Below are positions 1 to 64,000 of a stretch of DNA of 64,000 bases, in pieces. Location of the stretch: IMG/VR virus record IMGVR_UViG_3300032308_001297, positions 32,001 to 96,000 of that record. One strand, written 5' to 3'. Within the stretch, counting starts at the first letter, position 1. Every line of letters starts with the position of its first letter. The DNA comes from a virus. The notes beneath the pieces were generated by a model. That model was not told where the DNA came from. It saw only the letters and a program-made list of their open reading frames with translations, and ran no database searches. The position numbers and the translations under genes are program-made.

Positions 1-2
1 TT

Positions 3-163
3 GATTTATGTAAAGACTTCATTAGAGAAAACGAAATAACCTCGAGCGACTCTCTTTACGATAGAGATTCTCTTCAATTACAAGCATTAGAACTATTAGA
101 ACAAATTTGTGATCTTATTGGTTACCACGAGGATGAAGAAGAATTAGGTTTTGAAGAGGAATA
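3..163 (+). CDS. 3' end of an acidic hypothetical protein (partial)
   Basis: Open frame from the window edge, DLCKDFIRENE...EEELGFEEE*, stop TAA 161-163. Confidence 0.6.
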
Positions 164-189
164 AATATCCCGAAGGAGTTTCGGGATGT
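160..189 (+). promoter_or_regulatory. Late-promoter variant AATAAATA overlapping an RBS/start-sequestering hairpin
   Basis: AATAAATA 160-167; stem ATCCCGAA(167-174)/TTCGGGAT(180-187) with GGAGT loop; ATG at 186 lies in the stem. Confidence 0.55.
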
Positions 190-596
190 CATGGATATAT
201 AATGGTGATGTTGTGGAAGAGATTGGTAATTATATTGGTTTTGTTTATATGATTACCAATCTACGAACAAATAAAAGATACATTGGTAAGAAAAACTTTT
301 ATTTCTCAAAAACCAAACAAATTAAAGGTAAGAAAAAAAGATTCAAAGTAGAGTCTGATTGGAGAGACTACTTTGGTTCTAATGATGAACTCAATCATCA
401 CGTTAATATAATCGGCGAAACTCAATTCAAAAGAGAAATCCTTAGATTTTGCACTTCTAAAGGCGAAATGTCATATTTCGAAGCAAAATATCAATTTCAA
501 TACGATGTTTTAGAATCAGATCAATTTTATAACAGCTGGATCTCTTGTAAGATACATAAAAAGCATTTGACTTTTCTGAAAAAGAAGGTATTATAA
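186..596 (+). CDS. GIY-YIG nuclease, T4 endonuclease II (DenA)-like
   Basis: GFVY-x(10)-YIG motif, YFGS, downstream E and FYN motifs; 136 aa. Confidence 0.75.
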   Translation: MSWIYNGDVVEEIGNYIGFVYMITNLRTNKRYIGKKNFYFSKTKQIKGKKKRFKVESDWRDYFGSNDELNHHVNIIGETQFKREILRFCTSKGEMSYFEAKYQFQYDVLESDQFYNSWISCKIHKKHLTFLKKKVL

Positions 597-1282
597 TGTA
601 TAATTTTGACGATGATGCTTTGGAAAAGGCTATAGTCATAAAAAATGTTTTACCTGTAGATTATTTTAATTATGTCAAATCTTCTATTTGTTATAACCCC
701 AAATTTCCATGGAATCTTTTTTCTTTAGGTAAAAGAGAAAAACTTATAGAACCTGGATATCCTTTCTTTTATAACTATCAAACAAAACAATATTCTTCTG
801 AGAACAAATACGAAACTAGCTTTGAACATTTAGCAGTCAAAGACGGAGTTTCTTTAACAGAATATGGAGATCTTGGAAAACAAGTTCTTTGTAAAATATC
901 TGAAAACATTAGTATGAAACTAAGGCGTATCTTTAGAATAAGATATGGCTTGCTTTTACCAAACGAAGATGGTAAGATAATAAACCATCCCCATGTAGAT
1001 ACAGAACATAAACATTTAGTGGGATTGTTGTATCTCACAACTAGTGATGGTGAAACAGTTTTATACAATCAAACGTATGATTACTCTACTGCAGAATCAA
1101 AAACAAGCGTTCATACTTTTAAACAAATTTTAGAAGATGGAGGATTTACTGTTAGAGAGAAAATCAAATCTGTAGAAAACACTTTTGTTATTTTTCAAGG
1201 ATGGCGATTTCATTCTAGTACTTGCCCTACAGACGTTGAAGAAAGAATGACTATCAATTTTAACTTTGATTTGGAGGTGTGA
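596..1282 (+). CDS. 2OG-Fe(II) oxygenase-like protein
   Basis: HVD...LLYL...FHSS...R-x-TINFN pattern. Confidence 0.7.
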   Translation: MYNFDDDALEKAIVIKNVLPVDYFNYVKSSICYNPKFPWNLFSLGKREKLIEPGYPFFYNYQTKQYSSENKYETSFEHLAVKDGVSLTEYGDLGKQVLCKISENISMKLRRIFRIRYGLLLPNEDGKIINHPHVDTEHKHLVGLLYLTTSDGETVLYNQTYDYSTAESKTSVHTFKQILEDGGFTVREKIKSVENTFVIFQGWRFHSSTCPTDVEERMTINFNFDLEV

Positions 1283-1283
1283 G

Positions 1284-1382
1284 ATGTCATGGCCACACAA
1301 GAATCGTCCTCGTAAGGGACGTAGAAAGATCGGCTCAACAAAACGTAAATCACGTAGGTTGAAAGGTCGTAAGAAGAAGTAA
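1284..1382 (+). CDS. 32-aa extremely basic micro-protein (below ORF-track cutoff)
   Basis: GGAGG SD then ATG 1284; MSWPHKNRPRKGRRKIGSTKRKSRRLKGRKKK*; fills the gap exactly between neighbours. Confidence 0.7.
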   Translation: MSWPHKNRPRKGRRKIGSTKRKSRRLKGRKKK

Positions 1383-1383
1383 A

Positions 1384-1839
1384 ATGAAACTGAATCTGGA
1401 CCATGTTAGAGAATATATTAATGAAACTTCTTTATCGACTAGAATCTATATTGGTTCAGATTCAGCAAGATTTAAAAAAGGTGATGTTTGGTTTGCTGAG
1501 TATGCTACTGTTGTTGTCATTCATTACGATGGCTGTAGAGGTTGTAAAATATTTGGCCAACTAGAAAAAGAGAGAGATTATGATCAGAAACGTGATAAGC
1601 CACGTATGCGTCTTATGAATGAAGTTATAAAGACGGCGCAAATGTATATTGAACTAGAAGAATCAATTGGGCAACGTCACGTAGAAATACATTTGGATAT
1701 TAATCCAAACGAGAAATATGGTTCTCATTGTGTGATTTCAGAAGCAGTAGGTTATATTAAAGGGATGTGCAACGTAACTCCTTTTGTTAAACCAAAAGCC
1801 TTCGCTGCCAGCATAGCGGCCGACCGTTTATTGGCATAA
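1384..1839 (+). CDS. RNase H-like YkuK (DUF458) family protein
   Basis: YIGSDS, YATVVVIH, RLMNEV, HLDIN and KPxAFAASxAADR motifs. Confidence 0.75.
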   Translation: MKLNLDHVREYINETSLSTRIYIGSDSARFKKGDVWFAEYATVVVIHYDGCRGCKIFGQLEKERDYDQKRDKPRMRLMNEVIKTAQMYIELEESIGQRHVEIHLDINPNEKYGSHCVISEAVGYIKGMCNVTPFVKPKAFAASIAADRLLA

Positions 1840-1842
1840 TTA

Positions 1843-1919
1843 GGGAATGTAGCACAATTGGTTAGTGCCGTTCGCTCATAACGGACTGGTTGTAGGTTCG
1901 AGTCCTACCGTTCCCACCA
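1843..1919 (+). tRNA. tRNA with CAT anticodon, probably tRNA-Ile2 (lysidine type)
   Basis: Acceptor GGGAATG/CGTTCCC, anticodon arm GTTCG-CTCATAA-CGGAC, GTTCGAGTC T-loop, encoded CCA; G1-C72 pair argues against initiator. Confidence 0.9.
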
Positions 1920-1936
1920 ATCATAAAGGAAAAAGT

Positions 1937-2350
1937 ATGAAATATATTATTGCACTAGTAGCAATACTAGTAACTACAACTGCGCAAGCAGGGTTTATAG
2001 ATGATCTATTTGGTGGATTCGAACAATCACAGGTTCGAAATTCCAAATATAATAAGCATTCCAAGCATATAAATAATTATTCCACTGGTGGCGGACACAA
2101 CGCCTCGTGGTATAATGACCGGAGCGGACGGACAGCATCCGGTATGCGTCACCATTATGGTGTTGCGCATAAAACCTTACCGTTTGGTGCAAGGGTTTGT
2201 ATCCACAATCCCTCAAATGGTAGGCAAGTAGAAGCCGTTGTAACCGATAGAGGGCCATTCGTCAAAGGAAGAACTATTGACGTCAATCAAAATGTGGCTC
2301 GTGCCCTTGGTTTCTCAGGAACCGCACATCTAAATTACCATCCGTGTTGA
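1937..2350 (+). CDS. RlpA-like (DPBB) lytic transglycosylase with signal peptide
   Basis: Signal peptide MKYIIALVAILVTTTAQA; ASWY, TASG, AHKTLPFG, VTDRGPF, IDV motifs; start moved to 1937 (after the tRNA, AAGGA SD). Confidence 0.85.
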   Translation: MKYIIALVAILVTTTAQAGFIDDLFGGFEQSQVRNSKYNKHSKHINNYSTGGGHNASWYNDRSGRTASGMRHHYGVAHKTLPFGARVCIHNPSNGRQVEAVVTDRGPFVKGRTIDVNQNVARALGFSGTAHLNYHPC

Positions 2351-2385
2351 GGGTCGGTTGCACATAACAGAAAGGTAAATTCCAT

Positions 2386-2913
2386 ATGAAGAAGATTATT
2401 CTAGCTGCGATGACAGCAGCTGCTATGCTTGCATTTGCAAGTTCGGCGGAAGCAAGAGTTCATTACGGCAAACGTAGTCAGTATTCAGCAAATCTCGAAG
2501 AACCAGATACACTAGTATCGATCTTCGATGGTTGGGGGGATGTTACTCCTCAGCTACGTTTTAAAAACAAACGACAGGCTCGCGAATACGGCGAGCGTAG
2601 AGAAGCAAACTATGGTTTTGAGCGTGCCGATGAATCTTATTCGGGTTCAATCGTAGCTCTTGGTCATCAGCTTCAGCATCAGGGTCTCCGTGTGTCTGAG
2701 CATCCATCATTTGGTGGAGTGCACCATGTTCATCATGGCTGGGCGCACTACGCAGGACGTGCGATCGACATAAATGTTGGTCGTGGAGTTTACGAGGCTC
2801 ATTCAGCGTATGCACATAATTTTGATCATCTCGCTGCACAATTAAGGTCAGAGGGATACACAGTCCTTTGGCGTGTTCCTGGTCATTATAACCATATGCA
2901 CGTTCAAAAATAA
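2386..2913 (+). CDS. Exported M15-like (LAS) zinc peptidase
   Basis: Signal peptide ...SSAEA; HYAGRAIDI (H-x6-D) and HYNHMHV (HxH) zinc motifs. Confidence 0.65.
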   Translation: MKKIILAAMTAAAMLAFASSAEARVHYGKRSQYSANLEEPDTLVSIFDGWGDVTPQLRFKNKRQAREYGERREANYGFERADESYSGSIVALGHQLQHQGLRVSEHPSFGGVHHVHHGWAHYAGRAIDINVGRGVYEAHSAYAHNFDHLAAQLRSEGYTVLWRVPGHYNHMHVQK

Positions 2914-2918
2914 CAACG

Positions 2919-2950
2919 AGGGTGGCAATGTCCGTGCCACCCTTTTTCTT
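2919..2950 (+). terminator. Rho-independent terminator
   Basis: AGGGTGGCA-atgtccg-TGCCACCCT followed by TTTTCTT. Confidence 0.8.
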
Positions 2951-2964
2951 AACGGGAGGATAAT

Positions 2965-3531
2965 TTGAATATAGAAAAAGAAAAAGACGCTCAAGATATT
3001 CCTGATATTGAAGCACATCACTATTATCTATTCAATTCTACATTCGATGCAAGTTCTACTGGCGATGCTTTGAAATTCATTCTTGCCCGTAATCTAATAA
3101 AAAAAGATCGCCCGAAGTTTATGAAATTTATCATTAATTCTCCAGGTGGTGAAGTTCCTTCTGCATTTGCTCTCATCGACACGATGAAGGGTTCAAAGAT
3201 TCCGGTATACACATATGGTCTTGGTGAAATTGCTTCTTGTGGTTTACTTACGTTTATGTCTGGAGAAAAAGGACATCGTTACATTACTCGAAATACCGCA
3301 ATTCTATCCCACCAGTTCTCATGGGGATCTATGGGTAAAGAACACGAATTGATGGCATCGGTTAAAGAGTTTAACAATACCAGTCAGCGTATCGTAGATC
3401 ACTATCGTAAATGCACTGGACAGACAGAAGCAGTTATTAAGAAATTTTTACTACCACCAGAAGATGTTTGGCTAACTCCCAAGGAGGCAATAAAATATGG
3501 CATCGCGGATCACATTGTGGATTTTTATTGA
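2965..3531 (+). CDS. clpP: ClpP-like serine protease subunit
   Basis: INSPGGEV, GEIASCG (Ser), ILSHQ (His), EAIKYGIADHI. Confidence 0.85.
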   Translation: MNIEKEKDAQDIPDIEAHHYYLFNSTFDASSTGDALKFILARNLIKKDRPKFMKFIINSPGGEVPSAFALIDTMKGSKIPVYTYGLGEIASCGLLTFMSGEKGHRYITRNTAILSHQFSWGSMGKEHELMASVKEFNNTSQRIVDHYRKCTGQTEAVIKKFLLPPEDVWLTPKEAIKYGIADHIVDFY

Positions 3532-3733
3532 GTGGCTAGCAACTGTAGTTTTGATAGTTGGAGTGGCGCTAACGTCATGGAACATATATCCAGCTAATAT
3601 ATACGTAAGTGCTGCTGGAAATTTACTATGGTTTGTAGTGGGTTGGCTCTGGAGAAAATGGTCTCTTATTACCATCCAAATCATAGTTACTGGTATATAC
3701 TTGGTAGGAATGTGGAAGTATTGGTTCTTATAA
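3497..3733 (+). CDS. Small three-TM membrane protein
   Basis: 78 aa, three hydrophobic segments. Confidence 0.6.
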   Translation: MASRITLWIFIEWLATVVLIVGVALTSWNIYPANIYVSAAGNLLWFVVGWLWRKWSLITIQIIVTGIYLVGMWKYWFL

Positions 3734-3736
3734 ATA
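3729..3736 (+). promoter_or_regulatory. T4-type late promoter
   Basis: Exact TATAAATA 18 nt upstream of ATG 3755. Confidence 0.75.
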
Positions 3737-3754
3737 ATGCAAAAAGGAATCAGT

Positions 3755-4477
3755 ATGCATAACTTCTCAGAATTTATTGCCGAGTTAAAAATAACTCTAC
3801 AGTGCCACGACGAACTCAATCCTAAACTCTGGGATGGCGAGAAACTAAAGCCAGAAGTTCGTAAGGCTCTAATTAAATTCGGAGAAACTTGGGCTGAGTT
3901 CGCAAAGATTCCCAAGAGTATGATTGAAGATATCGTAATGACAGGCGGTAATACTAATTTTAATTATACTTCTAAATCAGATATCGACGTTCATCTTATC
4001 GTAGATCGATCTAAACTTTTTAGTGACGCAAAATTCGTCGAAGAATATCTACAAGATAAAAAGTCTTTATGGACTTTATCACACGATGTTAATGTATATG
4101 GTTATCCTCTAGAACCATACGCCCAAGACAAGAGCATTAAGTATCCAAAAGATCAGGGCGTTTATTCTCTTAAAAACGATGAATGGTTAAAGAAACCTGG
4201 TAAGTGCGAATATGACTATCAGGGAGACAATCTTCTAAAGCAGAAGGTTAAGCATTATATGCATGCTATTGATCATCTAATAAAACATAAGATGGGTGAA
4301 GGTGCAGTTAATCTTTTAAAAACAAAACTAAAAAACATGCGAGCCGCTGGTATCCAGCAATATGGAGAATATTCCAGAGAGAACCTAGTATTCAAAGAGC
4401 TCCGTAACAGAGGCTATCTTGATAAAATGAATGCATACGACAAAGGTGTGCAAGATCAAGAGCTCTCTCTTAAATAA
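3755..4477 (+). CDS. Pol-beta superfamily nucleotidyltransferase with N-terminal capsid-targeting-like sequence
   Basis: MTGGNTNFNYTSKSDIDVH (hG[GS]-x-DxD); start at 3755 (AAGGA SD) gives MHNFSEFIAE. Confidence 0.75.
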   Translation: MHNFSEFIAELKITLQCHDELNPKLWDGEKLKPEVRKALIKFGETWAEFAKIPKSMIEDIVMTGGNTNFNYTSKSDIDVHLIVDRSKLFSDAKFVEEYLQDKKSLWTLSHDVNVYGYPLEPYAQDKSIKYPKDQGVYSLKNDEWLKKPGKCEYDYQGDNLLKQKVKHYMHAIDHLIKHKMGEGAVNLLKTKLKNMRAAGIQQYGEYSRENLVFKELRNRGYLDKMNAYDKGVQDQELSLK

Positions 4478-4480
4478 ATA

Positions 4481-4509
4481 TTGCTTTTCTACTAAAAATA
4501 AGTTATAAT
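4481..4509 (+). promoter_or_regulatory. sigma70-type promoter
   Basis: TTGCTT-17 bp-TATAAT in an intergenic gap. Confidence 0.65.
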
Positions 4510-4534
4510 GTTCTTGACTTAAATGGAGGTTATT

Positions 4535-4654
4535 ATGCATATGAGCAGCGAATTAGAATATATGGTTGAGACAGATATGCTTCTGCTAGGTTATAATCCT
4601 TATAACCCTGCAGATGTTAATAAGTATTGGGAGATTTATTTCTATGGCTATTGA
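4535..4654 (+). CDS. 39-aa hypothetical protein
   Basis: GGAGG SD; MHMSSELEYMVETDMLLLGYNPYNPADVNKYWEIYFYGY*. Confidence 0.55.
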   Translation: MHMSSELEYMVETDMLLLGYNPYNPADVNKYWEIYFYGY

Positions 4655-4919
4655 GATTTATTCGAAGAACAATTGCTCTTTTTGCGAACAAGCAAAACAA
4701 ATCTTACGCACACACGGAAAAGATTATATCGAGTATAAGCTCGACGAAGATTTCACACGCGAGATCCTTCTATCAAAGTTTCCAGAAGCTAAGACGTTTC
4801 CTGTGATTGTTCTCGACGGTTTCAATATCGGTGGGTTTGAACAATTGAAGCGCCATCTCACAGAAGAGACTTCAGACCCTAGAAAGATTCTATTGGAAGA
4901 TAATTACTACGGAGCATAA
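4644..4919 (+). CDS. Glutaredoxin (NrdC-like)
   Basis: CSFC active site, TFPVI, IGGF; start moved to ATG 4644. Confidence 0.85.
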   Translation: MAIEIYSKNNCSFCEQAKQILRTHGKDYIEYKLDEDFTREILLSKFPEAKTFPVIVLDGFNIGGFEQLKRHLTEETSDPRKILLEDNYYGA

Positions 4920-4922
4920 ATT

Positions 4923-5204
4923 ATGGCTACTTATGATCGCGACACTCTGATGAAAGATTTGCAGAAAAATGTTGTTGCAGTTTATTTCACAAAAGTTAAT
5001 GGCGAAAAACGAGAGATGCGTTGCACTCTCATGCCAGGTTTGCTTCCTCCAACATATGTCCAAGAAGAAGCAGATGTAAAGAAATTCCATGATGAGAACA
5101 GAGAAGTTCTTGCTGTGTGGGATGTGATGAAGGGTGGATGGCGTTCGTTTCGCATCGACTCTATAGAGTATGTTCAGGTCTTAGATCCGTATCAATACTT
5201 TTAA
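4923..5204 (+). CDS. SH3-like/WYL_2 (DUF2693-like) conserved T4-like protein
   Basis: FTKVNGEKREMRCTL and GWRSFRIDS motifs. Confidence 0.7.
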   Translation: MATYDRDTLMKDLQKNVVAVYFTKVNGEKREMRCTLMPGLLPPTYVQEEADVKKFHDENREVLAVWDVMKGGWRSFRIDSIEYVQVLDPYQYF

Positions 5205-5214
5205 GGAGATGTAA

Positions 5215-5577
5215 ATGAACGAAAACGCTTACTGGGGTTATCACCTAATCGTTAATGCGGGAGGCTGCAACAAGGCTGCTATTACCGATCATGGAACGAT
5301 TTACGATTTCGCCAAGGAACTTGTAGAGAAAATAGAAATGGTGGCTTATGGAGAGCCACAGATTGTTTTCTTTGGAGAAGGTAATAAAGAAGGTTACACT
5401 CTTGTTCAATTAATAGAAACAAGTAACATTTGTGCGCATTTTGTTAACGAAACTGGTGATATGTACCTGGATGTTTTTTCGTGTAAAACATTCGATAAGG
5501 ATGTTGTCTTAAATCTTGTTGATGATTATTTCCTACCGTCAAGGGTAAATACTACATACCTCGAAAGACAAGCATAA
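5215..5577 (+). CDS. Pyruvoyl-dependent AdoMet decarboxylase (SpeD)-like protein
   Basis: GYHLI, GYTLVQLIETSNICAH, YLDVFSCK. Confidence 0.75.
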   Translation: MNENAYWGYHLIVNAGGCNKAAITDHGTIYDFAKELVEKIEMVAYGEPQIVFFGEGNKEGYTLVQLIETSNICAHFVNETGDMYLDVFSCKTFDKDVVLNLVDDYFLPSRVNTTYLERQA

Positions 5578-5592
5578 CAACTGGAGTTTGTA

Positions 5593-6423
5593 ATGAATAT
5601 TATTTGGTCTGATTTTGATGCCGATTCAGAATGGTCTGTGAAACAACGCGAAGCAAAACAAGTAAATGGTCCAGAATATTGGCCAACGATGCGGGAAGTG
5701 TTCAAGCATGATTGTGCTACGCTCCCGCTAAATCGTTTTCGTTTATGGGCTAGTATCCATAACGTTCCTCTTGTAACTCAATATCGCACTTCTCGTTTCT
5801 TTGGCGAAGCATTTTATCATGCTTATCGCGACTCAGAAATCTATGAGGCTCTAGTAGAAAATTGGATTGGTATACCAGAAGCAATGGCTGGTGCACTTCG
5901 TCCAACTAATGATTTTGATACTTCAACACAGCGTATTCAGAACCTTGGTCATCTTATGATTACTGGGTTTGGTAAAGAGAAGCTACGTTCAATCAAGTCA
6001 ATTGTTGAGATTGGTGCTGGATATGGTGATATGTGTTCGCTTATCCACGATCTTGGATTCCAAGGCGAATATACTATCGTTGACATTCCAGAGACTCAGC
6101 CAGTTCAAGAGTTCTATCTTGGCAAGCAGGGCATCACGCCTAAGTGGTCATTTGAAGATGATAATGTAACACATGCTGATCTAGTTATTGCTACATGGTC
6201 ATTGTCTGAGACTCCACTCGAATATCGTGCGCAGCTGATGCCAAAGATTGATCAGTCAAAGAACTGGTTAATCATGGCGCAGTCTGAAGTTTTTGGTCAG
6301 AAAGTCAATGACGAATACTTCACTAACTTCTTCAAGGATAAGAACCTAACAAAGATTCCTCTTGGTTCTGAAGATATGAAGCAGTGGGATGGAGACAATA
6401 ATTATTATGTTGTGAGGGATTAA
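5593..6423 (+). CDS. Putative sugar O-methyltransferase (class I SAM)
   Basis: IVEIGAGYG, YTIVDIPE, DLVIATWSLSE motifs. Confidence 0.7.
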   Translation: MNIIWSDFDADSEWSVKQREAKQVNGPEYWPTMREVFKHDCATLPLNRFRLWASIHNVPLVTQYRTSRFFGEAFYHAYRDSEIYEALVENWIGIPEAMAGALRPTNDFDTSTQRIQNLGHLMITGFGKEKLRSIKSIVEIGAGYGDMCSLIHDLGFQGEYTIVDIPETQPVQEFYLGKQGITPKWSFEDDNVTHADLVIATWSLSETPLEYRAQLMPKIDQSKNWLIMAQSEVFGQKVNDEYFTNFFKDKNLTKIPLGSEDMKQWDGDNNYYVVRD

Positions 6424-6932
6424 TGCTTAATAATGGTTCAACGCCATCAACTGATATGTATTATGGATGTACCGAAAAAAATGTTTGGCGTCCGGGTAGC
6501 GGTATTACATTCGGCACCTTTGATCTATTACATTCTGGTCATATTACTATGCTTGAGCAGTGTAGAAGTCAGTGCGATTATTTAATTGTTGGGTTACAAT
6601 CTGACCCAACAATCGATCGTCCTGATACTAAGAACCGTCCAGTTCAGTCTCTTTTTGAAAGATATGCGCAGTTATCTTCTAGCCGCTTTGTCGACCAAAT
6701 TATTCCCTATGATACAGAAGAGGACTTGGCAAATATGCTAAGTATCCTGGATGTTAAAAAGAGATTCCTTGGCGAAGAATATAATGGCCAGTTTATCTAT
6801 GCTGGTGATGTTTGCAAGCTAAGAAATATTGAATTAGTTTACATCGAACGCAAACACAATTATTCATCATCAAATCTAAGGACCAGAGTATATGCTAGAG
6901 AGTTGTCAAAACGCACCAATAATCCATCTTGA
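6423..6932 (+). CDS. Cytidylyltransferase family (TagD/HldE-II-like) nucleotidyltransferase
   Basis: GTFDLLHSGH (HxGH), LIVGL, RKHNYSSSNLR. Confidence 0.85.
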   Translation: MLNNGSTPSTDMYYGCTEKNVWRPGSGITFGTFDLLHSGHITMLEQCRSQCDYLIVGLQSDPTIDRPDTKNRPVQSLFERYAQLSSSRFVDQIIPYDTEEDLANMLSILDVKKRFLGEEYNGQFIYAGDVCKLRNIELVYIERKHNYSSSNLRTRVYARELSKRTNNPS

Positions 6933-7446
6933 ATATTTTGCACAGCAAGCACAAAATCTTGAAGGTCTAATATTAGAATTTGGTGTAGCCAAAGGCAGAA
7001 CAATCACAAAGATCGCTCAAACATTACCAGAAAGAACGGTATATGGATTTGATTGGTTTCAAGGGTTGCCAGAAGATTGGGCAAATGGATATATGGCTGG
7101 GCATTTTGCTTGCGATAAACCAACAGATCTACCAGAGAACGTAGTAATCGTAGAAGGATTATTCAAGAAAACAGTTCCAGGATTTATTAAAGAACATAAA
7201 GATGAGAAGGTTGCTTTCATGCATGTTGATTGCGACATCTATTCATCCGCCAAATATGTTCTTGATAAGTTCGAAAAGAAATTCCAAGATGGTTCAATTG
7301 TTGTCTTTGATGAGTTTATCATATATAATAATTATCAACATCATGAATGGAAAGCATGGCATGAGTTCTTAGAAAAAACTAAGTATAATTACGAAGTGCT
7401 CGGAAGAGCTCACCAAGAAAGTGTAGCATTTAGAATTTACAAGTGA
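6892..7446 (+). CDS. TylF/MycF-like O-methyltransferase
   Basis: LEFGVAKG, YGFDWFQGLPEDW, HVDCDIYSS, VFDE. Confidence 0.8.
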   Translation: MLESCQNAPIIHLEYFAQQAQNLEGLILEFGVAKGRTITKIAQTLPERTVYGFDWFQGLPEDWANGYMAGHFACDKPTDLPENVVIVEGLFKKTVPGFIKEHKDEKVAFMHVDCDIYSSAKYVLDKFEKKFQDGSIVVFDEFIIYNNYQHHEWKAWHEFLEKTKYNYEVLGRAHQESVAFRIYK

Positions 7447-7453
7447 GGATATT

Positions 7454-8038
7454 ATGTCATTTACTGATCAGTATTTTAATGAAGTAGTAGATATTGCCAA
7501 TGAAATCGATAAAAACAAAATTGAGATCATGGCTCGTGGTCTTGCAGACATCACTGCACATGCTGGGCGTGTGTTTGTGCTTGGCGTGGGTGGTAGCGCT
7601 GGTAACGCTTCCCATATGGTTAATGATCTTCGAAAGCTATGTGGGATCGAAGCATACTGCCCCACAGACAACGTTCCAGAACTTACAGCTAGAACGAACG
7701 ACGAAGGGTTTGACACCGTTTTCGAAGGATATCTCAGAGTAAGTAATCTAAACAAGTATGATTGTATCTTTATTCTATCAGTTGGTGGTGGTAATAAAGA
7801 AAAGAATGTATCAGTTGGGCTAGTAAAGGCAATTGATTATGCGAATTATGTTGGCGCTCATGTTTACGGTATTGTCGGCAAGGCAGATGGATACACTGCT
7901 GAAAAAGGGAATTGTGTGGTGGTTATTCCTCAGCTGGCTCCAGACAGAGTCACACCACACTCAGAAGCATTCCAAGGAACAGTCTGGCATTGTTTAGTTT
8001 CTAATCCTGTTTTGCAGAAAAATAAAACAAAATGGTAA
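7454..8038 (+). CDS. gmhA: Sedoheptulose-7-phosphate isomerase (SIS domain)
   Basis: GVGGSAGNASH, LTARTNDEG, SVGGG, PHSE. Confidence 0.8.
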   Translation: MSFTDQYFNEVVDIANEIDKNKIEIMARGLADITAHAGRVFVLGVGGSAGNASHMVNDLRKLCGIEAYCPTDNVPELTARTNDEGFDTVFEGYLRVSNLNKYDCIFILSVGGGNKEKNVSVGLVKAIDYANYVGAHVYGIVGKADGYTAEKGNCVVVIPQLAPDRVTPHSEAFQGTVWHCLVSNPVLQKNKTKW

Positions 8039-8574
8039 AGGCAGTATTCATTGATCGTGATGGTACGATCAACAAACTTATCCATGGCAGAGAACAAGAA
8101 AAACATGTGTGCCCTTGGTTGTATTCAGAGTTCGAATATATTGCTGGAGCTCATGAAGCTGTTGCTAAATTTAAAAGTTTAGGTTATACTACACATCTAG
8201 TAACAAATCAACCTGACGTTGATGATGGTTATACAACCGAAGAAACTATGAACGCTATCCATGACACTATCAAGAAAGATTTAAAACTTGATACTATCAA
8301 CGTAGCAAGAACACGTAACACACCCGAATACAAACCAAACTCAGGTATGATAGATAGTATAGTTGAAAAATGGGTTGTGACCAGAGAACGTAGTTGGATG
8401 ATTGGTGATACATGGCGTGATGTTGTTGCTGGTCATCGTGCTGGTTTAATCACTATATATATTGGTATTACATATAGAGCACCAAAAGAATATCCTAATA
8501 TTTTTCCTGATTATTGTGCAGTAGATCTACTTGAGGCGAGTAAGATCATAGAACAAAACGAGGCTGGAAGATGA
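8032..8574 (+). CDS. gmhB: D,D-heptose bisphosphate phosphatase (HAD IIIA)
   Basis: FIDRDGTIN, VTNQPD, KPNSGM, MIGDTWRD. Confidence 0.85.
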   Translation: MVKAVFIDRDGTINKLIHGREQEKHVCPWLYSEFEYIAGAHEAVAKFKSLGYTTHLVTNQPDVDDGYTTEETMNAIHDTIKKDLKLDTINVARTRNTPEYKPNSGMIDSIVEKWVVTRERSWMIGDTWRDVVAGHRAGLITIYIGITYRAPKEYPNIFPDYCAVDLLEASKIIEQNEAGR

Positions 8575-9311
8575 ACATTGAGATTTATGCTGATGGAGCA
8601 GATTATAAAGGTATTATTGAATCTGCAAAAAATGAAAAAATTACTGGTTTTACTACTAATCCAACACTAATGAAGCAAGCTGGTATTAGCGACTATGAAG
8701 GGTTTGCTAGGAGAATCATTACTGATCTAAAAACAATGCGTCCAGGCACAAATATTTCTCTAGAAGTATTTGCTGATGATGTAGAAGGAATGTATGCTCA
8801 GGCAAAGAAGATCGCTGCTTGGGGCAAAAAAGCAGAATATGATGTTTACGTTAAGATTCCAATTACTAACACTCATGGCGAGTCAAACGCTGGTCTAGTT
8901 AGACTTCTAAACGAAGAAGGTGTTAAGGTAAATGTTACTGCTGTGTTTACTCCAGAGCAGACAAAGGGCATTCTAGAAAACATTAATACGAATACACCAA
9001 TTATTATTTCTATTTTTGCTGGTCGTATTGCTGACACTCTAAGAGATCCGGTTCGTTCTACAATAGATTGCGTCAATCAGACATGGAATTTTGAACCAAA
9101 GAATATGGAAAACGTAAAGTTCCTTTGGGCTTCATGTCGTGAACAGTATCATTTGATCATGGCTGAACAAGCTGGTTGTCACATTATTACAATGCTTCAC
9201 GATCAAATCAAGAAGCTACATCTAACTGACAAAAACCTTGAAGAGTTTTCTAGAGAAACTGTTCAGATGTTTTATAACGATGCTACTGCATCAGGATTTA
9301 GGATTGACTAA
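8571..9311 (+). CDS. tal: Transaldolase (short type)
   Basis: GFTTNPTLM, VYVKIP, VNVTAVF, ISIFAGRIAD, LWASCR. Confidence 0.9.
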   Translation: MNIEIYADGADYKGIIESAKNEKITGFTTNPTLMKQAGISDYEGFARRIITDLKTMRPGTNISLEVFADDVEGMYAQAKKIAAWGKKAEYDVYVKIPITNTHGESNAGLVRLLNEEGVKVNVTAVFTPEQTKGILENINTNTPIIISIFAGRIADTLRDPVRSTIDCVNQTWNFEPKNMENVKFLWASCREQYHLIMAEQAGCHIITMLHDQIKKLHLTDKNLEEFSRETVQMFYNDATASGFRID

Positions 9312-10315
9312 TGAAGGGTTTTGAAGAGAACGAAATTTCCGAGAAGGCTAACGGCGGAACTGAGATCGCCAAGCGCAAACTAGCAGAGATTCTTCCTGAT
9401 GAATTGCTAGAAAATTTTCAAATTATTTGTTCACGCCCACGTGATTTAGATGGAAGTAAGATTCGTTTGTTCTGGTGTCATGATCTACCAGAAGATCCAG
9501 AGTCTGCTAAGTTTCGTGATGTAAAATGGCGTAACAAGTTTCATAAGTTTATCTTTATTTCTAACTGGCAGTATCAACGCTATCAGTTAGTTCATGGTCT
9601 ACCTTATGACCAAAAATCAATTATTCTAGAATCAGGTATTATTCCTGCTCCGGAAAGTTGTTTTGATAAGCCAGACGATAAGATTCGTTTAGTTTATACA
9701 TCAACCCCGCAGCGTGGTCTTGATATTCTTGTTCATGTATTTAAGGAACTAGCAAAAGACAATCCAGATATTCATCTTGATGTGTTTTCTTCTTTTAAGA
9801 TCTATGGTTGGGACGACGCTGATAAACAGTTTGAACATTTGTATGATGAAATTCGTAATCATCCACAAATGACCTATCATGGATTCGTTCCGAATGATCA
9901 ACTCAAAGAACATCTTAACAAGTCTCATATCTTTGCTTACCCCTCTGTTTGGACAGAAACATCCTGCAGGGCCATGCTCGAAGCTATGTCCGCTGGTTTG
10001 GTATGTGTTCATCCTAATCTTGGCGCTCTGCCGGAATCTTCCGGTGGTTTGAACGTTATGTTCCATGGTGATCTTAACGATATCAATAATCATGCAGCTG
10101 CATTTGCTGGTAATCTAAACGCTGCTATTGATTTCGTAAGAACAAAGAACCATGATAAGATGATCCGCTTCAATAAGATATTTGTTGACAGCAGATATAA
10201 TATCGATTATGTTAAGAATCGTTGGCAAGCAACTCTAGAAAAGTTACTTACAATATATCCTGACGATGAATCTCGTTGGTTTCCAAAGGAAATGTTTACA
10301 TATAAGGTAGAATAA
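9311..10315 (+). CDS. GT-B (GT4-like) glycosyltransferase
   Basis: GGTE, YTSTPQRGL, YPSVWTETSCRAMLEAMSAG (E-x7-E). Confidence 0.85.
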   Translation: MKGFEENEISEKANGGTEIAKRKLAEILPDELLENFQIICSRPRDLDGSKIRLFWCHDLPEDPESAKFRDVKWRNKFHKFIFISNWQYQRYQLVHGLPYDQKSIILESGIIPAPESCFDKPDDKIRLVYTSTPQRGLDILVHVFKELAKDNPDIHLDVFSSFKIYGWDDADKQFEHLYDEIRNHPQMTYHGFVPNDQLKEHLNKSHIFAYPSVWTETSCRAMLEAMSAGLVCVHPNLGALPESSGGLNVMFHGDLNDINNHAAAFAGNLNAAIDFVRTKNHDKMIRFNKIFVDSRYNIDYVKNRWQATLEKLLTIYPDDESRWFPKEMFTYKVE

Positions 10316-10317
10316 TT

Positions 10318-11310
10318 ATGATTCTTACAAGAACTCCACTGCGTGTTTCATTCTTTAGTGGGGGAAGTGACATGCCATCCTTCTACGAACAGGAGGATGG
10401 CGCTGCTCTTTCTGTAACTATTGATAAATTCATTTATGTAATTGCACACAAAGTTCCACATATGGGTGTGCGTTGTATGTATGATGACGTCGAAGAACAG
10501 CACGACATTGAACAAATGCAGCATGCTATTACTCGTGAAACCTTAAAGTATTATGGTTATACAAAGGAGATCACAGTTGCATCTATTTCAGATATTATTA
10601 CTAAGGGTTCTGGGCTCGGTTCTTCTTCTGCTTTTACTGTGGGTTTGGTAAAAGCAGTATCTTGTTCCAAGTATGATAACAGTACACGTAGATATGTTGC
10701 TGATATTGCATGCGAAATAGAAATGAACAAGTGCGGATATCCTGTTGGTAAGCAAGATCAATACGCTGCAGCATGGGGAGGAATGAATTTATTTAAATTT
10801 AAGAAAAATGGGGAAGTAACAGTAGACGAATTACGTTTAACTAATCCTCACGTCCAAGCTCTTGAGAAAAATCTAATGCTTGTTTATTCTGGGCGTTCTA
10901 GAAATGCTAATAATATTCTCCAGAAACAACAGAAAGCCATGTTAGACATAGACAAATTTAACAAAGTTAAACGTTCTAAAGATAAGGCGTTCGAAGCAGT
11001 AGATCTTCTACACAAAGGTAAGATCGACGATTTCGGTAAACTATTACACGAATCTTGGCTCGACAAGAAAGGTGTCTGTGAAGAAATTACGCAAGACTAT
11101 TTCGACGAAATCTATGAAACAGCTATAAAGGCTGGAGCTCTTGGTGGTAAACTACTAGGTGCTGGTGGTGGTGGTTTCTTTATCTTCTACGTGCCGGAAA
11201 AGTATAGAACTTCTGTAGAGGGTGCAATCTCTACAAACCATACTGATTGTAGGATCTATGATTTTCAGTTTTATGGATCTGGATCTCACATTGTTTATCA
11301 TACTGGATAA
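10318..11310 (+). CDS. GHMP kinase, D-glycero-D-manno-heptose-7-phosphate kinase (HddA-like)
   Basis: TPLRVSFFSGGSD, GSGLGSSS, GKQDQYAAA, GGKLLGAGGGGF. Confidence 0.85.
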   Translation: MILTRTPLRVSFFSGGSDMPSFYEQEDGAALSVTIDKFIYVIAHKVPHMGVRCMYDDVEEQHDIEQMQHAITRETLKYYGYTKEITVASISDIITKGSGLGSSSAFTVGLVKAVSCSKYDNSTRRYVADIACEIEMNKCGYPVGKQDQYAAAWGGMNLFKFKKNGEVTVDELRLTNPHVQALEKNLMLVYSGRSRNANNILQKQQKAMLDIDKFNKVKRSKDKAFEAVDLLHKGKIDDFGKLLHESWLDKKGVCEEITQDYFDEIYETAIKAGALGGKLLGAGGGGFFIFYVPEKYRTSVEGAISTNHTDCRIYDFQFYGSGSHIVYHTG

Positions 11311-11316
11311 ATAATA

Positions 11317-11345
11317 TTGACTTTTTGATAACAATAAGGTATTAT
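11317..11345 (+). promoter_or_regulatory. sigma70-type promoter
   Basis: TTGACT-17 bp-TATTAT(AAT). Confidence 0.55.
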
Positions 11346-11741
11346 AATTTGTCAGTAAGTAATAACGTTATCTCTTTTCCTAGACCTAACTCTAGAATAA
11401 ACTTAGCAGCACAAACTGTAGAGAATATTCAGAACAATCTAGATATGATGAAACATTATCATATTCAAGAGACTATCTTAGCAATGGCTCCTATACTTTT
11501 CAACCAGTTAGATCTTGCTGGTTTTGGTATGATGGATGATGAAGATGAAGATGTCAGAGATGGCGCATTTATTGTAGAAGCATTACGAGCTATAATGTGT
11601 AAGCACTATGGTATCTATCATCCTTTTAATACTCTTATCGAAAACATTTTTGAAGAAGAGCTTACAGAGAATGGTGCTTACAAAGTAGTAGATAGAATAG
11701 AATTAGATCTAACAGAACCGGAAGAAACCGAAAACGAATAG
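11325..11741 (+). CDS. Hypothetical protein (start uncertain)
   Basis: ORF with SNNVISFP N-terminal motif and acidic tail. Confidence 0.6.
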   Translation: MITIRYYNLSVSNNVISFPRPNSRINLAAQTVENIQNNLDMMKHYHIQETILAMAPILFNQLDLAGFGMMDDEDEDVRDGAFIVEALRAIMCKHYGIYHPFNTLIENIFEEELTENGAYKVVDRIELDLTEPEETENE

Positions 11742-11748
11742 GTGATTT

Positions 11749-12606
11749 GTGATTATTGTTGACTTGAATCAAGTTATGTTATCTAATCTTCTTATGCAAC
11801 TTGGTAATCATACCAACGCCCAGGTAGAAGAAAATATGGTTCGCCATATGATTTTAAACTCCCTCCGATCTTATAAAGTAAAGTTTGGTGAAGACTATGG
11901 CGAGATGATTATCGCTTGTGATAATACAAATTACTGGCGTAAACAGCGTTTTCCTTATTATAAGGCTAATCGCAAAAAGAATATTGAGTCCTCAGAACTT
12001 AACTGGAAAAATATCTTCGAGTGCATGAATAAGATTCGTGCAGAACTAAAAGAATACTTCCCTTATAGGGTTATAGATGTCGAGTCTGCAGAGGCTGATG
12101 ATGTAATCGCCACACTAGTTTCTAAATTCGGCTCTGAACTAAATACTGGCGAAAAGATTCTTATTCTTTCTGGCGACAAGGATTTCATACAGCTGCATAC
12201 ATATGCTAATGTTGAGCAATATGATCCGACCCGTAAGAAATGGATAAAACATGACGATCCAGAGAGATTCTTACACGAACATATCCTTAAAGGAGATGCT
12301 GGGGATGGAGTTCCTAATGTTCTTTCTCCTGATAATGTTTTTGTTGTAGGCGATAGACAAAGACCTTTGACAGCTAAGAAACTAGAAAAGATTATGGGCA
12401 CAGAGTTAGAAGAAATGGATACAACTCTTGCTCGAAATTATTCTCGTAATGCATACTTGATTGATTTGAGTTTCACCCCGAATGTTATTCGAGAGAAAGT
12501 TATGGAACAATATATCGCTCAAGAAAATCGTGATCGCAGTAAACTACTAAATTACTTTATCGCAAATAAACTCAAGAATCTAACCGAACATTTGAGTGAG
12601 TTCTAA
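11749..12606 (+). CDS. rnh: T4 RNase H (5'-3' exonuclease/flap nuclease)
   Basis: IIVDLNQ, YWRK..FPYYKANRK, EADDVIA, SGDKDFIQL, GDAGDGVPN. Confidence 0.92.
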   Translation: MIIVDLNQVMLSNLLMQLGNHTNAQVEENMVRHMILNSLRSYKVKFGEDYGEMIIACDNTNYWRKQRFPYYKANRKKNIESSELNWKNIFECMNKIRAELKEYFPYRVIDVESAEADDVIATLVSKFGSELNTGEKILILSGDKDFIQLHTYANVEQYDPTRKKWIKHDDPERFLHEHILKGDAGDGVPNVLSPDNVFVVGDRQRPLTAKKLEKIMGTELEEMDTTLARNYSRNAYLIDLSFTPNVIREKVMEQYIAQENRDRSKLLNYFIANKLKNLTEHLSEF

Positions 12607-12616
12607 GGAGAAATTA

Positions 12617-13036
12617 ATGGCTGTCCTCGGCATGTATGAATTTTTACATCGTGTATCCAAACTTAAAAAGACACAAGAAAAAGTTGACAATTTAAAAGCT
12701 AATGACACATTCGCACTAAGAGCGATTCTTCAGGCAGCTTTTGACCCATCAATTAAGTTCCTTCTTCCAGAAGGCGAGCCTCCATATAAACCAACAGAAG
12801 TAGTTGATCAACAGCATGTTCTTCATAGAGAAGCTGAGAAACTACGATACTTTGTAGAAGGTTTCTATCCGGATCTTAATCAGAATAAGCGAGAGATGAT
12901 GTTCATTGAACTACTTGAACGTGTAGATCCTCTCGATGCAAAACTTCTAGTCGCAATTAAAGACAAGAAGATGCCATTTCCAGGCATTACAGTTGGACAT
13001 GTTAAAGAAGCACTACCAGGATTGATTGTAGAATGA
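12617..13036 (+). CDS. Conserved T4-like hypothetical protein
   Basis: LPEGEPPYK, KREMMFIELLE; AGGAG SD before ATG 12617; typical position after rnh. Confidence 0.7.
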   Translation: MAVLGMYEFLHRVSKLKKTQEKVDNLKANDTFALRAILQAAFDPSIKFLLPEGEPPYKPTEVVDQQHVLHREAEKLRYFVEGFYPDLNQNKREMMFIELLERVDPLDAKLLVAIKDKKMPFPGITVGHVKEALPGLIVE

Positions 13037-13233
13037 GCAAATCAGCTATTAAGAAATTTAAAAAGAACGATTATTCGGATCGCGACGAGTTTCATGATGA
13101 TCCTCGTGAACGTGAACAGAAGCGTAACGCAAAGCGTGTAGAACGTGCGTTACGTACAAAAGACATTTCAGCTTTCGTTGAAGATGAAGATCAATATAAT
13201 GACGATCTTATCGATAATAATTGGAAATACTGA
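13033..13233 (+). CDS. Hypothetical protein
   Basis: 66-aa ORF coupled to both neighbours. Confidence 0.6.
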   Translation: MSKSAIKKFKKNDYSDRDEFHDDPREREQKRNAKRVERALRTKDISAFVEDEDQYNDDLIDNNWKY

Positions 13234-13475
13234 TGCCAACGTATCGATTTTTAAATAATGAAACTGGCGAAGAGTATGAAAACTTCATGTCGATATCGGA
13301 ACTTGATGCATACTTGCAAGAAAATCCGAAAATCACTCAACTCGTAAACGGCGCTCCTATGATCCATTCTGGCAGAGGTATGGGTAAACCTGATCAGGGT
13401 TTCCGTGATCTGTTAAAACATATGAAGAAGGGAAACAATAAAGGTATAACAAGGAGCACCATAAACACATTCTAG
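13233..13475 (+). CDS. FmdB-like small protein (lacks Cys)
   Basis: MPTYRF..TGE N-terminus, KPDQGFRDLL; usual neighbour of phage phoH. Confidence 0.65.
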   Translation: MPTYRFLNNETGEEYENFMSISELDAYLQENPKITQLVNGAPMIHSGRGMGKPDQGFRDLLKHMKKGNNKGITRSTINTF

Positions 13476-13485
13476 TAGGGGTATA

Positions 13486-14244
13486 ATGCAAGAAGAATCA
13501 ACAAAAAGATTAACCCGTAGAGAAAAAAGATTACTTCGACAACAAGGAAAAGAACCAAAGGAAAATTATCAAGAGAAAATAAATTTTCATCTTAAACATT
13601 TTCATCCTCTAACAGACAATCAAAGATTGGCATTCAATTCTTTTGAGGATGATAAAAATTTGATGCTTCATGGTATTGCCGGAACAGGTAAATCCTTTAT
13701 GGCGTTATACCTTTCTTTGAAGCAAATCCTTAGTGATCCTGAATGTGTTTATAAGAAAGTTGTTATCGTAAGATCAGTGGTCCCAACGAGAGACATGGGA
13801 TTTCTTCCTGGCAGCGATAAAGAAAAAACTAAAGTATATGAAGCGCCTTACTATGCGATCTGCACTGAATTGTTTGGTAGAGGCGATTCGTACGAGTATA
13901 TGAAAAAGAGAAACGTAATTGAATTTATTTCTACTTCTTTTATTAGAGGCATTACACTTAACGATTGTATCGTTATCGTGGATGAAATGCAAAACGCTAC
14001 TCTTCATGAGCTTGACTCTGTTATTACTCGTATTGGCCACAACTGCAAAGTAGTATTCTGTGGCGACTTTAGACAGTCAGATTTTACAAGAGATCACGAA
14101 CGTAGTGGATTAACAGATTTCATGCGTGTTGTTAAAAACATGAAATCGTTTGATCTTATTGAGTTCGAAGCAAAAGATATTGTAAGATCTTCTCTGGTTA
14201 AAGAATATATTATTCTCAAAGATAAAATGAGAATCATAACATAG
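13486..14244 (+). CDS. phoH: PhoH-like ATPase
   Basis: GIAGTGKS, GFLPG, FIRGITL, VDEMQN, TRIG, CGDFRQSD, DIVRS. Confidence 0.92.
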   Translation: MQEESTKRLTRREKRLLRQQGKEPKENYQEKINFHLKHFHPLTDNQRLAFNSFEDDKNLMLHGIAGTGKSFMALYLSLKQILSDPECVYKKVVIVRSVVPTRDMGFLPGSDKEKTKVYEAPYYAICTELFGRGDSYEYMKKRNVIEFISTSFIRGITLNDCIVIVDEMQNATLHELDSVITRIGHNCKVVFCGDFRQSDFTRDHERSGLTDFMRVVKNMKSFDLIEFEAKDIVRSSLVKEYIILKDKMRIIT

Positions 14245-14252
14245 GAGGAATT

Positions 14253-14996
14253 GTGTCAAAAGATAAAAAGAAAAGATATCGTTCAATCTTTATATCTGAT
14301 GTGCACCTTGGAACCCGTCACTCTAACGCAGAAAAGCTATTAGAATTTCTTAAATCCACTGAAGCTGATAGGTATTATCTTATCGGTGATATTATAGATG
14401 GTTGGATGATGAGAAAGAAAGTTTATTGGCCACAAGAGCACAACAATGTGGTTCAATTCTTTTTGAAACAATCTAAAAAAGATATTAAAGTTATTTACAT
14501 AACAGGAAACCATGATGAATTCCTCAGAGAATACTCAGGAACTGTCATGGGTAACATTCAGATAGTAGATAATATTATACACACTGGTGTTGATGGTAAA
14601 AGATATCTTGTTATTCATGGAGATCAGTTTGATCTTGTAACAATGAATGCTAAATGGCTTGCTATGATTGGTGGTTGGTTATATGATAGAATGATTGATT
14701 TTAATAGACATCTACAATCTATATACAATATACTGGGAATTAATGGATTTTCTCTTTCTGCTTGGGCAAAATCTAGCGTAAAAGAAGCAGTAAACTTTAT
14801 CGGCGATTACGAAAAAGTAGTTGCTGATGCTGCCAAAAGGAGATGCGTCGATGGGGTGGTTTGCGGCCATATTCATCATGCTAATATATGTTCTTTTGAT
14901 AATATTGAATACATGAACTGTGGCGATTGGGTAGAATCATGCACTGCAATCGTAGAATACGACAATGGAAAGTTTGAGATTATAAGGAAACTATAA
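14253..14996 (+). CDS. plcP: PlcP-like (LpxH2-type) metallophosphoesterase/phospholipase C
   Basis: ISDVHLG, GDIIDGW, WPQEHN, GNHDEFLR, HGDQFD, CGHIH, NCGDWVESCTA. Confidence 0.8.
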   Translation: MSKDKKKRYRSIFISDVHLGTRHSNAEKLLEFLKSTEADRYYLIGDIIDGWMMRKKVYWPQEHNNVVQFFLKQSKKDIKVIYITGNHDEFLREYSGTVMGNIQIVDNIIHTGVDGKRYLVIHGDQFDLVTMNAKWLAMIGGWLYDRMIDFNRHLQSIYNILGINGFSLSAWAKSSVKEAVNFIGDYEKVVADAAKRRCVDGVVCGHIHHANICSFDNIEYMNCGDWVESCTAIVEYDNGKFEIIRKL

Positions 14997-15985
14997 TGAA
15001 TATTACTATTTTTACTGATGCGTGGGATCCGCAAATCAATGGTGTTGTTACAACATTAAAAACAACTGTCAAACATCTTGAGTCCCGTGGACATGAAGTT
15101 AAAGTAATTCATCCTGGTCTTTATAAATTGACTATTCCATTACAACCATCAACTGGCATTTTCATGCCAGTTTTGCCTATGGGTATTGCTGACGAAGAAG
15201 TAAAGAATGCTGACAAGATTCACATCGCAACAGAAGGAGCAATAGGTCTTGCCGCTAGATATAGCTGTAAAAAGTACAAGAAGTCTTTTACAACTTCCTT
15301 TCACACAAAATATCCGGAATACGTTAAGATACATACTGGTATTTCACCAAGAGTTAGCGGTGAGTATTTTCGTTGGTTCCATAGAGACAGCAGTGCTGTT
15401 ATGGTTACAACCCCCAGTATGGTTGATTACTGTAAGGAGTTGGATATCAAACATCTGAAAATTTGGTCTCGTGGAGTGGATACAAATCTATTCCATCCAA
15501 TGTATCCGAAACCAAAGGGTGAATTTATTTCTGCTGTTTATTGTGGTAGAATATCTGCAGAAAAGAATCTCGAAGCATTTCTTTCTATTGATAATCCAAC
15601 GATCACCAAAACTCTTATTGGCGATGGACCGCAATTAGAAGAATACAAAGCAAAATATCCAGATGCTATATTCCTTGGTAAAATGGATGCTAAAAGAATT
15701 GCTGCAGAGTTACCTAAACATGATGTGTTTGCTTGGCCTTCGCTAACAGATACATTTGGACTTGTTGTGTTGGAAGGAATGGCTTGTGGACTACCTGTTG
15801 CTGCATTCGATAACGAAGTTAATCGTTACATTATTGAAGACTCTGTTTCTGGTTTCTTAGTAAAAGAACATTTAGAATTAGCTATTGAAGATGCTATACA
15901 TTTAAAACCAGAAGATGCAGTAGCAAGAGCAGCTAAGTTCTCTTGGGAAGCAGCAACCGATCAATTCTTGGAGAATATAGCATGA
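14996..15985 (+). CDS. GT4 glycosyltransferase, Agt-like glycosyl-diacylglycerol synthase
   Basis: TDAWDPQINGVVTTL, HIATEGAIG, FHTKYPEY, WSRGVD, GRISAEKN, TDTFGLVVLEGMACG; coupled to the plcP-like gene. Confidence 0.75.
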   Translation: MNITIFTDAWDPQINGVVTTLKTTVKHLESRGHEVKVIHPGLYKLTIPLQPSTGIFMPVLPMGIADEEVKNADKIHIATEGAIGLAARYSCKKYKKSFTTSFHTKYPEYVKIHTGISPRVSGEYFRWFHRDSSAVMVTTPSMVDYCKELDIKHLKIWSRGVDTNLFHPMYPKPKGEFISAVYCGRISAEKNLEAFLSIDNPTITKTLIGDGPQLEEYKAKYPDAIFLGKMDAKRIAAELPKHDVFAWPSLTDTFGLVVLEGMACGLPVAAFDNEVNRYIIEDSVSGFLVKEHLELAIEDAIHLKPEDAVARAAKFSWEAATDQFLENIA

Positions 15986-16635
15986 CAGGAAGAACATTCT
16001 TCGTTCTTGACTATTGGCCAAAACCAGAGTATGGTAAGATTTATAACTTTCATTATGTAACAGTAGATGGATCAATGCCAGATCTACAAGTAAAGTTTGT
16101 TCTTTCTGATGATAGAAAAGATATTCTTTATGTCGACTACGACGCCGAAGGTAAGTGGGTTGATACTTGGTATATGAGATACATTCCAGGTCAAGGATTA
16201 ATGGAATGGAGAGACGACTATCCTACAGGCGGATGGTTTACTAAACGTAAAAAGATTGTTATGAATCCTGGCATTGGCTGGGGAGAGACCGGAACAATTG
16301 GTAGCTTCTATCAGAACTTTCCTAAGATGGATCCATTATCTTCTAATCCTCCGCAGTTTATGTCTGGAACTCAAACTGTTATTTGGGAGTCATGGTTACC
16401 AGAAATGATCCTCAGCAACGGGGATAAGTATACTGATATTGTAACAATGGTCTACCAGCAGTCTTGGGGAAAGAAAACTTCTGGCGCTCGTTATTATATG
16501 GCGAAAGGAATTGGTCCTATCGCAGTTCAGTGGATTGCTCCTCATCCATTCAAACCAGGACAGTTTGTCACTACGGCTAGAATGGATGCGAAATATACGG
16601 TGACTTATGGCACGCAGAAAGATATTCAAACATAA
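15982..16635 (+). CDS. Hypothetical aromatic-rich protein
   Basis: GGAG SD, ATG 15982; Trp/Tyr-rich beta pattern, YYMAKGIGP motif. Confidence 0.65.
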   Translation: MTGRTFFVLDYWPKPEYGKIYNFHYVTVDGSMPDLQVKFVLSDDRKDILYVDYDAEGKWVDTWYMRYIPGQGLMEWRDDYPTGGWFTKRKKIVMNPGIGWGETGTIGSFYQNFPKMDPLSSNPPQFMSGTQTVIWESWLPEMILSNGDKYTDIVTMVYQQSWGKKTSGARYYMAKGIGPIAVQWIAPHPFKPGQFVTTARMDAKYTVTYGTQKDIQT

Positions 16636-17269
16636 TCTAGTTCCAGAAGTAGAGATTACTACTGAAACAATTGACGGTAAAAGACACTATGTGTTACCGA
16701 GTGGAGAAAAATTTCGCTCGGTAACAACTGTATTGTCAGACGCTTTAGATAAAACAGCACTACTAGAGTGGAGAAAGAAAGTTGGTGAGGAAGAAGCTCA
16801 AAAGATTTCTACACAAGCTGCTCGTCGTGGAACCGCCGTACATTCCATCGCAGAGCGTTATGTGCTCAATGAAGAGGAATATCTTCGGGATTCTATGCCT
16901 TCTGGAATTGATTCTTTTAAAAGCATTCAAACGCTTTTAGATAAACATGTAGATAACATTCTTGGTATTGAGTTACCTTTGTATTCTACTGTTTTAAAAA
17001 CAGCAGGAAGATGCGATCTTATTGCAGAGTTTGATGGCGTTCCTTCTATAATTGATTTTAAAACAAGTCGCAGATTAAAAGAGGAAAGCTGGATTGAGTC
17101 CTACTTCCTACAAACAACTGTCTATTCTATGATGTTTGAGTATATGTATAAAATAGAAATTCCCCAGATCGCAATACTAATAGCAGTGGATCATGAAGAG
17201 CCACAACTATTTGTAAAGGATCGTGGAGAATATGTTAATAGAGTTATAGAGATCTTTACTGCCAGCTAA
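16607..17269 (+). CDS. PD-(D/E)xK exonuclease
   Basis: SVTTVL, RGTAVH, AGRCDLI, IIDFKTS, YFLQ. Confidence 0.85.
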   Translation: MARRKIFKHNLVPEVEITTETIDGKRHYVLPSGEKFRSVTTVLSDALDKTALLEWRKKVGEEEAQKISTQAARRGTAVHSIAERYVLNEEEYLRDSMPSGIDSFKSIQTLLDKHVDNILGIELPLYSTVLKTAGRCDLIAEFDGVPSIIDFKTSRRLKEESWIESYFLQTTVYSMMFEYMYKIEIPQIAILIAVDHEEPQLFVKDRGEYVNRVIEIFTAS

Positions 17270-17672
17270 CGCCAAACATTCCTTCTTCGTCTGTAGAGTA
17301 TACTGTTTTTTTGATACCAAAATGCTCAATGGCTTTAGAACACCCAGAGCAAGGTTCGGCCAAACCGCTAACCCAGTTTACATCTCCCTTATTAGTTTTC
17401 TTGACACGATAAACATAAAGGGTTGCATCTTTTAGATCCTCTTGTTCTACGATCCTCAATGCATTGATGATACAATCTACCTCTGCATGTTTAAAAATCG
17501 CATCGTTGTTCTTAGAAAATCTTTTCTGCAAAGGATGAGATTTATCGGAGTTAAGACCAACAGAAATTACCTCGTTACGAAGAACGAGGCAAGCAGCAAG
17601 TTTCATTCTCATATTATTGTTAATGGCAATTCGACGAACGAAAGCCATATATTTCAAATCACGTGAATTCAT
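17256..17672 (-). CDS. Cytidine/deoxycytidylate deaminase family protein
   Basis: HAE and PCSGC zinc motifs. Confidence 0.8.
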   Translation of the reverse strand: MNSRDLKYMAFVRRIAINNNMRMKLAACLVLRNEVISVGLNSDKSHPLQKRFSKNNDAIFKHAEVDCIINALRIVEQEDLKDATLYVYRVKKTNKGDVNWVSGLAEPCSGCSKAIEHFGIKKTVYSTDEEGMFGVSWQ

Positions 17673-18249
17673 CAGAGTATCCTAAATTGCGGAAGTCTCG
17701 AGCATAGATAATTCGAACTCTATCAATCAAATAAGAAGTATAGTCTTTATAATACTGTTCTTTCGAGTAAGAGCCAACATTTATTTTTGGTAAGGCTATA
17801 TTCATATCTCTCTCTAAATCTGAGATGTTTTCAAATCTATAGATCTTATCCATTTCTGTTTTACCATCTTCAAAGATATAAAAAGATTGATCATATTTAA
17901 TAAGCGGAGTTTTCTCCGTAGCCATTCCTTGTTCTATCATAGATAAAAAGTTTTTGAAAGATATGCTAGACGTATTAAATCTGCGAAAATGATGATAATA
18001 ACTATACGCTCTCGTAAAAGGATTTCTTACGACAGAGAATTTAAATGTGTCAGAAGGTATGTTATTATTCTGTTTAATTACATGGTAAGGATCATGACCG
18101 ATATGCCATGTCCTTACCCATTTATCTTTACCTATAGATTCTCTTAATGCAATCCCTGCAGTTTTAGGAATGTGCACAAAAAGAAAATTGGAGCGGGAGA
18201 TGGGAATCGAACCCACTACGAACAGCTTGGAAGGCTGACACTCTACCAA
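17659..18249 (-). CDS. Sulfotransferase family 2 protein (start uncertain; N-terminus overlaps tRNA-Gly)
   Basis: FVHIPKTAG (5'-PSB), VRNPFTRAYSYY, RFE, YARDF..LGY. Confidence 0.75.
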   Translation of the reverse strand: MVECQPSKLFVVGSIPISRSNFLFVHIPKTAGIALRESIGKDKWVRTWHIGHDPYHVIKQNNNIPSDTFKFSVVRNPFTRAYSYYHHFRRFNTSSISFKNFLSMIEQGMATEKTPLIKYDQSFYIFEDGKTEMDKIYRFENISDLERDMNIALPKINVGSYSKEQYYKDYTSYLIDRVRIIYARDFRNLGYSDEFT

Positions 18250-18263
18250 TGAGTTACACCCGC
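18189..18263 (-). tRNA. tRNA-Gly(TCC)
   Basis: GCGGGTGTAACTCATTGGTAGAGTGTCAGCCTTCCAAGCTG...GGTTCGATTCCCATCTCCCGCTCCA; one U6-U67 mismatch. Confidence 0.9.
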
Positions 18264-18463
18264 AAACCCCATTTAATCTTTAACCATATTCTCTCATGAA
18301 TATAATAATCGATACTCAAAAGAATATGTAAGATTGTAGCAAATCCTGTCGACTTACCAATGTCTCCAGTAAATACGAAAGTCCAGAATATCGTAAACAA
18401 CCATGCGGTTAAACGATAACTAATCATTCTTACTACTGTACGTTTATGAGTTTCTTGTATCAT
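18254..18463 (-). CDS. DUF2061-like small membrane protein
   Basis: ETHKRTVVRMISYR...YYIHERIW..IKWG. Confidence 0.75.
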   Translation of the reverse strand: MIQETHKRTVVRMISYRLTAWLFTIFWTFVFTGDIGKSTGFATILHILLSIDYYIHERIWLKIKWGLRV

Positions 18464-18561
18464 TCGGATAACATGTTTATATCAGAAGCCACAAAGCCAA
18501 TGATAATTGTAATCAAAAAGAAACAAACAATCTTAATGATTGCACTTGTTTTGTGATCCAT
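18460..18561 (-). CDS. 33-aa single-TM peptide
   Basis: AAGGA SD; MDHKTSAIIKIVCFFLITIIIGFVASDINMLSE*; ATGA overlap with next gene. Confidence 0.5.
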   Translation of the reverse strand: MDHKTSAIIKIVCFFLITIIIGFVASDINMLSE

Positions 18562-18576
18562 AATCTATATCCTTTT

Positions 18577-19713
18577 CTAGATCAACATTCTAAATTTATC
18601 GTATAAATCTAGACCTTCAAAATTTACATCCAAAGAATGAGCCGTCCATATATCATGCGTGGCTGTTTTGGGGTATCTATTTTCTCTAAAAGCTCTATCA
18701 TAAAACACAGGCGATTGTATCGCCTTTCTCATACAATTTGCACCTTTTTCATGTGCCATTTTCCAGAAATCGTTTTCGAAAACAGAACCAGCAAAATAGT
18801 GCATCATAATAAGATCTTCATTTCCACTTATTCTTTGATGGTATTTAAGATTAACTTCTTCTTCTGTTTGATTATTTTCCACCCAGTATTCCCAAGCGAG
18901 TCTCTGAACGTAGTCAGTAGTATTAATAGTCGTGGCTTCTAAAGGTTCCAAGAAGAAAGAAGCATTGCCATTATATGCTACTCTACCATCAAAGTTTTTC
19001 TTTCTAATAAAACTTTTAAAAGGAAATGTAATAGTATCTTCGCTAGGAGTTAGATCGTATTCTCTGAATATATTATTACTATCTTCTTTAATCTGATCAA
19101 GAGTAGCATAATTATCGTTATACATATAACCTATGCTACATCTATTTTTCAAAGGTATACCAAAGAACCAACCATGTGGTCTTGCTTCGGTACGAGTATA
19201 ACTAAACTTTGGATAATCCCAATAACACTGAGTAACATGAACAGCGTTCACAGGAATATTCATCAAATCAATCTTTGAAAGATCTTTAGGAAACCCAGAA
19301 CAGTCAAATATATAATCAGAATCAATTTGATCGTGTAAGATATTTTGTTCTATGGTATTAATTCTTGGATCAAATCTTAGTTTTTCAAAAATATAATTCT
19401 GCAACTTAACTGCATTCACATGCCAAGCAATCATCGGCGTAGCAAAAGCATGATGAAATGTGTTCTTAGACCAATTCTTTTTAAAAATAGAATATTTAAA
19501 AGAACCGTCTACTTTATCTAGATCATAATGTTCAAACCCCAAGTTCTCATACAAACTCTTACAAACAAGAGGAGTAAGACCTTCTCCTACTGATTGTGTT
19601 TTAACATTAGGATCATAGTACCAATCTATTTCCCAATCAGTCCATTTTAGAAAGTGTGCTGCAGCAAAACAACCTGCAGTCCCTCTACCAATAATAGCTA
19701 ATTTTTTTGTCAT
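18577..19713 (-). CDS. Flavin-dependent tryptophan halogenase (PrnA)-like protein
   Basis: IIGRGTAG, SVGEG, GSFK, GWFFGIPL, FLEPLEAT; start moved to ATG 19713. Confidence 0.8.
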   Translation of the reverse strand: MTKKLAIIGRGTAGCFAAAHFLKWTDWEIDWYYDPNVKTQSVGEGLTPLVCKSLYENLGFEHYDLDKVDGSFKYSIFKKNWSKNTFHHAFATPMIAWHVNAVKLQNYIFEKLRFDPRINTIEQNILHDQIDSDYIFDCSGFPKDLSKIDLMNIPVNAVHVTQCYWDYPKFSYTRTEARPHGWFFGIPLKNRCSIGYMYNDNYATLDQIKEDSNNIFREYDLTPSEDTITFPFKSFIRKKNFDGRVAYNGNASFFLEPLEATTINTTDYVQRLAWEYWVENNQTEEEVNLKYHQRISGNEDLIMMHYFAGSVFENDFWKMAHEKGANCMRKAIQSPVFYDRAFRENRYPKTATHDIWTAHSLDVNFEGLDLYDKFRMLI

Positions 19714-20081
19714 TGACAAACTGTAATCATATATGGATCGCCAAAGATATATCCGAAAGTATCCCAAGGATCTGGGTATGTTGTGCACACAGGACGAGGG
19801 ACAGGAACCTGTTCAATAATTACCTGTGGTGTTACTGGCATCATATAAACTTGATTAGTAACAATACCAACACCATTTGGAACATACTGCGGAGGAATAA
19901 CCTCCACAACAGGAGCAGGAGCCACGGGAACTGGAACAGGAACAGTCTTAACAACTTTCTTTACGACTGTTTTTGGACGAGTGTAATAAATCTTACAATC
20001 GTTACAGACATCGATCTCTTGACCTGCATAAGCAGGAGTAATCAAAAGACAAAGAGCAAGAGAGAGTTTCTTAATATCCAT
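19710..20081 (-). CDS. Exported Pro/Val-rich protein
   Basis: Signal peptide MDIKKLSLALCLLITPAYA; VPVPVPVAPAP. Confidence 0.65.
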   Translation of the reverse strand: MDIKKLSLALCLLITPAYAGQEIDVCNDCKIYYTRPKTVVKKVVKTVPVPVPVAPAPVVEVIPPQYVPNGVGIVTNQVYMMPVTPQVIIEQVPVPRPVCTTYPDPWDTFGYIFGDPYMITVCQ

Positions 20082-20376
20082 AGTAGTAACCCGATGGGCC
20101 AGAGTAATACTGATAGCGAACTCCCGGATAGGGGCCATACGCATATCCTGGACCAGTCGAGTAATATGGATATGGAGCACCACGATAATATCCGCCACCA
20201 TAACCACCAGCAGCTAGTCCACCAAGTAGTCCAAGACCAAGACCGATAGCAGCACCTGCACCGTATCCACCCCAACCACCATAATATCCACCGCCCCATC
20301 CACCACGATACCAAGCATTGGCAGGAGTTGAAGCTAGAACACTGAGAATTGCTAATGCTGCTACAAATTTTTTCAT
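20071..20376 (-). CDS. Exported Gly/Tyr-rich protein
   Basis: Signal peptide MKKFVAALAILSVLASTPANA; GGWGGGYYGG repeats and a Gly-zipper segment. Confidence 0.7.
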   Translation of the reverse strand: MKKFVAALAILSVLASTPANAWYRGGWGGGYYGGWGGYGAGAAIGLGLGLLGGLAAGGYGGGYYRGAPYPYYSTGPGYAYGPYPGVRYQYYSGPSGYYYGY

Positions 20377-20445
20377 TTTTCTCTCCATAAAGAAAAGGAC
20401 TAACCTTTGGTCCTCGCGAATCTATTTCTGGCGATCAACCCAGTA

Positions 20446-20453
20446 TATTTATA
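20446..20453 (-). promoter_or_regulatory. T4-type late promoter
   Basis: TATAAATA on the - strand in the intergenic region. Confidence 0.7.
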
Positions 20454-20471
20454 ATACTACACTAATCTTAA

Positions 20472-21404
20472 TTAGTCAACACTTAATTGTCTTTTTGTTT
20501 GTAAAAGATACTGTTCTCTAATTTTATCGCCGAGTTCTATATAACAGCAATCGCCACAATTTCGACCAGTAACAAGATAGTTAAGAACAGCGTTTTTGTA
20601 ATTCTCTACAGGACTTTTATTAGTAAGTTCAGAAACATCTACATCGAAGTTATGTAACAAAACCACAGCATTATAAACATAAGACATATCATTGTTATGT
20701 TTGAGTTCACTCTCTCTGAGAAATTCATAGTATTTATCAGGACGTAGCTTACCAAGACTATAAAGAACAGAATAAACGGTGCCGAGTTTATTACCCAGGT
20801 TTCCGGATTTAAAAATGTCACCCACGTCCGATACAAAACCATTGAAAGATATATCCTCTATAGAAGTTTTATCCCAAATAAAATTCCAATCATTCTTAAT
20901 CATATACTCCAGAAGGTATAAAAGTTCTCCTGGGTTTCCTTCGTCTAGATATTTTATCCTACCACAAGTATAATCAAGAACGAAATAATACTGCTGATTT
21001 TCTTTATCGTAGTTCTCTGCTTTAATAATCTCTACAGAGGACATTTCAAACTCTTCTGAGTTCTCGATGATAGAAAGTTCTTTTACTCCACAAGATCCAA
21101 TAAAGTCAGTAAACTGTGGCTGGTATTTCTCTTGGAAGATACCAACCTTTCCCTCGAAGCATCTCTTGCTTACATATGGACCCATATAGAAAACGTCTGA
21201 GAAAGAAAGAATGTTATAGCCATAAAGGTTTAATTGTGGATCATTACTAAGGAACTGACCATGATATGGAGCTCCTGCTCCTTTATAATAATACTTATCG
21301 CCTTTTGATACTCTACCATTAACGTGATGTAGATTGTCTTTAAAATCTAAGACATTAGTTTTTTCGCCATATTGATTGTAAATTGGAACAGTTGTCATAT
21401 TCAC
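20472..21404 (-). CDS. Hypothetical protein
   Basis: 310-aa ORF; no recognised motif. Confidence 0.7.
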   Translation of the reverse strand: MNMTTVPIYNQYGEKTNVLDFKDNLHHVNGRVSKGDKYYYKGAGAPYHGQFLSNDPQLNLYGYNILSFSDVFYMGPYVSKRCFEGKVGIFQEKYQPQFTDFIGSCGVKELSIIENSEEFEMSSVEIIKAENYDKENQQYYFVLDYTCGRIKYLDEGNPGELLYLLEYMIKNDWNFIWDKTSIEDISFNGFVSDVGDIFKSGNLGNKLGTVYSVLYSLGKLRPDKYYEFLRESELKHNNDMSYVYNAVVLLHNFDVDVSELTNKSPVENYKNAVLNYLVTGRNCGDCCYIELGDKIREQYLLQTKRQLSVD

Positions 21405-21964
21405 TCGCTATAATGCAGATAAGAACTCAATAGATACTTATCGCCTTTTAATACCGGAGCACCAGCGTGAGGATACATCCAGAAAGGAGGAAACATCAAT
21501 AGATTTCCTTTGATTGCTTGGAAATGCATATTCATGTTTGTGATAATAGTATCTCCTCCATCTTCTGGAGTGTTTAGATACCAAAAGAAAATCATAAACC
21601 GTTTACCGGAAATAAGATCGTTCGAATCAATGTGTTCATCGAAACGATCTTGCCCTCCTTCGCGATAATGTTTAATTCTAAACTGTTCAAATGCGAAATT
21701 CTTTGGCCAGAATTTAGTTTCTGTAACATCCTTACGATACTTTTCGATACCATCGAACGCACGTTCAACCAAATGCTGATGGAGTTGGGGGTGTATTAAT
21801 TTATGTCTACTGAAATTTAATTGTGTCATATTGGGAAATCCACCATCATCATATCTGATATGAAGATCTGGTTTCCATTTAAACATCGCTATCAATTCAT
21901 CACAAATATCTTCTTCTAAATGATTAGAATAAGACTTACAATAATCGTGAAGAAAAGAAGACAT
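21401..21964 (-). CDS. 2OG-Fe(II) oxygenase (prolyl-4-hydroxylase-like)
   Basis: EHID, WYLN..DGGDT, FPPFWMYPHAG, KY. Confidence 0.85.
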   Translation of the reverse strand: MSSFLHDYCKSYSNHLEEDICDELIAMFKWKPDLHIRYDDGGFPNMTQLNFSRHKLIHPQLHQHLVERAFDGIEKYRKDVTETKFWPKNFAFEQFRIKHYREGGQDRFDEHIDSNDLISGKRFMIFFWYLNTPEDGGDTIITNMNMHFQAIKGNLLMFPPFWMYPHAGAPVLKGDKYLLSSYLHYSE

Positions 21965-21978
21965 AATATATCCTATAA

Positions 21979-22054
21979 TGGCTCCCCGAGAAGGACTCGA
22001 ACCTCCGACCCAGGCATTAACAGTGCCTTGCTCTACCGGCTGAGCTATCGGGGA
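21979..22054 (-). tRNA. tRNA-Asn(GTT)
   Basis: TCCCCGATAGCTCAGCCGGTAGAGCAAGGCACTGTTAATGCCT...GGTTCGAGTCCTTCTCGGGGAGCCA. Confidence 0.92.
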
Positions 22055-22058
22055 ATAA

Positions 22059-22286
22059 TCATAATTTATCTTTAATAATTGCTGTTGAAGTTTCTCTATC
22101 TATTAGCATTTTTCCATAACAACAGATATTCCAATCATGTCCATCATATTCGCTAAATGATGGAACATTTATTTGCACATGCTTAAAAAGATATTCTTTA
22201 TCTTCTTCGAACACACGCCAAACATGTTCAGCAGTTCCTCTTCCTGACATACCTCTAGTTTTATTAAACCTTATACGGTATTTCAT
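22059..22286 (-). CDS. Hypothetical protein
   Basis: 75-aa ORF coupled to the upstream oxygenase. Confidence 0.65.
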   Translation of the reverse strand: MKYRIRFNKTRGMSGRGTAEHVWRVFEEDKEYLFKHVQINVPSFSEYDGHDWNICCYGKMLIDRETSTAIIKDKL

Positions 22287-22882
22287 ATTACCTCTGCTGG
22301 CGGCGGAGGAGGAATATAATCTTTAACAGTTATATTAAAGTGTAATACTTTCATATATTCTTTATTAAGATGATCAGCAATCCCATGAGGAATCCATGAA
22401 TTTGATAAAACCAATAATCCAGGATATGGTTCTAATGATACCATTTCACTAGCATATGTAATATCATTTTTATTCTTTTGTGGTAAGTTTATCTGATTCT
22501 TACCAGGTCTAGGATCGAAGAATAATATTCTACCGCAATTTATAGGAACGTCAATAAAATAAAACCCAGACATATGAACATAACCAGAATGAACATGTTG
22601 CGCCATATAGCTATGTTTAGGGTATACCTGTAACCACATCTCGTTTAAACGAGTTTGTAATCTATTCATCGCATAACCCTGAGAGTCTAATATATCCCAA
22701 GCATTCTGCGCTACATGACTAGCAAAATTCTGCACCCTAATATCAAAAGCAAAGTTTTCTGATTGAAACATTTGTTCACCAGAAAAATTGTCATAATTTT
22801 TAGAAACTTCTTTTATAGATTCTAAAAATATTTTACAATCTTCTGTATATATTGAACTATGAAAACAATCAAATTTTTCCAT
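22283..22882 (-). CDS. Putative 2OG-Fe(II) oxygenase (TIGR02466-like)
   Basis: HVH..MSGFYFI, FFDPRPG, SWIPH, HFN. Confidence 0.75.
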   Translation of the reverse strand: MEKFDCFHSSIYTEDCKIFLESIKEVSKNYDNFSGEQMFQSENFAFDIRVQNFASHVAQNAWDILDSQGYAMNRLQTRLNEMWLQVYPKHSYMAQHVHSGYVHMSGFYFIDVPINCGRILFFDPRPGKNQINLPQKNKNDITYASEMVSLEPYPGLLVLSNSWIPHGIADHLNKEYMKVLHFNITVKDYIPPPPPAEVI

Positions 22883-22898
22883 ATTTACTTTCGTTTTA

Positions 22899-22973
22899 TG
22901 GAGGAACTAGTCGGATTCGAACCAACACCCCAAGGATTTGCAGTCCCGTGCATTACCGTTTTGCTATAGTTCC
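22899..22973 (-). tRNA. tRNA-Cys(GCA)
   Basis: GGAACTATAGCAAAACGGTAATGCACGGGACTGCAAATCCT...GGTTCGAATCCGACTAGTTCCTCCA. Confidence 0.9.
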
Positions 22974-22975
22974 AT

Positions 22976-23001
22976 AAAAAAGGCGGTCGCTAGGACCGCC
23001 C
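22976..23001 (-). terminator. Rho-independent terminator
   Basis: GGCGGTC-CTAGC-GACCGCC followed by TTTTTT on the - strand. Confidence 0.75.
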
Positions 23002-23007
23002 TCTTGA

Positions 23008-23271
23008 TTAGAGACCAGCGGCCAGTGCTCGATAACCAGCGGCAATCAATGCACGGCTAGGTTTACCTGCACGATATTTACTGACAGTTTCGCCCTTTGA
23101 ATTTGTCTTATTGTTGAGATAGATAGCATAACCCATCTGACGGATCTGATAAACAGCGTCATGTGGATTAGCAACACCATAACGAGTCTTAATCTGCTGA
23201 GCAGTAAGTTCCTCGCCACGCTCAACTAGAGCAGTAAAAACCTTCTCAACCTTAGTAGCATTCTGTACCAT
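23008..23271 (-). CDS. Small winged-helix-like DNA-binding protein
   Basis: GEELTAQQI..YGVANP...IRQMGYAIY; strong AGGAG SD. Confidence 0.6.
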   Translation of the reverse strand: MVQNATKVEKVFTALVERGEELTAQQIKTRYGVANPHDAVYQIRQMGYAIYLNNKTNSKGETVSKYRAGKPSRALIAAGYRALAAGL

Positions 23272-23299
23272 ATTGTATTTCTCCTTAGTTTCACAACAA

Positions 23300-23473
23300 T
23301 TAGAGGATGTTAACTAACGATCCTCTCTCATCTACAGCCCTGATTCTCTTATCTGGGAACTGTGTTTTGAGTTGGTTCATAGCTGAAATGATCAGCAGAT
23401 CTTGGTCATTAGTAACGGTATATGTACGCCAATTTCCAGTATCATCTTGAACTTGGATGTAAATATTACCCAT
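23300..23473 (-). CDS. 57-aa hypothetical protein
   Basis: AGGAG SD; MGNIYIQVQDDTGNWRTY...RIRAVDERGSLVNIL*. Confidence 0.65.
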   Translation of the reverse strand: MGNIYIQVQDDTGNWRTYTVTNDQDLLIISAMNQLKTQFPDKRIRAVDERGSLVNIL

Positions 23474-23485
23474 TACTTTCTCCTG

Positions 23486-23686
23486 TTAATTCAGTTTAAT
23501 CTTACTATATTCTTCGATAAAAGTCAATACCGTTTTTAGATCAGAGAAGATAAACTTCTTATTCTGCCAACGATCTTCATGATCATTACCAGAGATCTCT
23601 ACCATCCAACCGTTTTCATAACGATTAATCGTCAGAGAATCTGAGACATTATCGAATATGTCCGAAAGTTTACTATTCGTTGCCAT
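23486..23686 (-). CDS. Hypothetical protein
   Basis: 66-aa ORF. Confidence 0.65.
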   Translation of the reverse strand: MATNSKLSDIFDNVSDSLTINRYENGWMVEISGNDHEDRWQNKKFIFSDLKTVLTFIEEYSKIKLN

Positions 23687-23693
23687 TATTTAT

Positions 23694-24107
23694 TCATCCT
23701 CTTCGAGATTTGGTTCCAACAGTAGTAAGATCTACGTTGGGGCCAGCATATTGTAATCCGCCCTTGTTATAGAGCGGCATTACCAGACTAGCTTTCTTCA
23801 GAATTTCTTTCTGAACATGCTCTGGTTCTTTGTGAAGGTTGGTCATGATGTCTCGTTTTGCGCAAGAAGACTTAGAACCTGACAATCCTGAGGAAACATA
23901 ACCCTCACGATCAACCTTCATACTATTAGTATACTCGGTTTTCCAATTTTTGTCAACTCCTTTTTTGATCTTTATTTGATCAGGATGAAGACCTTTTGAT
24001 AACAACCATCTATCGTGATCGGAGATCAACTTGGTTTTAGTCTTACTCTTTCGTTTACGATTACTGACAGTGGTTGTGTAATAGGCAGGAAGAATGTGCA
24101 TACTCAT
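23694..24107 (-). CDS. Conserved hypothetical basic protein
   Basis: PAYYTT N-terminus, PLYNKGGLQY motif. Confidence 0.7.
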   Translation of the reverse strand: MSMHILPAYYTTTVSNRKRKSKTKTKLISDHDRWLLSKGLHPDQIKIKKGVDKNWKTEYTNSMKVDREGYVSSGLSGSKSSCAKRDIMTNLHKEPEHVQKEILKKASLVMPLYNKGGLQYAGPNVDLTTVGTKSRRG

Positions 24108-24128
24108 AAGAATCTCCTATGTTCTTAT

Positions 24129-24157
24129 AGTATACTATAGAATCAGAAAAAAGTCAA
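24129..24157 (-). promoter_or_regulatory. sigma70-type promoter with palindromic -10 region
   Basis: TTGACT-17 bp-TATACT; -10 within the palindrome ATAGTATACTAT. Confidence 0.7.
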
Positions 24158-24357
24158 GCAATAATTTCAAGTATCTGTTTCAGCTTTTCCACAGAAGGTT
24201 TATATTCTTCTTCTAGAATTTTACTTGCATATCTAACGTTTTCATATTCCATTTCTTTTAGATATCTAAATCTAGAATCAATGACAGCTTCTAATACTGT
24301 TGGTAATAATTCTGAAATCTCAACGAATACTTTACCGTCACTGTATGTCTTCGACAT
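24154..24357 (-). CDS. Hypothetical protein
   Basis: 67-aa ORF. Confidence 0.6.
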   Translation of the reverse strand: MSKTYSDGKVFVEISELLPTVLEAVIDSRFRYLKEMEYENVRYASKILEEEYKPSVEKLKQILEIIA

Positions 24358-24688
24358 CTGTAGTATCCTTACTGCTCTCGACCATAATATACTTGGCCTC
24401 TGGATCTAATTCCATATAAGCATCAAGTATATGTCTAACGCTGTATAATCTTTTTGAAATATCTTTGATAGTGTTATGGACCGCCGGATCATTGACGCCT
24501 TCTTCGAGGTCTGTCAAAGCAGCATCGAGATTCATATCGACAGAATAATCAACCTGCCACTTAAAAATACTACCATCTTTATCCATTTCCTCGTTTAGTT
24601 TACTAGGAGGAAATAAAATATTTTTAATTTGCTCCAACTTTTCTTCTGCTGGAGTAGGAGGAGTTCTTTCAATAGTAAATGGCCACAT
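24338..24688 (-). CDS. Hypothetical protein
   Basis: 116-aa ORF with SD. Confidence 0.65.
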   Translation of the reverse strand: MWPFTIERTPPTPAEEKLEQIKNILFPPSKLNEEMDKDGSIFKWQVDYSVDMNLDAALTDLEEGVNDPAVHNTIKDISKRLYSVRHILDAYMELDPEAKYIMVESSKDTTDVEDIQ

Positions 24689-24705
24689 AATATATCACCT
24701 TTCAA

Positions 24706-25107
24706 TTATTTTTTCTTACGACCCATGTTATATTTTGTCTCTAAAGTCCAATCATTTTTTTCTTTATGATTGATAATTTTGATCTGACTCATTGATGCTT
24801 GAGGATCAAGAACACGATCTGAATCTACAATTTTTAATAGACCCCAATCCTGTAACAAGGTTGCGATTTTATTTCTGCGACCCTTATCCTCTTCTGAGAA
24901 ATCTGATGGTTTACCGTCTATTAAAAACATTTCTTTGAAATGGACAATATAATATCTGCCCTGTTTATGAAAAATATGACAAGATTGATAAAGTTTTCTT
25001 TCCTTACGAGAAGCAACACCAATACGAGTGAGCGTCTCTTTAATCTTTAGGAAGTCTTCCTCTTCAGCAATTTTGACTTCTACTAGAGAGTCTAAGAGTT
25101 CGTTCAT
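24706..25107 (-). CDS. regA: Translational repressor RegA
   Basis: DFLKIKETLTRIG, LYQSCHIFHKQGRYYIVHFKE, RRNKIA. Confidence 0.95.
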   Translation of the reverse strand: MNELLDSLVEVKIAEEEDFLKIKETLTRIGVASRKERKLYQSCHIFHKQGRYYIVHFKEMFLIDGKPSDFSEEDKGRRNKIATLLQDWGLLKIVDSDRVLDPQASMSQIKIINHKEKNDWTLETKYNMGRKKK

Positions 25108-25598
25108 TTCATCCCACCTTTTTCTTGTTTATTTTTTATTTCATTAATTTGAGCTTCCGTAAGAATTTTTAATGCTTCTTTCGCACGGATTGCGTTGTAT
25201 TTATAATGTCTAGAAATTAGGTCGATGAGTTGCTCTTGTTTCTCTCTTACTTTCTTTTCTTCTTTAGATTCTGGTTTGGTATAACGTTTTGCTTTGCGAA
25301 TACTATTAAACAAATAATCATAATGCATTTGATCCGTTACACCATAATGCCTATTCATTGCGTTGGCGTAGTGGATCGTGTCCTTATAATTCGAAAGTAT
25401 GTTATTGGTTCTCCATTGACTATAATCACCGTCAATCTCGATCCTTTTCCCACTCGTAATTGAATTTTCATAGCGCCAATCGTACCTCGATTTTGTTTTT
25501 TGTTCCCCTGACCACTTGCCCCAGTTACCGAAACCCCCTACTGCTTCTTTTTCAAAATCTCTTTTCTCTCCTAATACGTTGACGAAATCCTTAGTCAT
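25104..25598 (-). CDS. 62: Clamp loader small subunit gp62
   Basis: ANAMN..MHYDYLFNSIRK, AKEALKIL; between 44 and regA. Confidence 0.85.
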   Translation of the reverse strand: MTKDFVNVLGEKRDFEKEAVGGFGNWGKWSGEQKTKSRYDWRYENSITSGKRIEIDGDYSQWRTNNILSNYKDTIHYANAMNRHYGVTDQMHYDYLFNSIRKAKRYTKPESKEEKKVREKQEQLIDLISRHYKYNAIRAKEALKILTEAQINEIKNKQEKGGMK

Positions 25599-26536
25599 TA
25601 GTTAAACTCACAATTAATCATTACATCAACTAGGAACGCCACGAAATTAATTTCTGGATTGGCAGAAAAAGCATTCTGATATTGATACTTAGCAAGATTA
25701 AGGACTAATACTGGAGCCGTATTCTTTGTGCAAATCTCTGACGAAATTTCATAGAACTGATTATACAAAGCATTAACATCTGTATCGATATTGTTCTTCG
25801 CCCACTTACGGATCTCTGTATAATTCTGCTCTTTCAGAAGCCCAACCAATTCTTTGATTGAAGTTTCCTGTAGGTTTATAAGAATGCCAGTGTCGATCTT
25901 ACCTGTTGCAGAATAGCGCTGAAGCTCGTTAAGAACTCGGCGCCAATCTGGGAAATGCTTGTTGATTACTTCCGCAACAACTTTCTGGTCATATTCAATC
26001 TTTTCCTGCTCTAGAATAAAAGTAACACGCTTAAAGAATTGAGTTGCAAGTTTGGCGATCGCCTTCTTGCTGATCTTAAAATCAATTACTGAGCACCTTG
26101 AATGAAGCGGTTCAATGATGCGGTTTTTGAAATTACAGGTAAGAATGAAGCCGCAATTCCTCGAGAATTCCTCCATAAAATTTCGAAGTGCGGGTTGAGT
26201 AGAATTGGCATTAAGATAATCCGCTTCGTCAAGGATGACATATTTCCTCCCCCCTGAAAGAGATACGCTGCTTGCAAAGTTAAGGATTTCGTTTCTGAGA
26301 GTGTCGATGTTTCCATTCATAGATCCATTAATGACGATATAATCGCAACCAAGCTGTTCAAGCATGGCTCTGGCTACGGTCGTCTTGCCGACACCAGCTG
26401 TTCCGGATAAAATAAGATTAGGGATATTCTTTTGATCAACAAACTGTTGGAATGTTGCTTTTAAATCGCAAGGAAGAATAGTCTCTTCAATAGTTTTTGG
26501 TCTGTAGCGTTCGACCCACAAAAATTCTTCGTTCAT
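25598..26536 (-). CDS. 44: Clamp loader large subunit gp44
   Basis: LWVERYRP, GTAGVGKTT, LDEADYL, PLHSRC, PDWRR. Confidence 0.95.
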   Translation of the reverse strand: MNEEFLWVERYRPKTIEETILPCDLKATFQQFVDQKNIPNLILSGTAGVGKTTVARAMLEQLGCDYIVINGSMNGNIDTLRNEILNFASSVSLSGGRKYVILDEADYLNANSTQPALRNFMEEFSRNCGFILTCNFKNRIIEPLHSRCSVIDFKISKKAIAKLATQFFKRVTFILEQEKIEYDQKVVAEVINKHFPDWRRVLNELQRYSATGKIDTGILINLQETSIKELVGLLKEQNYTEIRKWAKNNIDTDVNALYNQFYEISSEICTKNTAPVLVLNLAKYQYQNAFSANPEINFVAFLVDVMINCEFN

Positions 26537-26551
26537 AATTTACCTCATATC

Positions 26552-26576
26552 AAAAATAGGGGAGCCGAAGCTCCCC
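26552..26576 (-). terminator. UUCG-tetraloop hairpin/terminator between 45 and 44
   Basis: GGGGAGC-TTCG-GCTCCCC followed by TATTTTT on the - strand. Confidence 0.75.
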
Positions 26577-26583
26577 ATTCAAA

Positions 26584-27237
26584 TTAGAAAGTTGAGTGCT
26601 GCTCAACTGCAATAAAGTATTCTATATCCTTTCCAATGAACTTGGAAATACCTCTAGAAGAAATTGTTACCTCGTAATCTCCTGGAAGCATCTTGAAGTT
26701 CTCAAACTTAAACACTGCATTGAATGACTTGTTTGTTTCTCCAATCGGAATAGAATATTCACTACCTGGATTCTTAGAATTAATTGCCTTTAGATGAACC
26801 TTACTACCATCACCAGCAACAACAATCTCTGGCAAACTCCAAACACCAGCTGCTTTCTCGACCTTAATAAGGTCTTCATTCTTTAGTGTGAACGTAACGT
26901 CAACTGATGGGATATTAATATCCTTATCTGGAGCCTTTGTGATTGTGCTTTCGTCTGATAGAAGGAACTTACCCTGCTCTGACGAAGAGTCCTTCATATA
27001 AATGAAAGTGTCATCGATTTCCAAATCAGGATCATTGTATAGACTTAGACCAGAAAGAAACTGGTTAAGATCATAGATGGCAAACTTCTTAGTAAACTCT
27101 GTCGGAACAGTAGCCTTTGCCATGATAGTCTTATTTGGGGAAATGGTTTTAAGAACATTTCCCTGTTGAACAACAATAGAAGGATTAATCTTAGAGAAAT
27201 TCTTCAAAACATTTACTGTATTAACATCAATCTTCAT
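26584..27237 (-). CDS. 45: Sliding clamp gp45
   Basis: LKNFSKINPSI, FAIYDLNQFL, PGDYEV, YFIAVE; synteny. Confidence 0.92.
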   Translation of the reverse strand: MKIDVNTVNVLKNFSKINPSIVVQQGNVLKTISPNKTIMAKATVPTEFTKKFAIYDLNQFLSGLSLYNDPDLEIDDTFIYMKDSSSEQGKFLLSDESTITKAPDKDINIPSVDVTFTLKNEDLIKVEKAAGVWSLPEIVVAGDGSKVHLKAINSKNPGSEYSIPIGETNKSFNAVFKFENFKMLPGDYEVTISSRGISKFIGKDIEYFIAVEQHSTF

Positions 27238-27251
27238 TATATAATCTCCAC

Positions 27252-28118
27252 TTACTTCTTTTTGCCTTTATCTTTAAACTTACCTAGTGCACCTGGGTCG
27301 GCAGTAGCAGACACACCAACTGAAGCAAGATCAGCAAGAGAACCACCAAAGATATAAGTTCCAACATGCTGCATCTTCATCCATGGACAGAACCAAGTAC
27401 GCAGTCCAATGTCTTGAGCTTTCTGACAGAACCAATAATCTTCTGATAGATAACGTTTTGACTTCGGATCAATTTCTGCCTGAAAGAACATCATAATCTC
27501 ACGAGTGCCATCAAAGTGCTCGGTGCGAACATGATCTGGTTTATAGTTATATTGCGGATAAGAATCCACAAACTTTTGCATTGCGTTCTTAGAAACCATC
27601 ATGAAGCCAGTTCCAATCTCAAGAACCTCAACTGGTTCATTAAGAGGAATAGACTGCTGACCGCCCTTTGGATTGAAGACATAATCACCAACGAACTTTT
27701 CAAGAACGTTTGGATCTTCATCAGCAACACCCTTATCAACAGCGTGCTTAACCTTCTCCCAAGAAATACACTTCTTTGGATATGGTCCACCAATGATGTC
27801 ATACTTATCTTCTTCTTGTGCCTGAAGAGCCATAAGAGCAATAACATCTTGTGGATTGAAGCCAATATCAGCATCAATAAACATCATATGTTGTGCTTTC
27901 GAACGCATGAATTCGTCGCAACAATAGTTACGTGCACGTGGAATCAATGATTCGTTGAACAAATAATAAAACTGTAGAGGAATACCATACTGCGTACAAA
28001 GAGCAGATAGATCTGCCGATGACTTGGCAAACATACCTGCACATTGCCCACCATACATTGGTGTTGCAACGAACAATCCTCTTTCTCTAAGTTTCTCAAT
28101 TGGGATCTGAATTTCCAT
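27252..28118 (-). CDS. GT-A fold glycosyltransferase-like protein
   Basis: ATPMYGG, SLIPRARN, FIDADI (DxD), GTGFM, LSEDYWFC. Confidence 0.7.
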   Translation of the reverse strand: MEIQIPIEKLRERGLFVATPMYGGQCAGMFAKSSADLSALCTQYGIPLQFYYLFNESLIPRARNYCCDEFMRSKAQHMMFIDADIGFNPQDVIALMALQAQEEDKYDIIGGPYPKKCISWEKVKHAVDKGVADEDPNVLEKFVGDYVFNPKGGQQSIPLNEPVEVLEIGTGFMMVSKNAMQKFVDSYPQYNYKPDHVRTEHFDGTREIMMFFQAEIDPKSKRYLSEDYWFCQKAQDIGLRTWFCPWMKMQHVGTYIFGGSLADLASVGVSATADPGALGKFKDKGKKK

Positions 28119-28130
28119 TATATACCTTTC

Positions 28131-28340
28131 TTATGCTACAATAAAACTTTTAAATTTACAAGTGTTACAATGAACTGCTCTTTGCGGAGGAATTGAAGCT
28201 GTTACTACTGAGGGATTAGTGTCTTGTAACTCATCTCCGCAATGGGGACAAGCAATACCTGTTCCCAAATTAATAAAATGAGACATATATTCTCTGCGAC
28301 GTCGTTCGTTATAATCTTCAAAAGATTTCAATTCTTTCAT
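28131..28340 (-). CDS. Zinc-ribbon protein
   Basis: CPHC...CNTC. Confidence 0.6.
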   Translation of the reverse strand: MKELKSFEDYNERRRREYMSHFINLGTGIACPHCGDELQDTNPSVVTASIPPQRAVHCNTCKFKSFIVA

Positions 28341-28729
28341 TTCAAATCCTTATAATGATCTGCATACAACATCATTAATACGTAATGAAGAACCTTTAAT
28401 AGATCTGCTTTATTGGCGCCTTTCTTTTTACCATAGCGCCAAAGATATTTGATAGCAGTATTTCGGAAGGTTGGCATAGAATCACCAAGAGCTAACCACA
28501 CATCGAAACATTCTATATTCTGCTCTTCAGTCATATAATGTTGCCCATATGTCTTGTCAATATAGGCATGGAAGTCACGAATAATTTCGTCTTCCTTGTA
28601 TTTATATTTAGGCGGGACGGTTCCAGAAGAATTTATTGTTGCATTAAATCTTTGACCATTTTCAAACATATAATCTGAACCAACAGCTCCAGTTGATCCA
28701 GTTGGTCCTAACGAAAATCTATTTGTCAT
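28337..28729 (-). CDS. DUF3310-like protein
   Basis: TYGQHY, AIKYLWRYGKK, DLLKVLHY. Confidence 0.75.
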   Translation of the reverse strand: MTNRFSLGPTGSTGAVGSDYMFENGQRFNATINSSGTVPPKYKYKEDEIIRDFHAYIDKTYGQHYMTEEQNIECFDVWLALGDSMPTFRNTAIKYLWRYGKKKGANKADLLKVLHYVLMMLYADHYKDLK

Positions 28730-29265
28730 TTTACCTCCAATTGTTTCATAATATGTTCAATAATCTTCTCTTGATCCATAAAACAATTATTATTAAAACG
28801 TTCAACATTAAACATTAACATCATATTTGAAAGAATATTAGCAATCTTGGTTTCACGACCCTGTAACCAAGTTTCGTTCTGATTACTACCACGCTGTCTG
28901 TAACGATCTTTTCGAATTTCACTCTCAGTCTGCAGATAAATGATCTCTAATTCATAATTCTCTAAACAATGTTCAAGGAAAGATGATGTGAAAAGGCGAT
29001 CGCCTTCATAAAGAACGACTGCATCTTTATTTAAACTTGCTAGGAATTTAATTGCTTCTGGCTGAACAGCCATTGACATACGATCAGTCCCAGAGAACGT
29101 TTCGCCTTCGTCATACTTACCAAGGATATAATTATAATCGTATTGTAGATACGGAACAAGTTTTACTTCATCATAAACTTTGAGCCAATTATATTTCTCA
29201 ATAATCTTCTTCATAAGAGTGGACTTACCGGAACCTGGTTCGCCACCAATCGCAATAACTTTCAT
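28726..29265 (-). CDS. P-loop nucleotide kinase
   Basis: GGEPGSGKST, GTDRMS, EGDRL, RGSNQ. Confidence 0.8.
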   Translation of the reverse strand: MKVIAIGGEPGSGKSTLMKKIIEKYNWLKVYDEVKLVPYLQYDYNYILGKYDEGETFSGTDRMSMAVQPEAIKFLASLNKDAVVLYEGDRLFTSSFLEHCLENYELEIIYLQTESEIRKDRYRQRGSNQNETWLQGRETKIANILSNMMLMFNVERFNNNCFMDQEKIIEHIMKQLEVK

Positions 29266-30251
29266 TATGTAAACCTTTCAAGTCCGACCAACTCAGGCTC
29301 AACAAACAAACCTGTGCAATCTAGAATGCCACTTTCACTATATAAAGCCATTTTACTATTGTTTATCTGATTTGTCAACAGTTTATTATTTAGAGTCTCA
29401 TTACGAGCATCCCACATTGGTTGCCAATCAATACCACTCCATCCATCAGATTCGCACTTAGCAATTTCTTCAGCTTGACGATCAAGATAATATCCAAGGT
29501 AACGACCATGCTTTACTCGGAATAGTTTCTTGAAAGAACACAAGCATGTTTCCATATCAAAGTAATCAGTGTCAGGATAATCTTTCTTTACCTCTTGCAG
29601 AATTTCTCTTGCAGATTCATCTAGATAATTTAGTTCTTTTGAAGTTAGTTTGGCATCATACCAATCAGGTCTACCAACAGCCATACAAAGACCATTACGA
29701 TGGGAACGAGAACCAGAATAATCTTCTAGCATTAAACTACCAGGTTCTAATGGAAGTTCGCAACATTGTTTCAATGTCTGCATATAGAACCAAGTAGAAT
29801 ACCTGCCGAACTTATGGAACTTGGTCTTAACCTCATCCCATAATCTATTAAAGTTTTCATCAGGATTTTGAAGAAGGAATGGTCTGAATGCTTCTATCTG
29901 CGAACGATTGCCAATCCATTCCTTATAAGATATAAATTGTGCAGGAAGATGACCTTTATTCCATTTAGTGTCTATTTGGTAACGGAGTCTTTTGTAATTG
30001 TGGTTGTTCCATTCTTTTAGACGGTCAACGCCAACTAACTCCATATCAGGAAACTCGTTCCATATCACCCATGTTGTAGGAAAGAAATATGTTGTTCCAT
30101 AGATCCAAGCAATCCAGAGTTTCTGCTCTGTATTATGCTCGAATCTATCGAACAAGTAATTGGTCATAAAGATAGCGGGGTCGCAATCTTTAATGGAAAG
30201 CGACCACCGATACCAGTTTATGAAGTCTTGCTTACGCTGCTCTGAATTCAT
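29265..30251 (-). CDS. alpha-glutamyl/putrescinyl thymine pyrophosphorylase clade 2 (amino acid:DNA transferase)-like
   Basis: DCDP, W..W.YG.TY, KFGRYSTWFY (HhH-like), SRSHRNGL, METCLCSFKK, RYLGYY.DR. Confidence 0.75.
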   Translation of the reverse strand: MNSEQRKQDFINWYRWSLSIKDCDPAIFMTNYLFDRFEHNTEQKLWIAWIYGTTYFFPTTWVIWNEFPDMELVGVDRLKEWNNHNYKRLRYQIDTKWNKGHLPAQFISYKEWIGNRSQIEAFRPFLLQNPDENFNRLWDEVKTKFHKFGRYSTWFYMQTLKQCCELPLEPGSLMLEDYSGSRSHRNGLCMAVGRPDWYDAKLTSKELNYLDESAREILQEVKKDYPDTDYFDMETCLCSFKKLFRVKHGRYLGYYLDRQAEEIAKCESDGWSGIDWQPMWDARNETLNNKLLTNQINNSKMALYSESGILDCTGLFVEPELVGLERFT

Positions 30252-31527
30252 ACGTTTTTGTATCAATAAAAGAAGGAAGATATCGAATTTCGATATCGAT
30301 ATCGGATCTTACATACTTCAGAGCGTTCTTTAACTTGCGTTCATGGTCATGTCTCTTCTCATAATTATCTAAAGAATTATGACTGATTAGCATAATACCT
30401 TTAGTAACTCCCATTTCGCCCAGCTTATTAAGAATAGCACCAACACCATTATTGTAACTGGCGTTCGAACTGATACCAATGATCGCTATATTTTTCTCTG
30501 ATCCAGGATTATACTTTTTGTCAAGTTTCTTTACTTCTGCAGAAACCTCATCGTTTGTCCACTTCTTAAAGTTATGAGTCTTGAGAATTTCTTCTTCCTT
30601 AATATTCTTTTTAATAGCAAGAAGATTACCAGAAATTTCGTTAGGACTCCAATACCTGTTTAGGTTGGCTAAACATACATCAGAAAAATACTTAGAATTA
30701 ATATCACCACCAATACGATCGTAAAGATTCAATATTGCTTTTTTACAATCTTCTTTAGTGTTTCCTTTTTTAATTTTTTCCTGATGATTCATCTCGTAAC
30801 CAAAATCATCATAATTGGCTTGAGAGTCTTCAAACTCAGAACTGTTAATGTAGATTGCTGGAATATTTGTCCATCCTGCTTTAAGAGCAGCATAGCTAGT
30901 ATGATTGCCATCCAAAATTAATTGGCGATCAATTTCAACACAAATAATGATAGGAGAAATACTGTTTCTAGCTCGAGCAGGATCAGAAACCATTCTTTCT
31001 TCAATCGAGTCTACATGTTTCTGATCAAATTGCTCCAAACGAACTTGGTTTCTTGGCAAGATAGATAGTTCTTCGACATTAGCTTCTACAATATCATAAT
31101 AACCACTTTCGATTCGTTGTTTGACCCGCATAACCAAATTGTGGTTTGCGACCCTCAGTGCGCTATTGTCTTCGTTAATAACTTCTTTAGTATTAAGCCA
31201 CTTAGTTGCTGAAGAAATAGCTGATTCTGAAAGATCTTCAACGCTACCCATTCCTTTACCGCCACCCTGATTATTGTTATACCATTTTGGGTTAGAAGCA
31301 GCCTTTACTTTTGAAAGAATATAATGTTCTAGAGCCAAACATTCTTCTCTAGATCCACGCCAAATAACGCTCTTACGTAGTAGCCCATTAGACCATGCAT
31401 GTTTTAATTCAAAGTCTTTAGAGGAAAAGTTATAGTTGTCATCTTCGTTTTCTGTTTGATGAAAACCTACGTATCTTTTACCATTATTAATATTAAACCA
31501 GCCATAGACGATAGCTTCGTATGTCAC
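30232..31527 (-). CDS. GIY-YIG-like plus ParB/Srx-like fusion protein
   Basis: N-terminal IVYGW..NGKRYVG..E..WYN; central PIII...ILDGNHT. Confidence 0.65.
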   Translation of the reverse strand: MTYEAIVYGWFNINNGKRYVGFHQTENEDDNYNFSSKDFELKHAWSNGLLRKSVIWRGSREECLALEHYILSKVKAASNPKWYNNNQGGGKGMGSVEDLSESAISSATKWLNTKEVINEDNSALRVANHNLVMRVKQRIESGYYDIVEANVEELSILPRNQVRLEQFDQKHVDSIEERMVSDPARARNSISPIIICVEIDRQLILDGNHTSYAALKAGWTNIPAIYINSSEFEDSQANYDDFGYEMNHQEKIKKGNTKEDCKKAILNLYDRIGGDINSKYFSDVCLANLNRYWSPNEISGNLLAIKKNIKEEEILKTHNFKKWTNDEVSAEVKKLDKKYNPGSEKNIAIIGISSNASYNNGVGAILNKLGEMGVTKGIMLISHNSLDNYEKRHDHERKLKNALKYVRSDIDIEIRYLPSFIDTKTYEFRAA

Positions 31528-31554
31528 TTGAGTTCTCCATTAACTTAGAGATAT

Positions 31555-31582
31555 AGTATACTACATTTTTAAAAATTTTCAA
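31555..31582 (-). promoter_or_regulatory. sigma70-type promoter for the GIY-YIG/ParB gene
   Basis: TTGAAA-16 bp-TATACT; -10 within the palindrome TAGTATACTA. Confidence 0.5.
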
Positions 31583-32099
31583 CACCTTTATACTCGACGA
31601 AACATTCGATACATCCACCTTTACCTTTACGATTCATTTGTTTCCAAATATACGAATCAATATTATCCATATCATTTTCTAGAATGTCTGGTCTCAATAG
31701 AACAAACATTGCAAGCTGTGCTGTTTTCTGTCTGCAGATCATTTTAAATCCGTATTTCTCATAGAATGGAACAGCGTCTAGTTCTGCGGACACTCTGAAA
31801 TAATCAGCCTTATTATCAAAAGCGTATTGTAATGCGTAGTCACAGAGAAGAGATCCAACTCCTCTGCCACGAAACTTATAGAAGGTATGAAGTAATTGTA
31901 GATTAGCTACTAATGGTTGACGTTTAGAAACAGTAACAACGATAGCACCAGCTAACTCGTCGCCGTCCCAAGCTCCCATCAATAGACTCCAATCATTCAT
32001 CATATCACATTTGGATACGAATCTCTTAGCGAATCTATCTTCTTTTTTATCTGTTAGATGAGCAACAAATTCCTCACGACTGGTTTGTCGCAACTTCAT
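31569..32099 (-). CDS. GNAT acetyltransferase
   Basis: RGRGVGS acetyl-CoA motif, AVPFYEKYGF; start moved to ATG 32099. Confidence 0.85.
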   Translation of the reverse strand: MKLRQTSREEFVAHLTDKKEDRFAKRFVSKCDMMNDWSLLMGAWDGDELAGAIVVTVSKRQPLVANLQLLHTFYKFRGRGVGSLLCDYALQYAFDNKADYFRVSAELDAVPFYEKYGFKMICRQKTAQLAMFVLLRPDILENDMDNIDSYIWKQMNRKGKGGCIECFVEYKGVENF

Positions 32100-32961
32100 G
32101 GAATTCACGCTGCTTCTTGCCTCTTGATTTGTCATACTTTGTCTTTTCCCAAGCAAGATACATTTCGTGATCATATTTAAATTCTGGGAAAGTATATTTG
32201 TCGTTCATTAAAATTTCTTGAACGTCAGGTCCACCATTAAGAGCAGCATCAATAAACTTCTCAACAAATTTAAACGAGTCTTCTATTTCCTTGCGTTTAA
32301 TAGAAGAACGGAAACAACGGAACTCAATTGTTCCTGTGTGCTTCATACAATATGTATTGATTGCATGCCGGAAAGGACGACCCATAGAAACGCCATCTTT
32401 ACCAGCAGCATGCAAACGAATAAAATCTTCAAAATTATTTGCTAGATTAATAATATTAGCGCACATATAATCTGGCATAGGACGACCGCCATCCCATTTC
32501 AGATAAGTCTTAGCAGTCTTAGAACGAGACATATTTGAATCTTGTTGAAACTGATAACAACGATCAATAACGACGTGCTGATTTTCCTGGATATATTTCA
32601 CAAGACGTTTTAGCGATTCAATGTCGTCTTTTAATCCTGGAACGTATACGTGAAGATGACCATGGTTGACGCATGAAGCAGTAGGACTATCCCCGTTTTT
32701 TTCAAAAACATTGTATATATCAAATATACGATCGACCTGCTCCTGCCACGTTTTAGTTGGTTTGGTATTAACCTCTCCACCAACTGGTGGTTGCAACCCT
32801 AAAGGATCGCAAGCAAGACCACGATAATCACCATTAAGATTTACAATATCCGTTTCTGCATATTCCCATTTACCAAGATGTTCTGGTATAACTAGATCTC
32901 TTGATATATCACCCCATTCAATTTCAAACCCCCATGTAAAATTCTTTGGGTCATACTTCAT
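32074..32961 (-). CDS. Putative amidoligase (COOH-NH2 ligase/glutamate-cysteine ligase-like)
   Basis: TWGFEIEW, GGEVNT, HGHLHV, GTIEFR. Confidence 0.8.
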   Translation of the reverse strand: MKYDPKNFTWGFEIEWGDISRDLVIPEHLGKWEYAETDIVNLNGDYRGLACDPLGLQPPVGGEVNTKPTKTWQEQVDRIFDIYNVFEKNGDSPTASCVNHGHLHVYVPGLKDDIESLKRLVKYIQENQHVVIDRCYQFQQDSNMSRSKTAKTYLKWDGGRPMPDYMCANIINLANNFEDFIRLHAAGKDGVSMGRPFRHAINTYCMKHTGTIEFRCFRSSIKRKEIEDSFKFVEKFIDAALNGGPDVQEILMNDKYTFPEFKYDHEMYLAWEKTKYDKSRGKKQREFHEVATNQS

Positions 32962-33641
32962 TGTAAATCCTCAACCATTGGAAATTCATACTTATTATAG
33001 CTTATTAATTTAAATTTTTCAACAATAAAAACTTCATACATAGGAGCAGCTACTTGAATAGTCAGTCCACTTCTTTTAAGAATATCTTTTGTAGAAGCAA
33101 ATATAATACCATTTTCTCCATATGAATAATGCAATGGCCTAGCTTCGTTACGAAAAGCAGTAATTACTTTATCTTTATCTAAAGTGCATACAGACATACT
33201 TGCTGGACGAAACTTATGTAAAGGAATTTCTCCAGCCTCTAAACATCGAAGAATTAATTCGCTATCATTCTTTGTGATAACATCATATCCAAAAGTTCCT
33301 TTCCAATTTTCTGGATTTTCTTGAGAAATAACTCCATTATGAGCAATAGAAAGTTCTTCTGACGCCATTGGTTGATTGTAAGCAAGATCGCTAGTTGAAT
33401 AACGAACATGACCAATACAATAAAGATTACCATCTTCATTGACCCAACTAGGAATGTCTTGATTGTTTATAAATGTGCAAGCATTAACAGGTTCTTTAAT
33501 AGTGTGAACCTTGCCACCCTTAACATAAGAAACTCCAGTGGCATGTTTACCACGGATCATTGATTGAATAAAGAGCCGACGAACAAGTTCGAACTCTTGC
33601 TCGCTCGGTTTCTTTATCGCTATTCCTAGCACACCACACAT
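32958..33641 (-). CDS. Class II (Ntn) glutamine amidotransferase
   Basis: MCG N-terminus, RG..ATG, GHVRYST, NQP, HNGVI, DSE, RPL. Confidence 0.88.
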   Translation of the reverse strand: MCGVLGIAIKKPSEQEFELVRRLFIQSMIRGKHATGVSYVKGGKVHTIKEPVNACTFINNQDIPSWVNEDGNLYCIGHVRYSTSDLAYNQPMASEELSIAHNGVISQENPENWKGTFGYDVITKNDSELILRCLEAGEIPLHKFRPASMSVCTLDKDKVITAFRNEARPLHYSYGENGIIFASTKDILKRSGLTIQVAAPMYEVFIVEKFKLISYNKYEFPMVEDLQ

Positions 33642-35014
33642 TAGAAAAATGACTCCAACGAAGCTATCTCAGTTCCACCGTATGGATCTTTCATATCATG
33701 AGCAGTAAGATAGTCATACCATTCTTTATCTTCCCACATTCCTGGTGAAACTCCATTCCACAACGGACGATGTAAAGGATGATCTTTATTGGTACGACGA
33801 TCTTCTACAAATTGTTTACGTAACATTTCGTAATTATAAGATTGTAATTCTAACATCTTTTCTCGGAAATAGCAAACTACAGATATTCTTTCATTAGTAA
33901 CATCGTCCGGATTGTTAAGAACAATAGGAGTATTACCATGAATGATTTCGTGGTTGTTAACAAGGAGCAAATCGCCGGGACGAACATTAACAGCAATACG
34001 ATATTCAGGAAATACAAGATAGCCTCCAGTGTATTCTCCAGTCCCAAGAACTAGAAGATTTGATAGACCTGCATCAAGATCACCAGCATCTCGATGACAA
34101 GCAGTGCGGAAAGTTTTATTTACTGTAATAGTAGTGAATACTGTTTCAGGAACTAAGAAACGTGGATCAAGTTTATCTGCTGCTGCTTTCTGATTACCCC
34201 AACGCCAAGGTAGTAAATCCTTGAAACCTCTATTTAATGATTGGAGGAATGGATATGCAAGTTCAAATAATTCTGGATGTTTTTCAGTGTATGACGTTGC
34301 ACGCCCGTAAGGAATGCGAGGGTAACGATCGTACCAACCAGCAACACCTGAGAATACTGACTTTGCATAGTTAGTTGTTGATGCCCATTTTTCTGCAACC
34401 ATTCTTGCTTCTTCATAGACATCCTCCTTAGATTTATTAGATAAACCATCAACCCATTTATCAAACCAACCATGATATTCTGGATATACTTTCTGAACTT
34501 CTGAACGTAGCCAAACAGTGCCACGTGTTTCGTCAACTGGTTTATATTTAGGATCGTTATACTTTGCGCGAATACTTTCAATTGAATTATCTTCGAATAA
34601 CGAAGCACCATCATTCATCAAGAACTCAAGAACTTCCATTTGATATGGTGAAACCCAATCTCTGCCACCACGTCCTTCAGTGGAAAGCATTTCACCACGT
34701 GGACCAGCAGCAAGACCACGATTCTGACTTTCTGTTGCAGCGCCTCTCAGACCACGATAAGCACTATCCTGTTCTTCTTTAGTGAAGTAATTTTTACGAA
34801 ACTTGAATGCAATACGTAATTCATCATTACCTTTATCACAATCTTCACAATCCTTCATACCACAATCTGCTTTCTCAAGCGGATCGCAAAGCGGAGGCAT
34901 ATAACAATCAGTATCTTCCTCGATTAATTTATCGTAATGACTTTCATCGACGAAAGTACCTAATAGATGTTCGCAATCATGTTTTGTCTTTGCTACAATG
35001 CGTCTTACCATCAC
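33641..35014 (-). CDS. TET/JBP-family 2OG-Fe(II) dioxygenase
   Basis: FTTITVN..RTACHRDAGD (HxD), GGYLVFPEY, HEIIHGNT, RISVVCYFRE. Confidence 0.82.
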   Translation of the reverse strand: MMVRRIVAKTKHDCEHLLGTFVDESHYDKLIEEDTDCYMPPLCDPLEKADCGMKDCEDCDKGNDELRIAFKFRKNYFTKEEQDSAYRGLRGAATESQNRGLAAGPRGEMLSTEGRGGRDWVSPYQMEVLEFLMNDGASLFEDNSIESIRAKYNDPKYKPVDETRGTVWLRSEVQKVYPEYHGWFDKWVDGLSNKSKEDVYEEARMVAEKWASTTNYAKSVFSGVAGWYDRYPRIPYGRATSYTEKHPELFELAYPFLQSLNRGFKDLLPWRWGNQKAAADKLDPRFLVPETVFTTITVNKTFRTACHRDAGDLDAGLSNLLVLGTGEYTGGYLVFPEYRIAVNVRPGDLLLVNNHEIIHGNTPIVLNNPDDVTNERISVVCYFREKMLELQSYNYEMLRKQFVEDRRTNKDHPLHRPLWNGVSPGMWEDKEWYDYLTAHDMKDPYGGTEIASLESFF

Positions 35015-35391
35015 TCATCCCCATAAAGAATAGATTTAATATCAGGCGGTCTCCAACCATCTGGTTTTAAAATCTTACCATCAGCACGACGAACTGGTTT
35101 TCCATCAACTAATTTTGCCATGTTTGATTTATGCACTTCGGCGAACACTTTATCGAGGGGAATACCGTAAGATGCAGCAGTGCCACACACAATGTAAATA
35201 ATATCAGCGAGCTCTTTAGCAATATTCTCCACATCGTTTTTGCACTCTCCTTGAATGTATTCTTCATATTCTTCCTTTAGTAATCTAAGTCTAAGTTCAC
35301 GTTCTGCTGGATCAGGAAGTTCTGGCTTTACACCAATATTCTGACCAACTGCTGTTTGAAAATCTTTAACATCTTGAAACATATTACTCAT
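35011..35391 (-). CDS. MazG-like/PRA-PH NTP pyrophosphohydrolase
   Basis: EEYEE, KELADIIY, VHKSNMAK, R.DGKILKP. Confidence 0.85.
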   Translation of the reverse strand: MSNMFQDVKDFQTAVGQNIGVKPELPDPAERELRLRLLKEEYEEYIQGECKNDVENIAKELADIIYIVCGTAASYGIPLDKVFAEVHKSNMAKLVDGKPVRRADGKILKPDGWRPPDIKSILYGDE

Positions 35392-35947
35392 TCATCCACT
35401 CCGGAGGGTTGCGTTTCTTCCAACTATGAAGATGAGTTTTACCCATCTTATAATAATTACGATAATTTGTTATGGGATCTGATGAAATAATATATTCGTC
35501 AGCCATACAAGAAGGCATAGTTGTCATATCATACTCTTCTAGTTTCTTAGGCGGAGACTGAAGCATATAAGATATCTCACCAAAACATTTATGTTGCTTT
35601 TCATAACGATGAGTGTATTCTTGCATCAATGCAAAGAAATGATCAACTAACCAATTATAATTCTCGATACTTGTGCGAGCCCAGACAGCACTCGGATGAT
35701 TAATGTGCGTAGCTGAATATATAACTTCTTCACGTGCATCTCCTAATAGCCACCATTTTTTCTTGCGAGTTTTTATAGATCCATCTTCTTGTTCAACCTG
35801 GACTTCTAACTGTATTTCTCTACCATCGAGAATACGATGCGCAGTAGAAAGAAGCTGAGCAGATTCTAAGATCATCTTCACAACGTGACGATCTACCATC
35901 CACTCTGCTGCTGTTACAGGATTTTTATCAAGATAAAAGATGTTCAT
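35384..35947 (-). CDS. Pyrimidine-dimer DNA glycosylase (DenV-related) family
   Basis: MNIFYLD, HVVKMILESAQLLSTAH, THINHPSAVW, YRNYY. Confidence 0.75.
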   Translation of the reverse strand: MNIFYLDKNPVTAAEWMVDRHVVKMILESAQLLSTAHRILDGREIQLEVQVEQEDGSIKTRKKKWWLLGDAREEVIYSATHINHPSAVWARTSIENYNWLVDHFFALMQEYTHRYEKQHKCFGEISYMLQSPPKKLEEYDMTTMPSCMADEYIISSDPITNYRNYYKMGKTHLHSWKKRNPPEWMNE

Positions 35948-36090
35948 ATATCGTATTTCTCAAACAATTTATATGCAGTATAAACCATTAACAGAATAAT
36001 AGCAAGCCAAATATAATCAGAGATAAGTTCTAGAGCTTCTTGATAGTGTTTATTAAGCATATCAAAATCAAAGTATTTAACATGCTTCAT
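35944..36090 (-). CDS. 48-aa single-TM protein
   Basis: MKHVKYFDFD...YIWLAIILLMVYTAYKLFEKYDI*; overlaps both neighbours. Confidence 0.5.
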   Translation of the reverse strand: MKHVKYFDFDMLNKHYQEALELISDYIWLAIILLMVYTAYKLFEKYDI

Positions 36091-36587
36091 CATAATTTAA
36101 TCCTCATTTCCACTTTCTCTCCTTCGCGCCATTTCTTTAGAGCTTTATCTCTATAATATCTATTTGCTCTATCATAAAAACGAATACCATCTAGATGATC
36201 CATTTCGTGTTGAAACACTCTAGCAGACATACCTGTGAAAGTTTCAGTTCTAGTATCTCCGTTTGGAGTTCTGAATCTAACACGAATGTGTTGAGATCTT
36301 TTTATTTTAACTAACATTCCAGGATAAGACAAGCATCCTTCTTCTAAAGATACTTGAGCTTCACTTGGCTGAATAATTCTAGGATTAAAACAAACAAAAT
36401 TCTCAGGAGCACCTCTCATAGCAAAAACTCTAAAAGGATATCCTACTTGATTTGCTGCTAATCCTAAACCATTTTTTTCATACATTGTCTTTACGAGTTC
36501 TTGAGCAAACTCGATAGGTTCAACTTGTGGTTGATCGAAATTAAAATCGCTGCATTTTTTATGCAGATATCTATCTTGAAGTTCCAT
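36090..36587 (-). CDS. def: Peptide deformylase
   Basis: GLGLAANQVG, EGCLS, QHEMDHLDG; GAGG SD before ATG 36587. Confidence 0.92.
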   Translation of the reverse strand: MELQDRYLHKKCSDFNFDQPQVEPIEFAQELVKTMYEKNGLGLAANQVGYPFRVFAMRGAPENFVCFNPRIIQPSEAQVSLEEGCLSYPGMLVKIKRSQHIRVRFRTPNGDTRTETFTGMSARVFQHEMDHLDGIRFYDRANRYYRDKALKKWREGEKVEMRIKL

Positions 36588-36594
36588 AATTACC

Positions 36595-37314
36595 TCAGAG
36601 TAATGATTTAGCGAACGCTTCTCTGTTTGCCCAGCCATGTCCAGCACGTGGGTTTTGTGGAGTGTAATGAGCAGGACGTTCGTAACCAATAGCAACTTCT
36701 AATGCTTCGTCAATATTCTTAGAAGCAGAAAGTCTTTTACCAGTTCCTCTTTCAGAACCTTTACGTAGTTCCCAATCAGCAAAACGAACCTGCGTATCAA
36801 GATCATGAATTGGTCTGTTACGATCAGCAGCAAATTTCATAAGATCAGTTAGTCGTCCTGGTGAATGTGCGCCAGTTTTTCTATCATAGTTGTCACGCCA
36901 CTGGCCTATACCAAATGCTGTCTTTTGATCGCCCCAAACATTTGTGCGAAGATCAGAATATGATTCCTGCATAAACTGTCCAACCATAGCAGCTGCCTGA
37001 TAATCTTTCCAACCAAGATCCATTAGAACTTTTTTGGCATATAATGGACGATCTCTACCTTTTAACGTATTAGCATCAATCTCTACAGATGGCGGAGGAG
37101 CAACTTTTTCCACTGCTACTTTAGCAACATCTTTTGCTTTCTCAACAACAGGAATTGTTTTAGCAACAACTGTTTCTTTTACAACTGTGACATTGGCAGA
37201 AAGAAGTTTCTTCATTGCTGCAAGAGTTTTTGGTCCAAGATCACCATCAATCGGTCCTGGATCATATCCTCTTTCCTTGAGTTTCTGCTGAATTTCTTTT
37301 ACAATCTTATCCAT
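36595..37314 (-). CDS. Endolysin: PG-binding domain plus phage tail-lysozyme-like catalytic domain
   Basis: QQKLKERGYDPGPIDGDLGPKT; AAMVGQFMQES, AFGIGQW, YERP. Confidence 0.8.
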   Translation of the reverse strand: MDKIVKEIQQKLKERGYDPGPIDGDLGPKTLAAMKKLLSANVTVVKETVVAKTIPVVEKAKDVAKVAVEKVAPPPSVEIDANTLKGRDRPLYAKKVLMDLGWKDYQAAAMVGQFMQESYSDLRTNVWGDQKTAFGIGQWRDNYDRKTGAHSPGRLTDLMKFAADRNRPIHDLDTQVRFADWELRKGSERGTGKRLSASKNIDEALEVAIGYERPAHYTPQNPRAGHGWANREAFAKSLL

Positions 37315-37317
37315 TTT

Positions 37318-39024
37318 TTACCTCTGCATCTGTGAAAAGTTTTTATTCTTAACGAATTTAACTACATTACTAAATTTCTCATTCATATGTTCCTTATGAG
37401 AAATAATAAAGATATTGTTATCCTTAGCAACGTCGTTAATAATATTAAACAAATAATCAGTAGAGTTTTGATCTAGAGAAGAATCAAACACTTCATCCAT
37501 AATTAATAGATTAGTGTTAATAGAATTACGTAATTTGGCTATTGATCTCCAAGTAAACAATAGAGCCAAATCAATCTTTTGTTTCTCTCCTTCTGAGAAA
37601 GAAGCATACGTAAAGTTATCTCTATATCTAGATTTAATAGTTTCGTTGAACTCTTCATTCAATTCAAACGACACAAAAAAATCCATAGCCGAAAGATATT
37701 TGTTAATTAACTTATTAATAATAGGAATATATTGTCTAATAATTTTAGATTTAATACCACCATCTTTCAATAATGTTCCAGCTGCCATAAGAATATGTTT
37801 ATCTTCAACCAGTTCATTATAACCAATTTCAATATATTTCAACCCGTTTTCAAACTCTAACAATTTATTATCAGATTGTTCTGTTTGTGATTGTATTAAA
37901 CCTTTAATTTCAGAATCTAATTGTTTGGCGTATTTAGTTAATGAATTCATATTTGTTTTCGCCTCGATTTTTTTCATCTCGAGATTTTGTATATCTGTCA
38001 TGACAGACATGATTTCATTCAATCTTACATTCGCTGTTTCGTATTCCTCAGATAATTTATCCAATCCATCTTCAATTTCTTTAATTTGATCATGCTTTTC
38101 TGAAACAGATTTTTCTCGGAAATCTTTTTCAATTTCTTGTTTACAGGTGGGACAGCTTGTGTGATTGTTGAGGAACTCAACGTCCTCATTGAGAACCGCC
38201 ACCTTCGCCTGAATTTTGTGCCGTAGTTGCGAGAGTTTATTGATCTTCTTGGATATGATTTCATTATCTTCTACTTTAGATTGTAAATCTTCTATTTTTA
38301 CGATTATATTACTATGTTCTTTTTGTAATTCTAGAATATGTTTATTTGTGTCATCCAGTTGAGATTGTTTTTCTGCAACAAACTTATCATTATTCTGTTG
38401 GAGCTCTTTCATATGCTCTTTTGTCATCTCAATTTTAGATTCGATAAGTTTTTTCTCTGCATATTTACTGTTAATAGCTTCGTTATTAATTCCTACTTTA
38501 TCTTTTAATAATGAATTCATAACAGTAAAAATCTGCAGATCTAATAACTCTTCAATAATTTCTCTACGTTGACCTGCAGGTAATTGCATAAAAGGTTGAA
38601 AGGTCGCCGATCCAAGAACAACGACCTGACAAAACGATCTCTGATTTACTTTTAAAATTTGTTTTTCTAAAATCTCCTGATAATCTTTCATTTCAGCAGA
38701 CTGATTTAACAGATTACCGTTCTGGTATACTTCGAAAACATTTGGTTTCAAACCACGAACAATTTTATATTGAACTGTTCCAATAGAAAACTCTAATTCC
38801 ACTAAACAGTTTTTCTGCGTAATACTATTAACCAATTGTGGTTTATTAATCTTTCGAAATGGCTTACCAAAAAGAGCAAATGTAAGAGCATCAAGAATAG
38901 TAGATTTACCAGCACCATTTGTTCCAATGATGAGGGTCATATCTTTTGCTTCTAGATCAAATTCGGTAAATACATTACCTGTTGATAGAAAATTTTTATA
39001 ACGAAGTTTTCTGAAATAAATCAT
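37318..39024 (-). CDS. 46: Recombination ATPase gp46 (Rad50/SbcC)
   Basis: GTNGAGKST, CPTC hook, FSEGEK, MDEVFD, ISH. Confidence 0.95.
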   Translation of the reverse strand: MIYFRKLRYKNFLSTGNVFTEFDLEAKDMTLIIGTNGAGKSTILDALTFALFGKPFRKINKPQLVNSITQKNCLVELEFSIGTVQYKIVRGLKPNVFEVYQNGNLLNQSAEMKDYQEILEKQILKVNQRSFCQVVVLGSATFQPFMQLPAGQRREIIEELLDLQIFTVMNSLLKDKVGINNEAINSKYAEKKLIESKIEMTKEHMKELQQNNDKFVAEKQSQLDDTNKHILELQKEHSNIIVKIEDLQSKVEDNEIISKKINKLSQLRHKIQAKVAVLNEDVEFLNNHTSCPTCKQEIEKDFREKSVSEKHDQIKEIEDGLDKLSEEYETANVRLNEIMSVMTDIQNLEMKKIEAKTNMNSLTKYAKQLDSEIKGLIQSQTEQSDNKLLEFENGLKYIEIGYNELVEDKHILMAAGTLLKDGGIKSKIIRQYIPIINKLINKYLSAMDFFVSFELNEEFNETIKSRYRDNFTYASFSEGEKQKIDLALLFTWRSIAKLRNSINTNLLIMDEVFDSSLDQNSTDYLFNIINDVAKDNNIFIISHKEHMNEKFSNVVKFVKNKNFSQMQR

Positions 39025-39282
39025 TTAATCCATGTTCCCGAAGTCATTGTTCAAACGAGATGCTGGAGCAGAACCTCCACCACCACTTCCGGCTGACGTG
39101 GAACCAGAAACAGGAAAGTTATGATGGCTGGCATTGAAAGATGTAGAACCTTCACTCCAACCAGGGTTCTCCCATGAGAAAGCAGGAATATCCGTTACAG
39201 GACCACCACTCAGAGAATGATACTGAGCACTAGCAACCGTGGGGAATACCACCATTGAGATTATCATCAAATATTTCATCAT
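39025..39282 (-). CDS. Small exported hypothetical protein
   Basis: Signal peptide ...PTVASA; Ser/Gly-rich. Confidence 0.55.
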   Translation of the reverse strand: MMKYLMIISMVVFPTVASAQYHSLSGGPVTDIPAFSWENPGWSEGSTSFNASHHNFPVSGSTSAGSGGGGSAPASRLNNDFGNMD

Positions 39283-39287
39283 ACATT

Positions 39288-39431
39288 CTAAAACCCAAAC
39301 TGCGATTTAACAACCTTAACAACTTCGTCAATAGTTTCTTTTAAGTCTTGATCAGAAACAGTATCAACAGGCAAACGATCTCTTAATACAGCAATTATGT
39401 TAGCTTTTGTTTCTTCTGAAAGTTCAAACAT
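39288..39431 (-). CDS. 47-aa hypothetical protein
   Basis: AGGAG SD; MFELSEETKANIIAVLRDRL...KSQFGF*. Confidence 0.6.
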   Translation of the reverse strand: MFELSEETKANIIAVLRDRLPVDTVSDQDLKETIDEVVKVVKSQFGF

Positions 39432-39453
39432 GTTATTCTCCTTCATTCAATTG

Positions 39454-39843
39454 TTAACTTTTCGTGATATAATTCCATCCACCATCTAATTGATATTTTA
39501 TATTATGCAAATTACCTCTAGCGTATTCCATAAAAAACCAAGATAAAACTTTTGCGTCTAATTTTGATCCAGCTTCAGTTATTTCAATATATTCTTTTTC
39601 GTTTTCGATTCTTTTGTATATTATAGCGTTTATTATATTTGGTTTAAACCATTCTGGTAATTTATCATTTATTAACCATTCACACTTAAAACTTTTACAA
39701 GGGGTTTCTGGTCTATTATTGTATATAGAACATCCTTCTTTATTCATAAAATGACAAGGTCTTCCTGGCCAAAAATCATGATCGTAAGCCTTGCCCCAAA
39801 GCCAACCTTCGCAACATTTAGTACATCCTTCGCAAGATCTCAT
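39454..39843 (-). CDS. YkgJ-like CxxCxxCC (Fe-S/zinc) protein
   Basis: CEGCTKCC, PC, CSIYNNRP..C..F.C.W. Confidence 0.75.
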   Translation of the reverse strand: MRSCEGCTKCCEGWLWGKAYDHDFWPGRPCHFMNKEGCSIYNNRPETPCKSFKCEWLINDKLPEWFKPNIINAIIYKRIENEKEYIEITEAGSKLDAKVLSWFFMEYARGNLHNIKYQLDGGWNYITKS

Positions 39844-39844
39844 A

Positions 39845-40903
39845 TTATTCAATTGTTAATGCCTCGTGATATAATTCTATTATTTTATTTTCTAACTTTT
39901 CTTTATTAATACCTTTCGATTCAGTATTACGAATATACTTTTTAAATATATCAATCGTAGATTCTGCTTCGTCGACAATATCTTGATCGTCCTCTAAATT
40001 TAAGTTTAGATGATCTTCTACGATTTGAATGTCGATTGGATTTTTCTTTTCTATATTCTCAATAAATTTTTCGAACCAATAAGGGTTATTTTTTTCGGTA
40101 ATAATAATTTTAATTATTTTACCTTCAAATTGATCATAGTCAATGTCGGAGTCCACAAACTTTGGATCCCCGTCGTTATACCAGAACTTATGAAACATCT
40201 TATATGGGTTTTCAATAAACTTTAGTTCTCTCGTTTCCGTATCAAAGACATGAAAGCCTCTTGGATCATTATAATCAGACCAAGTGAATTCAGCAGGAGA
40301 CCCGAGATAATAAATGTTGTCGCGAGTAGACTTATGGTGATAATGACCACTAGCAACGATATCGAATCTAGAAAACAGTTTAGGATCATCGCCATGCGAG
40401 ATGATGGATCCTTTAAACATTTCGAAACCCTGTAGTTCAAGATGTCCAAAACAGATTTGAGCATTTGTTTCCTTAATTAACTTGATAGCGTGTTCTCTGT
40501 TCTCATCATTAATCCATGGCATAAGAAGAATATTACAACCATCAAAGTCAATTTCAGTTGCTTCTTCATAAATATTTAGCGGAAACTTATTAAAAAGTTC
40601 AATAAAAGAACTGATACTATTAGTGTTCTTATGCATGACATCATGATTACCTAGGATCTGATGCCAGGTAATATTACGATCTAATGCTGGTTCGATCAAG
40701 TCTTTTCTGAGACGATAAGCAGTATTAATATTAATATACTTACGACGGTCAACAATATCCCCACAATGAACCACATTTCGAATGCCGTTTGTATCGAGGT
40801 ATTTGAAAAACACATCATCATAAAACCTTTTCATATAATCGTGAAATGCAACAGAGTCGTTACGAACTCCTGCATGACTATCGGTTAAAAGTGCGATTTT
40901 CAT
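39845..40903 (-). CDS. 47: Recombination nuclease gp47 (Mre11/SbcD)
   Basis: TDSH.G, GDIVD, GNHD, GH.E, SGHYH, YLGSP. Confidence 0.93.
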   Translation of the reverse strand: MKIALLTDSHAGVRNDSVAFHDYMKRFYDDVFFKYLDTNGIRNVVHCGDIVDRRKYININTAYRLRKDLIEPALDRNITWHQILGNHDVMHKNTNSISSFIELFNKFPLNIYEEATEIDFDGCNILLMPWINDENREHAIKLIKETNAQICFGHLELQGFEMFKGSIISHGDDPKLFSRFDIVASGHYHHKSTRDNIYYLGSPAEFTWSDYNDPRGFHVFDTETRELKFIENPYKMFHKFWYNDGDPKFVDSDIDYDQFEGKIIKIIITEKNNPYWFEKFIENIEKKNPIDIQIVEDHLNLNLEDDQDIVDEAESTIDIFKKYIRNTESKGINKEKLENKIIELYHEALTIE

Positions 40904-41057
40904 TATGTACTTTCACAACAGCTGCTGTAACGTAATCACAAATAGCGTCCAGTCTAATTAATAGATTAGCTTTCTCATTTTCTCGAATGTTTTTGTCATT
41001 CAATCTATTAACGATGTCCTGAATGTTAACAGGAACTAGATGATTATTCTTCATCAT
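40878..41057 (-). CDS. 59-aa hypothetical protein
   Basis: MMKNNHLVPVNIQDIV...RLDAICDY...; fills the gap between 55 and 47. Confidence 0.5.
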   Translation of the reverse strand: MMKNNHLVPVNIQDIVNRLNDKNIRENEKANLLIRLDAICDYVTAAVVKVHNENRTFNR

Positions 41058-41601
41058 TTTCTTCTACCTCTGAAAATTTTTCTACTCCAACAAGTTTACT
41101 AGGTTTTTTGTTTTTAGTCAACTTATCTTCATAAGAACGTACGATGTCTGCTGAATAGTCGTTTGATTTCAAATGTGTAGCGTGATTAGCGTCTTCGGAA
41201 ATCTCAGAGAATAAATGAGAGTTCTCGAAATTTTTATGTTTAATATAAGTCTGTTTCTTTTCTTTCTGAATTCTACGAAGAAAAGCGTTCCATGCTATCT
41301 GAGTAAAATAAGCGAATGGGTTATTTGTTTTATCAGGATTAAAATTGTCCACGGCTGCAATACAATCCATGATGCCATCGCTAATCATATCTTGTTTGTA
41401 TGTATAACCAGAGAAATTTGGTTTCTTTGCAAGGTTATTACAAATCAAAAGAATAGATTCTCCAATATATTTCGGGACTATCGGTTCCTCTTTTTCGGAT
41501 TCAATAGCCTCTTTCAATTCATTTTTATAATGAATCATCGCTCCATAGAGAGTTTTGTTATTGATATAATTGGTTTTTCTCTTTGGTTTTGTCTCGCTCA
41601 T
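41044..41601 (-). CDS. 55: Late-transcription sigma factor gp55
   Basis: NYINNK, KPNFSGYTY, DMISDG, NPFAYFTQI, AFLRRIQKEKKQ. Confidence 0.95.
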   Translation of the reverse strand: MSETKPKRKTNYINNKTLYGAMIHYKNELKEAIESEKEEPIVPKYIGESILLICNNLAKKPNFSGYTYKQDMISDGIMDCIAAVDNFNPDKTNNPFAYFTQIAWNAFLRRIQKEKKQTYIKHKNFENSHLFSEISEDANHATHLKSNDYSADIVRSYEDKLTKNKKPSKLVGVEKFSEVEENDEE

Positions 41602-41611
41602 AATATAGTCC

Positions 41612-41639
41612 TTGACTTTTTTTGGAACACAGGTATAAT
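41612..41639 (+). promoter_or_regulatory. sigma70-like promoter pointing antisense into uvsW
   Basis: TTGACT-16 bp-TATAAT on the + strand in the uvsW-55 gap. Confidence 0.45.
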
Positions 41640-41659
41640 CACTAGTGCCCCAGTTGAAA

Positions 41660-43114
41660 TTAAATCTTCAATTCTATCTTATACAGTTTATACTTAAACT
41701 TCTCTTCGTTATAGATCTTTACTCTCTCCATGAAATGTAAAAGAGTAAAGTTTTTCTTACTTTTCCAAGTAAGATCATCTGCTATATCATATAAGGTAGC
41801 AGAATTCTTCGTATCAGACTTGCGTAGTCCACGACCAATTGACTGGAGATTCCGTACGCGAGACTTGCTTGGGCTAGCAAAAATAATAGAATGGAGATTC
41901 TTAATATTGACTCCGGTAGAAAAAGTACCAACACTAGCGACAATAATAGCATTTGACTCATTTTCAACAATCCTTCTAATTTCTTCTCTTTCTTCGCCAT
42001 CAACTGCTCCATGAACGAAGAAAATCTTACGATCTCCTGCTTCTGATAATATTTTATTATAGAGATCTTTACCATGTTTTTCAACAAATTGAAATAGAAT
42101 TAGAGTGTTACCATCTAAAGAAAGAGCAAGGTTCTTGATAAAATTATTTCTTGCATCGCATCTTACAATGTAATCTAATTCAGATTGATAATCACCAGAG
42201 CGAGCAATCATCTTTCTAATATCGTCTGGATAAGTTAAGACGATACCTTTAATAGAAAAGTCTGCTAAATGTTTTTTCTCAATTAGCTCTGCTGTTGAGA
42301 TGACTTTTCTGACTGGTCCGAATAACCCTTCAAGAACGAGGCGGTGGGTTTGGGTACCATCCAATGTTCCGGTAAGTCCAAAACGGTAGCGGCATCCGGA
42401 TAGTTTAGTAAGTATAGAAGTAAGAGATTTTGCTTTGAAGAGATGAGCTTCGTCTCCGATGACAACATCAAACGAACTAAAAAATTCTTTAGGTAGCTTG
42501 TATATACTCTGCCAAGTGGTAATTGTGATTGGTCGTTTTGTGACCTTATCTTTTCCAGCGTACACACGATGTACGTAAGTGGAAGAGTCGAAACCATAAT
42601 CAGCAAAATCAGAGGCAAGCTGACTAACAAGAGAAGTAGTTGGTACAATAATGAGAGTTCTTTTCGCATAATACCTCACAAGCAAATAAATGATAAACGA
42701 TTTACCAGAAGCAGTTGGTGAAAGTAACAAAGCTCTACGCTCTCTTACTGCATGAACAAAAGCGTCTAACTGATAATCTCTTGGTTGAAAAGTAGGTTTA
42801 ATTTTATTAACAAAATCTTTTGCTTCTTTAATAGAAAATTCTTCTGTAGAAAAATCTGACAGGTATTCTATTTGATATTCTCTTTTATGACAGAATTCTT
42901 CAATGTATGAAAGCAAACCATAATATATTAATCCAGTCATAGTGTTGAGCATACGAATCTTACCATCCCAAAACTTATTACGATAAGCGGGAGTAAACTT
43001 CGCTCCAGGAACAGTGAATGTAAAGAACTCACTCATTTCCATCATAAGTCCAGGTTCACATTTAACCTTTATATAAGTCTCGTCGAATTTCTCAACCTGA
43101 ATTGTTTCTGTCAT
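41660..43114 (-). CDS. uvsW: DNA helicase UvsW
   Basis: WDGKIR, PRDYQ, SPTASGKS, DEAH, TGT, QSIGRGLR; start MTETIQ. Confidence 0.95.
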   Translation of the reverse strand: MTETIQVEKFDETYIKVKCEPGLMMEMSEFFTFTVPGAKFTPAYRNKFWDGKIRMLNTMTGLIYYGLLSYIEEFCHKREYQIEYLSDFSTEEFSIKEAKDFVNKIKPTFQPRDYQLDAFVHAVRERRALLLSPTASGKSFIIYLLVRYYAKRTLIIVPTTSLVSQLASDFADYGFDSSTYVHRVYAGKDKVTKRPITITTWQSIYKLPKEFFSSFDVVIGDEAHLFKAKSLTSILTKLSGCRYRFGLTGTLDGTQTHRLVLEGLFGPVRKVISTAELIEKKHLADFSIKGIVLTYPDDIRKMIARSGDYQSELDYIVRCDARNNFIKNLALSLDGNTLILFQFVEKHGKDLYNKILSEAGDRKIFFVHGAVDGEEREEIRRIVENESNAIIVASVGTFSTGVNIKNLHSIIFASPSKSRVRNLQSIGRGLRKSDTKNSATLYDIADDLTWKSKKNFTLLHFMERVKIYNEEKFKYKLYKIELKI

Positions 43115-43548
43115 TATGCTCCCATAGTGAACTTCTGCCAATCAATTGCATTACGAATGATATAATTCCTATTCATTATAATTCTAACAATCGACTCAAG
43201 TAGTTCAATTTTTTCTTGCTGAAGTCCAATCTTCAAAGATATATTAACAATATCATCATCAGCGTCAAGATACATTGGAATGTCTCCTTTTAGAACCATT
43301 CCCCTTGCAGGTAAACGCCAACCTTTATCTTTTGTTTCTTCGTTTGGGCCTTGAGTTAAAAATTCATATTTGTCTAGTTTAAGTTGTTTTAACTCTGCCT
43401 CAAACTTGCGTAGAGTTAATCTTTCCTTAACTAAGAACTGAAAATATTTATGATGTAGTTTAGGGGTATCTAAAGATGCATCCCCTAGTTCCGTTTTATC
43501 AACTTGAACGTCTTTTTCCCAATGCTCAAAAATCTCATCAATCTTCAT
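43114..43548 (-). CDS. uvsY: Recombination mediator UvsY
   Basis: WEKD..D..L, PKLHHKY, RNY.IRNAIDW..F; synteny. Confidence 0.88.
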   Translation of the reverse strand: MKIDEIFEHWEKDVQVDKTELGDASLDTPKLHHKYFQFLVKERLTLRKFEAELKQLKLDKYEFLTQGPNEETKDKGWRLPARGMVLKGDIPMYLDADDDIVNISLKIGLQQEKIELLESIVRIIMNRNYIIRNAIDWQKFTMGA

Positions 43549-43557
43549 GGTTCATCC

Positions 43558-43606
43558 TTGACTTTTAAACTGTCAATAGTATACTATATTTTTAGGAAAA
43601 AGTAAA
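43558..43606. promoter_or_regulatory. Overlapping divergent sigma70-type promoters sharing a palindromic -10
   Basis: - strand TTTACT-17-TATACT toward uvsY; + strand TTGACT-16-TATACT; shared ATAGTATACTAT. Confidence 0.55.
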
Positions 43607-43611
43607 GATCT

Positions 43612-44133
43612 TTATACGTTATTAATGTCGTAATAAGTATATTTGAAAGTAGCAGAGGCTTCGACATAATTAACGTCGTCGTCTGTTGTATTAAAAACAG
43701 CGCCAGATAAACTGATCGGATGAGCGTCTGTAAAGATAATTTCGTAATTAGCCATTTTTGTTGATGAAAGAATCATTAAAGAAATATCAGAAGTTTCACC
43801 ATCTCCAGTATAAGAAGGTTTTTGCATGATAGCTTTTCTATCAACAAAATCTTTTGGTTTACCAAGAGCCTTAACCCAGTTGTGAATTTCTAAGTAGTTT
43901 TGTAAATCTTCGTCAACTTTAAAAGTAATATTAAGTAAACCATAATCCAAATGATCTCCAATCTGAGGAATATTAACCATAGGATTTGGAGTGATTACTG
44001 GTTTCAAAGAAAGATCTGGTATATTAACTTTTTGAATAAAGAAGTTGACATGCGGTGCTTTCTTAATCGTGAATTTAAAATTCAGAGGACTTAGAAAGTT
44101 TTTATTAGACGGTGTATTATCTATCGCTGTCAT
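43612..44133 (-). CDS. 3: Tail completion/sheath stabiliser gp3
   Basis: NFLSP.NFKF, VDEDLQNYLEIHNW, ATFKY; position downstream of 23. Confidence 0.85.
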   Translation of the reverse strand: MTAIDNTPSNKNFLSPLNFKFTIKKAPHVNFFIQKVNIPDLSLKPVITPNPMVNIPQIGDHLDYGLLNITFKVDEDLQNYLEIHNWVKALGKPKDFVDRKAIMQKPSYTGDGETSDISLMILSSTKMANYEIIFTDAHPISLSGAVFNTTDDDVNYVEASATFKYTYYDINNV

Positions 44134-44149
44134 ATTAACTCCTTTCTAC

Positions 44150-44157
44150 TATTTATA
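44150..44157 (-). promoter_or_regulatory. T4-type late promoter (gene 3)
   Basis: TATAAATA. Confidence 0.75.
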
Positions 44158-44169
44158 TTGGGGTAAATC

Positions 44170-44781
44170 ATGGATTATAAACATATCAAAACCACAGAAT
44201 TTTCATTTATTTTATTTGAGAATATTTTTAATTTTGAAGAACAAAAAAGTATTTTCAAAGAATGTATGTTTCTTTGTGACCCTATCAAATTACAACTAAC
44301 AGAAAGATCTTCAGCTGCTCGTAGAAAAGATGGAAAATTGAAAAAATCTAATAAAGGTTTATTTCTCGAGGAAATTTATAAAGATAGGAAATATTCTAAT
44401 TATCTCGCTTTATATAAGAAACCGTTTGAATTATTAGATATGAACACCATAGCGAAACAAGACGATAACTTTTTACCTTATACAACAACTAATGTAGATA
44501 ATACTTTATTCAGTTATTATCAAGATGGAGACTATTACGAATCTCATATAGACGATGCAAAATTTACTTATTTATTTTGGGCTTGTTCTGAGCCAAAACA
44601 ATTTACAGGCGGAGAATTGGTTTTAGACGATATCAATTATACAGTAGAAATAAAAAACAATTCTGGTATTTTATTTCCATCTAAAGCTAGACATACTGTT
44701 AATAAAATTGCAATGGAAGATAAAACACCATTTAATTGTAGAGGAAGGTTTTCTTTCTCGACGTTTTTCGGGGTAAAATGA
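44170..44781 (+). CDS. 2OG-Fe(II) oxygenase (opposite strand)
   Basis: YY..GDYY.SHID, FTGGEL, FPS...H.V, GRF. Confidence 0.8.
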   Translation: MDYKHIKTTEFSFILFENIFNFEEQKSIFKECMFLCDPIKLQLTERSSAARRKDGKLKKSNKGLFLEEIYKDRKYSNYLALYKKPFELLDMNTIAKQDDNFLPYTTTNVDNTLFSYYQDGDYYESHIDDAKFTYLFWACSEPKQFTGGELVLDDINYTVEIKNNSGILFPSKARHTVNKIAMEDKTPFNCRGRFSFSTFFGVK

Positions 44782-44812
44782 AAAGGGGGAGCCGAAGCTC
44801 CCCCAAGTTTTT
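44781..44812. terminator. Bidirectional UUCG-hairpin terminator after gene 23
   Basis: AAAA-GGGGGAGC-CGAA-GCTCCCCC-aagTTTTTT; same core as the hairpin at 26559. Confidence 0.8.
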
Positions 44813-44834
44813 TGCCACCTTGCTTATGTGGTTC

Positions 44835-46223
44835 TTACATAAGGTTGTTGACGATAATTCTGCGATAGTACTTGTTAGTAGTAATCGCACGACGTCCAAG
44901 ACCTGGGTTAGTACCTTCGGCGAATGGATTTGCAACCATGCCGTAACGAGTCTTAAAGCCGATCTTTGGCTGGAATGAGCTCTGATCAACTGCACGAACC
45001 ATCTGTAGTGGAACGTATGGGCAGTAGAAAAGGCCAGCGTCGAAGGCTGATGAACCCTTATAGCCAACAGTGAGATAGTTACCACCGAGAGCGTAAGGAT
45101 CGATATAAACCTTTAGACGACCATTGAGAACACCAGCGAAAGTGTTACCAGTATCATCAACCTGAAGGTTGTTTGAGTTAAGGGCAGGAGCGTAGTCGAG
45201 AACACCAGCCATCTGTAGAGCAGAAGCAACGTCTGAAGAACAGATAACGATGTTACCTTTACCACGACGAGTCTGCTTAGCAATAGCGTTAGCTTCGCGT
45301 TCTAGCTGGAACATAAGACCCTTGAACTTCTCAACTGACCAACGACCGTTTGAATCAGTGTCAAGATCGAAGACACCAGCAGTAGTTGTATTTTCCTGAG
45401 CGCCAGCTTCAGCAGTGATGTTGATAGTACGAACAACTTCACGGTTGATTTCGGCTAGGATTTCAGCTGAAAGAATGTTAGCTAGTTCTGTCTCAGCGTC
45501 TAGACCATGGATTGCTTTAAGATCCTGAGCAAGTTCCATAGTGTACTCAGCTTTTAGAGCACGAGTGTTAGCAGAAACAGTAACCTTCTCGATTGAGAAA
45601 GCCATTTCTGGGAATGCAGTATTAGCATCAGTTCCGAGAGCTTCAGCCTGGAAAGTTGACATACCATAACCAGTGTTATAAGTGTTAACAGCAGTTAGTG
45701 GTGATGTGTTAGTAGCACCTGGAATAGTTCCAACGTGCTTCTGACCAAGAGTGTTAGCTCCTGAAGTAACAGAAGAGAACTGAGTGTTAACTTCGTTGTA
45801 GAAAGTTTCTGCACCAGCATTGTTGAATGACTGAGTAGCAGCATTTCCGCCAGTAGCATAACGTGAACGCATTGCGAAGATAAGGCCAGTTGGGCCAGTC
45901 ATTGGCTGAACGCCGCAGATATCGTAAGCAATTAGGTTAGGCATTGCACGACGAACTAGGGAGATAAGAACAGGATCGAAAGTATCGATACCGCCAGTTC
46001 CCTGAGTTGAAGATGAAGCGCCCATAAGGTTGTTATGAACGAATGATGATGTCTCAGTTAGAGTCTGATAATCACCATGAGCGGATGACTCACGAAGAGC
46101 CTTTTCTGTGTTCTCAAGCATAACAGCAGTTACTGAACGGCGATGCTGGTCCTTAATAGTACCAAGAGCGTCGTGGTCAAGAACTGGTGCCCACTTGTTT
46201 TGAATTTCCTCAGCTAGATACAT
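44835..46223 (-). CDS. 23: Major capsid protein gp23
   Basis: KWAPVL, LVRRAMPNLIAYDICGVQPMTGPTGLIFAMR, RALKAEY, YCPYVPL, FQPKIGFKTRYG. Confidence 0.98.
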   Translation of the reverse strand: MYLAEEIQNKWAPVLDHDALGTIKDQHRRSVTAVMLENTEKALRESSAHGDYQTLTETSSFVHNNLMGASSSTQGTGGIDTFDPVLISLVRRAMPNLIAYDICGVQPMTGPTGLIFAMRSRYATGGNAATQSFNNAGAETFYNEVNTQFSSVTSGANTLGQKHVGTIPGATNTSPLTAVNTYNTGYGMSTFQAEALGTDANTAFPEMAFSIEKVTVSANTRALKAEYTMELAQDLKAIHGLDAETELANILSAEILAEINREVVRTINITAEAGAQENTTTAGVFDLDTDSNGRWSVEKFKGLMFQLEREANAIAKQTRRGKGNIVICSSDVASALQMAGVLDYAPALNSNNLQVDDTGNTFAGVLNGRLKVYIDPYALGGNYLTVGYKGSSAFDAGLFYCPYVPLQMVRAVDQSSFQPKIGFKTRYGMVANPFAEGTNPGLGRRAITTNKYYRRIIVNNLM

Positions 46224-46256
46224 TTGTTTTCCTTTCTTAAGAAATAATATCTTTTT

Positions 46257-46264
46257 TATTTATA
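46257..46264 (-). promoter_or_regulatory. T4-type late promoter (gene 23)
   Basis: TATAAATA. Confidence 0.8.
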
Positions 46265-46269
46265 AAATA

Positions 46270-47421
46270 TTACTTTTTAACTGTTCTTGCGAGAGCCTGA
46301 ACGTAACGATTGACTGATGGGTCAACAGTTACAGTTGATTCAGTAATCTCGCCTTCAAAAGTTTCTTCTTCAATGTTTGAAGAGCCGACAGTATTGTCAC
46401 TCTTGAAATAATTTTCTTTAACGATCATAAGTTTCTTAGCATAAGTTTCTAGATCGCCGTCAAACTCAATACCTTCAGCAAGCGCCGAAAATTTTTCTTT
46501 CTGAGTCAGTGCAAGATCAGAAGAAATTTCTTCGAAAATATCAGTTGCTTTTGATTCTACAATAAGGTTCTTTAGTTCAACATTTTCAGAAATTACTTCA
46601 TCCATTTTTTCTTCTAGAGCAGCAACTTTTTCTGCCATTGCTTCTAGAACTTCAACCTTATCCTCTGGAACATTGATGTAATGCTCAGCGAATAAGCTCT
46701 TCAATCCATCAATAAACTCTTCAGCGAGTTCATTGCGTAGAGTTGATTCGATAGCTACTTCATTTTCTCTCATCCATTGTTCAACACAATAATCAAGATA
46801 AGTGTCGAGCTTTGATGTTACGCTTTCACCGAAGTTAGCAATTTCTTCTTGTAGCTTTGTTTCAAACTCTTCTTCGAGACGAGTCTGTTCAGCAATAACT
46901 CTAGCTGATACAGCTGCTTCGAATAGTGTTGAAACGTTTTCTTTAAATTCTTCTGAAAGATCTTGTCCGTTAAACATTTCTTCGATGTCTTCTTTGACAT
47001 TTAGTTTTGGCATTGGATCTTTAGTCTTTGGACCTTTACCAGTTTTCATATCAACTGTTGCTTGATTGGCGGCTGACTTATCGCCAACACCCCAATCCTT
47101 ACCAGGACCATATAGTGACTGAACCTGATTGAAGAAACCAGTCCATTCATCTTTGTTCATATTAGCAATCATGTTTGTTACATGAGAGATAGCGCCAATC
47201 TTTGAAATTGGATCTGACTGACGAGCTTTTGGATGAAGTGAAGATGCAGCGAGTGTTTCCTCGTCCATTTTTTCTTTCTTCTCTTTCTTTTCTTTTTTCT
47301 CTGATTTAGAAGACTCTTCCTCTTCTTCCTCTTTTTCCTCTTCTTCTTGCTTTCCACCAGACTCGTATTTTGCTTCGTCTAGGTTAGCAACGTCTTCGAG
47401 ATCGAATTCTTGGTTATCCAT
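46270..47421 (-). CDS. 22: Prohead core scaffold gp22
   Basis: LSEEFK...FEAAV, YLDY.VEQW..ENEVAIE, LFAEHYI.VP, KENYF. Confidence 0.9.
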   Translation of the reverse strand: MDNQEFDLEDVANLDEAKYESGGKQEEEEKEEEEEESSKSEKKEKKEKKEKMDEETLAASSLHPKARQSDPISKIGAISHVTNMIANMNKDEWTGFFNQVQSLYGPGKDWGVGDKSAANQATVDMKTGKGPKTKDPMPKLNVKEDIEEMFNGQDLSEEFKENVSTLFEAAVSARVIAEQTRLEEEFETKLQEEIANFGESVTSKLDTYLDYCVEQWMRENEVAIESTLRNELAEEFIDGLKSLFAEHYINVPEDKVEVLEAMAEKVAALEEKMDEVISENVELKNLIVESKATDIFEEISSDLALTQKEKFSALAEGIEFDGDLETYAKKLMIVKENYFKSDNTVGSSNIEEETFEGEITESTVTVDPSVNRYVQALARTVKK

Positions 47422-47453
47422 TGAAATAGTCTCCTATTAGTGAAATTTACATA

Positions 47454-47461
47454 TATTTATA
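47454..47461 (-). promoter_or_regulatory. T4-type late promoter (gene 22)
   Basis: TATAAATA. Confidence 0.75.
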
Positions 47462-48128
47462 ATAATTTAGATTTTGCTGTTAGAGAAGCTAGATAGTCCT
47501 CAAAAATAGCAAGTTTCTGTTCTTCTAACTGTGCTTTTGAAATTTTATTCACAGTCTTTTTAATTTCATGAAGTTTTTCTTCATGCCAAGTGTTCTTAAC
47601 TGGATCAAAAATCCATTCAACGTTTTCCATAATACCATTTACGAAACATCCAGGACCACTTGGGTCTGAAACAATATCAACTGTTGATAGCTTGAAGTCT
47701 GATTGAACGACCATGACACCTTTTTCTTCTTTCAAAGAACCCATGCCACGTGTTGAAACGCCAAGCTGACCACCTGATTCTAGGAGACCTCTAGCAATTT
47801 CACCCATTGGTGTTGATGTAATTTTAGCCTTACCGTTTACATAATTACCATCCCATGACAGTTCTGTGATGATATGTGAAACACGGTCTAGGTTAATTGT
47901 TGGACCAGAAGGATGATTCAATTCGCCGAAAGCTCTTTTAGCTTGAACAACTTCTCTAAGATATCTAGAAACTTCGTTTTCTAGGATATCTTTTTTATAC
48001 ATTCTGCCGTTCTTATTTTTTTCTTCTGCAGTCATAAAGCGACCAGTAATATAATGGTGCTTATTACCGTCTTCAGATCTCTCAGTAATATATTGAGTAT
48101 CTTCGTTTAATTCGGCGATGAGTTTCAT
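47457..48128 (-). CDS. 21: Prohead protease gp21
   Basis: NKNGRMY, GELNHP, RVSH, GVSTRGMGSL, DIVSDPS. Confidence 0.95.
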   Translation of the reverse strand: MKLIAELNEDTQYITERSEDGNKHHYITGRFMTAEEKNKNGRMYKKDILENEVSRYLREVVQAKRAFGELNHPSGPTINLDRVSHIITELSWDGNYVNGKAKITSTPMGEIARGLLESGGQLGVSTRGMGSLKEEKGVMVVQSDFKLSTVDIVSDPSGPGCFVNGIMENVEWIFDPVKNTWHEEKLHEIKKTVNKISKAQLEEQKLAIFEDYLASLTAKSKLL

Positions 48129-48131
48129 CTC

Positions 48132-48377
48132 TTATCCTCTGTATGCTACTGGAGTTGCTAATAAACCAGTACCTTGAAGTGTATCTGTTAAATCTTTAAC
48201 AACAAAGATTGGTGCTGTATTTGTAACAGTAGTGTTAGCATATACAACTCCGTTAGCATAAGCGATATTTAAAACAGCAGCAGTAGTTGGGTTTACAACT
48301 CTACAAAGATTTGCAGTGTTGCCAAAATTATTTGCTGTTGTAATTGCTCTTTCGGCGCTAAGTAATTTAATAAACAT
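48132..48377 (-). CDS. Hypothetical head-module protein
   Basis: 81-aa ORF upstream of 21. Confidence 0.65.
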   Translation of the reverse strand: MFIKLLSAERAITTANNFGNTANLCRVVNPTTAAVLNIAYANGVVYANTTVTNTAPIFVVKDLTDTLQGTGLLATPVAYRG

Positions 48378-49183
48378 TATAGAGTCCCCACATCGTGTCT
48401 ACCAGTTGACCATCCAGCAGCACCTGGACCAGCATAATCTGTTTCAGTAGCTGCACCTGATTCTGACTGACCATGCATTTTCCATGCTTTGGCATAAAGA
48501 ACCTGAGTACCTTTTTCTTTACCGTATTCTTTAACGAAACGCTCTTTATTAGCTTTAATCCATTTTTCGATTTTTGGATTTGGTGGAGCAACTTCATCAA
48601 GAATTTCTTCTTTAATACCTTTTGCTTTACCAGCTGGTAACTTTGTAATTGGTTTATCCTCAATAGCTTTTGATACAATAGATCTTAAATCTGATTTTGA
48701 AGGAGTTCCTGGCTGTTTAAAACTTTTTGGGTATTCATTTGAAAGGCGTCTTGGATTATCTTTATAAGCAGTATCTTTTCGCTTCATATCACGTATGCCT
48801 TCATCAACAATTTCTTCTGCTACTCTTTTCTTATCGAGAAGAACTTTCTGTCCTTTTTTTGGCATGTCTTTTGGTTCTGAACCAGGGCATGCAGCCATTT
48901 CATGAGTTGGACAACTTACGCCTTCGCCGGATTTATTACATTCGGCGGCTTCATAAACTTTTTGATCCTGCTTTTTATATGGAGCAGTTTTGATCTTTGA
49001 GGCGTTATAGATTTCATCGCCGTTACCAGCAACGTCGTCTTTTCTCTGGATCTTATGCTTTTTAGCAAATTCGATTTCGCCCTTGTTACCTTCGGGAGAC
49101 ATGGCGAGATTTGTTAGATCGTTTGGTACTTCTTTGCTGGAATTTACTCCATGCTTCGTAATATCTCTAAGCGGTTTCGCCAT
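48377..49183 (-). CDS. Putative prohead core protein (gp68 position)
   Basis: Lys-rich; several (I/V/L)xE sites; EVAPP...KERF..EYG...YAKAWK motif. Confidence 0.6.
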   Translation of the reverse strand: MAKPLRDITKHGVNSSKEVPNDLTNLAMSPEGNKGEIEFAKKHKIQRKDDVAGNGDEIYNASKIKTAPYKKQDQKVYEAAECNKSGEGVSCPTHEMAACPGSEPKDMPKKGQKVLLDKKRVAEEIVDEGIRDMKRKDTAYKDNPRRLSNEYPKSFKQPGTPSKSDLRSIVSKAIEDKPITKLPAGKAKGIKEEILDEVAPPNPKIEKWIKANKERFVKEYGKEKGTQVLYAKAWKMHGQSESGAATETDYAGPGAAGWSTGRHDVGTL

Positions 49184-49418
49184 TTTCCTCTTCCTCTGAG
49201 TTGTCGATTTCTAAGTCACCAGCACCAAACTCGTCATCATTTTCAACTTCTGGTTCATAATTATAAAGTTGCTGAGCGACTTCTATTTTTTTATTTTCTA
49301 CTGCGGCTCTAATTCTATCAATAACAATATCATTGAAAGCAGCTTCAAAATTTGAAGGTTTTTGTTCAACGGCTGCAGAAATTAAATCTTCTATACCATA
49401 TTTATTATATTCTGACAT
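49167..49418 (-). CDS. Prohead core protein gp67-like
   Basis: Small acidic protein directly after portal; GAGG SD. Confidence 0.65.
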   Translation of the reverse strand: MSEYNKYGIEDLISAAVEQKPSNFEAAFNDIVIDRIRAAVENKKIEVAQQLYNYEPEVENDDEFGAGDLEIDNSEEEENGETA

Positions 49419-49428
49419 TATAATTACC

Positions 49429-51240
49429 TCACTGTTGTTGTGTTTGAGGAGCACCACCAGCTAGCGCCTTTGATGATAATCCTGGATTTTTGGCTATAAC
49501 TTGAACAGCTGCTTTGTATTTGGCTTCGTCAGCCATAGTTCTGTTAGCTTTTGGCATCTTTTTCATTTGATCTACAATAATTTCAGCTTGTCGAACTTGT
49601 TCCATTTTTTGCTGAGTTTCTGGATCAGGACCACCCATTTGACCTTCAACTCCAGGTTGAAGTCCTTGTTGACCCTGTTGACCCTGTTGTTCCATCGAAT
49701 CAGTTTGCATTGCCATCTGTTCATTACTAAGAATAGTTGGATTAATCCATCTAGACTCACCTGAATTTTGTTCTTTGTCGATTTTACTGTCTTGTTCCTT
49801 CATATCAGTATCAGTCTGTTTAAGGATATTCTTACGAATCCACTGATGACTATAATACTGTCCGGCCAATGGCTGAATTTGCGCAGCTAGCTGAATTCTA
49901 CCATTAGTTATCTCGGCATCTTTTAGCTCGCCAAAATAATTATCTGAAGAGAAATCAAAACGAATATTAGCTGACATAAACTTCCAGTCATCAAGAGTGG
50001 TAACACCTTTGAGGACCAACTGTTTTTCAAGTAACTTTAAGAATAACTGAGAAAATCTATTTCTAAGTCTTGTGACAAACTTTTCAAATTTAAGTTCGTC
50101 TCTTGTAATTTCTGTAGCTCTACCGATTGAAAATAGAGCATCTGAATTAAGTCTTGACACTGGAACATTAAGCGCCTGTAAAAACTTCTTTTGGAAGTAT
50201 AGGACGTCGTCCATTTGCCCCAGTGTCTGGCCACCTGGTAGGGTAGTAACCTCCGTACCTCTACCACCTTCACGGCGTGGTAGCCAATAGTCTTCAAGCA
50301 TAGTCATGAACTTACGATCGTCACGAATATCGCCAGTCTGTGCGTCGTAAATTAGACGGTTCTTATGCTTAACCATAATGTCGCGAACATACTGCTCTGC
50401 CTTCATCTTTGGCAAATTGCCAACATCAATATACCAAATACGACGTTCTGGTGCACGAGCAAGACGATAGATAACTAGAGCGTCTTCTAATGTTCTTAAC
50501 TGGTTAAGTGGCTTGATTGCTTTATGTAGATATGAGAGAACCATTGTTCCCTGATTGTCAGTAAGACCTGACACAATATGTAGAACTGAATCTTTAGCGA
50601 TTTTCAAACCAGTGGTTGATGGTCCAACTGATTTGTTACCAAAATTAAAACCCTTTTCATTGAAAATAAAATATTCATTAGTTGTTTTAGTAACAACTGC
50701 ATCGCCTGGATTATTTGCTTGAATTCTTTTCTTTTGCACTTCTCTAATTTTACGGATCTTACGTGGATCAACGTAACGAAGTTCTTGGATGCCTAATTGT
50801 GGAGCCTTGTCATCAATAACGACATGATAATAAAGTCGACCATCGATATACCAACGACGATAAACTTCATAAGCGTATTTGTTAAACTCTAACAAATTAA
50901 GACAATAATTAAATTCGTCTGTAATTATTTTCTTAATATTATCATTAACTTTCAAATCATCTAAATTAATTGTAACTACGTGTTCTTCGTCAATAGCAAT
51001 AGACTCGTTAACAATTTCATCAATAGCAGCATCGCATTCTGGCTGTAATGACATTTCGCGATATTTTGTAACAAGTTCTGCTTCTGATCTTACTGTGCCA
51101 TCAAGGTCAACATAAGTTCCGAATGCACCGCCAGCAGATACGACTACTGCTCCGTCATCCGTATTACTTGGTGGTGTAAAGGATGGGAGCTCTTGATCTT
51201 TAAGTTTTTTACGGAATTCGAAACCGAATAATTCTGCCAT
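49429..51240 (-). CDS. 20: Portal protein gp20
   Basis: LFGF, WYIDGR, YRLARAPERRIWYIDVGNLPK, EDYWLPRREGGRGTEVTTLPGG. Confidence 0.97.
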   Translation of the reverse strand: MAELFGFEFRKKLKDQELPSFTPPSNTDDGAVVVSAGGAFGTYVDLDGTVRSEAELVTKYREMSLQPECDAAIDEIVNESIAIDEEHVVTINLDDLKVNDNIKKIITDEFNYCLNLLEFNKYAYEVYRRWYIDGRLYYHVVIDDKAPQLGIQELRYVDPRKIRKIREVQKKRIQANNPGDAVVTKTTNEYFIFNEKGFNFGNKSVGPSTTGLKIAKDSVLHIVSGLTDNQGTMVLSYLHKAIKPLNQLRTLEDALVIYRLARAPERRIWYIDVGNLPKMKAEQYVRDIMVKHKNRLIYDAQTGDIRDDRKFMTMLEDYWLPRREGGRGTEVTTLPGGQTLGQMDDVLYFQKKFLQALNVPVSRLNSDALFSIGRATEITRDELKFEKFVTRLRNRFSQLFLKLLEKQLVLKGVTTLDDWKFMSANIRFDFSSDNYFGELKDAEITNGRIQLAAQIQPLAGQYYSHQWIRKNILKQTDTDMKEQDSKIDKEQNSGESRWINPTILSNEQMAMQTDSMEQQGQQGQQGLQPGVEGQMGGPDPETQQKMEQVRQAEIIVDQMKKMPKANRTMADEAKYKAAVQVIAKNPGLSSKALAGGAPQTQQQ

Positions 51241-51256
51241 TTAATTCTCCAATAAT

Positions 51257-51277
51257 GGGAGAGGATTAACCTCTCCC
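51257..51277. terminator. Hairpin between 19 and 20
   Basis: GGGAGAGG-attaa-CCTCTCCC; weak U-tract. Confidence 0.5.
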
Positions 51278-51298
51278 TTCATGTTATACTTATAATTA

Positions 51299-51913
51299 TT
51301 AAGATGGACCGTTTGGACCGTCAATAATTGACTGTGGTCCGTAAATATTGATTCCACCAGCCTTCTTATCAGATGCTTCAACCACTGGAACCCAGTAATC
51401 GTATGCAAAGGCAACAGTGAATTCTTCAATGTTATTTGCTGAATTCCAATCAACGCCGATACCGCTAACTGCAGTTGGGAAAGCTCCAACTAGAAGATAT
51501 GAACGGATGTCTGAACCGTCAACACTATATTGGATGATCTCAAGATCAGCTTTATACTGTTCGGCAGCAACAGCAGGATCACGAACGTTAGCAACCATAC
51601 GATTAATAGCGTTTGACCATGCTTCGAACATTGAACGAACAGCGAAATCTTCGTCGTTCATTACAGTTACTGACCAATCAGCAAAAGTTCTTTCGCCAGC
51701 AACCTTAACCTTACGGCCAAAGTATGGAACGTCGATTGAGCTTATTGTTGATTCTGGAAGTTCCGCTGCACGACAAACGAAGCGAAACTTGTCTACTGAA
51801 ACCAAATCAATGCCAATACCAGCAGGAACTGATAGAAAAACATTGAAGAGGGATGGTCTGGCGCCACCATACACCAGACCGTTTGATTTGAAAGCTGCGA
51901 TATTAAAAGGCAT
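51299..51913 (-). CDS. 19: Tail tube protein gp19
   Basis: GARPSLF, AAELP, GRKVKVAGERTF..W.VTV.NDEDF, IEEF.V.F.YDYW. Confidence 0.95.
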   Translation of the reverse strand: MPFNIAAFKSNGLVYGGARPSLFNVFLSVPAGIGIDLVSVDKFRFVCRAAELPESTISSIDVPYFGRKVKVAGERTFADWSVTVMNDEDFAVRSMFEAWSNAINRMVANVRDPAVAAEQYKADLEIIQYSVDGSDIRSYLLVGAFPTAVSGIGVDWNSANNIEEFTVAFAYDYWVPVVEASDKKAGGINIYGPQSIIDGPNGPS

Positions 51914-51943
51914 CTATGTACTCCTTTGAGTTTTATCTATTTA

Positions 51944-54514
51944 TTAAAACTTGCCAACAACTTCGGAGAACTGAACGCCAGATGGAACAGCCACGAAATT
52001 AAGTTGGATGAAGTTGATGCTTCTCGCAGGTTTAATATAAATGTCGCCAACAAACTGGTTACTGTCGATAATCTGTGGAGTGTTATTGGTGTCGTCACAG
52101 ACAACCATGAAGTCAGTAATACCACGACGACCTTGAACAGTTCTTAGGTATGGTGTTACAAGGTTCTTGAACTGTGCTCTAGTGAATGCATCGTTGAACT
52201 CGAATAGTGAGTATTTAGCAGCAGTAGAGATAGCTTTTTCAAGAACAATGAACAGACGACGAACATTGATTCGATCGAACGCTGATGGTTTGGCCTGTAG
52301 AGTTTTATCTCCGAATAGGACAGTTCCCTGACCAGGAGAAGTAATAACAGGGTTAATACCATTGGAGTAGATTACATCACGTTCAGACTTGCGTGGATTC
52401 CAAGCAAGTTTTATAACGTTTTTAATCTGACCACGGTTATAACCAGCTGGCGACCACCAAGCATCGTTTGTATTATCAGTGCGTACGCATGTACCAGCGA
52501 TATCACCATTAAGCGGAATCCAACGGTACAGATCGTTATACTTATCGTATTGATACTTATAACCAGAATCCAATACAGCGTAAGAAGTGCTACGTAGAGC
52601 TCCTCTCCAGTTTTTGAGACTTGTAGCTTCGTTTCCGAGATTATTAAGAACCATGTTCTTGTCTGGAGAAATTAAAGCAACGCAATCTTTTCTTGTTTCA
52701 ACTAGGTTATCAATGATATAGTTAGCTAGTTGATAATTCTGTATTGTCTGACCATTAACAACAGTAGTACCACCGATTGGTTTACCTTGAAGAACAAGAG
52801 AAATATCAATATCTTCAGCTGACTGGAACATATCATAAGCTGAACCCAAGATAGATAGGGTTGCTGATGATTCGTTCAGACCGTCTGCACCGCATGTGAA
52901 GTTTGCGTTCAACGGAGCAGTAGCAGAAGAGCTAGTTAAGTTTAGAGCGTTATTTGAAGTAGCCTGTGAGCGATCACGAGCCCACCAAACATATTCAGAA
53001 ACCTGATTGATAACATCTTTATAATAATTACTTGAACCATCATCAGTCTTAGCGTCTGTTGCGCGAGATAGACCTCTGAATGTTTCAAGAACAGTTCCTG
53101 GAGTGCCGGAGAATAAACCGTCCTCATCAACTACAACAACGTGAAGTTCGTCGTGTGCAGAAGTATTACCACTAAAAAGCTGGTAATTAGACTGACCTGG
53201 AGCAGTTTCAACAACGTTAAAGAACTCCCAATAACGCTGAACAGTGTTTGAAACATATCCTTCGCGAAGTCTATATGGATCTTCGAAGTTAATTTTCAAC
53301 ACGTTAGTGTTTGAAACAAAAAGACCATTGGCGCCAGAAGTAGCAATTACACTTATTTCTGAGCCGTAAGGAGTAGTGGATAGTTTGAAACCAGTGCTAT
53401 TAGCAGCAACGATATAATAATTTGTTCCAGAAGTTAGACCAGAAACAACAGAATTACCCGCAGCATTACTATAAACAACTGTTTCGCCGTTGCTGAAAGG
53501 ATGACCAGAAGCAGTTATGAATCCAGTATTACTGTTAATATCGCTATTACCATTAAAGGTGGCGTTAGCAGCAACATTTCCGTTTAACACAAAAGTGTTT
53601 GAAACAGATACGCTTGTAACTTGTAGGTACTGCATTCCAATAGAAGCATTTCCTGATAGAATCTGATCGCCTGTTGAAATTAGACCAGCAACAACGTTGG
53701 CTGACGCATTAGTTGTTCCAGAGAACATTACTAGCGCTGCATTAGATCCAACACGGAAATCAACCATAGCAGTTATAGAAGAGTTTGTAACTGCAACATT
53801 TGACTGATATGAGGCAGCGTTATCGCAAACGCCGATACGTAGAGAGTTACCCATAGCTCCTGGATATTTTGCAACCCAAGCGATATCTGCGTCGAAAGTT
53901 CCGTCTTTCTGGGTGTAAGTTTCTGAATTTTTTACAATCTGATTTACTAGATTTGCAGCAACTCCACCAGAAGTAGAAGTATTTGAGTCGAAAGCAATAG
54001 CAGTATAAACTGTTTGTGGGCGACCGAAATATAAAGAAACTGCACCGTTAGTAGAAGGATTATATGAAAGAACAATAGCTGAAGAGTTCTTCGAAAGAAC
54101 AGTAACATTTTCTCCAGCAGTTCTAATTGATGCATTTGAAGTTTGAGTTACATACATACCAACTTCAATAGCAGCCAAAGCTGTAGAATTAGCAACTATG
54201 TAAGCGTTAACAGAAGTGTTTCCTACTGCAGAAACCCATGGCGTTGAACCGCCAGTATTAGCAGCACGAGAAATCCACAAACGATTAGCGTATGATAGGA
54301 AGTTAGCAGCAGTAAACCATGTTTCTGGGTTGAAATTTGTTGGTTTAGCGAATCTATTAACAAGCTGATTTTCGGAATCAACGAGAATTCTTTCGCCAAT
54401 CGGACCCCAACGGAAAACGCCAGCAAAAGCGCCATCTGATGTGGCAACGGCTGGAACTACCGTAGTAAGATCGATTTCTGAAACGTTAACACCTGGGCTT
54501 AATTGAAATGCCAT
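51944..54514 (-). CDS. 18: Tail sheath protein gp18
   Basis: SPGVNVSEIDLT, WWSPAG.NRG, FDRINVRRLF, FEFND, KPARSINFI.LNFVA. Confidence 0.97.
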   Translation of the reverse strand: MAFQLSPGVNVSEIDLTTVVPAVATSDGAFAGVFRWGPIGERILVDSENQLVNRFAKPTNFNPETWFTAANFLSYANRLWISRAANTGGSTPWVSAVGNTSVNAYIVANSTALAAIEVGMYVTQTSNASIRTAGENVTVLSKNSSAIVLSYNPSTNGAVSLYFGRPQTVYTAIAFDSNTSTSGGVAANLVNQIVKNSETYTQKDGTFDADIAWVAKYPGAMGNSLRIGVCDNAASYQSNVAVTNSSITAMVDFRVGSNAALVMFSGTTNASANVVAGLISTGDQILSGNASIGMQYLQVTSVSVSNTFVLNGNVAANATFNGNSDINSNTGFITASGHPFSNGETVVYSNAAGNSVVSGLTSGTNYYIVAANSTGFKLSTTPYGSEISVIATSGANGLFVSNTNVLKINFEDPYRLREGYVSNTVQRYWEFFNVVETAPGQSNYQLFSGNTSAHDELHVVVVDEDGLFSGTPGTVLETFRGLSRATDAKTDDGSSNYYKDVINQVSEYVWWARDRSQATSNNALNLTSSSATAPLNANFTCGADGLNESSATLSILGSAYDMFQSAEDIDISLVLQGKPIGGTTVVNGQTIQNYQLANYIIDNLVETRKDCVALISPDKNMVLNNLGNEATSLKNWRGALRSTSYAVLDSGYKYQYDKYNDLYRWIPLNGDIAGTCVRTDNTNDAWWSPAGYNRGQIKNVIKLAWNPRKSERDVIYSNGINPVITSPGQGTVLFGDKTLQAKPSAFDRINVRRLFIVLEKAISTAAKYSLFEFNDAFTRAQFKNLVTPYLRTVQGRRGITDFMVVCDDTNNTPQIIDSNQFVGDIYIKPARSINFIQLNFVAVPSGVQFSEVVGKF

Positions 54515-54558
54515 TTTTATATCTCCCTGTATGCGAGAACTTGGTTATTATTTTCTTA

Positions 54559-54566
54559 TATTTATA
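54559..54566 (-). promoter_or_regulatory. T4-type late promoter (gene 18)
   Basis: TATAAATA. Confidence 0.8.
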
Positions 54567-54578
54567 AAATGACCTTCT

Positions 54579-56219
54579 TTAGAACATGTCAGGAGTGTTC
54601 CACATCCAGGCGTCACCAACGTATTTTTCATATTCTTCTTCATAAAATTCTTCTCTTCCAGAATCCACAAACCCAAAAGGAGCCAGATCTTGCTCCATAT
54701 CATCTTCAGTTTTATCCCTCAAAGAATTTAGGGTGTTGATATTAGTATAATCTTTAAAATATTGCTGGTCTGACAACCAAGCAAAAAGAACCAGACACAT
54801 CACCAAGTCATCATGTTTTCCTGGCTCTGCCTCGTAAGAAGTTCCTTTTTTAGAAAAAGTTCCTAATTCGCTAATTGTATTAATTTCATTCACAATAAAT
54901 TGGTTTTGTTCGATCAAAAGTTTTAGAATTGAACATCCAACCGATTTGACTATTTTAGTAGTTCTAATGCCTTTATCAACATTAGTGCCGCCAAACCCAG
55001 CAGTAATTCTTTTCCCTGAACGACCAGCGTTTTCAGTAAACAAAACATGTTCGTAGCCGAAATCGTAGTGAAGAGAGTGTGAAACCTGTTCGCCAATGTC
55101 GTTTACCTCTACTAGAACTGAAGCGTTGTTATATGCTTTGGCTATTCGGTGAATAACATCGGCATAATCAACAGGAGTAATATTATTGTTCCTATAAACC
55201 CCGACCTGATTATATGGCATAGATGTAACATCAACTAACTGAAACGCTGAATAATCTAGACCTTTACCACGAGAAACGTCGCAAACCATCATATAAACAC
55301 GGTTTGGTTCTGGTTGAATGAATTGTGTAAAACCTTCTTTTTGTAAGACAGGAGCTCGAGCTACCAATTCTTTTAATTTCCAACCAGCAATAAGAGTGCC
55401 CGACGAACCTAAGAATTCGCAGTTATATTCCTGATCGAACTTCTCTAAGTCGAAGTTCATACCAGCCAGAGTATCAGCTTTCCACTTTTCGTCTCTACCA
55501 GGAACAGCTGTCCAATGAACTAGAATTGGATGATAACCATTAGTTCCCTGTTGAGCGTTTGCCCAAGTAGCATGGAAATGGTTCAAACCATTTGGAGTGG
55601 AAACGAGAATAATCTTTGATTCTGAACCTGATGAAATTGTAGGATAAACCGAAGTAAAGAATTCGTCCCAGTTCTCAATGAACGCCGCTTCGTCGATGAA
55701 TAAAAGGTTGATAGAATATCCACGGATGGCAGAAGCTGACGTTGCAGCAGCCAAAACACGGCTGTTATTTTCAAGAACGAACGAACCTTTGTTCCATTCA
55801 ACCACACCTTGCTGTAACCATTTCGGCAGATGCTGATAAGCAAGCTGAATACGACCCAAAATTTCTCTAGCCGTATCGCCTTTATTGGCTAGTAGAGCGA
55901 CTGTTTTGTCTGGGTTGAATATGATATACCAAAGAATAAATGCACAGGTTGTAGTCGACTTACCTGCCTGACGAGCGGTTGTAACAATAGAATAACGATT
56001 GTCTTTGAAAGAACGAACCATCTCTTTCTGATATTCATACATATCAAAACTAGTGAGACCCTCATTAATCGAGATAATTTTCATATAGTTTTCGGTAAAA
56101 TATACAGGGTCTTGTTGACACTTAACATATTCTTGAACTAAATCTTCAGTCCATTCAATGTTTTGATTAGTTTTCTTTAGAAGAACATTACCCTTATAAC
56201 CACCAGTCAAATCATTCAT
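54579..56219 (-). CDS. 17: Terminase large subunit gp17
   Basis: RQAGKST, IDEAAF, STPNGLNHF, DVSRG.G.DYS, HDDLVM. Confidence 0.97.
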   Translation of the reverse strand: MNDLTGGYKGNVLLKKTNQNIEWTEDLVQEYVKCQQDPVYFTENYMKIISINEGLTSFDMYEYQKEMVRSFKDNRYSIVTTARQAGKSTTTCAFILWYIIFNPDKTVALLANKGDTAREILGRIQLAYQHLPKWLQQGVVEWNKGSFVLENNSRVLAAATSASAIRGYSINLLFIDEAAFIENWDEFFTSVYPTISSGSESKIILVSTPNGLNHFHATWANAQQGTNGYHPILVHWTAVPGRDEKWKADTLAGMNFDLEKFDQEYNCEFLGSSGTLIAGWKLKELVARAPVLQKEGFTQFIQPEPNRVYMMVCDVSRGKGLDYSAFQLVDVTSMPYNQVGVYRNNNITPVDYADVIHRIAKAYNNASVLVEVNDIGEQVSHSLHYDFGYEHVLFTENAGRSGKRITAGFGGTNVDKGIRTTKIVKSVGCSILKLLIEQNQFIVNEINTISELGTFSKKGTSYEAEPGKHDDLVMCLVLFAWLSDQQYFKDYTNINTLNSLRDKTEDDMEQDLAPFGFVDSGREEFYEEEYEKYVGDAWMWNTPDMF

Positions 56220-56628
56220 TGTTCTTCATATCCTTGAGAACTTTTTGTAATTCTGCAGTTGAACCAACGAATAGATTATTATTGATGGTTTGGGCTTTTT
56301 CATTGATTGGAGAATCTTTAGCGTCTATCTCGCGGATTTTGGTTTGTAGCTCCAATAGTTCTTTATTGGTGTTTACCATTGTATCCATAAGTTTAGCCAA
56401 AACTTCGAAAGCTCTCGGATGTTGCGACTGGCCAGCTATTTCTGATAACTTGTCCATAGCCTCTTGACCTGTTTGGATTACTTCGTATAAATTTGCACGT
56501 GCTGCTTCGAAATCATTTCGAGCAGAATCATCATGCGCTTTAGCAATTAAAGCATCTATTTGTTTTTCGTTGACCAATGGAGCAAGATCTAGAGCTTTGC
56601 CGATTGGATCCTTTTCGTCATCATTCAT
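56212..56628 (-). CDS. 16: Terminase small subunit gp16
   Basis: DFE.AR.NL, HPRAFEV, NNLFVGSTAELQK. Confidence 0.92.
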   Translation of the reverse strand: MNDDEKDPIGKALDLAPLVNEKQIDALIAKAHDDSARNDFEAARANLYEVIQTGQEAMDKLSEIAGQSQHPRAFEVLAKLMDTMVNTNKELLELQTKIREIDAKDSPINEKAQTINNNLFVGSTAELQKVLKDMKNNE

Positions 56629-57493
56629 TCAACTCATCTGAATTGTATATCATGGTAATGTATCCATAATCATCATCAGCCTCAATTTCAGTATATGGTA
56701 TAGTTCCGGTGCTTGTATTTGGGCCACCCGTCCAGTTTATCGCCACTCCTGTGTTCGATAATCCTGGTTGTATCGTGACCTTTTCTGCGATTTCAGTGTT
56801 GCCAACCGCATCTGCGAGTTTACCATCAGCGACCGAAGGGATATAAAAGTTAGTATTGATAAACTTAATAATACCAGATTTTTTAACAGGTCCATAGAAA
56901 TATCCTTTCAATAAGAAATCCAAAGACCAGATAATCATTCGACGATCTTTGTAATCTCCATCGTATTTATCTTCATAATTAATATTAGTTAATATGATTG
57001 GTATGTCCATTGTAATTTCCATTTCTGGAATAAGATTACAAGTGGTTGTCCAATCTGGAGTAAAATACGGAAGTATTTGCTCCATAATTTTAGTTCCATC
57101 TTCAACATTTTTTACATATATAAACGCTTTAAATGATATATTATAAGGAACTGGGTTATATTGATATTTTAGTTTACTTGGGGAACCAGTAATAGCAGTG
57201 TTTACTACACTTTTTCCAATAGTGTTTAACTTACGTGTTCCATCATATTTTATTTCTCCCATTTCGAAAGAAATCATAGGTAGCGGTCCAACAGCTGTTC
57301 CTTTATCTAATGCTGGATCTTGAAAGACACGAGCAAGCATTTTGTCTTTTGGACCATATGTAATCGGAACCTTTAATAACGCTGTTACATTTCCCGAACT
57401 ATCTGTTCTGGTTATACGAATATTATTGAGCAAAGTTCCCATGAGGATAACATATTTGCGCATTAAACTGAAATAAAATGGAGCGCCAAACAT
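56621..57493 (-). CDS. 15: Tail terminator/sheath stabiliser gp15
   Basis: VPITYGPK.K, LP.ISFE, PVPY, EQILPYF.P, YGP. Confidence 0.92.
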   Translation of the reverse strand: MFGAPFYFSLMRKYVILMGTLLNNIRITRTDSSGNVTALLKVPITYGPKDKMLARVFQDPALDKGTAVGPLPMISFEMGEIKYDGTRKLNTIGKSVVNTAITGSPSKLKYQYNPVPYNISFKAFIYVKNVEDGTKIMEQILPYFTPDWTTTCNLIPEMEITMDIPIILTNINYEDKYDGDYKDRRMIIWSLDFLLKGYFYGPVKKSGIIKFINTNFYIPSVADGKLADAVGNTEIAEKVTIQPGLSNTGVAINWTGGPNTSTGTIPYTEIEADDDYGYITMIYNSDELNE

Positions 57494-58218
57494 TAAATGG
57501 TTCCTTCGCTAAATGGATCTGCAGAACTGAAGTCGACAAATAAATCGGATTCTCTTTGAATTTCGTCGCTATCGTCTGCGATAACTAAGTCAGAAGCAGA
57601 TTTACCTTCTAGAATTAGATAATCACCATCTTCTGTTTTAATTGGACCTCCGTCCGAATCATCATCAATAGACCAATCAAGAATATTAGTGCTATAATTC
57701 TGTTGAATGATATCTATTTCTGGTATGCCTGTGCTGAATTTTTCTCCAGCATATTCGAATACTTCGCAAGTCATTTCCCAAGTTTGTAGAGCGCCCAACT
57801 GATAAAACATTTCATACTTATTAACATAACGAATAACAAATGCTCTTTGGTTTAATGGGAAATAAATTATATCTCCTTCGTTTGGTCTAACCTGTGTTGT
57901 ATATTCCCCGACGTCTTCATTAAATCTTCTTCTTGCAATAGAGAATACAACTTGATTACGAATTTCCACACCAAACTTAGAAAGAAACTCGCCATCCCCA
58001 GTAAATCCATCAATAGATTTGATATACATTTCTACAGGATATGAAGATTCATAGCTAGAAATATCATCTGAACCATAAACATCATCGTAATTATTAAGTT
58101 TACGAGGAAGGTAATAAATGTCATGTCCATAAATTTTGATAGCTTCAATAACCAGATCTTCCAGAAGAAGCTGCTCTTGAGATGCTTGAAAGTTATTGAA
58201 GAAAAAATTTGTGGCCAT
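57493..58218 (-). CDS. 14: Neck protein gp14
   Basis: EQ.L.EDLV.E.IK.YG...YYLPR, SKFG, RPNEGD, FYQLG, DFS..DPF. Confidence 0.93.
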   Translation of the reverse strand: MATNFFFNNFQASQEQLLLEDLVIEAIKIYGHDIYYLPRKLNNYDDVYGSDDISSYESSYPVEMYIKSIDGFTGDGEFLSKFGVEIRNQVVFSIARRRFNEDVGEYTTQVRPNEGDIIYFPLNQRAFVIRYVNKYEMFYQLGALQTWEMTCEVFEYAGEKFSTGIPEIDIIQQNYSTNILDWSIDDDSDGGPIKTEDGDYLILEGKSASDLVIADDSDEIQRESDLFVDFSSADPFSEGTI

Positions 58219-58220
58219 GA

Positions 58221-58961
58221 TTATCCAATCATATCAGTTGCTGGCAAGCTGTATGAGTAGATCATTTCTTTTTCGAGTTGTTCTCTTTCGGCTGTTGCCT
58301 CGTCATAAATCTGTTGGCCGTTGAATTCAATTCCACCAGGAAGTTTCATTCCACGGAACTTCTTCATGTTCTGACCCCATTGCTGTTTAATCAAACAAGA
58401 AGCATAACGTCCTAACCAACGATCACCCCAAGCATCTGTATAAACGTCAGGATCAACGACTTGATATGCTTCAACAATAAGATAATTATTAACAGAAACC
58501 TGATCCCAAGACATATCAATATAAAGTCTATTAATGTGTCTATTATATCTTAAAGGTTGTTTACCAACTAGCATCTGTTCTAAGAATTGAACATGATTCA
58601 TAGCCATATAATATGGAACCATGGAAACTGATGTTAGGGTATAAAGGTCATTAAGAGCAATTTGATAACGAATATTGAATAAATTATTCAAACCTAAAGC
58701 AGAACCAAGGTCAAAAATATTTACAACGCCGATAATGTTTTCTGGCATTGTGATATATTTGTTATCAATATCTGATTGCGTTAACAATCTTTTATAATAA
58801 GTTTTCTCGGAACCATCAAAATGATAATCCCAATAATATCTTAATGCTTCGTCGATACGATCACCTACTTGGTCCTCGTCGACATTAATTTCAATAACTG
58901 GTTTACCTAATTTTCTTAGGCAAAATTCTGTAAATTCTGCTCTTGATGTTGGTACTGCCAT
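58221..58961 (-). CDS. 13: Neck protein gp13
   Basis: CLRKLGKPVIEINV, YHFDG, KQQWGQN..KF, LPGG..FNG. Confidence 0.95.
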   Translation of the reverse strand: MAVPTSRAEFTEFCLRKLGKPVIEINVDEDQVGDRIDEALRYYWDYHFDGSEKTYYKRLLTQSDIDNKYITMPENIIGVVNIFDLGSALGLNNLFNIRYQIALNDLYTLTSVSMVPYYMAMNHVQFLEQMLVGKQPLRYNRHINRLYIDMSWDQVSVNNYLIVEAYQVVDPDVYTDAWGDRWLGRYASCLIKQQWGQNMKKFRGMKLPGGIEFNGQQIYDEATAEREQLEKEMIYSYSLPATDMIG

Positions 58962-58971
58962 TTTCCTGTCC

Positions 58972-59937
58972 TTATTGGATCTTTTTATTTAATTCTTTAA
59001 TAGCTTCAATCAACAGAGCAACAATTCTATCATATTTAACAGCTTTAGTTCCATCATTTCTTGTAACAACTACTTCTGGTAGAACCTTTTCGAGTTGGTC
59101 GGCGATAACACCAACGTCATGTTTACGAATAAAATAACCATCTTCGCCGCCATGCTCTTCGATGTATTGGTCAGTCCAATCGAACTCAACGCCATCAAGC
59201 CACAGAACTTTATCAAGAGCGTTTGGAATTGGTTTAATGTTTTCTTTAAGAGAAGCATCAGAAGAATAGTAAGCAGTAATATTATTAACAGCACGAATTT
59301 CGCCAGATGTTCCAGAGGCTGGAGTTCCAACACCAAGAGATTGAATCTGCGAAACACCAGTTGTTACTGCAGTGTTCATTGTTGTAAGACCAGAAACAGT
59401 AAGGTTATTACTCATGTTAACAAGTCTAAGATTAGTTGTAGAGCTTACAACATTAAGAGTTCCGCCAATAACAGCGTTTCCTGTAACAGATATACTAGAA
59501 CTGAAATTACCATTACCGCTGAAACTCATTTGATTAGAAAAAGTAGCTGCGCCCGTAATCAATACAGTATTAGAAAAAGTAGCTGCGCCATTAACATTTA
59601 ACGGTCCATTGAAAGTACCATTGCCACTAAAATTCATCTGGTTGGAAAAGGTAGCAGAGCCAGTTACTAAGATTGTATTGGCGAATGTAGCTGCACCATT
59701 TATATTAAGACCACCAGTAGCAGTAATAGTGGAGATCGTAGCAGTATTAACGTTTAATGTTCCAGTAATTTGACAATTACCGATAACGTTGGCAAACCCT
59801 GTTATTTCGGTGTTACCGTTTACTGATAGAACTTGACCTGGAGTTAATGTGTTTATACCAACCTTTCCGTTTCTTACAGACAGAAGGCTGGTATTTACTA
59901 TAAGACCGTTCTTTACGATAAAATCTGAATTTGCCAT
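58972..59937 (-). CDS. Tail fibre-like protein with C-terminal intramolecular chaperone (peptidase S74)
   Basis: Start MANSDFIVKNGL; beta-repeats; YYSSDASLKENI...FDW...GVIA..LE..LPE.V. Confidence 0.85.
   Translation of the reverse strand: MANSDFIVKNGLIVNTSLLSVRNGKVGINTLTPGQVLSVNGNTEITGFANVIGNCQITGTLNVNTATISTITATGGLNINGAATFANTILVTGSATFSNQMNFSGNGTFNGPLNVNGAATFSNTVLITGAATFSNQMSFSGNGNFSSSISVTGNAVIGGTLNVVSSTTNLRLVNMSNNLTVSGLTTMNTAVTTGVSQIQSLGVGTPASGTSGEIRAVNNITAYYSSDASLKENIKPIPNALDKVLWLDGVEFDWTDQYIEEHGGEDGYFIRKHDVGVIADQLEKVLPEVVVTRNDGTKAVKYDRIVALLIEAIKELNKKIQ
59515..59710 (-). repeat. Degenerate 36-nt (12-aa) coding repeats
   Basis: attagaaaaagtagctgcgcc twice at 36-nt spacing; protein units GAATFSNxxxxx/GNGxFxxxxxxx. 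Confidence 0.7.
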
Positions 59938-59968
59938 GGTTCCCTTTCCCCTATGTCGTTTTAAGTAT

Positions 59969-60595
59969 TTATTTAAATTTTGGACCCTCAACCCAAATCA
60001 CTAAAGATTTTCTTATACCACGAAGAACAGGAGTAACTTTATGAATAAGAAAAGAAGGAAATGCTACTATTCTGCCTTTATGTAATGGTACAGGTAAAGC
60101 GTTATTTTCCATACCCATATTCATCAATAAATCGCCGCCAACAAAATCAGTACCAGATTCATTTAACAATAGGATCAAAGATAATTTTCTTGTGTCTTCA
60201 GTTTCGTTGATATTTTTTCCTAAAAACGTGTCCATATGCCAATCATAAGTTCCTTCGTTCTCAGAATCGTAAACTGTAAACTGAATTTTTTCGTAGCCAT
60301 TCAAATCAAAACCATAAAAATTATCGTTTATACTTTTAATGATATTATTAAATCTCTCAAAAATCCATCCAGTTTCTTTGTTTTTAGAAAAAAAATTAAC
60401 TTTTGATCTTCTGATATTATTATTTTCCGACAACCCATTTTTATCAAAAATTTTAGAATCGTCAAAAGAAAAAGTTTTTTCTAAATTTTGTAATTGAATT
60501 ATTTCTTCTTCCGAAAATCCATTATCCCAGAACACATAAGGATAAGTTGTTTTTTTCCTATCAGTAGGATTATTATGTATAGTAGTATAATTCAT
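59969..60595 (-). CDS. 2OG-Fe(II) oxygenase
   Basis: QFTVY, YDWHMD, RKLS, GGDL, FPSFLIHKVTPV..G.RKSLV.W. Confidence 0.9.
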   Translation of the reverse strand: MNYTTIHNNPTDRKKTTYPYVFWDNGFSEEEIIQLQNLEKTFSFDDSKIFDKNGLSENNNIRRSKVNFFSKNKETGWIFERFNNIIKSINDNFYGFDLNGYEKIQFTVYDSENEGTYDWHMDTFLGKNINETEDTRKLSLILLLNESGTDFVGGDLLMNMGMENNALPVPLHKGRIVAFPSFLIHKVTPVLRGIRKSLVIWVEGPKFK

Positions 60596-60608
60596 GACAA
60601 AAACTTTC

Positions 60609-60959
60609 TTAAATATTTGCTTCGAAACTATTAATTTTTCCTAACAATTCTTTGACTACACTAAGATCTTTTTTAATAAAAGGATCTAAAACTTCTTCTT
60701 TATGTTTTAACCAAACAGTTGGAGCGCTACGAATAACAAAATATTCCAATTCTTCTAAAGTTGGTATAGGTTTGTCGTAAAACATCAAATTATAATCAGA
60801 AGCACATCTTGTAGGATAACCATATTTTGTGGTTCTGATTTTTCCATTTTGTTCAAATTCAGTGGCTAACATTTCTTCGGTTACAATATCAGTCCAATAT
60901 CTAACAACCATAGAATGTTGCATTTCATCAACAGAAATAATTCTATAATTAATTTTCAT
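60609..60959 (-). CDS. Hypothetical tail-fibre-associated protein
   Basis: 116-aa ORF directly after the Gly-rich adhesin. Confidence 0.6.
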   Translation of the reverse strand: MKINYRIISVDEMQHSMVVRYWTDIVTEEMLATEFEQNGKIRTTKYGYPTRCASDYNLMFYDKPIPTLEELEYFVIRSAPTVWLKHKEEVLDPFIKKDLSVVKELLGKINSFEANI

Positions 60960-60960
60960 A

Positions 60961-62313
60961 TTATACCTTTGGACCGTTAATTGTTCCTGAGTTCACGTAA
61001 ATAATATTTGAGTTTCCACTGATTGCAGAACCTTGTGGTCCTGTTGCTCCTGTTGGACCTGTTGCACCTGTTGATCCTTTTGGACCGCTAGATCCTGGTG
61101 CGCCCGTTGGTCCTGTTGCACCTGCTGCTCCGTTTGGTCCTTTTGGTCCTGTTCCACCAGCACCACCACCTGAGCCGCCAGCAGCACCATCACCTCCATG
61201 AAAATGAGAATGTCCATCATACCAAGAAGATTGGCTGTGCGTCCCACCTGCGCCTGGATTACCAGCACCACCGATATTGCCACCAGAACCACCAGCACCA
61301 CCATGACTGTGATAACCATGATCATTAACGTGGTTGTGTGCTCCACCACCACCAGCGCCTCCACTGTTACCACTACCAGCACTACCTGCTCCGCCGCCCT
61401 CGACAGCACCACCACCGGCACCAACAGGGCTTCCACCGCCACCACCACCACCGCCGCCGCCAGTGTTGTGAATATGACGACCACCGCCACCACCACCACC
61501 GCCGCCACCGCCTCCGGTGCCGCCTGGACCCCCTGGACCTCCTGCACCGCCTGATCCTCCAGGACCTCCTGGACCGCCAGTACCGCCAGTACCTCCTGGA
61601 CCACCAACACCTCCGGCGCCACCAGTTCCGCCAGTGCCACCAGTGATAGTATTAGCGTTGTTTAATAGAATTCTAATACCTGAAACTGTATCTGCTTGTA
61701 GAGAAATACCACCAGAACCTCCGGTAGCGCCTGTACCACCAGCGTTGCCTATGCCACCAGGTCCACCAGCATTACCTGTGCCTCCAGTGCCACCAGCATT
61801 ACCTGTGCCTCCAGTGCCACCAGAACCTCCGGTAGCACCACCACCACCAGCATTTCCTGCTTGAACGTCAGTGTTATGGTTATGACCTTCCCAATGATCG
61901 CACCAATGATGGCCAGTTGGACCAGCCCAACCACCCCATCCACCGCCACCACCAGCACCTACGCCACCAGTAGAACCTGTACCACCAGCATTTCCTGCTG
62001 TTCCTGTAGTTCCTGTAGTTCCAGCAGTTCCTGTGGTTCCAGTAGTTCCGGAAGATCCAGTATTTCCTGTTGTTCCTGTAGCGCCTGTGATTACTGCATT
62101 ATTTTTAATATAAAGCCATGATCCACTTTTCCAAGAAGTTCCTGTTTTGAACGCTGCAGTTCCTGAACTTGTACTAGCAACATTCGCATCAATAAAACAG
62201 AAAACTGAAAGAGGATAGGCAGGATTAGATGCTTTGGCGTACAAATCTACGTTGTTTTCAGAAGCACTAATCTTAACAATTTTGGTTGGTCTTGGTAAAG
62301 GTACAACAAACAT
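60961..62313 (-). CDS. Gly-rich/collagen-like, gp38-like adhesin (putative receptor-binding protein)
   Basis: LYIKNNAVITG, (Gly-X-Y)n runs, polyglycine tracts separated by His/Trp-rich loops, C-terminal GSAISGN...SGTINGP. Confidence 0.7.
   Translation of the reverse strand: MFVVPLPRPTKIVKISASENNVDLYAKASNPAYPLSVFCFIDANVASTSSGTAAFKTGTSWKSGSWLYIKNNAVITGATGTTGNTGSSGTTGTTGTAGTTGTTGTAGNAGGTGSTGGVGAGGGGGWGGWAGPTGHHWCDHWEGHNHNTDVQAGNAGGGGATGGSGGTGGTGNAGGTGGTGNAGGPGGIGNAGGTGATGGSGGISLQADTVSGIRILLNNANTITGGTGGTGGAGGVGGPGGTGGTGGPGGPGGSGGAGGPGGPGGTGGGGGGGGGGGGRHIHNTGGGGGGGGGGSPVGAGGGAVEGGGAGSAGSGNSGGAGGGGAHNHVNDHGYHSHGGAGGSGGNIGGAGNPGAGGTHSQSSWYDGHSHFHGGDGAAGGSGGGAGGTGPKGPNGAAGATGPTGAPGSSGPKGSTGATGPTGATGPQGSAISGNSNIIYVNSGTINGPKV
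61763..61823. repeat. Perfect 27-nt tandem repeat in the collagen-like region
   Basis: ccaccagcattacctgtgcctccagtg x2 plus a partial third copy. Confidence 0.85.
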
Positions 62314-63869
62314 TATTTCACGTCCGTTAAGTAAGAGCCATATAAATTATTTCCGTCAGAGATAAACGAGAACACGTCTCTGGCATTAGCTGTGGTAGTC
62401 AAAACAGGTGCTACACCAGCTGGCCATTTGAAAACTGAGTTCCAAGTCAAAGTTCTGCTTCCCGTTGCATCCTGAACCACATGTAATATATAGGTTCCTA
62501 TTTTAAGGTTGGATGGAGCAGCCATAGTTCTATTTCCACCAAGAGTAACAGTAGCAACCTGACCGGAAGCTGTGTTCCAAGAAACAGTAACGCCATCTGT
62601 TAGAGTCTGATTAAGAACGTTAGATGAAGCAATATCAATAGTTCCTGCAACTTTTAACGTTGTGGTGTTGGCAATAAAATTAGAACCAACAGTATAAGAA
62701 GCAGCATTAATAGTTCCAGTGGTATATACACCAGAAGTATTAGCAATAAACCAGTTAGTACTAGTGTTACCGCCAAAAAGAGTGTTAGCCTGAAAGTTAG
62801 CTACTTTAAAAGAAGTATTGGTTGTATCAATATAAACGTTGGCATCTGGCTCAGGAAGATAGCTATCAAAAACTTTCCAAATGCCATCAGATGCGTCTCT
62901 AAAGAATCCTGTATGACGGTATGTTCCATCATTATAATTACCAGCGAATCCAAGATCTGGGTTAGCAGTATTATTATTAGCATTCAAATAAATCATATTA
63001 TCGATGACAGAAAGATTGTTTGCACCGATAACATTAACATTAGAACCAACATATAGATTACCAGTAAGGGTAAGGTTTCCTAAAGTAATACTATCTGTCG
63101 ATCTTATATCTTGATTCATTCTATATGGAAGTCTGGCTTCGGCAAGAGTTCCACTAGAAATATTAGTAGCATTGGCTGCAAAAGTAGTAGCATTAGTATA
63201 AGTGTTTGCCGCTTTTAAATCAGTATAAGAACTAGAATTTGAGTATGCAGCGCCAGCGTTTGAAGTGATCCAAGAAGCAACATTGGCTACAGTGGCAGAA
63301 GAATTACCGAGATAAGTTGCTACGTTAGCAGTACCAGTAAAGTTAGTAGCAACAACAGTGTTACCGACTGTTAATGTATTAGAAACTTTGTCAAAAGTAA
63401 ATCCAGCAGAAGCATTAGAAAACTGCTGGTCATTAAACTGAACCTGTGTGTTTGAACCTGCAACCGAAGTAACATTTGCCCAATAAACAGAAGATCCGTT
63501 AGACTGAAGCGCCTGACCAGCAACACCAACACCACCGTTGGCAATCAAACCACTTGAAATAACAATATTAGCACTATAAGTGTGGATACCAGAGATTGTA
63601 TAATCTCCAGCAGTATTTACATAAGAGGCTGCAGCAACACCGCCTAAGTTGTTAGCATTATTCGCTGTTCCTGGGTAGGAAGAAGAACTAAGAGGCAATC
63701 CATCAATAGTAACACCAGTTGAATGTACTGAAGTATTTCCTATTGTGAAACCAGTGGAATGCACTGTTGAATTACCAACAGCAATCTGGCTAGTAAGAGT
63801 TACCGTATTACCAGCTGTATTAACTGTAAGATATTGACCTAAAGTACCTAACTGTTGGTTCTGAGCCAT
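62313..63869 (-). CDS. Tail fibre protein
   Basis: Asn/Thr/Ser-rich; V.DN.I.LN..N..D.G, C-terminal TLGGNRT...VQDATGSRTLTW...WPAG..P.L module. Confidence 0.8.
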   Translation of the reverse strand: MAQNQQLGTLGQYLTVNTAGNTVTLTSQIAVGNSTVHSTGFTIGNTSVHSTGVTIDGLPLSSSSYPGTANNANNLGGVAAASYVNTAGDYTISGIHTYSANIVISSGLIANGGVGVAGQALQSNGSSVYWANVTSVAGSNTQVQFNDQQFSNASAGFTFDKVSNTLTVGNTVVATNFTGTANVATYLGNSSATVANVASWITSNAGAAYSNSSSYTDLKAANTYTNATTFAANATNISSGTLAEARLPYRMNQDIRSTDSITLGNLTLTGNLYVGSNVNVIGANNLSVIDNMIYLNANNNTANPDLGFAGNYNDGTYRHTGFFRDASDGIWKVFDSYLPEPDANVYIDTTNTSFKVANFQANTLFGGNTSTNWFIANTSGVYTTGTINAASYTVGSNFIANTTTLKVAGTIDIASSNVLNQTLTDGVTVSWNTASGQVATVTLGGNRTMAAPSNLKIGTYILHVVQDATGSRTLTWNSVFKWPAGVAPVLTTTANARDVFSFISDGNNLYGSYLTDVK

Positions 63870-63924
63870 AGCATTCTTTTCCTAATGTTTTATTCTTATT
63901 TAGTTAAACGGGATTTGATCCTAT

Positions 63925-64000
63925 CTATGTTGTAAATATGTCTGGCCAGAATGCTTTGAGTTCTTCAATATTAGAAACATTATCAAGGTCTGAATGAGTT
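63925..64000 (-). CDS. 3' end of a possible tail-fibre assembly protein (partial)
   Basis: ...THSDLDNVSNIEELKAFWPDIFTT*. Confidence 0.45.
   Translation of the reverse strand, partial: THSDLDNVSNIEELKAFWPDIFTT

Follow-up and report, generated by a model that had tools for sequence, protein, structure and literature searches.

The window analysed here is a 64,000-nucleotide stretch of DNA from an uncultured lake relative of phage T4. On its plus strand, positions 3755-4474 encode a protein of 240 amino acids with the N-terminus MHNFSEFIAELKITLQCH. The protein matches phrog_36119 (E 8e-79), and a megablast search of positions 3400-4700 against a phage collection returned no match. A 78-aa membrane ORF occupies 3497-3733 just upstream, its TAA stop overlapping a late promoter of the T4 type, TATAAATA. 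The gene is located outside the head module and has, roughly 800 bp to its 5′ side, a probably lytic peptidase of the M15 type; the corresponding T4 order is e, ipIII, ipII. The locus carries the following features.

3718-3729, plus strand: 5′ arm of a predicted hairpin, GUAUUGGUUCUU, present only on read-through transcripts from upstream
3729-3736, plus strand: T4-type late promoter TATAAATA, exact match, inside the hairpin loop
3744-3748, plus strand: Shine-Dalgarno sequence (SD) AAGGA, six bases 5′ of the ATG at 3755 and inside the 3′ arm of the hairpin, read from the sequence
3745-3757, plus strand: 3′ arm of the hairpin, over the SD and AUG, from the minimum-free-energy fold
3755-3784, plus strand: capsid-targeting-like tag MHNFSEFIAE, ending in I-A-E, a predicted prohead protease site
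3785-4477, plus strand: predicted mature nucleotidyltransferase and stop codon, residues 11-240, about 26.8 kDa, pI 8.7
3944-3994, plus strand: Pol-beta catalytic motif G64-G65-N66 ... S75-D76-I77-D78-V79-H80 (MTGGN then SDIDVH)
4112-4114, plus strand: E120, likely third metal-binding carboxylate, in the motif YPLEPYAQ on strand 117-125 of the model

Start codon, late promoter and hairpin

An earlier note on this DNA had described an exact TATAAATA followed by an SD and by an ATG at 3755 opening MHNFSEFIAE-LK, and all of these elements are present on the plus strand. The Pol-beta-type motif that it reported (GGN...SDIDVH) was likewise found, with G64-N66 at 3944-3952 and S75-H80 at 3977-3994. 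It had also remarked that the start on the ORF track hides the tag; the mechanical ORF call indeed begins at ATG 3737 and opens MQKGIS-MHNF. Translation from 3737 only, which the note named as an outcome against its reading, is not what the region suggests: no SD precedes ATG 3737, and a relative with 94 % identity (L009) has ATC in its place.

With nine copies of TATAAATA in the window against 6.65 expected, the promoter motif is not enriched by count. Of the 21 copies in the whole genome, 10 are followed by an ORF start no more than 50 nt away; the genes for sheath, scaffold, tail tube and major capsid protein each have a copy 16-44 nt upstream. It is the position of TATAAATA, not its number, that carries the information. 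A survey of orthologues for an upstream promoter, as the note had proposed, found TATAAATA kept before 29 of 73 unique homologue loci compared with about 2 % of other ORFs; in a count over 80 homologue loci, 33 have it no more than 50 nt upstream, again against about 2 %. Promoter and tag tend to occur together (17/24 versus 12/49 unique loci, p = 3e-4, by a statistic that ignores relatedness). T4 ipII and ipIII lack any TATAAATA within 60 nt, and the late promoter is therefore not a hallmark of proteins carrying a capsid-targeting sequence (CTS). Compared with these two T4 genes, the gene studied here is predicted to be arranged for late-only expression, and its targeting and cleavage are predictions from sequence.

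In the minimum-free-energy fold, positions 3718-3729 pair with 3745-3756 over 12 bp, four of them G-U. The same hairpin layout, built from other arm sequences, appears in single-sequence folds of five relatives (L010, L011, L013, L014 and L015). The window hairpin was equalled by 38 of 200 shuffles, and only that of L011 stands out (2/200). RNAalifold found no consensus structure for seven upstream regions because the stems sit at different offsets from TATAAATA and leave the alignment out of register; support for the hairpin therefore consists of the single-sequence folds. Another clade has a terminator directly 5′ of TATAAATA.

In T4, the SD of e and soc is reportedly masked by a hairpin on early read-through RNA, with the late promoter within the hairpin, a finding attributed to McPheeters et al. 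1986 and Macdonald et al. 1984. The region studied here is alike in having the 5′ arm 5′ of TATAAATA, the promoter in the loop, and the SD and AUG in the 3′ arm, whereas its stem is weaker and is a predicted fold with modest statistical support. In the late-only expression that we propose, gp55-directed transcription would begin just 3′ of TATAAATA, and on early read-through RNA the hairpin would hide both the SD and the AUG.

Nucleotidyltransferase family and predicted fold

Judged by its residues and predicted fold, the protein is a Pol-beta-superfamily nucleotidyltransferase (NTase). As the Pol-beta criterion we used hG[GS] and, 9-13 residues further on, [DE]h[DE]h, to which MTGGN and SDIDVH correspond here. 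In two family alignments of 34 (A1) and 115 (A2) sequences, G64, D76 and E120 vary little or not at all: across the 115 sequences G64 and D76 never change and D78 is conserved to at least 90 %, and E120 is invariant in A1 and reaches at least 90 % in A2. The family comprises more than 3,700 clusters at 50 % identity, with the catalytic residues invariant over thousands of clusters. Against the NTP_transf_2, Polbeta and PAP palm profiles the window protein itself scores 14.4 bits (E 0.05), under the 21-bit cut-off; among the 115 family members, 95 match NTP_transf_2 (best E 3.7e-6), 36 MTPAP-like and 26 Polbeta.

An AF2 model of the NTase has a pLDDT of 93. With an independent structural aligner, 1ylq and 2rff, both minimal NTases, align to residues 16-147 at Z 6.7 and Z 6.5, and FAM46 does so at Z 6.0-6.2. 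A Foldseek search, which the earlier note had suggested, was run against the PDB; its matches include 2rff and the MNT 8xeh at probability 0.87-0.89, and neither it nor the aligner pointed to a function beyond the Pol-beta fold. The modelled fold is that of a minimal NTase with a helical bundle, without a close solved relative. The family profile found nothing significant among PDB sequences, and we treated its best match there, ICT1 (E 0.036), as spurious. Searches with the NTase returned only uncharacterised phage proteins from BFVD and only viral hypotheticals from the ESM Atlas.

One homologue, in DSL-LC02, is named an aminoglycoside NTase in GenBank. Foldseek matches AAD(9), AadA and ANT(6) with E 1e-3 to 5e-2 and TM 0.27-0.30, and Adenyl_transf is matched weakly by one of the 115 members; nothing that we found supports that name. 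Family members are also fused to or adjoin lysozymes and endolysins (P0123; L027 and L030; a neighbour in Cr30).

N-terminal tag and head genes

The first ten residues of the protein, MHNFSEFIAE, equal in length the T4 CTS MKTYQEFIAE, taken straight from ipII and ipIII of NC_000866, and share 6 of 10 residues with it in addition to a Y to F change. According to reports relaying Mullaney and Black 1996 (PMC3012670, PMC5694885, bioRxiv 10.1101/2021.01.19.427310), MKTYQEFIAE is the T4 CTS and is removed by a single cut. The I8-A9-E10 end of the tag fits the I/L-x-E site of the T4 protease gp21, whose preference is given as I/LxE (PMC12991175). In the AF2 model, mean pLDDT is 52 over residues 1-10 and at least 92 thereafter, and 13 family members begin directly at the core motif MKFH..LNPKLW; in the model, the tag is therefore an appendage outside the fold.

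The survey of orthologues for the N-terminal motif, also proposed in the earlier note, showed it to be conserved and to head unrelated proteins as well. The pattern M-x-x-[FY]-x-x-[FY]-[LI]-x-E occurs in 77 to 93 of 197 family members with short N-termini (about 40 %), and 207 of 265 family members have an [LIVMF]xE in the nine residues that precede the conserved core. Position and length are fixed, with an aromatic residue at 4 and 7, an aliphatic one at 8 and Glu at 10, and reversed-pattern controls in five genomes gave no matches. A 10-mer of the same kind heads unrelated proteins of relatives, among them the products of six L027 genes and further ones in L030, L038, L045 and L061; as far as these sequences tell, the tag is portable between unrelated proteins. 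In fusion proteins it is retained as an internal linker ending in LxE (P0127), with junctions L-x-E-TK. The genome studied here has three more tagged genes besides that of the NTase.

428-aa protein: MLNFSTFLLE, with TATAAATA upstream
DUF6267 protein: MRIDFKTFLIE
cytidylyltransferase: MLKFNNYFLTE

Two points weigh against taking the N-terminus for a targeting tag: T4 gp61.1, annotated only as hypothetical, has a similar start, MKTFKEFIKE, and an N-terminus rich in Lys, Asn, Phe and Ile could in part be an effect of AT-rich codons at translation starts. A signal peptide or membrane anchor was considered for this N-terminus and rejected, as the segment is short, has acidic residues and lacks a hydrophobic run.

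The phage also encodes the machinery that a targeted and processed head protein would use.

41044-41601, minus strand: gp55-type late sigma factor (tblastn with S-CREM2 gp55: 42 % identity, E 1e-37, genome 73188-73589)
46270-47421, minus strand: gp22-type scaffolding protein (phrog_237, E 2e-71), preceded by TATAAATA at 32 nt; the tag presumably docks on it in the prohead core
47457-48128, minus strand: gp21-type prohead protease (phrog_207, E 6e-74); predicted processing enzyme

The gp55-type sigma factor is the predicted reader of TATAAATA. The prohead protease is 37 % identical to T4 gp21 and keeps the catalytic H85 and S140. A portal and a gp23-type capsid protein are encoded as well. Less in keeping with the proposed reading, the capsid protein has SFVHN where T4 gp23 has its cleavage site FLTE65, and an LTE lies six residues upstream. 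A tblastn search of this genome found no homologues of ORF155, ORF160, the SAM hydrolase, the kinase or the Cas9-like protein of cyanophage S-CREM2, nor the 160-aa N-terminal domain of 400-aa family members.

The likeness to the T4 internal proteins IPII and IPIII (and IPI) extends over the whole ten-residue peptide, with M1, aromatic residues at 4 and 7, an aliphatic residue at 8, Glu at 10 and the I-A-E end. In both systems one peptide stands on unrelated proteins and head genes of the gp21, gp22 and gp23 types are present. The cargo here, however, is a 27-kDa enzyme, whereas the T4 internal proteins are small and without an enzyme fold. A packaged enzyme is known in T4: the ADP-ribosyltransferase Alt modifies the host, and gp21 removes its N-terminal propeptide before it enters the cell together with the DNA (PMC5694885; PMC5512222). 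Like Alt, the NTase would use a nucleotide-derived substrate, and its packaging is predicted; the two are not homologous and differ in fold and chemistry, Alt being an ART that uses NAD and the present protein a Pol-beta NTase that would use an NTP. In the 'polyvalent proteins' of phages, NTase domains have been predicted to be capsid-delivered protein modifiers (Iyer et al. 2017, PMC5512222). Relatives in the NTase family are similarly fused to other domains (lysozyme, GNAT, DUF5661 and a second tagged module), but the window protein has a single domain, and its predicted processing relies on the prohead protease, at LxE, rather than on an embedded metallopeptidase.

Virion evidence and competing explanations

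The NTase has an orthologue in S-CREM2, ORF156 (126012-126725; 48 % identity over 98 % of the length). Mass spectrometry detected ORF156 in CsCl-purified S-CREM2 virions with 6 unique peptides (PMC10665884, Table 3), where it is listed as a 'hypothetical protein' and not as an NTase. Absence from purified virions had been named in the earlier note as grounds for abandoning packaging, and this orthologue, with a shortened tag, is present in them. Five of the six S-CREM2 gene starts that bear the tag belong to proteins in the virion proteome, against 47 of the 215 others (p = 0.003, a statistic that ignores relatedness). The tagged proteins reported in these virions (PMC10665884) are as follows.

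ORF6, SAM hydrolase: MKDFDSFLEE
ORF13: MKDLHSFLTE
ORF14, kinase: (M)KRFDAFLTE
ORF136: MQTFSMFFSE
ORF154, cytidylyltransferase: MKNFSSFLTE

The untagged neighbours gp5, gp7, gp8 and gp11 are absent from the proteome, which lists no replication proteins. The S-CRM01 kinase starts MISFDQFLSE, and a kinase is reported in S-CRM01 virions according to the account given in PMC10665884. The orthologues of the cultured phages S-CREM2, S-B68, S-N03 and S-CRM01 have the shortened N-terminus MKKLISE-LK and no TATAAATA; they lie among replication genes, without a late promoter, and are translationally coupled to the upstream gene (ORF156 to ORF155 in S-CREM2). ORF156 thus differs from the window protein in tag, promoter and coupling and, as it is found in virions with only MKKLISE, the full tag is dispensable in the one case detected in virions. 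A full-text literature search for 'capsid targeting sequence' did not have PMC10665884 among its matches.

Because an orthologue is found in cyanophage particles, the enzyme studied here probably travels in the virus particle and reaches the next host with it. Tag-directed targeting in this phage, the cut after E10, ejection and the substrate are steps that we infer. In the sequence of events that we propose, MHNFSEFIAE would work like the T4 CTS and direct its protein to the scaffolding core while the prohead assembles, where the gp21-type protease would cleave after I-A-E10 and leave a mature enzyme with the N-terminus LKITLQ... within the head. The enzyme would then exit alongside the DNA and, once inside a new cell, move a nucleotide onto a host macromolecule. 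The acceptor that we think likeliest is a protein hydroxyl or an RNA 3′ end, and the role would be host takeover or counter-defence. As a whole, we lean towards this reading, in which the NTase is the head-internal cargo of a distant T4-like phage, made late only, targeted by its tag, cut by gp21, ejected and active as a nucleotide-transferring enzyme in the new host.

The same gene could instead encode a late enzyme of the ordinary kind, which stays unpackaged and acts in the cytoplasm of the producing cell, its N-terminal peptide being merely CTS-like through an amphipathic or AT-rich start. T4 late genes do include the non-packaged lysozyme e, with two TATAAATA upstream, and the association of the family with lysozymes and endolysins, together with the setting of the cultured orthologues among replication genes without a late promoter, would fit such an enzyme. 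Co-purification is conceded by the authors of the proteome, who warn that abundant non-structural proteins may accompany virions (PMC10665884), and their analysis was deep enough to pick up the protease and the scaffold. The tag, however, is specific in position and length rather than mere composition, as the empty reversed-pattern controls indicate; tagged proteins, including enzymes unexpected in virions, are enriched in S-CREM2 virions from which gp5, gp7, gp8 and gp11 are missing, and replication proteins do not appear in that list. We consider an unpackaged enzyme unlikely. Roles that one could imagine for it involve phage or host RNA, virion proteins or a link to lysis. A packaged protein might, on the other hand, work in the particle or during assembly, nucleotidylating head proteins or DNA ends or bases, or condensing DNA as a basic protein. 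The mature NTase is mildly basic (pI 8.7), as reports have it for T4 internal proteins; against this, the invariance of the catalytic residues favours a real enzyme over a mere DNA-condensing role, and T4 internal proteins and Alt leave with the DNA. To our knowledge, NTPs are not expected in a filled head, and a function inside the particle strikes us as decidedly improbable.

The predicted fold also bears on whether the protein, packaged or not, might be a CD-NTase- or OAS-like signal synthase or a decoy, producing or imitating a nucleotide second messenger and thereby acting against CBASS-type immunity. Its best Foldseek matches in the PDB are CdnE, CdnC and CdnD (E 1e-4 to 1e-2, probability up to 0.98), and both folds are two-lobed, an NTase core with a helical bundle. 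Yet TM-scores are 0.2-0.3 and rmsd exceeds 13 Å; the best match, CdnE 6wt9, has E 1.2e-4 but a TM of only 0.24 and an rmsd of 15 Å, and aminoglycoside NTases score about equally. The independent aligner gives minimal NTases and generic helical bundles (Z up to 7.5), with CdnE not among its top matches, and we found neither a significant sequence match to solved structures nor a CD-NTase Pfam match. A signal synthase or decoy therefore appears very improbable to us. The preferred reading remains that of an injected nucleotide-transferring enzyme.

A broader proposal, which we put forward as rather doubtful, is that the CTS is a conserved, sequence-readable address label for head-loaded enzymes across aquatic T4-like phages and that the NTase family is a widespread injected counter-defence enzyme. 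The enzymes so addressed would be this NTase, the NMNAT-like cytidylyltransferase, SAM hydrolase, kinases and DUF6267 proteins; the NTase might nucleotidylate a host immune component at the very start of infection, be it through MNT-like AMPylation of a HEPN RNase or through tailing or blocking of an RNA. If true, a ten-residue tag together with a late promoter would allow the head cargo of T4-like phages to be predicted from sequence for thousands of aquatic phages that are uncultured, with an uncharacterised nucleotidyltransferase among the commonest such cargoes. This would account for the SAM hydrolase, kinases and cytidylyltransferases that recur in cyanophage virion proteomes, and would offer an entry point to early, transcription-independent takeover and counter-defence beyond E. 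coli models.

The window's nucleotidyltransferase (NTase; 240 aa, gene 3755-4477, plus strand) is most likely a cargo enzyme of the phage head, made only late in infection, directed there by a tag, processed by a protease and delivered along with the DNA. Packaging in the head is the part of this reading that we regard as probable, while tag cleavage, ejection and early action are proposed with less confidence. The NTase is classed with the internal head proteins of T4-type phages that bear a capsid targeting sequence (CTS), an established class; the present analysis connects it with a published virion proteome and with an expression design that would limit it to the late phase. The observation of the earlier note is confirmed and, within what can be examined short of an experiment, its interpretation is supported.

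Start codon, catalytic motif and N-terminal tag

The T4-type late promoter octamer TATAAATA that the earlier note had placed ahead of the gene is present at 3729-3736, overlapping the stop codon of a 78-aa ORF. AAGGA at 3744-3748 precedes ATG 3755, which opens a frame of 240 codons beginning MHNFSEFIAELKITLQCH. The mechanical ORF track does start at ATG 3737, as had been stated; because this ATG lacks a ribosome-binding site and reads ATC in a 94%-identical relative, and because homologues start at the equivalent of 3755, the latter is the better start. The Pol-beta motif is real, with G64 and D76 invariant and D78 and E120 conserved at 90% or more in an alignment of 115 sequences, and G65 and E120 invariant in one of 34. 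Pfam NTP_transf_2 is matched by 95 of 115 family members, the window protein's own score lying below the cut-off.

The ten-residue tag MHNFSEFIAE is equal in length to the T4 CTS MKTYQEFIAE, with which ipII and ipIII (NC_000866) begin, and shares M1, E6, F7, I8, A9 and E10 with it, having F instead of Y4. The T4 CTS is described as being cut off once, and the prohead protease gp21 prefers I/LxE sites (PMC12991175). In the AlphaFold2 model (pLDDT 93) residues 1-10 average 52 and later residues reach at least 92; the conserved core (L-[QE]-Y-H-x-x-L-N-P-K-L-W) begins after the tag, and 13 family members start right at this core. The tag is therefore an appendage outside the fold. A survey of orthologues, proposed in the earlier note, recovered M-x-x-[FY]-x-x-[FY]-[LI]-x-E in 77 of 197 short-N-terminus members when applied strictly and in 93 when applied loosely; some of their tags (such as MKTYRGFFKE and MKTYKGFFKE) are nearer to T4 than that of the window. 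Fusion proteins retain the tag as an internal linker: family member P0127 begins MNPFLTYLTE and carries a second copy, KPFIRFLTE, immediately before the NTase domain, and in the 400-aa forms the junction reads L-x-E-TK. Just ahead of the core, [LIVMF]xE is found in 207 of 265 family members.

Predicted late expression and genome setting

By count, TATAAATA is not enriched in the window (9 observed, 6.65 expected); its informative aspects are position and conservation. Of 21 copies in the whole genome, 10 precede an ORF start by no more than 50 nt, and the ORFs concerned include tail tube, major capsid protein, scaffold and sheath. The exact octamer is found within 50 nt of the start in 33 of 80 NTase homologue loci from IMG/VR, compared to about 2% of the remaining 1,778 ORFs there, and the cyanophage variant CTAAATA occurs at several further homologue loci. 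Tag and octamer co-occur (17/24 versus 12/49, p=3e-4; 73 unique NTase loci, kinship ignored).

In the minimum-free-energy fold of the window sequence, 3718-3729 pairs with 3745-3756, burying the SD and AUG and leaving TATAAATA in the loop. A transcript initiated just past the late promoter would be without the 5' arm of this hairpin. The layout is like that of T4 genes e and soc, which have been described with the same hairpin/late-promoter design. Five relatives' loci (L010, L011, L013, L014, L015) show this arrangement too, built from other arm sequences, and a second clade (L062-L077) has instead a strong terminator hairpin immediately before TATAAATA; each design is predicted to confine the gene to late expression. 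Single-sequence folds of shuffles give the hairpin modest support, the window being equalled by 38 of 200 and L011 by 2 of 200, and RNAalifold gave no consensus for the upstream regions, whose alignment was out of register.

The source contig (162,364 bp, 36.9% G+C) is from an uncultured T4-like phage. The NTase gene lies on the strand opposite to the phage's morphogenesis module, in a neighbourhood of auxiliary genes. Among their products are a ClpP-like protease, a glutaredoxin, an RlpA-like lipoprotein and a secreted peptidase of M15 type; the 78-aa membrane protein and genes of sugar pathways belong here as well.

Window features around the NTase and in the morphogenesis module
1937-2913, plus: RlpA-like lipoprotein (phrog_7930), then secreted protein, ~800 bp upstream of the NTase
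3497-3733, plus: 78-aa ORF immediately preceding the NTase, with two or three hydrophobic segments, TAA stop inside TATAAATA
41044-41601: gp55-type late sigma factor
44835-46223, minus: gp23-type major capsid protein
46270-47421, minus: gp22-type scaffold
47457-48128, minus: gp21-type prohead protease, catalytic His and Ser kept
49429-51240, minus: portal
Same module, minus: tail tube, sheath and large terminase

The secreted protein has a signal-peptide-like N-terminus and the H..D...HxH motif typical of M15-type peptidoglycan peptidases; lipoprotein and peptidase upstream of the NTase recall the T4 order e, ipIII, ipII and the order lytic enzyme, NTase of Caulobacter phage Cr30. The 78-aa ORF has no PHROG match; its product may resemble a holin or be some small membrane protein.

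Tagged proteins in virions and at other loci

Virion mass spectrometry, the check named in the earlier note, is available for a cultured relative, the T4-like cyanophage S-CREM2 (OR473000.1), in the form of a proteome of CsCl-purified virions (PMC10665884, Table 3). Its ORF156 (126012-126725), an orthologue of the window protein with 48% identity over 98% of length, was detected by 6 unique peptides (PMC10665884). Scanning the whole S-CREM2 genome for the tag gave six plausible gene starts.

Tagged gene starts in S-CREM2
ORF6, SAM hydrolase: MKDFDSFLEE; in virion proteome; TATAAATA upstream
ORF13: MKDLHSFLTE; in virion proteome; GATAAATA upstream
ORF14, kinase: (M)KRFDAFLTE; in virion proteome
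ORF136: MQTFSMFFSE; in virion proteome; GATAAATA upstream
ORF154, cytidylyltransferase: MKNFSSFLTE; in virion proteome; TATAAATA upstream
55-aa ORF: sixth tagged start

Five of these six are in the proteome, versus 47 of the other 215 annotated features (p=0.003), and the untagged neighbours gp5, gp7, gp8 and gp11 are not in it. The kinase gene of phage S-CRM01 begins MISFDQFLSE, and the S-CREM2 paper (PMC10665884) states that virions of S-CRM01 contained a putative kinase. That paper is not among the matches when full texts are searched for "capsid targeting sequence". In S-CREM2, residues 17-25 of the Cas9-like virion protein ORF12 form a tag-like LRFASFMAE.

Several caveats apply. The S-CREM2 authors point to possible co-purification of abundant proteins with the virions (PMC10665884). 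ORF156 itself has only a shortened N-terminus (MKKLISE-LK) and lacks TATAAATA, and its translation is coupled to that of ORF155, also virion-associated. No copy of TATAAATA occurs within 60 nt of T4 ipII or ipIII, and the T4 gp23 cleavage site FLTE65 aligns to SFVHN in the window phage capsid protein, where LTE lies six residues upstream.

The tag recurs on other proteins. The same 10-mer starts unrelated proteins in relatives' loci, for instance those of six L027 genes, with further cases in L025, L030, L038, L039, L045 and L061. At 1628-7500 of L027 (IMGVR_UViG_3300020161_001528), at least six neighbouring unrelated genes, one of them an NTase-lysozyme fusion of 511 aa, begin M-[KIR]-S-F-[KR]-x-[YF]-[LI]-x-E, a layout resembling the hypervariable internal-protein locus of T-even phages. 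The window phage has three consecutive tagged genes outside the window (L089:2359-5739; G000:C1:14359-17739), which look like a candidate cluster of packaged proteins.

Consecutive tagged genes of the window phage
First, 428 aa, not assigned to a family: MLNFSTFLLE; TATAAATA 27 nt upstream
DUF6267/phrog_455 protein: MRIDFKTFLIE
Cytidylyltransferase, homologous to S-CREM2 ORF154: MLKFNNYFLTE

They are followed by a 648-aa virion structural protein and then by a protein that contains DUF5661 and DUF5824 and weakly matches a phiKZ internal head protein. A back-translated tag pattern gave 1 to 4 matches per genome in five phage genomes, and its reversed control 0 in the same five. The T4 matches were ipII, ipIII and gene 61.1, whose 54-aa product (NC_000866 18966-19130; L092:967-1131), annotated hypothetical, begins with a near-copy of the ipII/ipIII CTS, MKTFKEFIKE.

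The enzyme family and its putative substrate

The family comprises 3,735 clusters at 50% identity (E <=0.001) and occurs in T4-like cyanophages, Cr30, Maribacter phages and several megaphages; nearly all of its Atlas neighbours come from viruses. It corresponds to phrog_36119, function unassigned in PHROG. The predicted structure consists of a minimal NTase domain (residues ~16-147) and a four-helix C-terminal bundle. Structure searches returned minimal NTases, FAM46, CD-NTases and aminoglycoside NTases as nearest solved folds, every match weak, and no solved structure matched the family significantly by sequence.

Relatives are fused to phage lysozyme, GNAT acetyltransferases, DUF5661 or a ~160-aa N-terminal domain (DPRFKARMAKI...YDIPYLAGYS...IYIDRH...HEYSEKA). 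The latter is conserved in the ~400-aa P0059, P0043, P0089 and others, and has no Pfam match and no homologue in the window phage genome. These fusions resemble the "polyvalent proteins" of Iyer et al. (PMC5512222), whose list of protein modifiers predicted to be delivered from the capsid includes Pol-beta NTases. We favour nucleotidylation of a host protein or RNA end as the putative activity; a cyclic-nucleotide product appears improbable.

Two further observations concern the auxiliary region. The ClpP-like serine protease (2965-3531, plus strand) lies far from the head module, is additional to the gp21-type prohead protease and matches head maturation and ATP-dependent proteases in PHROG. 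A tRNA-Met gene (1843-1919, plus strand) is overlapped by a mechanical ORF with a GTG start (1865-2350); for the actual lipoprotein gene, ATG 1937 is the most likely start.

Follow-up and report, generated by a model that had tools for sequence, protein, structure and literature searches.

Bacterial lipid renovation by PlcP and Agt is encoded by a plcP-agt operon, described as the 'type 2' layout by Sebastian et al. (PMC4796936) and in Methylosinus trichosporium OB3b (PMC9239053). Further examples are PA3219/PA3218 of P. aeruginosa (PMC8528852) and BCAL2364/2365 of Burkholderia (PMC13691135). Characterised PlcPs share 46–51% mutual identity (PMC8528852, PMC9239053), and PlcP products are phospho-alcohols, not phosphate (PMC3972451). 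Sugar specificity differs within the Agt clade: GTcp, the Agt of SAR11, uses Glc, Gal and GlcA, whereas Pseudomonas Agt1 uses Glc only (PMC8231724, PMC8528852). In Methylosinus, a plcP-agt mutant shows defects in membrane packing and methane oxidation at low phosphate (PMC9239053).

The locus described here lies in a window of 64,000 nucleotides (positions 32,001 to 96,000 of IMG/VR record IMGVR_UViG_3300032308_001297) from an uncultured T4-like myovirus, which has a 162 kb genome of 37% GC and stems from lake metagenomes. Judging from sequence and arrangement, two genes that follow phoH, encoding a metallophosphoesterase (MPE) and a GT4 glycosyltransferase (Table 1), are likely to represent the bacterial PlcP-Agt lipid-renovation operon in a copy carried by the virus.

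Table 1. Features of the locus, in window coordinates.
Feature	Position	Strand	Evidence or remark
phoH, PhoH-like ATPase, 252 aa	13486..14244	+	PF02562 E 3e-45; phrog_170 E 3e-86
Ribosome-binding site AGGAGG and spacer, before the plcP-like GTG start	14243..14252	+	direct sequence reading
plcP-like metallophosphoesterase (MPE), 247 aa, GTG start	14253..14996	+	Metallophos PF00149 E 4.6e-12
TAATG stop/start overlap, MPE/GT4	14994..14998	+	direct sequence reading
agt-like GT4 glycosyltransferase, 329 aa	14996..15985	+	GT4/GT-B domains
orf4, 230 aa, backbone gene, 3' flank of the insert	15943..16635	+	separates phoH from exo in many relatives without the pair
PD-(D/E)XK exonuclease (exo), backbone gene, closes the insertion site	16607..17269	+	phrog_298 E 3e-69

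After the phoH stop codon TAG come AGGAGG, four bases and GTG, in that order, and the TAATG overlap couples translation of the plcP-like and agt-like genes. The initial annotation had placed phoH, MPE and GT4 here with the TAATG join, which the sequence confirms, and had listed a series of motifs, all of which are present in the ORF translations. In the MPE these are SDVHLG (residues 15–20), GDIIDGW (45–51), YWPQEHN (58–64) and GNHD (85–88), followed by HGD (122–124), GHIH (205–208) and GDWVESCTA (224–232); in the GT4 they are TDAWDPQINGVV (7–18), HIATEG (76–81), FHTKYPEY (102–109) and DTFGLVVLE (252–260). The GT4 matches Glyco_trans_1_4, Glycos_transf_1 and Glyco_transf_4 of Pfam with E values of 1e-17 to 1e-18, and orf4 gave no match to Pfam, NCBIfam or PHROG. 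Contigs from four other runs of three studies bridge both the phoH-MPE and the MPE-GT4 junction; together with eight related viral contigs of the same order, they exclude an assembly artefact as the source of the gene order.

Comparing 80 related phage loci indicates that the plcP-agt pair is an accessory element inserted into the conserved backbone rnh-orfA-orfB-phoH-(orf4)-exo of these phages. phoH occurs in all 80 loci, whether the pair is present or not, and the pair lies beside it in eight; in many relatives exo abuts phoH directly, with a gap of –7 to 11 nt. Since phoH is a backbone member and 72 of the 80 loci lack the pair at this site, it stands outside the accessory unit, and the phoH-plcP-agt cassette of three genes that had been put forward does not hold. 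In other phages the pair is located elsewhere, with phoH not nearby; in the present genome it lies in the replication-gene block. The GC3 of the pair (0.25–0.27) equals that of backbone genes: the pair has the phage's own base composition. With dN/dS values of 0.05–0.18, both genes are under purifying selection.

Genes of the pair are found in at least 63 viral contigs, which belong to several clades and among which are relatives of a SAR11 phage. A GT4 gene adjoins and follows the MPE gene at 55 of 63 viral and 51 of 80 bacterial loci, and also in two streamlined genomes that are SAR11-like by their size and GC (G278, 1.16 Mb and 29.5% GC; G035, 1.41 Mb), and tight MPE-GT4 coupling is kept across at least five viral clades. 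In line with the initial annotation, these counts and the published operons (PMC4796936, PMC9239053) assign to the pair the layout of the bacterial plcP-agt operon. Among isolated phages, only two MPE homologs were found in a collection of 50,697 records: that of Pelagibacter phage Mosig EXVC030M (MT647606; QOI69083, 'putative UDP-2,3-diacylglucosamine hydrolase'), with 43% identity, and QPX48289 of Synechococcus phage S-SRM01, with 36%. In the tree described below, both are placed on the PlcP side, and unlike the window pair they have no adjoining agt-like gene. The same 50,697 records contained no close Agt homolog, the best match reaching 29%.

HMM scores, a contrast between paralogs, phylogeny and diagnostic alignment columns agree in indicating that the MPE is PlcP-type and not LpxH, as had been proposed; its predicted function is that of an intracellular phospholipase C releasing diacylglycerol (DAG). 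The MPE scored 51.1 bits on NF003743 (cut-off 134; range 49–51 bits) and 42.7 bits on TIGR01854 (cut-off 190), both of them NCBIfam models of LpxH, and thus stayed more than 80 bits short of either threshold. The true LpxH of two Pseudomonas genomes and one Chromatiaceae genome scored 295–334 bits, whereas the PlcP-type paralogs of the same genomes, which are 51–54% identical to the phage MPE, scored 44–56 bits. We built an IQ-TREE phylogeny of 113 rows (4 LpxH and 109 PlcP-side, with 29 viral rows), using LpxH as outgroup as in PMC9239053. The four LpxH proteins split from all others with 100% SH-aLRT, and all 29 viral rows fell on the PlcP side, where the window MPE sits in a viral clade of 17 rows. 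The comparison with LpxH by HMM and phylogeny that the initial annotation had called for thus came out against LpxH on both counts. Viral rows form a basal grade on the PlcP side of this LpxH-rooted tree, outside the bacterial clades, a placement in which long-branch effects are possible. The best identities hint at a Hyphomicrobiales donor, to which the basal grade lends no backing.

The metal site of the MPE is complete (D16, H18, D46, N86, H122, H206 and H208, plus H87 of GNHD), and its residues are invariant in a first alignment and in 108–109 of the 109 PlcP-side rows. The position of H87 is occupied by H in 109/109 PlcP-side rows and by R in 4/4 LpxH, and the window protein is PlcP-like at all nine columns that are diagnostic for PlcP or LpxH. 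GNH(D/E) is a general metallophosphoesterase motif, and GNHD therefore excludes LpxH only: the earlier contrast with the GNRD of LpxH stands, but the motif does not typify PlcP. The comparison set consisted of orthologs and genus relatives of SMc00171, PA3219, PB7211_983 and MED193_17359. Identity between the MPE and bacterial PlcP-type homologs is 49–56%; the stand-ins for characterised PlcPs reach 52–53% (Agrobacterium, atu1649 type), 53% (Methylocystis) and 44–49% (SAR11-like genomes), and Pseudomonas homologs adjoining an agt1-like gene reach 51–54%. The class-wide search tally was 109 of 301 alphaproteobacterial genomes, which includes one unpublished genome (G245) that no other claim uses.

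The GT4 is predicted to be an Agt/GTcp-type UDP-sugar:diacylglycerol glycosyltransferase. It retains G16, G81, G84, H103, R159, R185, K190, D252-T-F-G255, E260 and W317; mutation of the equivalent residues of GTcp abolishes activity (PMC8231724), and the retention of all these essential residues bears out the earlier assignment to the Agt type. The catalytic dyad, H103 and D252 (DTFG), corresponds to His104-Asp256 of GTcp, in which Asp replaces the usual GT4 Glu. This Asp is present in 10/10 viral and 6/8 bacterial aligned GT4s, and the second paralogs of Pseudomonas have Glu. The Gly-rich motif is represented by NGVV, which contains G16, and by EGAIG, which contains G81 and G84, and the UDP-sugar motifs are GRISAEKN (184–191; reference GRVAxEKN) and WPSLTDTFG (247–255; reference FPSxTDTFG). 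For DAG binding, R159 (WSRGVD) and W317 are conserved and align to Arg163 and Trp320 of GTcp, mutants of which are inactive (PMC8231724).

Overall, the GT4 is 36–42% identical to the product of the gene downstream of bacterial plcP, with values of 36–37% for the SAR11-like and Pseudomonas proteins; residue numbering differs between the Agt of G035 and GTcp, which sets G035 apart from HTCC7211. The A. tumefaciens genome holds a single strong GT4 homolog (37%, E 1e-61) where atu2297 is expected; it lies 604 kb from the PlcP homolog, a distance that fits the atu1649/atu2297 spacing (PMC3972451). Among NCBIfam models, alpha-monoglucosyl-DAG synthase matches best, with a score far under its cut-off. 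The sole non-Agt outgroup of the GT4 tree has a branch length of 10 changes per site, too long for rooting or donor inference.

A Pho box search of positions 8279–16375, which allowed up to 3 mismatches, revealed nothing like CTGTCATNNNNCTGTCAT, and counts were not above those of shuffled sequences. Sigma-70-like sites were not in excess (28 vs 28.9 in shuffles), and TATAAATA was absent from the plus strand of 3736–17269. Neither pstS (PF12849) nor UDP-glucose dehydrogenase (PF03721) was found in the phage genome. With no Pho box near the genes and neither pstS nor UDP-glucose dehydrogenase in the genome, there is no further link there between the pair and phosphate stress. Control by a Pho box and PhoB is a regulatory trait of bacterial copies, not of the PlcP enzyme.

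Automated pipelines would read the first gene as LpxH, the UDP-2,3-diacylglucosamine diphosphatase of the lipid A pathway, and the second as an LPS-core or O-antigen glycosyltransferase, by which the phage would alter lipopolysaccharide. JGI and GenBank indeed name homologs LpxH or UDP-2,3-diacylglucosamine hydrolase, the mislabelling that the initial annotation had foreseen. The MPE model has an LpxH-like fold with a helical cap, and the nearest solved structures in Foldseek are LpxH (E 6e-11, TM 0.55–0.62). To our knowledge, no PlcP structure has been solved, so that the fold search is blind to PlcP versus LpxH. LpxH and the phage MPE share the calcineurin-like core, the inserted helical cap and seven metal ligands, but they are only 17–20% identical and differ in GNHD versus GNRD, in the failed curated cut-offs and in their opposite positions in the tree. 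Moreover, gammaproteobacterial genomes with true LpxH carry the PlcP-type protein as a second paralog, and the GT4 shows both the Asp that is specific to Agt and the DAG-binding residues. The predicted host is alphaproteobacterial; alphaproteobacteria generally use LpxI, not LpxH, and Agrobacterium has a PlcP-type protein only and no LpxH. Altered lipopolysaccharide is thus a highly improbable purpose of the pair.

Descent from PlcP-Agt might instead have been followed by drift, to another lipid or nucleotide-linked substrate for the MPE and a non-DAG acceptor for the GT4. The viral clades are basal and long-branched, the bacterial C-terminal tails are absent from the phage proteins (median 247 vs 286 aa, as called here), the putative lipid-binding cap region is modelled at low confidence, and some phages have the MPE without the GT4 (Mosig, S-SRM01, L050–L052 and L064). 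Such drift is nevertheless quite unlikely in view of the retention of every tested catalytic and DAG-binding residue, the tight two-gene coupling across viral clades and the purifying selection on both genes. Both activities could also be real and yet profit the phage through a changed envelope (phage exclusion, receptor display or resistance to membrane stress) and not through phosphorus. This is unlikely, even though bacterial lipid remodelling alters membrane proteomes and phage attachment (PMC9804370, PMC9938194), glycolipids shield Pseudomonas from polymyxin (PMC8528852), and no Pho box, pstS or phosphatase lies beside the pair in the phage genome. The glycolipids that PlcP and Agt generate belong to the bulk of the bilayer and are no surface receptors. 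In Mosig, the neighbour of the PlcP-like gene encodes a phosphate ABC transporter, a sign of phosphorus economy.

If the two genes are a viral plcP-agt operon, the reading that we favour, the phage probably remodels the membranes of its host, from which it may also release phosphorus. During infection, PlcP would cleave PE, PG and PC into DAG and phospho-alcohol, and Agt would move glucose and/or glucuronic acid from host UDP-sugar to DAG, yielding a phosphorus-free glycolipid. This glycolipid back-fill would keep membranes intact while head-group phosphorus becomes available, with host phosphatases still needed for phosphate release. The lack of a recognisable Pho box and the position in the replication-gene block suggest that the phage copy would act on the phage timetable, not on the host starvation signal.

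The phage encodes a PmoC (G000:2316–3035, 503 bits) that is ~93% identical to PmoC of Methylocystis sp. M, which marks it as a 'pmoC-phage' and makes a type II methanotroph its probable host. In 12 related contigs pmoC lies within ~1 kb of the pair. With the freshwater methanotroph phages carrying pmoC that Chen et al. (2020; PMC7674155) described, it shares a stand-alone pmoC >90% like Methylocystis PmoC, the myovirus type, the genome size (162 kb) and GC content (37%), and the lake metagenome source, as well as hsp20 and acyl-CoA dehydrogenase genes near pmoC in relatives. The main text of that paper makes no mention of plcP, lpxH, phosphoesterase, glycosyltransferase or lipids; the rows listed of its family table include none for Metallophos or K03269, which applies to those rows and not to the paper as a whole. 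In a type II methanotroph, plcP-agt would sustain intracytoplasmic membranes and methane oxidation at low phosphate. It is tempting, if still tentative, to picture a lake methanotroph phage with two complementary host-derived sets, pmoC for methane monooxygenase and plcP-agt for turning the large intracytoplasmic phospholipid store into glycolipid. Jointly, these might sustain methane-driven energy in phosphate-poor water and free membrane phosphorus for ~160 kb genomes.

Our literature search found no publication on viral plcP, which agrees with the earlier impression that the system had not been described in phages. If our reading is true, the pair would represent phospholipid-to-glycolipid renovation encoded by a virus, and be the first such case to be described. 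Virome surveys place "lpxH" under lipopolysaccharide synthesis (PMC10653327, PMC9611531). Because plcP-like genes carry lpxH annotation, surveys counting viral "lpxH" may misread them, and such counts would really be plcP. Viruses would also be tied to methane oxidation and lake phosphorus cycling. The association with pmoC in this genome suggests that, in lakes where phosphate is limiting, methane oxidation could be influenced by viruses that control the membranes of methanotrophs.

Comparing the phage pair with the bacterial plcP-agt operon reveals the same families, order and catalytic residue sets, and the identities to bacterial members (49–56% for PlcP, 36–42% for Agt) correspond to the range among characterised members. 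The phage pair differs in its lytic-type T4-like carrier, its TAATG coupling and its AT-rich codons; no Pho box was found, the proteins are ~40 aa shorter and a dagK partner is lacking. The phosphate-stress genes of marine phages (pstS, phoA, phoH) and the lipid desaturases of cyanophages are likewise host-derived and carried by T4-like aquatic phages. While an infection proceeds, genes of this kind modify nutrient supply or membrane lipids. Known phage phosphorus-stress genes such as pstS and phoA import external phosphate, and cyanophage desaturases change acyl chains. The plcP-agt pair, in contrast, would recycle phosphorus locked in the host membrane and replace the head group with a sugar-lipid back-fill, which would be a different phage strategy.

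The virus record spans 162,364 bp at an estimated completeness of 98%. The window carries T4-like genes, and its tail sheath shares 48-62% identity with the homologs in Caulobacter phage Cr30, Sinorhizobium phages phiM12 and phiN3 and Stenotrophomonas phage DLP6. Three ORFs, encoding PhoH, a metallophosphoesterase (MPE) resembling the intracellular phospholipase C PlcP, and a GT4 enzyme resembling the diacylglycerol glycosyltransferase Agt, lie within a long co-oriented block of replication and nucleotide-metabolism genes. All motifs quoted in the initial annotation are present in these ORFs, and with the domains confirmed by Pfam the arrangement stands. So does the translational coupling of MPE and GT4, which is read directly as TAATG, the GT4 start overlapping the MPE stop. 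Both junctions are bridged by contigs of four other runs from three studies (labelled metagenome, freshwater or lake-water metagenome). Downstream lies orf4 (window 15943-16635, 230 aa), which shares 43 nt with the 3' end of agt and is without a match in Pfam, NCBIfam or PHROG; among relatives its position is fixed, but its sequence varies (25-83% identity). A terminator-like hairpin with a 15-bp stem and a weak T tail lies at window 16692-16726, within the exonuclease gene (exo).

Coordinates of the three ORFs in the window
Feature	Position	Strand	Description
phoH	13486-14244	+	ORF; PhoH domain (Pfam)
MPE	14253-14996	+	ORF; Metallophos domain (Pfam); GTG start preceded by AGGAGG
GT4 glycosyltransferase	14996-15985	+	ORF; GT4 domains (Pfam)

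The MPE could be mistaken for LpxH of the lipid A pathway. Its AlphaFold model (pLDDT 79) has a calcineurin-like core with a helical insertion at residues ~123-196, and Foldseek matches it best to LpxH-lipid X complexes (E 6e-11, at 17-20% identity). The modelled fold shows that the MPE belongs to the lipid-phosphodiester enzymes of the LpxH superfamily but does not separate PlcP from LpxH. The sequence comparisons, as the initial annotation had expected, place the MPE with PlcP. NCBI LpxH models score it at only 51 and 43 bits (cut-offs 134 and 190), solved LpxH proteins match it in sequence searches at E 1e-6 or worse, and bacterial proteins reach 50-58% identity. When the LpxH model was searched in genomes holding a close bacterial relative of the MPE, two of them from Pseudomonas and one from a member of the Chromatiaceae each contained a true LpxH (295-334 bits) alongside a second paralog, which scores 44-56 bits and shares 51-54% identity with the phage protein; in Agrobacterium only a protein of this second kind is present. 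A maximum-likelihood phylogeny built on 113 non-redundant rows separates the four LpxH rows (E. coli K-12, the two Pseudomonas and the Chromatiaceae) from all others at 100% SH-aLRT. All 29 viral rows fall on the opposite side, together with Pseudomonas, Agrobacterium, Rhizobium, Mesorhizobium, Methylocystis and SAR11-like proteins. The metal ligands are complete, and nine of nine columns that discriminate the two sides are PlcP-like in the window MPE. The histidine of GNHD is found in 109/109 rows of the non-LpxH side, with arginine in 4/4 LpxH rows. The motif had been read as a hallmark of PlcP; however, GNHD is general to metallophosphoesterases and thus excludes LpxH rather than identifying PlcP.

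The GT4 protein is of the Agt type, as proposed. GTcp, the Agt of SAR11 strain HTCC7211, has been dissected by mutagenesis, revealing a catalytic dyad (His104-Asp256, in which Glu cannot substitute for Asp), the UDP-sugar motifs GRVAxEKN and FPSxTDTFG, further essential residues (Gly16, Gly82, Gly85, Arg190, Lys195, Thr257, Phe258, Gly259 and Glu264) and the diacylglycerol-binding residues Arg163 and Trp320 (PMC8231724). Our alignment set the window protein against the products of genes lying 3' of plcP (in SAR11-like, Methylocystis, Bradyrhizobium and Pseudomonas genomes) and against the Agrobacterium homolog. All catalytic, UDP-sugar and diacylglycerol-binding residues are kept (G16, G81, G84, H103, R159, R185, K190, D252-T253-F254-G255, E260 and W317). 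Sugar specificity is not readable from sequence. The top NCBIfam match is alpha-monoglucosyl-DAG synthase, far under cut-off, and the closest solved GT4 structures are remote (E 4e-8 or worse). The Agrobacterium genome holds one strong GT4 homolog (37%, E 1e-61), 604 kb from its PlcP homolog, consistent with how far apart atu1649 (PlcP homolog) and atu2297 (Agt) lie (PMC3972451). Overall, the PlcP and Agt identities of the two enzymes are likely.

The three-gene phoH-plcP-agt cassette of the initial annotation did not hold up. In 80 viral loci fetched via the downstream exo, the backbone rnh-orfA-orfB-phoH-(orf4)-exo is conserved throughout, and only eight carry the 2.4-kb plcP-agt insert; in the other 72, what comes next after phoH is exo itself (gap -7 to 11 nt), orf4 or a different insert. 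The phoH-exo junction (window 14244-16607; loci L175-L254) is a variable site, with gaps of -7 to 11, ~360-380, ~620-740 (orf4 in most), 2215 and 2363-2429 nt; the 2215-nt gap, in locus L223, holds a different unknown insert and the longest class plcP-agt plus orf4. As the pair occurs in other phage groups with neither phoH nor exo close by, the functional unit is the accessory two-gene pair, inserted at a variable backbone site, and phoH is its neighbour, not its partner. Since the pair has the same GC3 (0.25-0.27) as phoH and exo, and both its genes are under purifying selection (dN/dS 0.05-0.18 against five relatives), it is not a recent acquisition. Discordant MPE/GT4 identities to window 14253-15985 in three related loci (L007 84/93%, L006 87/69%, L020 81/89%) suggest recombination between or within the pair.

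In the collection of isolated phages searched, MPE homologs are confined to pelagiphage Mosig (43%) and Synechococcus phage S-SRM01 (36%), GT4 is absent from both, and no close Agt homolog was found in any isolated phage. Both homologs are annotated as LpxH, bearing out the predicted mislabelling by pipelines. The Mosig gene, named 'putative UDP-2,3-diacylglucosamine hydrolase', adjoins a divergently oriented pstS-like phosphate ABC transporter gene (L001:3897-5732; MT647606 93031-94866), and three metagenomic relatives of this protein (L061-L063) carry the full pair. Our full-text literature search turned up no account of PlcP in viruses, in line with the initial annotation; "lpxH" has been listed as a lipopolysaccharide AMG in viromes of surface oligotrophic seawater and in Lake Baikal viral transcripts (PMC10653327, PMC9611531).

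The phage genome also encodes a stand-alone pmoC (G000:C1:2316-3035; locus L255:1501-2220), ~29 kb ahead of the window, with a GC of 0.45 (genome 0.37). Its product shares ~93% identity with PmoC from Methylocystis sp. M (503 bits, versus 471 for Methylosinus, 351 for Methylococcus and ~220 for ammonia monooxygenases). Within the 4-kb flanks fetched, pmoC lies beside the pair in 12 of 63 viral loci. In one of them, L009 (IMGVR_UViG_3300020558_000217), an island of host-like genes (L009:896-8676) runs from an upstream acyl-CoA dehydrogenase through small ORFs, the plcP-like and agt-like genes and three small ORFs to an AmoC/PmoC gene, hsp20 and an M15 peptidase gene; 11 more loci are similar, and ~0.9 kb separates the lipid pair from pmoC in such islands. 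The window's phage fits the profile of the pmoC-phages reported by Chen et al., lake myoviruses of 159-527 kb and 32-44% GC whose hosts were predicted from >90% PmoC similarity and whose main-text description does not mention the MPE and GT4 genes (PMC7674155). From this match and the PmoC identity, the host is predicted to be a Methylocystis-like type II methanotroph.

Deletion of plcP-agt from Methylosinus OB3b abolished glucuronosyl-DAG and disturbed intracytoplasmic membrane packing; under low phosphate the mutant also grew and oxidised methane more slowly (PMC9239053). During infection, PlcP would cleave phospholipids to diacylglycerol and a phospho-alcohol, and Agt would then glycosylate the diacylglycerol with host UDP-sugars, which may preserve membranes, including those holding methane monooxygenase. 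Head-group phosphorus could enter nucleotide synthesis once host phosphatases act (PMC3972451). Near the pair we found no Pho box and no late promoter, and sigma-70 sites were not above chance; pstS and UDP-glucose dehydrogenase were not found in the phage genome. We infer that the pair is expressed together with the surrounding replication genes.

MPE is followed directly by GT4 in 55 of 63 viral contigs carrying MPE, in 51 of 80 bacterial loci and in two streamlined, low-GC alphaproteobacterial genomes; a homolog is present in 109 of 301 sampled alphaproteobacterial genomes (including one unpublished genome, G245). One 1.6-Mb alphaproteobacterial genome of 30% GC has two plcP-agt copies ~7 kb apart on opposite strands (L162; G214:C1:136800-153000). 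The plcP-agt layout is standard in type II methanotrophs (PMC9239053), with further examples in P. aeruginosa (PMC8528852) and Burkholderia (PMC13691135). The phage layout equals the bacterial "type 2" arrangement of Sebastian et al. (PMC4796936), and it is well supported that the pair is real and a virus-borne variant of this known bacterial system.

Follow-up and report, generated by a model that had tools for sequence, protein, structure and literature searches.

A replisome-adjacent phage operon proposed to hypermodify thymine after replication

Gene cassettes of the kind described here have already been published (Lee 2022; Burke 2021; O'Toole 2026). In metavirome TET_JBP/5mYOX clusters (Lee et al., NAR 2022, PMC8989533, Fig. 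2 sequences 22-25; Burke et al. 2021, PMC8256090), TET_JBP replaces the dUMP hydroxymethylase and sits beside 5-HMUDK, aGPT-Pplase2/AADT, and genes for an amidoligase and a glutamine amidotransferase; some contigs also carry T4-type clamp-loader and capsid genes. The present locus has the same arrangement. Those papers are computational only, and they list the neighborhoods without assigning amidoligase, glutamine amidotransferase (GATase) or GNAT steps or a product. The ParB-dependent clade C1 T-dioxygenases (O'Toole et al., PNAS 2026, PMC13229309; 5mYOX176/ParB176) likewise feature a C-terminal extension, a co-located ParB-fold protein, no C5-methyltransferase, and GATase, P-loop kinase and AADT neighbors, and the nearest solved structures of their partner protein are the same ParB CTPases found here. 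Phage clade C1 TETs with such neighbors yield 5hmU in E. coli (PMC13229309). A sequence-only reading of this locus had remarked that similar neighborhoods were predicted earlier and that the product's structure is unsolved; both remarks are correct (PMC8989533, PMC13229309).

Kinase and AADT chemistry is established in phages M6, ViI and PaMx11, and the characterized AADTs all transfer amino acids (Ser, Gly) or putrescine, not ammonia (PMC8989533). Salmonella phage ViI (gp247 serine:DNA transferase, gp67/gp243 kinases) provides the nearest characterized AADT type, at 27-29% identity with the Glu/Cys pair kept, but its pathway includes a PLP decarboxylase as well as a dUMP hydroxymethylase, and it lacks TET, GATase, amidoligase, GNAT and ParB-like genes. 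The 5-acetylaminomethyl-dU pathway of Pseudomonas phage PaMx11 (gp46 AADT, gp47 FAD lyase, gp48 acetyltransferase, gp49 kinase) resembles our locus in its kinase, AADT and acetyltransferase and in a likely 5-aminomethyl-dU intermediate that is GNAT-capped. PaMx11 incorporates 5hmdU during replication, whereas here 5hmU would arise on DNA by TET; its amine derives from glycine and a flavin lyase, whereas here it would come from a glutaminase with no FAD enzyme; and the locus has an additional, proposed amidoligase step.

The window analyzed here is a 64,000-nucleotide stretch of DNA from an uncultured, T4-like phage. Nine coupled genes occupy positions 28337-35391 of the minus strand, joined by 1-4 nt overlaps or gaps of at most 41 nt. 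In gene order, and followed by the nearby clamp gene, they are:

35011-35391, minus strand: MazG/PRA-PH-like NTP pyrophosphohydrolase (Pfam PRA-PH 1e-17)
33641-35011, minus strand: TET/JBP-type Fe(II)/2OG dioxygenase (5mYOX), 456 aa (Pfam Tet_JBP 1.6e-22, above cut-off)
32958-33641, minus strand: stand-alone class II (Ntn) glutamine amidotransferase, 227 aa (Pfam GATase_6 8.5e-11)
32074-32961, minus strand: GS/GCS2-fold carboxylate-amine ligase (Amidoligase_2-like), 295 aa (Pfam Amidoligase_2 1.1e-3, below cut-off; assigned by fold)
31569-32174, minus strand: GNAT acyltransferase, type 'GNAT1', longest ORF 201 aa (Pfam Acetyltransf_10 2.7e-13)
30232-31527, minus strand: 431-aa accessory protein (ParB-fold matches; AF2 pLDDT 86.4)
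29265-30266, minus strand: amino acid:DNA transferase (AADT, former aGPT-Pplase clade 2), 333 aa (Pfam ADDT PF18724, renamed aGPT-Pplase2, 2e-23)
28726-29265, minus strand: P-loop kinase, candidate 5-hmdU DNA kinase (5-HMUDK), 179 aa (Pfam Ploopntkinase3 5.1e-13)
28337-28729, minus strand: DUF3310 protein, downstream of the kinase (phrog_480 4.6e-24; Pfam DUF3310 1.7e-4, below cut-off)
26584-27237, minus strand: gp45 sliding clamp (Pfam gp45-slide_C 1.4e-16)

Upstream lie gp46/47, gp55, UvsW and UvsY; downstream are the gp45 clamp, gp44/62 and RegA. The sequence-only reading had described the cassette genes as co-oriented, mostly overlapping, catalytically intact and adjacent to replication genes, and each point stands: the motifs of TET, GATase, AADT, kinase and GNAT are intact here and invariant in relatives, and the HMM matches above bear out its TET/JBP and aGPT-PPlase2 assignments. 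All genes that it named are present, but its list omitted the ninth, at 30232-31527. Two that it counted as parts of the cassette, MazG and DUF3310, occur here but are facultative neighbors; of 93 distinct cassettes with sufficient flanking sequence, 36 have MazG next to TET, and of 91 distinct cassettes, 42 have DUF3310 after the kinase.

The enzyme identities are established, and from them we infer every reaction of the pathway proposed below. The dioxygenase begins at an ATG (35011) overlapping the MazG stop (TGATG). Its family profile matches human TET2 (6e-6) with AHRD, H..T and RISLV aligned, residues H307xD309, H359 and R376 are invariant across 23 homologues, and a 76-aa extension follows C381. 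In the AADT, the invariant E239 and C243 align with the ETxLC motif of M6 gp51 and the ViI-type enzyme of phage Det7; the protein is closest to the ViI (serine) type (E about 1e-27) and shares 27-32% identity with Ackermannviridae homologues (tblastn). The kinase carries the Walker A motif GEPGSGKST, matches phrog_800 (6.6e-17) and is 25% identical to M6 gp54 (pairwise E 7e-4). The GATase family profile matches the PurF glutaminase domain from Cys1 (E 4.5e-5), with C2, R80, N102-G103 and D126 invariant. For the amidoligase, weak Amidoligase_2 matches occur in 12 of 23 homologues, the nearest Atlas clusters are Amidoligase_2 (score 0.96-0.98), and the AF2 model (pLDDT 85.8) finds its best Foldseek matches in YbdK/GCS2, glutamine synthetase and gamma-GCS; its identity is thus confirmed by predicted fold, and we propose that it is an accessory tailoring enzyme. 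The GNAT features an RGRGVG motif and the tail ...KGVENF, and its true start may be an internal Met.

Related loci provide a series of natural drop-outs. We could assess 86 distinct IMG/VR cassettes. All 86 have TET, GATase, AADT and kinase, 82 have a GNAT (belonging to one of three sequence types), 66 the amidoligase and 51 the ParB-like gene. GATase occurs without amidoligase in 20 of the 86, and no cassette among them has amidoligase without GATase, so the dependence is one-way. The ParB-like gene accompanies 51 of the 66 amidoligases and none of the 20 cassettes that lack one; over 8 independent pairs on the AADT tree it tracks the amidoligase about 7 times and never the reverse (sign test, median p 0.016). 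Because the amidoligase, GNAT1 and ParB-like genes are neighbors, their shared gain and loss may reflect linkage rather than function. At the same locus, one close relative has a five-gene form, TET-GATase-GNAT2-AADT-kinase, with identities to the window of 85% for TET, 91% for GATase, 84% for AADT and 97% for the flanking g288.

The 431-aa protein is a conserved accessory component of the cassette and accompanies the amidoligase block. The protein comprises a GIY-YIG-like domain (aa 4-86; I-TevI Z 6.2, rmsd 2.7 over 79 residues by VIA), a ParB/Srx nucleotide-binding-type domain (141-251), a helical region (256-318) and an alpha/beta C-terminal domain (321-430). Foldseek ranks ParB, Noc and KorB highest (E 4e-6 to 2e-4), VIA returns PadC (Z 8.6), sulfiredoxin (8.5) and KorB (8.4), its profile matches Noc (E 0.002), and 21 of 36 family members match Pfam ParB_N. 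None of the deposited phage genomes has this protein or a close amidoligase.

One reading is that the dioxygenase cannot work on double-stranded DNA unless this protein activates it, as in 5mYOX176/ParB176, and that the protein has no role in later steps. We regard this as possible, if somewhat doubtful. ParB-fold partners switch on clade C1 T-dioxygenases beside GATases, P-loop kinases and AADTs (O'Toole et al. 2026, PMC13229309), the same ParB, Noc and KorB structures are matched by fold here, and our TET has the long C-terminal extension of that subclass. Yet an 85%-identical TET resides in a record (146.6 kb, 86% complete) without any ParB_N or family match, which renders ParB dependence doubtful. 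Furthermore, 35 of 86 cassettes lack the ParB-like gene, which is present only with amidoligase; one lineage retains just the 151-aa GIY-YIG-like part; and the cultured phages Cr30, DLP6 and C48C1, with TETs 47-51% identical, have no such protein. The protein also differs from the described partner in its extra N-terminal domain (about 147 aa, GIY-YIG-like), a different C-terminal domain, and the motifs Q161-x-R163 and G-N-H-T, in contrast to the N-x-R and the GERR with a retained Arg given in the paper. In our preferred reading, it may aid enzyme loading or activation on double-stranded DNA.

That reading, held with moderate confidence, is of a replisome-adjacent operon for post-replicative thymine hypermodification, with clamp docking and the following proposed steps. 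The dioxygenase would turn thymine in phage DNA into 5-hydroxymethyluracil, and the P-loop kinase would phosphorylate its hydroxyl. The Cys/Glu pair of the AADT would then attack C6, expelling the phosphate and adding a nitrogen nucleophile. Since the GATase is kept in every cassette, even without amidoligase, the Ntn amidotransferase most likely supplies this nitrogen from glutamine, which would give 5-aminomethyluracil. In fuller cassettes such as the one in this window, the GS-fold amidoligase would join a carboxylic or amino acid to the amine (GS, GCS and PuuA suggest glutamate by analogy), and GNAT would acetylate the remaining free amine to produce an undescribed acyl-aminomethyl-uracil.

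The sequence-only reading had ordered the later steps differently, with amidation or ligation by GATase and amidoligase after the transferase step and acetylation last. Spelled out, a free amino acid would be transferred by the AADT to phosphorylated 5hmU, as happens in ViI, M6 and PaMx11; its carboxylate would be activated by the amidoligase and turned into a carboxamide with ammonia from the GATase, and GNAT would acetylate the amine. The donor range of characterized AADTs favors that order and speaks against a nitrogen-donor pathway, and the AADT here is nearest the serine type. The GATase also adjoins the amidoligase, with a 4-nt overlap here and adjacent, translationally coupled genes in every cassette having both; a stand-alone glutaminase and an ATP-dependent carboxylate-activating enzyme make a sensible amidation pair, and this arrangement counts against our preferred explanation. 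What makes the amino-acid-first order less likely is the one-way dependence: 20 of 86 cassettes keep GATase with AADT, kinase, TET and GNAT but no amidoligase, one of them in a very close relative whose GATase would be left without an acceptor enzyme. GATase must therefore have a partner besides the amidoligase, and it probably supplies nitrogen to the transferase. N-acetyl-O-serinamide-T and glutaminyl-T, for their part, are isomers (386.144).

The earlier steps of the sequence-only scheme, in which post-replicative TET/JBP hydroxylation is followed by kinase activation and substitution by the clade-2 transferase, agree with the M6 gp54-like kinase, the retained Glu/Cys pair of the AADT and the absence of C5-methyltransferase and ThyA. 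It had suggested looking for a dUMP hydroxymethylase or C5-methyltransferase; the genome (162 kb, 98% complete) encodes ThyX and has no match to PF00303 (ThyA/hydroxymethylase) or to PF00145 (C5-methyltransferase), which control genomes did match. Thymine in DNA is thus the likely substrate, and from sequence we propose that TET is a thymine-to-5hmU hydroxylase on DNA. It is very improbable that the dioxygenase resembles phage TET clades A and B in oxidizing 5-methylcytosine and that the cassette modifies cytosine; phage TET/JBP enzymes can oxidize 5mC (PMC8256090) and O'Toole et al. report some in vitro activity on both T and 5mC, but this genome lacks C5-methyltransferase and dCMP hydroxymethylase family matches, and 5hmU is the only base on which the kinase and AADT families of the later steps are known to act.

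Scarcely credible, likewise, is the suggestion of a separate note that a selfish homing endonuclease of GIY-YIG type has inserted in the operon as the 431-aa gene: the I-TevI-like fold, the gene's own Shine-Dalgarno sequence (GGAG ahead of a GTG start, after a 41-nt gap) and a genuine Seg-like insert between AADT and kinase in relative L036 lend it some appeal, but the gene recurs in this slot, with 25-50% identity, across dozens of cassettes and moves with the cassette where gene order is permuted, its product has no Pfam GIY-YIG match, an invariant Asp at the catalytic Arg position (judged by motif spacing) and a fused, conserved ParB/Srx domain, and the slot elsewhere holds an unrelated HNH-like/ParB-like fusion.

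Finally, three proteins of the genome share a C-terminal ending. T4 gp43, gp55 and gp33 bind gp45 via interchangeable C-terminal epitopes (Geiduschek and Kassavetis 2010, PMC2988020). In the window genome, gp43 ends in ..NLEDFFND, TET in ..ASLESFF and AADT in ..VGLERFT, and these alone among 415 ORFs have an L[ED]xF ending, a motif that was defined after the tails were seen and for which we estimate about 2-3 chance matches. In three related phages, gp43 ends in ..SLEDFFG, ..TLEDFFV and ..SLESFFG. Among relatives, the motif occurs in 88% of TETs (106/121), 71% of AADTs and 83% of GNAT2; background ORFs have it at a rate of 3%, and in GATase, amidoligase, kinase and ParB-like proteins the rate is about 0%. 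Only 24% of GNAT1 tails match its strict form. As with the T4 epitopes, the phage's own DNA polymerase has the motif; here it also lies on DNA base-modifying enzymes, and gp45 binding is our inference. The match of TET, AADT and many GNAT tails to the clamp-binding end of gp43 suggests action on the gp45 clamp, and these enzymes are probably held on clamps left on nascent DNA, with gp45 as the proposed docking platform. The kinase must also act on DNA and has no such tail, which, together with the low share of GNAT1 tails, counts against clamp docking.

What this analysis contributes beyond the published cassettes is the drop-out series, the clamp-type tails and the association of the ParB-like gene with the amidoligase. 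The likely purpose of the modification is to shield phage DNA from host nucleases.

The cassette consists of nine minus-strand genes within 28337-35391 of the window that overlap by 1-4 nt or are separated by gaps of no more than 41 nt. Its parent IMG/VR virus record (162,364 bp; completeness 98%), of which the window spans bases 32001-96000, has a T4-like backbone, with the gp45 clamp, gp44/62, RegA, gp46/47, gp55, UvsW, and UvsY on the cassette flanks; the T4 gp23 capsid protein is present in a complete relative. Pfam and PHROGs matches at the locus are MazG/PRA-PH, Tet_JBP, class II glutamine amidotransferase (GATase), a weak Amidoligase_2, GNAT, ADDT (PF18724; formerly aGPT-Pplase2, here AADT for amino acid:DNA transferase), Ploopntkinase3, and DUF3310. 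They confirm every gene named in an earlier, sequence-only reading, which omitted one gene inside the locus encoding a 431-aa protein without a Pfam family. A nucleotide search found no match to the locus among deposited phages, and tblastn of the amidoligase, 431-aa protein, and GNAT found the full cassette in none of them; neither the GNAT nor the 431-aa protein matched any of 50,697 phage records. The T4 late-promoter motif TATAAATA occurs at 9 sites (6.7 expected), none at a useful position. A sigma-70/terminator scan was at chance level (37 vs 36.8), so an own promoter for the 431-aa gene is neither supported nor refuted. Other genes observed nearby are:

35384-35947, minus strand: 187-aa gene upstream of MazG, weakly matching a T4 endonuclease V-type pyrimidine dimer glycosylase (Pyr_excise, E 9.6e-4) and syntenic with the cassette in the nearest lineage
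21401-21964 and 22283-22882, minus strand: two more 2OG-Fe(II) oxygenase genes (2OG-FeII_Oxy_3, 2OG-FeII_Oxy_5), downstream of the replication genes

Three papers establish that this kind of cassette is already known. Metavirome contigs carry TET_JBP in place of a dUMP hydroxymethylase beside 5-HMUDK and aGPT-Pplase2, together with amidoligase and glutamine amidotransferase genes that have no assigned role (Lee et al., PMC8989533). P-loop kinase, aG/PT-PPlase, ParB, and clamp-loader genes are found near phage TETs (Burke et al., PMC8256090). Clade C1 phage TETs make 5hmU; among them is a subclass whose activity on dsDNA depends on a ParB-fold partner and whose members are associated with GATases, P-loop kinases, and AADTs (O'Toole et al., PMC13229309).

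The TET/JBP dioxygenase (TET) of the window matches Tet_JBP PF12851 above the curated cut-off (79.9 bits, cut-off 34.9, E 1.6e-22), which gives the original assignment HMM support. The HxD...H iron triad (H307, D309, H359) and 2OG arginine (R376) are invariant among 23 homologues, and the profile of these homologues matches human TET2 with AHRD, H, and RISLV aligned. The sequence-only reading had raised a dUMP hydroxymethylase or C5-methyltransferase elsewhere in the genome as a question; ThyX is present, and neither a ThyA/hydroxymethylase nor a C5-methyltransferase family match was found in the 98%-complete genome, while control genomes gave matches. This gene content indicates that thymine is made and incorporated normally. 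The sole evident source of a hydroxymethyl-pyrimidine would be TET acting on T in DNA. A role for MazG in excluding dTTP was rejected because TET needs incorporated thymine and MazG is optional. TETs 47-51% identical to that of the window occur in three cultured phages:

L003, Stenotrophomonas phage DLP6: TET adjoins a TET-associated glycosyltransferase and an NTP transferase
L004, phage C48C1: TET adjoins a UDP-galactopyranose mutase
L002, Caulobacter phage Cr30: TET with AADT, a weak TAGT match, and an inositol-1-phosphate synthase

The different tailoring sets beside these TETs argue that the dioxygenase is a modular entry step. Their GenBank label, 'SNF2 DNA repair protein', looks wrong.

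The composition of the cassette was assessed in three IMG/VR samples, centred on the ParB-like protein, GATase, and AADT, respectively. Plain tblastn misses divergent GNATs and ParB-like genes, and ORFs were therefore labelled with HMMs and jackhmmer. Of 90 distinct cassettes with TET, AADT, and kinase, 4 cut by a contig end were left out. All 86 assessable cassettes encode GATase, 82 encode a GNAT belonging to any of three sequence types (of which types 2 and 3 were checked), 66 encode the amidoligase, and 51 encode the ParB-like gene, whose fusion partner is either GIY-YIG-like or a domain bearing an HNH-like motif. A strict seven-gene cassette, drawn from the ParB-centred sample alone, was corrected by the other two. 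The ParB-like gene occurs only alongside the amidoligase (51/66 cassettes with amidoligase vs 0/20 without). On a tree of AADT, state changes number at least 10 for the amidoligase and at least 19 for the ParB-like gene. Across 8 independent pairs, the ParB-like gene went with the amidoligase in about 7 and against it in none (median p 0.016). The two genes are neighbours, and linkage may explain their joint pattern. MazG, which adjoins TET in 36/93 cassettes, and DUF3310, which follows the kinase in 42/91, are optional neighbours. The interpretation in the first reading is partly supported: its TET, kinase, and AADT identities stand, and its inclusion of these two as members does not.

A close relative (L076) carries a five-gene form, TET-GATase-GNAT2-AADT-kinase, in the matching pdf-g187-MazG ... 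DUF3310-g288-gp45 locus; identity to the window is 85% for TET, 91% for GATase, 84% for AADT, and 97% for g288. There (L076:9681-10322), as in L119, L132, and L138, one 213-aa GNAT of type 2 with the clamp-type tail ..SLESFLS replaces the amidoligase-GNAT1-ParB-like block. Further variants were observed. One sublineage (L018:12312-12737, L033, L048, L064) has a conserved 130-158-aa ORF without a Pfam match between AADT and kinase. In a fourth cassette type (L094:2658-3749, L097, L151, L221), GATase is followed by a 363-aa ORF of no Pfam family and then by a distant amidoligase (~30% identity), with no recognisable GNAT.

The core enzymes retain the residues of their families. AADT matches PF18724 well above the cut-off (83.7 bits, cut-off 26.2, E 2e-23), so the aGPT-PPlase2 assignment is also backed by HMM; its invariant E239 and C243 line up with those of the Det7 (ViI-type) enzyme and of the ETVLC sequence in M6 gp51 (ETxLC motif). 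This Glu and Cys are both essential in M6 gp51 and ViI gp247 (PMC8989533). The kinase matches PF18751 (49.4 bits, cut-off 27), has the Walker A sequence GEPGSGKST, and is 25% identical to the M6 gp54 5-hmdU DNA kinase (E 7e-4). The GNAT matches Acetyltransf_10 (50.5 bits, cut-off 23.6) with the acetyl-CoA motif A RGRGVG. GATase matches GATase_6 (42.4 bits, cut-off 27) and its glutamine site is invariant (C2, R80, N102, G103, D126); the single sequence had no match among PDB sequences, and with a profile the alignment begins at Cys1 of PurF. Judged from its sequence, it is a real glutaminase, and the same invariant residues and PurF alignment rule out a mere thiol peptidase.

The amidoligase falls below the Amidoligase_2 cut-off (19.3 bits vs 22; E 1.1e-3), and 12/23 of its homologues match that family weakly. 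Single-sequence and profile searches of PDB sequences gave no match, and fold comparison was needed. Its AF2 model (pLDDT 86) has as top Foldseek matches YbdK/GCS2 (1.4e-4) and 1tt4 (4.7e-5), then GS and gamma-glutamylcysteine synthetase, all of one superfamily, and its Atlas neighbour clusters carry PF12224; the protein is thus modelled with a GS-like fold. Deposited phages gave two distant matches only. One of these, a homologue with 26% identity in the jumbo Vibrio phage 2.275.O (L071:7890-9002), adjoins QueF-like, QueC-like, Ntn-aminohydrolase, and GTP cyclohydrolase I genes, a 7-deazaguanine DNA-modification neighbourhood.

The 431-aa protein has 58 metagenomic homologue clusters and an AF2 model of pLDDT 86. 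Residues 141-251 resemble ParB, Noc, KorB, PadC, and sulfiredoxin (Foldseek probability 1.00 to ParB, Noc, and KorB; VIA Z 8.4-8.6), and 21/36 relatives match Pfam ParB_N; a ParB N-terminal domain fold is accordingly predicted by the model. Residues 4-86 compare with the GIY-YIG domain of I-TevI at Z 6.2; Pfam GIY-YIG has no match in this protein and one at 0.0021 in a single relative, and motif spacing places what appears to be the GIY-YIG Arg position at Asp30. No clear fold match emerged for the C-terminal alpha/beta domain. A ParB-like profile scan of 185,579 prokaryote species genomes found no match, and hence no host or prophage lead. A separate note in the first reading had treated this gene as a possible homing endonuclease. 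We reject a stray endonuclease, since homologues 25-50% identical occupy the same slot and the gene, as a conserved component, relocates together with the cassette where the order is permuted. Unlike it, a Seg-like GIY-YIG ORF between AADT and kinase in L036 (2396-3043) looks like a real mobile endonuclease. In some other cassettes (L079:4351-5802, L095:3658-5142, L111:9154-10635), the slot holds a ~490-aa protein with an HNH-like motif (HLDHIVP..G) near its N-terminus, a DGNTR-type ParB/Srx motif, and no Pfam match; by these motifs it is a second nuclease-like and ParB-like fusion.

The 431-aa protein may activate TET in the way that the published ParB-fold protein ParB176 activates its TET partner 5mYOX176, although such a role is doubtful. 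As in the ParB-dependent subclass of O'Toole et al. (PMC13229309), a ParB-fold gene is co-located with TET among GATase, P-loop kinase, and AADT neighbours, and TET extends 76 residues beyond C381, its last conserved Cys, with W419, N420, G421, and W432 conserved. Compared with the text description in that paper, however, the 431-aa protein does not match the NBD-linker-CTD build, the N at the Q52 position, or the GERR Arg; it has instead a 147-aa N-terminal extension, Q161-V-R163, and an invariant DGNHT (G207-N-H-T) that aligns to Noc AGERR in place of the CTP-binding GERR box. Near-identical TETs also occur without ParB: no ParB_N or family match was found anywhere in a 146.6-kb five-gene record, whose TET is 85% identical, or in four others of that type, and 35/86 cassettes lack the ParB-like gene. 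In one lineage (L061:9995-10450 and L062, record G001; two samples), the gene is cut cleanly to its 151-aa GIY-YIG-like part with the rest of the cassette intact. Finally, the gene tracks the amidoligase.

Several cassette enzymes end in a short motif, L[ED]xF, which in its strict pattern lies among the final 8 residues. Only 3/415 ORFs of the genome have it: gp43 (..NLEDFFND), TET (..SLESFF), and AADT (..GLERFT); the GNAT of the window ends in ..GVENF. Across cassettes, the strict motif is present in 106/121 TETs, 87/123 AADTs, 25/30 GNAT2s, and 19/78 GNAT1s (55/78 with a looser pattern), compared to 25/932 background ORFs and essentially none of the GATases, amidoligases, kinases, and ParB-like proteins. 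The residues just ahead of the tail vary in length and sequence, and gp43 tails in three related phages read ..SLEDFFG, ..TLEDFFV, and ..SLESFFG. T4-type sliding-clamp ligands present a hydrophobic and acidic C-terminal epitope (PMC2988020). The TET, AADT, and GNAT tails have this character, resembling the cognate gp43 tail after a variable linker, and we infer that these three enzymes may dock on sliding clamps. One further tail was observed:

41044-41601, minus strand: gp55 late sigma factor, C-terminus ..GVEKFSEVEENDEE

The gp55 tail, ..VGVEKFSEVEENDEE, is akin to the GNAT and AADT tails and is consistent with a clamp-binding epitope.

The simplest scheme in which all five core enzymes would have a function has four steps: (i) TET would turn T into 5hmU; (ii) the kinase would phosphorylate it; (iii) AADT and GATase would swap the phosphate for a glutamine-derived nitrogen, yielding 5-aminomethyl-dU; and (iv) GNAT would acetylate the amine. 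The product of PaMx11, 5-acetylaminomethyl-dU, would thereby be reached by a shorter route. Calculated monoisotopic masses of candidate nucleosides are 258.085 for 5hmdU, 257.101 for 5-aminomethyl-dU, 299.112 for 5-acetylaminomethyl-dU, 315.107 for glycinyl-T, 345.117 for O-seryl-T, and 386.144 for both N-acetyl-O-serinamide-T and glutaminyl-T, which are isomers. Glutamine-derived nitrogen is a candidate AADT nucleophile, suggested by gene co-occurrence. The sequence-only reading had proposed another order, in which AADT installs an amino acid that GATase and amidoligase then amidate and GNAT acetylates. That order may also hold: it is favoured by the constant adjacency of GATase and amidoligase and by the substrates of every characterised AADT, which are amino acids or putrescine. 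GATase occurs in all assessable cassettes and the amidoligase in only some of them, so GATase cannot serve the amidoligase alone. Under the glutamine-nitrogen scheme, the GS-fold ligase of the fuller cassette in the window would attach another acyl or amino-acid group through an amide link, with GNAT1 then free to cap an amine.

Taken as a whole, we offer tentatively, and with more doubt than confidence, a clamp-tethered assembly line. TET, AADT, and GNAT would ride gp45 behind the fork; the GATase-AADT pair would put a glutamine nitrogen, rather than an amino acid, on the thymine methyl group; and the GS-fold ligase, helped by a nuclease-derived, ParB-fold DNA-loading protein, would build an amide-linked (e.g., gamma-glutamyl) side chain, giving an undescribed base.

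By hypermodifying their DNA, phages defeat restriction and CRISPR nucleases, and these pathways are a source of enzymes for DNA labelling and sequencing chemistry. To our knowledge, experiment on TET-initiated thymidine pathways so far covers only the first step (5hmU, with or without ParB). The natural series described here, from the five-gene core through addition of the amidoligase to that of the ParB-like gene, is a ready-made drop-out experiment in near-identical phages and predicts which intermediates to seek. If the tails really bind gp45, this would explain both the quick whole-genome reach of a post-replicative pathway and the place of the cassettes beside clamp genes. If true, these would be the first base-modifying enzymes to use the polymerase's clamp-binding tail, and their product would be a base not yet described.
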